Shown: piece after piece, positions 1 through 4,179 of the stretch
Numbering within the stretch: the first letter of the stretch is position 1
How the letters are laid out: every line of letters starts with the position of its first letter
NCBI GenBank assembly: GCA_000004985.1
Contig: GG739193.1
Length of the DNA stretch: 4,179 bases
From: Naegleria gruberi
Lineage: Eukaryota
Direction: 5' to 3' (one strand)
Notes under the pieces: model-generated
What the model saw: only the letters and a program-made list of their open reading frames with translations
What the model was told of the DNA's origin: nothing
Databases searched by the model: none
Translations under genes and position numbers: made by a program

Positions 1-419
1 TTGATTATTATTCATATTTATATAATGTTATATTATTAACATTAGTAGTACAATAATAGTGAAAAGTGTTGTTAATGGGTTATAATACTCAATTAATTAT
101 ATATTAAGGAAAAGTTGAGAATACTCGAATATTTAAACTATATATATTTGACTCGTAAAAAGTATATACTCTTTTATATATATTATTATAAAATGATGAT
201 ATTAATATACTTACAAATATATTTATAATTATTATTCCTAATAAAAATTACAATATATTAATAGTATTTATTTAAAGATAAATATGAGAATGACGCAATA
301 ATATTCAATCTATCAATAATTGAATGATATTAATGCAATAGTAGTAGTGTTCTGTGATGGATGGGATCTTTTTTTAATGTAATTGTGTAAATAAAAGCTT
401 CACAATAATATGAGAGAGA

Positions 420-640
420 GCCATCTCTCCTCATTTAGACATTGAATAACCATGTTGATTTTCATGCTCGTAATGGAGGCGTATTGGAAAAAGTGCCCCC
501 TATGTGAGAGTTCCTCAATACTACCAATGAAGAGTTCTCACTCAAGACACATCATCACCACCCAAACACACTCTCTCTCATTCAAACGCTCCACATTTGA
601 AATTGTGTGCTCAATGATGTGAACAAAAGGAGAGATAATA
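420..640. other. C-rich, GC-rich compositional island of unknown nature. It could be a ncRNA gene, a relic of a mobile element or foreign DNA, or a small ORF.
   Basis: My manual count over 481..580 gives 44/100 G+C, split as 31 C and 13 G on the + strand. The flank at 181..280 gives 9/100. The island holds pyrimidine tracts (ctctctctc at 571..579, caccaccc) and the gagagagag/ctctc pair at 412..429. It also has an internal direct repeat, agagttcctca (507..517) and agagttctcac (531..541), and a 6-bp inverted pair, gtgaga 504..509 with tctcac 536..541. Confidence 0.5.
452..622 (+). CDS. Speculative 56-codon small ORF inside the GC-rich island, encoding MLIFMLVMEAYWKKCPLCESSSILPMKSSHSRHIITTQTHSLSFKRSTFEIVCSMM. 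It contains a CxxC motif.
   Basis: ATG 452 to TGA 620..622 is open. However the codons are G/C-ending (ctc, gcg, ccc, cac, atc, acc, cgc), unlike the large gene next to it. There is no A-run start context, and the ORF is short. It is more likely a chance ORF in a non-coding GC-rich element. Confidence 0.12.
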   Translation: MLIFMLVMEAYWKKCPLCESSSILPMKSSHSRHIITTQTHSLSFKRSTFEIVCSMM

Positions 641-690
641 TCATTAAAGGTTGATAATTTTATTAGGATAGTAAGGAAACCTAATAAGGG

Positions 691-716
691 TTTAACATCT
701 ATTGATTGATGTTAAA
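691..716. repeat. 9-bp inverted repeat with an 8-nt spacer.
   Basis: tttaacatc (691..699) is the reverse complement of gatgttaaa (708..716). It is short and AT-rich, so a chance occurrence is plausible. Confidence 0.5.
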
Positions 717-1009
717 TAAAATATTGATAATTATAAGACAATAGAATAATTGACTTAATTTTTGACATGAATAATCTCTAATCTTGTAATATTAAATAAT
801 TATAATAAATTTTTACAAGTGTATTTAACTTTAAATATTTTCACTTCAATAGATAATTTGAGAACAGTAATTAATTGTATGTGATAATTTCTTTATTTCA
901 ACAACACTTGGCTAGTAGTGTATTCAAAATATATTAAGTTTAAATATCGGAATAATTGTTAAACTATTATGAATGATAAATAATTATCATGATCCAATAG
1001 CCAACATTA

Positions 1010-1064
1010 AAATGTCAGTGATAGGAAATAAAATCAGTAATATTAAATTCCATCACTGACATTT
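1010..1064. repeat. Perfect 13-bp inverted repeat with a 4-bp inner extension, predicted to form a hairpin, immediately upstream of the start codon.
   Basis: aaatgtcagtgat (1010..1022) is the exact reverse complement of atcactgacattt (1052..1064). After a one-base bulge at a1023, ggaa (1024..1027) pairs with ttcc (1048..1051). The loop is about 20 nt. The stem is relatively GC-containing (gtcagtg) in about 90%-AT surroundings. It ends 12 nt before ATG 1077. Confidence 0.8.
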
Positions 1065-1076
1065 GACAATAAAAAA

Positions 1077-1769
1077 ATGTTTAATCTTCTTCGTAGACTT
1101 TCAAATGTAAATGAAGAAGCAATAGAATCAAATAGTAATTTAAATAATCCCATATCATCATCATCATCTAATACAAATACAAATAGTACTAGTTCATTAT
1201 CTAAAATATTACCACCATTAAAAGATTCAAAATTATTTTCATCTGATTTTAAACGTAATAATAATAAACAACAACAACATGAACATGAACAACAAATAAC
1301 ATCAGATGATTCATCAGATGAAGATGATGATATTATGAATAATTTACATTTGACACCTAAAAGTCAATCATTAACACAATCAAATCCACTTTCAACCACT
1401 TCATCTTTATTTACTTCTACTACACCTTCATCATCTGTTAATAATACATCATCATCATCTAAAAATCAATTTGGATCATGGTTATTAGCTACACCACGTA
1501 GAAGTCAATCTACCACTTCATCACCTATTATAAATAATTCAGTATCAAATCAATCATCATCATCAGTTGCATCAAATAATTATAATAATACTTCACCATT
1601 CAGAAGATTTTCAGTATTTTCAAGTAATCATCACAATAATAATAATAGTAGTGCATTTGGATTTTTAACGAGTAGGAGTAGTTTCTCCTATTCATCTCCT
1701 TCACCTTCATCAAGGAAAAAAATTCATCATCATCCTCCTCTACTACTACTAGTAATAATCATAATCATT
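1077..1769 (+). CDS. 5' part of a large low-complexity (Ser/Asn/Thr-rich) protein. The N-terminus is MFNLLRRLSNVNEEAIESNSNLNN. The CDS is partial because it runs into the N-run.
   Basis: The ATG at 1077 is the first ATG after an in-frame stop at 1044..1046. It sits in an a7-ATG-t context, the A-run Kozak-like motif typical of dictyostelid genes. The frame stays open for 231 codons in very AT-rich DNA, where random frames close within about 10 codons. Codon usage is dictyostelid-like (tca, aat, caa, tta, att, cca, ggt), and (tca)4-5, (caa)3 and (act)3 microsatellites encode S, Q and T runs. The reading frame of the last roughly 50 nt before the gap is uncertain; see the finding at 1682..1769. 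Confidence 0.6.
1155..1169 (+). repeat. (tca)4-tct trinucleotide repeat encoding SSSSS. It is the representative case; similar (tca)n runs occur at about 1446..1460 and 1553..1564, and (caa)3 occurs at 1269..1277.
   Basis: Direct reading. The repeat is in frame with the 1077 CDS. Confidence 0.85.
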
Positions 1770-2648
1770 NNNNNNNNNNNNNNNNNNNNNNNNNNNNNNN
1801 NNNNNNNNNNNNNNNNNNNNNNNNNNNNNNNNNNNNNNNNNNNNNNNNNNNNNNNNNNNNNNNNNNNNNNNNNNNNNNNNNNNNNNNNNNNNNNNNNNNN
1901 NNNNNNNNNNNNNNNNNNNNNNNNNNNNNNNNNNNNNNNNNNNNNNNNNNNNNNNNNNNNNNNNNNNNNNNNNNNNNNNNNNNNNNNNNNNNNNNNNNNN
2001 NNNNNNNNNNNNNNNNNNNNNNNNNNNNNNNNNNNNNNNNNNNNNNNNNNNNNNNNNNNNNNNNNNNNNNNNNNNNNNNNNNNNNNNNNNNNNNNNNNNN
2101 NNNNNNNNNNNNNNNNNNNNNNNNNNNNNNNNNNNNNNNNNNNNNNNNNNNNNNNNNNNNNNNNNNNNNNNNNNNNNNNNNNNNNNNNNNNNNNNNNNNN
2201 NNNNNNNNNNNNNNNNNNNNNNNNNNNNNNNNNNNNNNNNNNNNNNNNNNNNNNNNNNNNNNNNNNNNNNNNNNNNNNNNNNNNNNNNNNNNNNNNNNNN
2301 NNNNNNNNNNNNNNNNNNNNNNNNNNNNNNNNNNNNNNNNNNNNNNNNNNNNNNNNNNNNNNNNNNNNNNNNNNNNNNNNNNNNNNNNNNNNNNNNNNNN
2401 NNNNNNNNNNNNNNNNNNNNNNNNNNNNNNNNNNNNNNNNNNNNNNNNNNNNNNNNNNNNNNNNNNNNNNNNNNNNNNNNNNNNNNNNNNNNNNNNNNNN
2501 NNNNNNNNNNNNNNNNNNNNNNNNNNNNNNNNNNNNNNNNNNNNNNNNNNNNNNNNNNNNNNNNNNNNNNNNNNNNNNNNNNNNNNNNNNNNNNNNNNNN
2601 NNNNNNNNNNNNNNNNNNNNNNNNNNNNNNNNNNNNNNNNNNNNNNNN
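1770..2648. other. Run of 879 N, either an assembly gap or a hard-masked segment. Sequence is unknown, so no feature can be called inside it.
   Basis: Direct observation of n characters. The left flank enters the run through trinucleotide microsatellites (cat/cct/act/aat). That is consistent with an unassembled low-complexity coding repeat, but this is inference. Confidence 0.95.
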
Positions 2649-2649
2649 T

Positions 2650-4179
2650 GAACATTATTTTGATTTTAAATTAATTATAAATATTGTACAATATTTTAGA
2701 AGTTTACAATTTAAAAATATTTTAGAAATTAATTTTAATATTAATCATATTTTAAATTCAAATTTACAAAATAATTTTTTATTTAATGGATTATCAATTT
2801 CATATTGGTTATATATTTTTACTTTTATAGATATTTCTAATTTTAGTAATTATAAAACAATTAGTGAATCATGTAAATATTTTAATATTATTTTAAAACA
2901 TCCATTTTTATTATTTCAATTTTTAATTCATTTTATTCCAATTCAACATTTAGAAACAAATTCAATTTTATTATTTCAACAATTTAAATTTTTTAATTTA
3001 AAATTTAATTATGAACATTTTTGTTTATCTTTAATTTTAGATAAATTTAGTCAATTTACAAATTTAGATTTTTTAAATAATCAATTATCTATACTTGCTA
3101 ATTTAAATCATATTCCAACAAATCATCATTCTTTATTTCATCATTTTAAAAATAAAAATGAATTAGATTTATCACCTTCTATAAATGGTAATAATAATAA
3201 TTTAAATAATAATTCAAATAATAATTTAAATAATAATAATGGTAGTAGTAGTAGTAGTGGAGGTAATACACCCAATACACCCAATACACCAAGAGGTAAT
3301 TTAACACCACGTGGTAAATCATCAACTCCTAATACTCCTAATACTCCGAATGAAAATATTGATGAAATTTTTAAACAACAAGAAGAATTAAATTCATCTT
3401 TTAATTCTAATCATAATTCTAATAGTCATTCTAATAATAATTCTAATAATTCTAATAATAATGATAATAGTAAAACATCTATAGATATATATAAATACAT
3501 TTATAGAAATATTAAAAATAGAATTCATTTAATTGATAATGAATATCAAAATGTTAATGATTTTATTAAATTAAAATATAGTATTGGTGATAGAGATAGA
3601 TTAATACAAAAAACAATTTTAAATTTATTAAATGAAGAATTATCATTAAAATTTTATCATTTCCAAAAAAAGAAATTAACAAATTATAGAAAAAATGAAT
3701 TAAGTAATTTATTTGGAATTTATTATAATAGAAAATGTGAATTTTATTTTATTACATTTGGTCAATATATATTTTCAATTCATTGGAAGAATTTTGAAAT
3801 TTATTTAACTAAAATTAATAATAATATTTCCATATATAGTACTTGTACACATTTTGATCATTTTGAAAATTTTAAACATAATTCATTAAATAATATTAAA
3901 AATATTAATTTAGAAGGTAATTGGACAGCATGTTTAAAATATTATAGTAATAATTATGATTCCTTTTTTGAAACTAAATATTTTTTAAAAATTAAAAAAA
4001 TTGATTTACATTATCATGCAGATATTGATACTATAAATTTAGAAAATGATGATGAAAATAATGAATTTAATTTATTAAATATTTCACATGAATCAATGGA
4101 TTTAGATCATTTAATTTCCAATTATGGAAAAGTAAAAATGGAAATTGCATTAAAAAATACACCTAAAAATAGAAATAGT
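2650..4179 (+). CDS. Continuation of the same protein-coding gene, most likely the downstream part of the 1077 gene. It is partial at both ends and runs off the window. It contains an Asn/Ser low-complexity linker with a Thr-Pro repeat cluster, then a non-repetitive C-terminal region.
   Basis: The frame with codon starts at 2650, 2653 and so on is open for all 510 codons from the gap edge to the window end. The other two + frames hit stops at 2661 and 2672. This stretch is 64-87% AT by my manual counts of 100-120-nt segments. Across that range a stop-free run of 510 codons happens by chance with negligible probability. The first in-frame ATG is at 4096, so no start codon exists for 482 codons and translation must begin upstream, in the gap or at 1077. 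Codon usage is dictyostelid-like. The ORF track omits it because there is no stop inside the window. Confidence 0.65.
3244..3258 (+). repeat. (agt)5 microsatellite encoding SSSSS within G-SSSSS-GG.
   Basis: Direct reading. The codons 3241 ggt, 3244 agt and following are in the open downstream frame. Confidence 0.85.
3265..3291 (+). repeat. Tandem 9-nt repeat, three copies (aatacaccc, aatacaccc, aatacacca), encoding NTP-NTP-NTP.
   Basis: Direct reading. The three units are in frame. Confidence 0.85.
3322..3348 (+). repeat. Second imperfect tandem 9-nt repeat (tcaactcct, aatactcct, aatactccg), encoding STP-NTP-NTP with different codons from the first block.
   Basis: Direct reading. Thr is act here versus aca upstream, and Pro is cct/ccg versus ccc/cca. 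Confidence 0.75.

What the first reader, a model, noticed from the sequence alone, without database searches (positions are those of the whole stretch)
420..640. C-rich, 44%-GC island in otherwise roughly 9%-GC intergenic DNA
A roughly 200-nt block jumps about five-fold in GC relative to its flanks. It is strongly strand-asymmetric, with C far more frequent than G on the + strand and with ctctctctc and caccaccc tracts. In dictyostelid genomes, GC-rich islands in intergenic DNA are usually functional (small RNA genes or tRNAs) or foreign (transposon relics). I found no tRNA B-box (ggttcgantcc) on either strand and no complete box C/D arrangement. A near-match (acccaaac at 560..567) to the dictyostelid upstream element for small-RNA genes is not exact. 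Here I am relying on my memory of the consensus [AT]CCCA[CT]AA. The island contains a 56-codon ORF (452..622) with a CPLC motif, but its G/C-ending codon choice is unlike the neighbouring gene. Internal direct and inverted repeats (agagttcctca/agagttctcac, gtgaga/tctcac) suggest RNA structure or a degenerate repeat element.
Basis: seen in the sequence. Interest (0 to 1): 0.55.

Follow-up and report, generated by a model that had tools for sequence, protein, structure and literature searches.

The report
Unclassified GC-rich block upstream of gene
A 223-base stretch about twice as GC-rich as its AT-rich surroundings sits upstream of an orphan amoeba-type gene; it is real, but it matches no known RNA gene, protein or mobile element, so it stays an unclassified non-coding block, perhaps a promoter element.

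Summary
The island is real but overstated. Positions 420-640 are 40.7% GC, and the sharpest block, 412-634, is 42.2%. The flanks are 18-21% GC, not about 9%, so the jump is about two-fold, not five-fold. The C-over-G skew is confined to 541-600 (C 24, G 3).

Every family test was negative:
- no tRNA
- no Rfam family
- no box C/D or H/ACA architecture
- no exact DUSE on either strand
- no pol III boxes in the block

The block's fold is not clearly better than shuffles (z -0.5 on +, -1.9 on -). The 56-codon ORF is within chance (P 0.05-0.10). Its one database hit is an artefact of summing eight repeats. The block has no DNA or protein relative in any collection I could reach.

Positive leads are weak. 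There is a 28-nt C/A-rich tract (545-572) packed with GBF/G-box-type heptamers, 505-532 nt upstream of the neighbouring gene's ATG. A perfect 7-bp direct repeat (ATAATAT) abuts both edges. An 11-bp perfect inverted repeat lies at 410-420/571-581.

My best guess is a cis-regulatory block (about 0.3). An inert insertion relic and an unannotated ncRNA follow closely (about 0.25 each). Copy number, expression and synteny could not be tested, because no dictyostelid genome was reachable.

The parts
412..634 (.). GC-rich block (42.2% GC) with sharp edges. The 20 nt inside each edge are 55% and 40% GC; the AT-rich DNA just outside is about 20-24%.
405..411 (.). Left copy of the perfect 7-bp direct repeat ATAATAT, abutting the block.
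   Evidence: P 0.013-0.047 allowing 2-5 nt of slack
635..641 (.). Right copy of the direct repeat ATAATAT, abutting the block.
410..420 (.). Left arm (ATGAGAGAGAG) of an 11-bp perfect inverted repeat. It also forms a local GA/CT near-palindrome with 424-432.
571..581 (.). Right arm (CTCTCTCTCAT) of the 11-bp perfect inverted repeat.
505..542 (.). Hairpin or inverted repeat with 14-nt arms (GTGAGAGTTCCTCA / TGAAGAGTTCTCAC) and a 10-nt loop.
   Evidence: z -2.1 on +, -2.4 on -
545..572 (-). G/T-rich tract (C/A-rich on +). [quoted passage not shown] The exact match is TGGGTGG at 558-564.
   Evidence: consensus from PMC2257962
541..600 (+). The only strongly strand-skewed part of the island (C 24, A 20, T 13, G 3).
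560..567 (+). DUSE near-match ACCCAAAC. It is 6 of 8 against [AT]CCCA[CT]AA and 7 of 8 against [AT]CCCA[AT]AA.
452..622 (+). 56-codon ORF with CPLC. Judged not to be a gene.
582..600 (.). Short inverted repeat TTCAAA...TTTGAA. It overlaps an AAATGTG (TGTG-box-like) heptamer on the minus strand at 592-598.
657..715 (.). Two adjacent hairpins just outside the block (657-689 and 692-715), including a perfect CArG box, CCTAATAAGG, at 680-689. This is the strongest local folding signal near the island.

Best explanation
The island is a discrete non-coding DNA block in the 5' intergenic region of the downstream orphan gene (ATG at 1077). It most likely acts, if it acts at all, at the DNA level as a promoter or enhancer module, not as an RNA gene or an exon.

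Its most distinctive part is the C/A-rich tract at 545-572 (G/T-rich on the minus strand). This resembles the G-box elements bound by the G-box binding factor GBF, which switches on post-aggregative prestalk and prespore genes. The short palindromes in and beside the block, and the CArG box at 680-689, would be further factor-binding sites.

Shown:
- composition, position and motif content
- absence of RNA-gene and coding hallmarks

Inferred:
- that any factor binds
- that the block regulates the neighbouring gene
- that its GC content is kept by selection against the strong AT mutation bias of such genomes
For: - Position: the block lies 443-665 nt upstream of the ATG at 1077. All three reading frames have stops between the last upstream AG (1034-1035) and 1077, so the block cannot be an upstream coding exon of that gene.
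- GBF sites: the published GBF response element is (T/G)G(T/G)G(T/G)G(T/G) (PMC2257962; GbfA binds G-rich motifs in prestalk and prespore genes, PMC6598861). It matches exactly at 558-564 (-). Eight further overlapping one-mismatch matches pack 545-572.
- Skew: the 60-nt tract 541-600 has C 24 and G 3. That is hard to fit into a compact base-paired RNA but typical of a DNA-level C/A-rich element.
- Strand signal: the G:U wobble asymmetry of the hairpins is inconsistent. 505-542 and 657-689 pair better on +, and 582-600 better on -. This suggests DNA palindromes rather than one transcribed strand.
- CArG box: a perfect CC(A/T)6GG lies 46 nt from the block (0.15 expected in the whole window).
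- RNA alternatives tested negative.
- Coding alternatives tested negative.
Against: - Size: known G-box elements as I recall them are tens of bases, not a 223-bp block at 42% GC. The identified motifs explain only about a quarter of the block.
- Only one heptamer matches the GBF consensus exactly. Three exact matches in the whole window occur in 14 of 200 shuffles.
- The sharp edges and the flanking 7-bp direct repeat fit an insertion better.
- No binding, expression or conservation data could be obtained.
- The downstream gene is an orphan of unknown expression pattern.
Confidence: 0.3

Rival explanations
1. The block is an inert relic of inserted DNA. It would be a fragment of a mobile element or other relocated sequence (for example filler DNA at a repaired break) that arrived recently enough not to have decayed to the local AT-rich composition.
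For: - The block has sharp composition edges at 411/412 and 634/635.
- A perfect 7-bp direct repeat, ATAATAT, abuts both edges like a target-site duplication (P 0.013-0.047 with 2-5 nt of slack).
- GA tracts lie at both ends, and an 11-bp perfect inverted repeat lies at 410-420/571-581.
- No functional hallmark of any RNA or protein family was found.
Against: - The ends of the 412-634 block are not inverted repeats of each other. The 11-bp inverted repeat bounds a different unit (410-581) that has no flanking duplication.
- There is no poly(A) tail.
- There is no tRNA gene nearby, as would be expected for the tRNA-targeted dictyostelid retroelements (targeting is from my own knowledge).
- No similarity was found to any protein, phage, plasmid, E. 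coli, prokaryotic genome, viral or metagenome sequence. None of these collections holds dictyostelid repeats, so this is weak evidence.
- The direct repeat is AT-only and only marginally significant.
Confidence: 0.25
2. The block is an unannotated non-coding RNA gene of about 170-230 nt, more likely on the minus strand, belonging to no curated family.
For: - The GC content (41-42%) lies in or just above the range of dictyostelid small RNAs (Class I RNAs are 32-41%; PMC7919456). It is far above lncRNAs (17%), ORFs (25%) and intergenic DNA (13%) in D. discoideum (PMC5295588).
- The minus strand folds somewhat better than shuffles: z -2.2 for 400-650, -1.9 for 412-634 and -3.5 for 400-720. Eight control windows gave z between -0.9 and +1.2.
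- An 11-bp perfect stem can close 410-581.
- A TTTT run follows 7 nt after the outer helix on the minus strand (393-396).
- All weak Rfam hits lie on the minus strand.
Against: - No Rfam family comes near its threshold (best 17 bits against gathering scores of 45-75).
- No tRNA.
- No H/ACA architecture.
- There is a C box but no D box.
- No A or B box in the block.
- No exact DUSE on either strand in 1-1100. DUSE precedes all expressed Class I genes and the spliceosomal RNA genes.
- The plus strand of the block folds like its shuffles (z -0.5).
- The strongest structure signal lies outside the block, at 640-719.
- The 60-nt tract with G 3 and C 24 is poorly compatible with compact pairing.
Confidence: 0.25
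3. The island encodes a small protein. This would be either the 56-residue plus-strand ORF (452-622; CPLC motif, C-terminal CSMM) or a minus-strand reading frame (711 down to 403) that is open except for one TGA in a C-L-E-TGA (CxxU-like) context. The second option would make it a selenoprotein exon.
For: - The ORF occupies most of the block.
- GC content differs by codon phase (0.44/0.49/0.30; chi-square P 0.047), in a pattern that fits the minus frame.
- The single in-frame stop of the minus frame is TGA. It is preceded by a hydrophobic stretch and followed by a helix-like stretch.
Against: - The ORF length is within chance (P 0.055-0.10).
- One or fewer stops in the best of six frames occurs in 20-39% of shuffles.
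- There are no Pfam domains.
- The six-frame peptides have no relative at E<=10 among 5.8 billion proteins.
- The single exhaustive-search hit (E 1.3e-6) comes from summing eight near-identical repeats. One repeat unit scores 13.4 bits, E about 8,000, and the alignment does not extend beyond the ORF.
- The predicted peptides lack or nearly lack N, D, G and K, which is very unlike the downstream N-rich gene in this window, and they use codons rare in such genomes (CGC, GCG, CCC, CTC).
- No SECIS element was found downstream on the minus strand.
- The minus frame has no start codon upstream of the MM just before the TGA.
Confidence: 0.06

Closest known systems
G-box elements bound by GBF (GbfA) in Dictyostelium post-aggregative gene promoters
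   Same: - G/T-rich on one strand (C/A-rich on the other) and embedded in AT-rich upstream DNA a few hundred bases from the ATG.
- Matches the (T/G)G(T/G)G(T/G)G(T/G) response element.
   Different: - The known elements, as I recall them, are short (tens of bases) and usually occur as pairs or clusters of sites.
- Here only about 28 nt of a 223-bp GC-rich block looks like this, with one exact heptamer.
- No evidence of GBF dependence of the neighbouring gene.
DUSE-driven small ncRNA genes of dictyostelids (spliceosomal snRNAs, Class I RNAs)
   Same: - A GC-rich island in AT-rich intergenic DNA, with GC content in the Class I range.
- A DUSE-like octamer and an AAATGTG heptamer are present.
   Different: - The DUSE-like octamer is inexact and lies inside the island, not about 60 nt upstream of it.
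- The octamer and the AAATGTG heptamer are on opposite strands.
- No 11-nt Class I motif, and no Rfam match.
- The island is 3-4 times longer than a Class I RNA.
Short non-autonomous transposon insertions (MITE-like elements or truncated retroelement copies with target-site duplications)
   Same: A discrete block of foreign composition, flanked by a perfect 7-bp direct repeat, with an internal 11-bp inverted repeat.
   Different: - The block termini are not inverted repeats of each other.
- No poly(A) tail.
- No known family match.
- Copy number unknown.
Box C/D snoRNAs
   Same: A perfect C box (GUGAUGA) on the minus strand at 558-552. The weak Rfam hits are all C/D families on that strand.
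   Different: - No CUGA D box anywhere in 400-552 on that strand.
- No terminal stem next to the C box.
- Scores of 11-17 bits against thresholds of 45-75.

Membership tests
tRNA gene | Cloverleaf with anticodon, detected by ARAGORN | tested here: not met
   0 genes in the whole window
tRNA gene / pol III type 2 gene | Internal A box (TRGCNNAGTGG) and B box (GGTTCGANTCC) | tested here: not met
   No B box within 3 mismatches in the island. The only A-box-like site in the island has 2 mismatches, at chance frequency.
Box C/D snoRNA | C box RUGAUGA near the 5' end | tested here: met
   GUGAUGA on the minus strand at 558-552
Box C/D snoRNA | D box CUGA near the 3' end, with a short terminal stem joining the C and D flanks | tested here: not met
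   No CUGA on the minus strand between 400 and 552. Rfam C/D hits score 11-17 bits against gathering scores of 45-75.
H/ACA snoRNA | Hairpin, H box (ANANNA), hairpin, then ACA 3 nt from the end, with single hairpins carrying pseudouridylation pockets | tested here: not met
   My own scan of both strands over 330-720 found only branched or pocket-less candidates.
DUSE-dependent dictyostelid ncRNA gene (snRNA, Class I/II) | DUSE about 60 nt upstream of the transcript start | tested here: not met
   No exact match to [AT]CCCA[CT]AA on either strand in 1-1100. The only CCCA on the plus strand lies inside the island and is 7 of 8 against [AT]CCCA[AT]AA.
Class I RNA | 42-65 nt, a terminal 5-bp stem, and the conserved 11-nt motif CCUUACAGCAA next to the 5' stem | tested here: not met
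   No Rfam hit, even when only 111 nt were searched. The only fragment is CCTTAC at 676-671 (-) between AGGTT and AACCT, outside the island.
Any curated RNA family (Rfam 15) | Covariance-model score at or above the family's gathering threshold | tested here: not met
Transposable-element relic | Multiple copies in the host genome, or a match to a repeat library | not testable with these tools
   No dictyostelid genome or repeat library was available. Exact-word scans of the metagenome and prokaryotic collections were empty.
Transposable-element relic | Terminal repeats plus a target-site duplication | tested here: inconclusive
   A 7-bp direct repeat abuts 412-634 (P 0.013-0.047). The 11-bp inverted repeat bounds a different unit (410-581) that has no duplication.
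Transposable-element relic | Similarity to transposon proteins | tested here: not met
   Six-frame peptides found nothing at E<=10. No Pfam domains.
GBF-type G-box promoter element | Match to (T/G)G(T/G)G(T/G)G(T/G), usually as paired sites | tested here: inconclusive
   One exact heptamer and eight overlapping one-mismatch heptamers in 545-572 (-). The exact-match count in the window is not significant (14 of 200 shuffles).
GBF-type G-box promoter element | GBF binding and GBF-dependent, post-aggregative expression of the adjacent gene | not testable with these tools
   No expression or binding data were available. The gene is an orphan.
Protein-coding small ORF | ORF longer than chance, host-like codon and amino-acid usage, and homologues | tested here: not met
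   P 0.055-0.10. No credible homologue. The peptide has no N, D or G.
Selenoprotein | In-frame UGA plus a SECIS element in the 3' UTR | tested here: not met
   A TGA in C-L-E-TGA context is present. No SECIS was found by Rfam in 1-1770. There is no AUGA-type core in 16-400 on the minus strand and no homologue.
Telomerase RNA | Template complementary to the telomere repeat, A(G)1-8 in D. discoideum, with a boundary element and pseudoknot | tested here: inconclusive
   CU tracts (424-432, 571-579) and CCCCCU (496-501) are complementary to A(G)n units. No alignment region, pseudoknot or other telomerase RNA feature could be established. No Rfam telomerase family matched.

The most novel reading that the evidence does not exclude
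The island is the gene for a so-far unknown dictyostelid RNA. The most interesting option is the missing telomerase RNA.

D. discoideum telomeres are irregular A(G)1-8 repeats. Extracts have RNase-sensitive, TERT-dependent activity, and no telomerase RNA has been identified (PMC6759168).

The plus strand of the island carries CU tracts (UCUCUCCUC at 424-432, CUCUCUCUC at 571-579) and a CCCCCU (496-501). These are complementary to A(G)n units. The GA tracts could pair with them as boundary helices.

Nothing else supports this. (CT)n tracts are common low-complexity sequence.
Probability: 0.02. Interest if true: 0.85.

Novelty: new member of a known kind. Interest (0 to 1): 0.3.

Why it matters
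In extremely AT-rich genomes, unconstrained DNA drifts towards about 13% GC. A 223-bp block held at 42% GC is therefore either young or under selection.

If it is a promoter module, it would point to how an orphan, fast-evolving gene is wired into the developmental (GBF-type) programme. If it is an RNA gene, it would add to a still incomplete dictyostelid ncRNA catalogue. If it is a relic, it is ordinary.

The practical value of this check is narrower. It removes the tRNA, snoRNA, DUSE-gene, coding and selenoprotein readings. It also shows that a seemingly significant protein hit was a repeat-summation artefact.

Tried and rejected
1. Known RNA families. Rfam E-value searches of 1-1770, 380-730 and 620-730 gave only chance-level hits. 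ARAGORN found nothing.

2. H/ACA and C/D architectures: rejected.

3. DUSE, TGTG box and pol III boxes: no exact or properly placed element.

4. Coding readings:
- ORF56 was not on record in the contig index, and neither were two neighbouring small ORFs.
- No Pfam domains.
- Six-frame peptides against 5.8 billion proteins found nothing.
- The exhaustive phmmer hit P0001 was shown to be a summation over eight repeats.
- Stop-codon counts and ORF length are within chance.

5. Selenoprotein idea (C-L-E-TGA on the minus strand): no SECIS, no start codon, no homologue.

6. Foreign DNA:
- Distant-mode blastn against E. coli genomes, plasmids and phages gave nothing, or 32-40-nt chance hits at E 0.3-0.9.
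- 22-mer scans of the metagenome and prokaryotic genome collections were empty.
- Peptide-pattern scans of the viral and prokaryotic collections were empty.

7. Synteny route. The neighbouring gene (two queries) found no homologues and no metagenome locus, so no orthologous upstream regions could be fetched.

8. Literature k-mer search. The only hit was a chance 14-mer in a mouse Mos primer. Supplements of dictyostelid snoRNA and miRNA papers do not contain the island or the hairpin sequences.

9. An upstream coding exon of the downstream gene. This is excluded because all three frames contain stops between the last upstream AG (1034-1035) and the ATG at 1077.

Full report
**Setting.** The window is very AT-rich DNA. 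It has a long plus-strand ORF starting at ATG 1077. The ORF is interrupted by an N-masked stretch (1770-2648) and continues in another frame from 2650 to the end of the window. Its product is rich in N, S, Q and T runs. I could not confirm the species. The protein has no Pfam domain. Two queries against the 5.8-billion-protein index found no relative, and so did a metagenome locus search. Everything upstream of 1077 lacks an ORF longer than 56 codons.

**Checking the observation.** The island exists.
- Positions 420-640 are 40.7% GC (C 54, G 36). The peak 100-nt window is 43%.
- The edges are sharp. The best-defined block is 412-634, at 42.2% GC.
- Against the flank composition, this excess has binomial P = 6e-13.

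- The flanks are 18.3% and 20.9% GC and never fall below 12% in 100-nt windows. The contrast is about two-fold, not five-fold.
- The C-over-G skew is confined to 541-600 (C 24, G 3). It is absent from 420-540 (C 27, G 23).
- All quoted motifs and the 56-codon ORF are at the stated coordinates.
- Published D. discoideum values give a yardstick: ORFs 25% GC, lncRNAs 17%, random intergenic DNA 13% (PMC5295588). Class I RNAs are 32-41% (PMC7919456). A 42% block is therefore unusual for anything other than small RNA genes, mobile or foreign DNA, or a constrained element.

**RNA-gene tests.**
- ARAGORN finds no tRNA.
- Rfam searches with permissive filters over 1-1770, 380-730 and 620-730 return only chance-level hits. 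The best in the island scores 17 bits against a threshold of 58.
- The minus strand has a perfect C box (GUGAUGA, 558-552) but no CUGA downstream of it.
- A scan I wrote for hairpin-H-hairpin-ACA found no H/ACA-like architecture.
- There is no B box within three mismatches. The only A-box-like site is at chance level.
- No exact DUSE occurs on either strand in 1-1100. It lies inside the island, and one CCCA is what a C-rich block gives by chance.
- An AAATGTG 'TGTG box' sits at 592-598 on the opposite strand, at chance frequency.

Folding of the block itself is unremarkable on the plus strand (z -0.5) and borderline on the minus strand (z -1.9, with 7 of 150 shuffles as good). Eight control windows elsewhere gave z between -0.9 and +1.2. 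The 251-nt and 321-nt minus-strand windows reach z -2.2 and -3.5. Much of the second value comes from two hairpins outside the block, at 657-715. The hairpins disagree about which strand gains G:U pairs. The 60-nt tract with only 3 G is hard to fit into a compact fold. A structured RNA is therefore possible but poorly supported.

**Coding tests.**
- The 56-codon ORF is not longer than expected (P 0.055-0.10 in dinucleotide shuffles). It uses codons rare in such genomes, and it encodes no N, D or G.
- It is not on record as a called gene.
- GC differs by codon phase (0.44/0.49/0.30; P 0.047). The pattern fits a minus-strand frame (711 down to 403) that is open except for one TGA, in a C-L-E-TGA context. 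I considered a selenoprotein exon. There is no SECIS, no usable start codon and no homologue. One or fewer stops in the best frame occurs in 20-39% of shuffles.
- The exhaustive profile search of ORF56 returned one protein at E = 1.3e-6. It is a 1614-residue bacterial-type protein with eight near-identical 76-residue repeats.
- Each repeat contributes 1-6 bits. A single repeat alone scores 13.4 bits, E about 8,000 at library scale. The alignment does not extend beyond 464-607 in any frame. This is a summation artefact, not homology.

**Foreign or mobile DNA.**
- Distant-mode blastn against E. coli genomes, plasmids and phages gave nothing, or chance 32-40-nt matches.
- Exact 22-mers are absent from the metagenome and prokaryotic genome collections.
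- Peptide-pattern scans of the viral and prokaryotic collections were empty.

None of these collections holds dictyostelid genomes or repeats. The key question, copy number in the host, stays open.

Two structural hints exist. A perfect 7-bp direct repeat, ATAATAT, abuts both edges of the block (405-411 and 635-641; P 0.013-0.047 depending on the slack allowed). An 11-bp perfect inverted repeat, ATGAGAGAGAG/CTCTCTCTCAT, lies at 410-420/571-581. The two hints delimit different units. The direct repeat is AT-only, there is no poly(A) tail, and there is no nearby tRNA gene.

**DNA-level regulatory reading.** The block lies 443-665 nt upstream of the ATG at 1077. It cannot be an upstream coding exon, because all three frames are closed between the last upstream AG and the ATG. 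The skewed tract at 545-572 is G/T-rich on the minus strand (AGTGTGTTTGGGTGGTGATGATGTGTCT). [quoted passage not shown] The only comparable cluster in the window lies in a coding repeat (3266-3310). A perfect CArG box (CCTAATAAGG, 680-689) and several short palindromes sit in and beside the block. Each of these signals is weak. Together they explain perhaps a quarter of the GC-rich sequence.

**Verdict.** The island is a real, sharply bounded, non-coding block that belongs to no recognisable RNA, protein or repeat family.

| Reading | Confidence |
|---|---|
| Cis-regulatory block with a G-box-like core | about 0.3 |
| Inert insertion relic | about 0.25 |
| Unannotated ncRNA | about 0.25 |
| Small protein | about 0.06 |

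The remainder is left unassigned.

The most novel reading not excluded is a new RNA such as the unidentified Dictyostelium telomerase RNA. The CU tracts are complementary to the A(G)n telomere repeat (PMC6759168). I give this about 2%.

Noticed in passing
window 1010-1064: A strong hairpin with 13-bp perfect arms (AAATGTCAGTGAT / ATCACTGACATTT) plus 4 further pairs. It ends 13 nt upstream of the ATG at 1077. z is -5.9 on + and -6.1 on -, with 0 of 200 shuffles as stable. This is far more significant than anything in the island. It could be a 5'-UTR translational control hairpin, a palindromic factor site or a small-RNA precursor. It is not listed in the supplements of two Dictyostelium miRNA papers.
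   Followed up: partly
window 657-715: Two adjacent hairpins just right of the island: TTATTAGG/CCTAATAA (657-689) and TTAACATC/GATGTTAA (692-715). The first contains a perfect CArG box, CCTAATAAGG (680-689; 0.15 expected per window). Local fold z is -3.8 to -5.2, the strongest near the island.
   Followed up: partly
window 682-648, minus strand: A 35-nt stretch, AGGTT-T-CCTTACTATCC...AACCT. It has a 5-bp terminal stem and, next to the 5' half, CCTTAC, the first six bases of the conserved Class I RNA motif CCTTACAGCAA. There is no DUSE about 60 nt upstream and no Rfam hit. It may be a chance match or a decayed Class I-like relic.
   Followed up: partly
window 80-73, minus strand: ACCCATTA matches the DUSE consensus [AT]CCCA[CT]AA at 7 of 8 positions and points leftward out of the window. 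A DUSE-type small RNA gene could lie just beyond position 1.
   Followed up: no
window 1770-2650: The N-masked stretch (879 nt) splits the long ORF. The upstream frame (from 1077) runs into TGA at 2649-2651, while the downstream ORF reads from 2650. The hidden stretch must therefore contain an intron or a frame change, or its length may not be exact.
   Followed up: no
window 1077-4179: The large N/S/Q-rich gene next to the island is an orphan. It has no Pfam domain and no relative in two searches of the 5.8-billion-protein index or in metagenome contigs. The first search was saturated by low-complexity words (8000 candidates).
   Followed up: partly
window 3251-3350: A second 40%-GC 100-nt window lies inside the coding region (the TPNTPN/PRG repeat). 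It carries two exact GBF-type heptamers on the minus strand. It shows that local GC peaks and such heptamers also arise from codon repeats.
   Followed up: no
window 1-1076: The whole upstream region is 'complex' AT-rich DNA. It has only two A/T homopolymer runs of 6 nt or more, and 18-21% GC, which is higher than the 16% GC of the coding stretch 2649-4179. This is unlike the homopolymer-rich, roughly 13%-GC intergenic DNA described for D. discoideum.
   Followed up: no
protein P0001: The exhaustive search reported E = 1.3e-6 for a protein whose eight near-identical repeats each matched ORF56 only weakly. A single unit scores 13.4 bits. This is a reminder that whole-sequence E-values against repeat proteins can be badly inflated.
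   Followed up: yes

What the first reader, a model, noticed from the sequence alone, without database searches (positions are those of the whole stretch)
1010..1064. Perfect 13-bp inverted repeat forming a long hairpin 12 nt upstream of the start codon
aaatgtcagtgat and atcactgacattt form an exact 13-bp inverted repeat with a 4-bp inner extension and a roughly 20-nt loop. A 6-7 bp palindrome in about 90%-AT intergenic DNA is expected by chance. A 13-bp perfect one containing gtcagtg is not. If this region is transcribed as 5'UTR, a stem this stable next to the AUG would be expected to inhibit scanning, which suggests translational control. If it lies upstream of the transcription start, it is a candidate dimeric transcription-factor site with tgacat half-sites. 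A second tgaca follows directly at 1064..1068, and there is also a tgacatgaa at about 755..763, inside tttttgacatgaataatc (744..761).
Basis: seen in the sequence. Interest (0 to 1): 0.5.

Follow-up and report, generated by a model that had tools for sequence, protein, structure and literature searches.

The report
Perfect hairpin repeat before start codon
A real, non-random 13-bp perfect inverted repeat lies 12 nt upstream of the start codon of an orphan gene in very AT-rich, social-amoeba-like DNA. It most likely forms a moderately stable RNA stem-loop that encloses a short upstream reading frame, but nothing shows it is a dedicated regulator rather than a recent local duplication.

Summary
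It is unusual for one window. It is the longest perfect repeat here, and 2/300 shuffles reached 13 bp. About 0.1-0.6 such 17-pair hairpins are expected per 34 Mb. Its stability is less exceptional: -19 to -20 kcal/mol at 37 C, -21.9 at 30 C, -25.2 at 22 C, and 11/300 shuffles of the AT-rich spacer fold as well somewhere. That sits at the yeast threshold (-22) below which leader hairpins have no measurable effect. Indirect signs (a T-rich tract at 887-899, a T-to-A skew switch near 900, excess structure in 900-1090 only) suggest the hairpin is transcribed. No transcription start data exist. No related sequence was found: the gene has no homologue, and the hairpin has no match in metagenome, prokaryote-genome or viral scans. 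Copy number and conservation are therefore untested. Best reading: a young local inverted duplication in the 5' leader that mildly dampens translation. A functionless template-switch product is nearly as likely. Interest is low.

The parts
1010..1022 (+). Left arm of the perfect 13-bp inverted repeat (AAATGTCAGTGAT). It contains the upstream ATG at 1012-1014.
1052..1064 (+). Right arm (ATCACTGACATTT), the exact reverse complement of the left arm. It contains the uORF stop TGA at 1057-1059.
1023..1051 (+). Spacer between the arms: bulged A1023, inner 4-bp extension GGAA/TTCC (1024-1027/1048-1051) and a 20-nt A/T-rich loop (1028-1047).
1012..1059 (+). 15-codon upstream ORF (MSVIGNKISNIKFHH, context aaaATGt) running from arm to arm. 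It stops 17 nt before the main ATG. ATG 973 is in the same frame and gives a 28-codon version.
   Evidence: whether it is transcribed or translated was not tested
1077..1769 (+). Start codon and first 231 codons of the downstream S/N-rich orphan ORF. An N gap (1770-2648) interrupts it, and it resumes in frame 2650-4179.
887..899 (+). Nearest sense-strand T-rich tract (TTTCTTTATTT) upstream of the ATG. It is a candidate marker of the transcription start at about 900 (inferred only).
   Evidence: rule from PMC3371697
908..1004 (+). Tentative structured domain upstream of the hairpin: closing stem TTGGCTA/TAGCCAA (908-914/998-1004) around three small hairpins, including the GATA-type palindrome ATGATAA/TTATCAT at 973-979/984-990.
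   Evidence: z = -2.3 alone; weak
1086..1119 (+). Small second hairpin just after the AUG (CTTCTTC/GAAGAAG, -11.1 kcal/mol, z = -2.6). The AUG therefore sits in an unpaired A-rich linker between two stems.

Best explanation
The feature is a young, locally generated inverted duplication, most simply one replication template-switch event that copied about 18 nt in reverse complement. It lies in the transcribed 5' leader of an orphan gene. In the mRNA it folds into a 17-bp stem-loop (13 perfect pairs, a bulge, then 4 pairs; 20-nt loop) that ends 12 nt before the AUG. The stem encloses a 15-codon uORF whose AUG is in the left arm and whose UGA is in the right arm.

Proposed mechanism (inferred): scanning 43S complexes meet a good-context uAUG at the foot of a stem of borderline stability. 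Some initiate there and terminate 17 nt before the main AUG, which is too close for efficient re-initiation. The rest must melt the stem. Together this gives a mild to moderate constitutive reduction in translation, not a switch.

Shown here: the repeat, its non-randomness, the robustness of the fold and the uORF. Inferred: transcription of the region, any effect on translation, and the template-switch origin.
For: - The perfect repeat and its extension are confirmed.
- Chance expectation is low for a 17-pair hairpin with 6 G/C pairs: 2e-5 or less per 1 kb and 0.14-0.63 per 34 Mb.
- The fold dominates in every context tried, with pair probability 0.93-0.98.
- The stem carries on past a bulge. 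That fits a hairpin or a single copied block, not two protein half-sites.
- The 29-nt spacer is easy for an RNA loop but awkward for a cruciform or an ordinary dimer site.
- The uORF start and stop sit in the arms.
- The T-rich tract at 887-899 and the T-to-A skew switch near 900 lie upstream of the hairpin, matching the D. discoideum start-site rule (PMC3371697).
- 900-1090 folds with z = -4.6 and 900-1009 with z = -2.3, while 700-899 gives z = +1.5.
- Template switching is documented to create perfect stems in one step, including in promoters (PMC8794818; PMC13100816).
- The arms are all Watson-Crick with no G-U pair or mismatch, as expected for a recent copy.
Against: - There are no transcription start, RNA-seq or ribosome data.
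- No canonical TATAAA(A/T)(A/T) occurs within 800 nt on the sense strand, and no poly-T run of 6 or more lies near 900.
- The putative 176-nt leader would hold four uATGs (969, 973, 989, 1012). That is about the chance density, so there is no sign of the purifying selection expected in a leader.
- Stability is at the edge of what matters: -21.9 kcal/mol at 30 C against a -22 threshold in yeast.
- 11/300 shuffles reach the same energy somewhere in the spacer.
- No homologous locus exists to test conservation, covariation or the ancestral state.
Confidence: 0.38

Rival explanations
1. It is a functionless by-product. A template-switch or other local inverted duplication happened to land near a start codon and has no measurable effect on transcription or translation, either because it is not in the mRNA or because the stem is too weak to matter.
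For: Template switching makes perfect reverse-complement copies in a single event and is frequent in promoters. The arms are flawless, with no G-U pairs, which suggests youth and not maintained RNA pairing. The energy is at or below the yeast no-effect threshold. 11/300 shuffles match that energy. uATG density in the candidate leader is at chance level. There is no evidence of conservation or recurrence.
Against: The repeat ends exactly 12 nt from the AUG, and a good-context uAUG in the leader would normally have some effect if transcribed. Excess structure is confined to 900-1090. None of this is strong.
Confidence: 0.3
2. It is a DNA-level palindromic binding site in the promoter. Two identical 13-bp half-sites in inverted orientation are bound by a dimeric or tetrameric sequence-specific protein. 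Their centres are 42 bp apart, about four helical turns, so both sit on the same face of the helix.
For: The symmetry is perfect on both strands. The arms are the most G/C-containing segment in an AT-rich stretch (69% AT against 76-82%), and specific motifs in AT-rich promoters tend to be like that. Another TGACA follows at 1064 and a GATA-type palindrome lies at 973-990. Expanded inverted repeats can alter promoter output in yeast.
Against: A 29-bp spacer is far longer than in usual eukaryotic dimer sites. The symmetry carries on into the spacer past a bulge, which a half-site model does not need. TGACA/TGTCA is not enriched in 1-1076 (4 copies, two of them the repeat). The 13-mer has no close second copy in the window. 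No known factor can be assigned.
Confidence: 0.15
3. It is a relic of a mobile element: the two terminal inverted repeats of a tiny MITE-like or internally deleted DNA transposon.
For: The 13-bp perfect terminal-style repeats enclose a short AT-rich core, and the arms contain CAGTG/CACTG, which is reminiscent of Tc1-type ends (from memory).
Against: There is no target-site duplication of 2-10 bp at any of four trimmed boundaries. CAGTG lies at the inner end of the arms, not the outer end. The window holds no second copy. There are 0 matches in metagenome, GTDB-genome and viral scans, although those collections are unlikely to hold the host.
Confidence: 0.07
4. It is the precursor of a small RNA: a miRNA-like hairpin or a mini box C/D RNA. 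The minus strand reads GUGAUGG ... CUGA ... CUGA with a 5-bp terminal stem.
For: The energy per nucleotide (-0.46 kcal/mol/nt at 22 C) passes the D. discoideum miRNA hairpin criterion of below -0.2 (PMC6161686). Weak generic Rfam hits to miRNA and snoRNA models fall on the hairpin.
Against: All Rfam hits score 15-20 bits against gathering scores of 45-75. A 17-bp stem cannot hold a fully paired 21-nt duplex. The C-like and D-like boxes are Watson-Crick paired to each other's complements, so no kink-turn can form. At 55 nt it is short for a box C/D RNA. The class I motif and the DUSE are absent.
Confidence: 0.04
5. It is pure coincidence in AT-rich DNA.
For: 2/300 shuffles reach a 13-bp perfect repeat. 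Under an iid model, hundreds to about 1,700 perfect 13-bp repeats of any composition are expected per 34 Mb.
Against: With its G/C content and 4-bp extension the expectation falls to 0.14-0.63 per 34 Mb. z = -5.9, with 0/200 shuffles matching.
Confidence: 0.04

Closest known systems
Cap-distal 5'-leader stem-loops that impede scanning (Kozak-type hairpins; synthetic yeast hairpin modules, PMC7445769)
   Same: [quoted passage not shown] It acts by making the 43S complex unwind it. Its position, 12 nt before the AUG, resembles the yeast modules.
   Different: At -19 to -22 kcal/mol (37-30 C) it sits at the no-effect boundary of the yeast series (-22). It is far below the roughly -50 kcal/mol needed in mammalian extracts (own knowledge of Kozak 1986/1989). 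Its presence in the mRNA is unproven.
Upstream ORF control of translation (GCN4/ATF4-type leaders)
   Same: A short uORF (15 codons) with a good-context AUG ends 17 nt before the main AUG.
   Different: There is one proximal uORF, plus three more uATGs further upstream, and no organised multi-uORF switch. The uORF start and stop are base-paired to each other's arms, which is not a feature of the known systems. No evidence of translation.
Template-switch-generated hairpins (PMC8794818; promoter repeat expansions in yeast, PMC13100816)
   Same: A perfect reverse-complement copy tens of nucleotides from its template, lying in a promoter or leader region, with no mismatches.
   Different: The defining evidence, an ancestral state lacking one arm, cannot be obtained here.
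Iron-responsive element (5'UTR type)
   Same: A 5'-proximal hairpin containing the hexamer CAGUGA.
   Different: In an IRE, CAGUGN is the apical loop on a 5-bp upper stem with a bulged C. Here CAGUGA is buried in the perfect stem. No Rfam IRE hit even at E <= 10.
MITEs / terminal inverted repeats of DNA transposons
   Same: Short perfect inverted repeats flank a short AT-rich core.
   Different: No target-site duplication. No second copy is detectable anywhere that could be searched.

Membership tests
Scanning-inhibitory 5'-leader stem-loop | Lies in the transcribed leader between cap and AUG | tested here: inconclusive
   No transcription start data. The T-rich tract at 887-899, the skew switch near 900 and excess structure in 900-1090 favour it. 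The absence of a TATA consensus and four uATGs argue against.
Scanning-inhibitory 5'-leader stem-loop | Stability beyond the threshold that reduces initiation | tested here: inconclusive
   -19.1 (37 C), -21.85 (30 C) and -25.2 (22 C) kcal/mol. The yeast threshold is about -22 at 30 C (PMC7445769).
Scanning-inhibitory 5'-leader stem-loop | Pairing conserved or covarying in relatives | not testable with these tools
   No homologous locus was found.
uORF-mediated translational control | uAUG with an in-frame stop upstream of the main AUG | tested here: met
   ATG 1012 (context aaaATGt), stop TGA at 1057-1059, 15 codons.
uORF-mediated translational control | The uORF is in the mRNA and occupied by ribosomes | not testable with these tools
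   Needs start-site mapping and ribosome profiling.
Iron-responsive element | Apical CAGUGN loop on a 5-bp upper stem with a bulged C | tested here: not met
   CAGUGA (1016-1021) is inside the stem and its flanks AAUGU/UAGGA do not pair. No Rfam hit.
MITE / DNA-transposon inverted-repeat pair | Target-site duplication flanking the repeats | tested here: not met
   No 2-10 bp direct repeat at boundaries trimmed by 0-3 nt.
MITE / DNA-transposon inverted-repeat pair | Multiple dispersed copies in the host genome | not testable with these tools
   The host genome is not available. 0 hits in metagenome, GTDB and viral scans and no second copy in the window.
miRNA precursor (D. discoideum criteria, PMC6161686) | Hairpin holding a roughly 21-nt duplex with small-RNA reads from both arms | tested here: inconclusive
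   The stem is only 17 bp (17/21 would be paired). The energy per nt passes. There are no read data. Rfam miRNA hits score about 20 bits against gathering 45-74.
Box C/D snoRNA | C box RUGAUGA and D box CUGA forming a kink-turn next to a terminal stem | tested here: not met
   The minus strand has GUGAUGG (6/7) and CUGA, but both are fully Watson-Crick paired in the perfect repeat. Length is 55 nt. Rfam snoRNA hits score 15-19 bits against gathering 45-60.
Dictyostelid class I RNA | 11-nt motif CCUUACAGCAA and an upstream DUSE (both motifs recalled from memory) | tested here: not met
   0 matches with up to 2 mismatches. No exact DUSE, and 1-mismatch hits are below chance.
Palindromic dimeric transcription-factor site | Two inverted half-sites at short fixed spacing | tested here: not met
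   The half-sites are perfect but the spacer is 29 bp, centre to centre 42 bp.
Palindromic dimeric transcription-factor site | Motif recurs upstream of co-regulated genes | not testable with these tools
   The window holds only one gene start.
Template-switch inverted duplication | Perfect reverse-complement copy within about 100 nt of its template | tested here: met
   13/13 identical arms 29 nt apart.
Template-switch inverted duplication | Outgroup shows an ancestral state without one arm, changed in one event | not testable with these tools
   No related sequence could be retrieved.

The most novel reading that the evidence does not exclude
The hairpin and the uORF form one purpose-built module. 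Because the uAUG and the uORF stop codon are base-paired to each other's arms, the folding state of the stem would decide whether ribosomes start at the uAUG or bypass it. Folding could depend on temperature (-19 kcal/mol at 37 C, -25 at 22 C), helicase activity or a binding protein. The module would then act as a translational switch for this lineage-specific gene.
Probability: 0.07. Interest if true: 0.5.

Novelty: new member of a known kind. Interest (0 to 1): 0.2.

Why it matters
If the stem and uORF are transcribed and active, this would be a compact natural example of translation damping in an organism whose leaders are otherwise almost structure-free. It would also be a convenient test of how sensitive an AT-rich translation system is to a stem of about -20 to -25 kcal/mol. 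If it is a neutral template-switch product, it only illustrates how perfect hairpins arise next to genes. In neither case does it open a long-standing question.

Tried and rejected
Comparative genomics was tried and failed:
- The downstream protein found nothing in three word-index searches (C-terminal 510 aa, C-terminal 235 aa, middle 176 aa).
- An exhaustive HMMER search gave one hit. It was a spurious repeat protein.
- There are no Pfam domains.
- The 56-aa ORF in the GC-rich island is not on record.

Pattern scans:
- The whole hairpin (13-mer arms, 15-45 nt spacer) gave 0 hits in metagenome, GTDB-genome and viral contigs.
- A 23-mer from the GC-rich island gave 0 hits in metagenomes and genomes.

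Literature string search for the arms returned only unrelated primer matches.

Families rejected:
- tRNA.
- Any Rfam family.
- IRE, box C/D snoRNA, class I RNA with DUSE.
- MITE (no target-site duplication).
- Cruciform: the 29-nt spacer makes extrusion unlikely (inference).
- A coding exon or intron covering the hairpin: there is no AG acceptor in 1047-1076.
- A bacterial-type promoter or terminator: the scan showed no enrichment of promoter-like sites and is irrelevant for a eukaryote.

One earlier estimate assumed 5 G/C pairs per arm. That was wrong and was corrected to 4.

Full report
**Context.** The 4179-base window is very AT-rich. An ORF rich in S, N and Q starts at ATG 1077, is interrupted by 879 N (1770-2648), and resumes in frame 2650 to the end of the window. 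Composition and codon choice (AAT, CAA, TCA, GGT, CCA, TTA) look like a dictyostelid social amoeba. That is my inference; no tool named the organism. The 524-aa ORF listed is an artefact of reading through the N run.

**Check of the observation.**
- The arms AAATGTCAGTGAT (1010-1022) and ATCACTGACATTT (1052-1064) are exact reverse complements.
- After a bulged A1023 the pairing continues with GGAA/TTCC (1024-1027/1048-1051), leaving a 20-nt loop.
- The repeat ends 12 nt before ATG 1077.
- ATG 1077 is the true start of the ORF. The frame opens at 1047 and there is no AG acceptor in 1047-1076.
- As RNA the plus strand folds at -20.2 kcal/mol (z = -5.9, 0/200 shuffles as good). The minus strand gives -21.0 (z = -4.6), and single-stranded DNA gives -14.8 (z = -6.2).
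- The stem persists in contexts of 180-400 nt with mean pair probability 0.93-0.98.
- For the 55-mer alone the energy is -19.1, -21.85, -23.9 and -25.2 kcal/mol at 37, 30, 25 and 22 C.
- Side claims: TGACA at 1064-1068 is right.
- Local AT content is 76-82%, not about 90%.
- Each arm has 4 G/C pairs. My first estimate assumed 5 and is superseded.

**Is it more than chance?**
- It is the longest perfect repeat with a loop of 60 nt or less in the window. The next longest is 11 bp.
- Only 2/300 dinucleotide shuffles of 1-1076 reach 13 bp.
- Under an iid model, 13-bp or longer perfect repeats with at least 4 G/C pairs are expected 2-5e-4 times per 1076 nt and 7-16 times per 34 Mb.
- The 17-pair hairpin with one bulge and at least 6 G/C pairs is expected 0.14-0.63 times per 34 Mb.
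- Thermodynamically it is less special: 11/300 shuffles of the AT-rich spacer contain an 80-nt window folding at -20.2 or better.
- The perfect symmetry is therefore not a coincidence, but the stability alone is not extraordinary.

**What surrounds it.**
- The left arm carries an ATG (1012, context aaaATGt, as good as the main aaaaaATGt). The right arm carries the matching stop (TGA 1057-1059). Together they define a 15-codon uORF, MSVIGNKISNIKFHH, ending 17 nt before the main ATG.
- Further uATGs lie at 969, 973 (same frame, 28 codons) and 989.
- A 7-bp palindrome with inverted GATA motifs sits at 973-979/984-990.
- A small hairpin follows the AUG (CTTCTTC/GAAGAAG, 1086-1119, -11.1 kcal/mol, z = -2.6). 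The AUG therefore lies in an unpaired A-rich linker.
- The segment 900-1090 folds better than shuffles (z = -4.6). The segment 900-1009 alone is weakly structured (z = -2.3). The segment 700-899 is not (z = +1.5).

**Where might transcription start?** In D. discoideum, sense-strand poly-T tracts end about 2 bp before the start site and a TATAAA(A/T)(A/T) box sits about 29 bp upstream (PMC3371697).
- No such TATA box occurs within 800 nt of the ATG.
- The T runs are at 759-763 and 810-814, and the nearest T-rich tract is at 887-899. None lies between the hairpin and the ATG.
- AT skew switches from T-rich to A-rich near 900 and peaks over 970-1050.
- These signs weakly favour a start near 900, which would put the hairpin about 110 nt into a roughly 176-nt leader.
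- Against this, four uATGs in 176 nt is what chance predicts, so there is no visible selection against them.

[quoted passage not shown] Stronger ones cause a steep decline (PMC7445769). This hairpin is -21.85 at 30 C and -25.2 at 22 C, so it is at the boundary. From my own knowledge of Kozak's work, mammalian systems tolerate about -30 kcal/mol cap-distal stems.

**Comparative evidence could not be obtained.**
- The protein has no homologue in the word-indexed collection or in the exhaustive HMMER search. The single hit there is a repeat-protein artefact.
- There are no Pfam domains.
- The hairpin pattern is absent from metagenome, GTDB-genome and viral contigs.
- These collections are unlikely to hold the host, so copy number in the source genome remains untested.

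**Families considered.**
- No tRNA.
- No Rfam hit near a gathering score. The best hits on the hairpin are generic miRNA and snoRNA models at 15-20 bits against thresholds of 45-75.
- CAGUGA is in the stem, not in an apical loop, so it is not an IRE.
- The minus strand reads GUGAUGG...CUGA...CUGA, but these boxes are fully Watson-Crick paired, so no kink-turn can form.
- The class I RNA motif and the DUSE are absent.
- There is no target-site duplication.
- The 17-bp stem is short for a 21-nt Dicer duplex, although the energy per nt would pass the D. discoideum criterion (PMC6161686).

**Verdict.**
- My best reading (0.38) is a young local inverted duplication, probably a template-switch product (PMC8794818; PMC13100816). 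It lies in the 5' leader and forms a stem-loop with a uORF that mildly dampens translation.
- A functionless duplication is almost as likely (0.30).
- A DNA-level protein-binding palindrome is possible (0.15), but the 29-bp spacer and the bulged inner extension count against it.
- A transposon relic (0.07), a small-RNA precursor (0.04) and pure chance (0.04) are minor.
- The feature belongs to known kinds. Interest is low (0.2).

Noticed in passing
window 400-650 (wider 340-700): A GC-rich island (41-43% GC in 100-nt windows, against 12-20% on both sides) sits in the middle of the upstream spacer. It holds a perfect 11-bp inverted repeat ATGAGAGAGAG/CTCTCTCTCAT (410-420/571-581) and a 20-nt, 75% repeat (423-442/617-636). 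It also holds a CA/CT-rich run caccacccaaacacactctctctc (556-579) and a 56-aa ORF (452-622). The minus-strand fold has z = -3.0 and the plus strand z = -1.1. There is no Rfam, Pfam, class I/DUSE or collection match. It could be an unannotated ncRNA, an enhancer block (the run resembles GBF-type CA-rich elements, from memory) or a transposon relic. It may be more interesting than the hairpin.
   Followed up: partly
window 1012-1059: A 15-codon uORF has its ATG in the left arm and its TGA in the right arm of the hairpin. ATG 973 is in the same frame (28 codons). Further uATGs lie at 969 and 989.
   Followed up: yes
window 973-990: A perfect 7-bp palindrome ATGATAA/TTATCAT with a 4-nt spacer (inverted GATA motifs) lies 20 nt upstream of the large hairpin.
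   Followed up: no
window 900-1009: The predicted closing stem TTGGCTA/TAGCCAA (908-914/998-1004) encloses three small hairpins (z = -2.3). Together with the big hairpin, 900-1090 gives z = -4.6, while 700-899 gives z = +1.5. The boundary coincides with the T-rich tract at 887-899 and the AT-skew switch.
   Followed up: partly
window 1086-1119: A second small hairpin lies just after the start codon (CTTCTTC/GAAGAAG, -11.1 kcal/mol, z = -2.6). Its 3' side overlaps 1103-1115, a 3-mismatch copy of the left arm, which could pair with the right arm instead (1053-1066/1101-1114, 86%).
   Followed up: partly
window 1770-2648: An 879-base N gap lies inside the coding region. The reading frames on its two sides differ (1077 against 2650), so any ORF call across the gap is an artefact.
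   Followed up: yes
window 1077-1769 and 2650-4179: The downstream protein is an orphan. It has no homologue in the roughly 15-billion-protein collection by word-index or exhaustive HMMER search, and no Pfam domain. It has long N/S-rich low-complexity tracts and a PNTPNTP repeat at about 3268-3350.
   Followed up: yes

What the first reader, a model, noticed from the sequence alone, without database searches (positions are those of the whole stretch)
1077..4179. One large gene is split by the N-run, and its downstream 510-codon half is missing from the ORF track
After the gap, only the frame starting at 2650 is open, and it stays open to the last base of the window. That makes 510 codons with no stop in 64-87% AT DNA, by my manual segment counts. 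The other two frames stop within 8 codons of the gap edge. The frame has no stop in the window, which is presumably why the track omits it. It has no in-frame Met codon until 4096, 482 codons in, so it cannot be an independent gene starting after the gap. The simplest reading is a single gene of more than 740 codons plus whatever lies in the gap. It starts at the well-supported ATG 1077 and continues beyond 4179. The frame offset across the gap is uninformative if the 879-nt length is only an estimate. If the length is exact and intron-free, the frames do not match, because the matching upstream frame has stops at 1750..1758.
Basis: partly seen in the sequence, partly recalled or inferred. Interest (0 to 1): 0.55.

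Follow-up and report, generated by a model that had tools for sequence, protein, structure and literature searches.

The report
Gene interrupted by an assembly gap
A run of unknown bases in this very AT-rich, social-amoeba-like sequence most likely cuts one ordinary protein-coding gene in two; the stretch after the gap is real coding sequence, but that both halves belong to one gene remains likely rather than shown.

Summary
The N-run is 1770..2648 (879 nt). The frame from 2650 has 510 codons and no stop up to 4179, in DNA that is 83.9% AT. The chance of that is about 6e-25, and no shuffle gave more than 107 open codons. Its first Met codon is at 4096.

It is real coding sequence. Its first 122 residues are 40% identical to the only relative found among 1.84 billion proteins, a 160-aa metagenomic protein. 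That similarity begins at the first codon after the gap, so the gene starts upstream of 2650.

The link to ATG 1077 is circumstantial:
- Both ORFs are on the same strand and open to the gap.
- The relative's contig has coding-like sequence upstream of the shared region, and probably a Ser/Thr/Asn-rich ORF in the same frame.
- A weak motif match has shuffle p of about 0.02.
- A rough length model gives prior odds of 4-40:1.

No protein in the databases covers both halves. A second gene starting inside the gap is not excluded.

New detail: the last 46 nt before the gap fit another frame, probably through a 1-nt error in the A7 run at 1715-1721. The listed 524-aa ORF 1077..2651 is an artefact of translating N as X.

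This is an ordinary assembly and annotation matter of low interest.

The parts
1044..1046 (+). In-frame TAA, 11 codons upstream of ATG 1077. It bounds the N-terminal ORF at its 5' end.
   Evidence: Sequence; six-frame translation.
1077..1721 (+). N-terminal coding region in phase 0. It starts at ATG 1077 in an A-rich context and encodes a Ser/Thr/Asn-rich low-complexity protein of 215 codons.
   Evidence: No stops. Codon-usage log-likelihood favours phase 0 in every 15-codon window from 1077 to 1706: +5.8 to +18.7 bits, against -5.6 to -48 for the other phases. No Pfam hit and no homologue.
1715..1721 (+). A7 homopolymer. This is the probable site of a 1-nt deletion (a sequence error at the contig end) that shifts the reading frame.
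   Evidence: The best-scoring frame switches from phase 0 to phase 2 here. Phase 2 has stops up to 1679, so the switch lies between 1682 and 1724. This is the only homopolymer run in that interval. The error itself is inferred.
1724..1769 (+). Last 46 nt before the gap. They read best in phase 2 as SSSSSSTTTSNNHNH, so coding continues up to the gap edge.
   Evidence: Phase 2 scores +14.5 bits. Phase 0 (IHHHPPLLLLVIIIII) scores -27.8. Phase 1 scores -52.3 and has stops.
1770..2648 (.). Assembly gap of 879 N. The length is probably a scaffolding estimate.
   Evidence: Neither upstream phase (0 or 2) is in frame with 2650 across exactly 879 nt (arithmetic).
2650..3015 (+). Conserved region of 122 residues, the only part with a detectable relative. 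The core is L-S-I-SYWLYIF-T-FID ... TISESCKYF..IL.HPFLL.Q.L at about 2791-2925.
   Evidence: phmmer hit P0001 at E 4e-22. BLASTP gives 40% identity over residues 1-122, E 6e-32. Alignment. Codon usage is coding-like from the first window.
3016..3471 (+). Non-conserved stretch followed by a low-complexity linker with Asn-rich tracts and NTP/TP repeats, in the same open frame.
   Evidence: Translation. Triplet, 9-nt and 12-nt tandem repeats at 3189-3473.
3472..4179 (+). C-terminal region of 236 residues, still open at the last base of the window. The gene continues beyond the window.
   Evidence: No stop. No Pfam hit. No homologue in the exhaustive search. The AlphaFold model has pLDDT 38.9 and is unusable.

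Best explanation
This is one protein-coding gene of a very AT-rich, dictyostelid-like eukaryote, cut by an unsequenced stretch of the assembly.

The proposed gene layout:
- Translation starts at ATG 1077 and runs through a Ser/Thr/Asn-rich low-complexity N-terminal region.
- It crosses the gap, whose 879-nt length is an estimate.
- It resumes at 2650 in a conserved helical region of about 120 residues.
- It continues through an Asn- and Thr-Pro-rich linker and a further region of about 240 residues.
- It leaves the window at 4179 without a stop. The gene therefore has more than 740 codons plus the gap.

The apparent frame mismatch across the gap has two trivial causes. The gap length is not exact. 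A 1-nt error in the A7 run at 1715-1721 also shifts the last 46 nt of the left contig.

Shown: the post-gap ORF is real coding sequence, it needs an upstream start, and coding continues to both gap edges. Inferred: both sides belong to one transcript.

The protein's role is unknown. The conserved core resembles an F-box by eye, which would make it a candidate SCF ubiquitin-ligase substrate adaptor. That idea was tested and is not established.
For: 1. The 510-codon open frame has P of about 6.5e-25, and no shuffle exceeded 107 codons.
2. There is no Met codon for 482 codons.
3. The only relative among 1.84 billion representative proteins, P0001, matches residues 1-122 at E 6e-32, starting at the first codon after the gap.
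4. In its contig L001 the same frame stays open for 33 codons upstream of the ATG that the gene caller used. Codon usage there is coding-like (+5.9 to +6.3 bits, other frames negative), and AT content (71%) is no higher than in the coding part. So the conserved region is not an N-terminus.
5. L001 has a perfect 99-nt inverted repeat with one arm at the contig end, and similarity to the window stops at the other arm. If this is a fold-back artefact, an ORF of at least 187 aa, rich in Ser/Thr/Asn, lies directly upstream in the same frame. That is the arrangement seen in the window.
6. The window N-half motif FSVFS-SNHHNNN matches L001 FSLFTPRNHHTNN in the segment contiguous with the conserved region, with shuffle p = 0.02.
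7. Coding-type codon usage runs to both gap edges.
8. A rough length model gives prior odds of 4-40:1 for one gene.
Against: No protein or contig links the two halves directly. The searches with the C-half, with the profile and with the N-half found nothing that covers both.

L001 carries an in-frame TGA at 71-73 between the Ser/Thr/Asn-rich ORF and the conserved region, and an ATG 14 codons before the equivalent of the gap edge. Read literally, that is two ORFs.

The N-half similarity is not significant under BLASTP (E 0.26) and only borderline under shuffling (p 0.02-0.1).

A D. discoideum-type intergenic region (mostly under 1 kb, PMC5006619) could fit in the gap. Assembly gaps may also be enriched in AT-rich intergenic DNA, which the prior model ignores.

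The frames do not match across exactly 879 nt.
Confidence: 0.65

Rival explanations
1. There are two neighbouring genes on the same strand. A gene for a Ser/Thr/Asn-rich protein starts at 1077 and ends inside the gap. A second gene starts at an ATG inside the gap, at least about 15-40 codons before 2650, and carries the conserved region near its N-terminus.
For: In L001 an in-frame TGA (71-73) and an ATG (173-175) precede the conserved region. The gene caller made a 160-aa protein that starts 14 residues before the equivalent of the gap edge. Intergenic regions in D. discoideum are mostly under 1 kb, so one could fit in about 880 nt (PMC5006619). The two halves differ in composition, 72.7% against 83.9% AT. 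Neither half has a homologue that includes the other.
Against: The 33 codons between the TGA and the ATG in L001 are coding-like in the same frame and no more AT-rich than the coding part. The 99 nt between that stop and the ATG is very short for a terminator plus a promoter (inference). Both gap edges in the window are coding-like. A simple length model favours one gene by 4-40:1.
Confidence: 0.27
2. The two sides of the gap are not neighbours in the genome because of a scaffolding misjoin, or the locus is a decayed pseudogene. In either case the two ORFs are unrelated fragments.
For: The frames do not match across the stated gap length, and a frameshift lies 50 nt before the gap. The homologous contig also shows a lone in-frame stop. 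Neither half was found as an annotated protein in the databases searched.
Against: A stop-free run of 510 codons at 84% AT is not expected in a decayed gene. The frameshift sits in a homopolymer at a contig end, where read errors are common (general knowledge). The Ser/Thr/Asn-rich ORF next to the conserved region recurs in L001, which argues against a chance join.
Confidence: 0.06

Closest known systems
Gene models split or truncated by sequence gaps in draft eukaryotic assemblies (annotated as 'fragment' or partial genes)
   Same: An N-run sits inside what reads as coding sequence on both sides. The downstream part has no start codon, and the frames do not match because the gap size is an estimate. 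ORF tools either drop the piece or read through the Ns.
   Different: Nothing differs in kind. The only unusual point is that no annotated protein for either half was found in the databases available here.
F-box proteins, the substrate adaptors of SCF ubiquitin ligases (Pfam F-box PF00646 and F-box-like PF12937)
   Same: The conserved core L-x-x-SYWLYIF-x-FID ... SCKYF-x-x-x-L-x-HPFLL has the spacing of the F-box consensus LPxELLxxIFSxL ... VCKxWxxL ... LW. hhalign places it in exactly that register. The region is predicted all-helical.
   Different: No Pfam F-box model hits it even at E up to 10. The nearly invariant L-P and the final Trp are missing. The AlphaFold model is too poor (pLDDT 41) for a fold comparison.
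Low-complexity, homopolymer-rich proteins typical of Dictyostelium (Asn, Gln, Ser and Thr tracts encoded by triplet repeats)
   Same: The N-half is Ser/Thr/Asn-rich. The linker at 3160-3471 carries Asn tracts and NTP repeats built from 3-, 9- and 12-nt tandem repeats. Codon choice (TCA, ACT, AAT, CAT, ATT, TTA, CAA) fits that group (and my own knowledge).
   Different: The species was not identified. The dictyostelid assignment rests on composition and codon usage only.

Membership tests
Single gene spanning the gap | One homologous protein or contig from elsewhere contains counterparts of both the N-half (1077-1769) and the C-half (2650-4179) | tested here: inconclusive
   The C-half has one relative, P0001/L001, covering residues 1-122 only. 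The N-half has none. L001 upstream sequence resembles the N-half only weakly: BLASTP E 0.26, shuffle p 0.02-0.1.
Single gene spanning the gap | The downstream ORF has no possible start of its own, and coding continues upstream of the gap edge | tested here: met
   The first Met codon comes 482 codons in. Homology starts at codon 1 after the gap. In L001 the frame stays open and coding-like for 33 more codons upstream.
Single gene spanning the gap | The reading frame is continuous across the gap | not testable with these tools
   The gap sequence is unknown. The phases (0 or 2 upstream, 1 downstream) do not match across exactly 879 nt, but the gap length is probably an estimate.
Single gene spanning the gap | One transcript covers both sides | not testable with these tools
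   No transcript data are available. Exact-sequence scans of metagenome contigs found no spanning contig.
F-box domain proteins (PF00646 / PF12937) | Significant match to an F-box profile | tested here: not met
   hmmscan against Pfam-A at E up to 10 gave no F-box family for window 2650-3069, for 2770-2949 or for P0001. The whole C-half gave none at E up to 1.
F-box domain proteins (PF00646 / PF12937) | Profile-profile similarity in the F-box register | tested here: inconclusive
F-box domain proteins (PF00646 / PF12937) | Three-helix F-box fold | tested here: inconclusive
   The AlphaFold2 model has mean pLDDT 41.2 and pTM 0.25. Helices are predicted at residues 50-59, 62-67 and 71-83, but the model is unreliable, so no fold search was run.
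F-box domain proteins (PF00646 / PF12937) | Binds Skp1 | not testable with these tools
   This needs an experiment.

The most novel reading that the evidence does not exclude
The conserved 120-residue region after the gap (core SYWLYIF.FID ... SCKYF ... HPFLL) defines an undescribed protein family restricted to social amoebae, possibly a very divergent F-box. No Pfam model covers it, and only one relative exists among 1.84 billion representative proteins.
Probability: 0.3. Interest if true: 0.2.

Novelty: new member of a known kind. Interest (0 to 1): 0.12.

Why it matters
It matters mainly for annotation. The listed 524-aa ORF 1077..2651 is an artefact. A real coding region of at least 510 codons is missed by an ORF listing that drops frames running off the window. 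The left contig probably carries a 1-nt homopolymer error just before the gap. If the one-gene reading is right, closing the gap would yield a protein of more than 740 residues from a lineage-restricted family. No new biological principle is at stake.

Tried and rejected
- Pfam scans of both halves and of sub-regions found nothing relevant. A profile search of Protein Data Bank sequences gave only a chance azurin match at E 0.47.
- The word-indexed protein search with the whole C-half found nothing. The candidate list may have been swamped by low-complexity words, so the exhaustive HMMER search was used instead and gave one hit.
- A profile search with window plus homologue found only P0001 again.
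- Two metagenome-contig scans, one with peptide patterns and one with 40 exact bases from the right gap edge, found nothing.
- The N-half search found nothing.
- An exact-product look-up of the 56-aa ORF 452..622, meant to find a gap-spanning contig, found nothing on record.
- Two AlphaFold2 runs gave pLDDT 41 and 39, so no fold search was justified.
- I looked by hand for an intron that would remove the in-frame TGA in L001. The only in-frame candidate is 43-117 (75 nt, donor GTGTTC, 68% AT). It does not look like a dictyostelid intron and was rejected.
- An intron donor as the cause of the frame switch at 1715-1769 was rejected: there is no GT at the switch, and phase 0 reads poorly before the GT at 1752.
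- Rfam and tRNA scans of the window found nothing above threshold.
- The D. discoideum genome paper was not held under the PMC id I tried, recalled from memory.

Full report
**1. The observation**

The window has one N-run, 1770..2648, of 879 nt. The frame starting at 2650 has 510 codons with no stop up to the last base, 4179. The other two forward frames have 125 and 41 stops. Their first stops are at 2649 and at 2672, the eighth codon of that frame. The three reverse frames have 36-68 stops.

The only in-frame Met codons are at 4096 and 4138, so the first comes 482 codons in. The region is 83.9% AT. From base composition, the chance that 510 codons stay open is about 6.5e-25. In 2000 shuffles the longest open frame never exceeded 107 codons.

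Upstream, ATG 1077 sits in an A-rich context 11 codons after an in-frame TAA, and it opens a 231-codon frame that reaches the gap. The frame that would match 2650 across exactly 879 nt has stops at 1750, 1753, 1756 and 1762.

The ORF listing omits the frame because it drops ORFs that run off the source. It reports instead a 524-aa ORF 1077..2651 and a 296-aa reverse ORF 1765..2655. Both are artefacts of translating N as X.

**2. Is the post-gap frame a real gene?**

Yes. Besides the statistics, codon usage favours this frame from the first 15-codon window.

An exhaustive HMMER search of 1.84 billion representative proteins found exactly one relative, P0001. It has 160 aa and comes from an ENA metagenome contig of 1225 nt (E 4e-22; cluster of one). 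BLASTP gives 40% identity over window residues 1-122 (E 6e-32), starting at the very first codon after the gap. The conserved core is L-[ST]-[IL]-SYWLYIF-[ST]-FID ... TIS-[EK]-SCKYF ... HPFLL-x-Q-x-L.

The rest of the ORF has no relative anywhere and no Pfam family. That rest consists of an Asn-rich linker with NTP repeats built from 3-, 9- and 12-nt tandem repeats and a final region of 236 residues.

**3. Does it join the ORF from 1077?**

Direct evidence is lacking. The results were:
- The N-half has no homologue.
- A profile of window plus P0001 finds only P0001.
- Two scans of metagenome contigs found nothing.

The indirect evidence comes from the homologue's contig, L001.

(a) Upstream of the ATG used by the gene caller (173), the same frame stays open for 33 codons. 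Codon usage there is coding-like (+5.9 to +6.3 bits, other frames negative). AT content is 71%, no higher than in the coding part. So the conserved region is not an N-terminus, and in the window the gene must extend well into the gap.

(b) L001 has a perfect 99-nt inverted repeat, 1-99 and 634-732, with one arm at the contig end. Similarity to the window stops within two or three codons of the second arm, whereas the window ORF runs on for about 390 more codons. The simplest reading is a fold-back assembly artefact. Undoing it places an ORF of at least 187 aa, rich in Ser/Thr/Asn, directly upstream of the conserved region and in the same frame. That mirrors the window.

(c) The window N-half motif FSVFS-SNHHNNN aligns with FSLFTPRNHHTNN in the L001 segment that is contiguous with the conserved region. 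The match is weak: shuffle p = 0.02 and BLASTP E 0.26.

(d) I ran a crude model with exponential gene lengths and spacer lengths (means 1750 nt and 800 nt, taken from my own knowledge of D. discoideum). It gives odds of 4-40:1 for one gene, depending on the true gap size. The model ignores any tendency of gaps to fall in AT-rich intergenic DNA.

Against the one-gene reading:
- L001 has a lone in-frame TGA (71-73) between the Ser/Thr/Asn-rich ORF and the conserved region, and no convincing intron removes it.
- Intergenic regions in D. discoideum are mostly below 1 kb (PMC5006619), so a stop, a spacer and a new ATG could fit inside the gap.

I put one gene at about 0.65, two genes at about 0.27, and a misjoin or pseudogene at about 0.06.

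**4. A new detail at the left gap edge**

Codon-usage scoring favours phase 0 in every window from 1077 to 1706. In the last 46 nt (1724-1769) the picture changes:

| Phase | Reading | Score (bits) |
|---|---|---|
| 2 | SSSSSSTTTSNNHNH | +14.5 |
| 0 | IHHHPPLLLLVIIIII | -27.8 |
| 1 | contains stops | -52.3 |

Phase 2 has stops up to 1679. The only homopolymer between there and 1724 is the A7 run at 1715-1721. Reading it as A8 restores ...SSRKKNSSSSSSTTTSNNHNH. A 1-nt homopolymer error at a contig end is the likely cause, though this is inferred.

With either phase, the frames do not match 2650 across exactly 879 nt.

**5. What the protein might do**

By eye, the conserved core has the spacing of an F-box. 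I tested the idea three ways:
- Pfam gives no F-box hit at E up to 10.
- The AlphaFold2 model is all-helical but unreliable, with pLDDT 41.

A model of the C-terminal region is equally poor, with pLDDT 39. I therefore do not file the protein as an F-box protein. A role as an SCF substrate adaptor is a lead only.

**6. Organism**

The dictyostelid assignment rests on composition, codon choice, the A-rich start context and the homopolymer tracts (my own knowledge). No database hit names the species.

**7. Verdict**

This is a real gene in an ordinary situation. The finding is a correct and careful reading of an assembly gap, not new biology. Interest is low.

Noticed in passing
window 1077-2651 (+) and 1765-2655 (-): The ORF listing reports a 524-aa and a 296-aa ORF that consist mostly of X. 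They arise from translating the N-run and ending at a chance TGA at 2649-2651, or starting at a chance ATG on the reverse strand (its reverse complement CAT at 2653-2655). Both are artefacts.
   Followed up: yes
window 1715-1769: The frame with coding-type codon usage switches from phase 0 to phase 2 after the A7 run at 1715-1721. A 1-nt homopolymer error at the contig end is probable.
   Followed up: yes
window 376-650: An island of 37-43% GC sits in flanks of 14-25% GC, about 430 nt upstream of ATG 1077. It holds a 56-aa forward ORF (452..622) and a reverse-strand frame broken by one TGA. There is no Pfam, Rfam or tRNA match, and RNA folding z-scores are -1.4 and -2.3. Its nature is unknown: it could be a non-coding RNA gene, a decayed exon or a mobile-element remnant.
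   Followed up: partly
L001 1-99 and 634-732; L001 71-73: The only homologous contig (ENA ERZ27237200, k141_585418) has a perfect 99-nt inverted repeat with one arm at the contig end, probably a fold-back assembly chimera. It also has a lone in-frame TGA between two coding-like stretches in the same frame.
   Followed up: partly
window 3265-3351: 9-nt tandem repeats encode NTPNTPNTPRGNLTPRGKSSTPNTPNTPN, a cluster of Thr-Pro motifs inside the Asn-rich linker. They might be proline-directed phosphorylation sites, but this is speculation.
   Followed up: no
window 1567-1636 (-): A sub-threshold Rfam match to the C/D-box snoRNA family SNORD110 scores 22.3 bits against a gathering score of 64, E 0.41. 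It lies inside the N-half coding region and is most likely chance.
   Followed up: no
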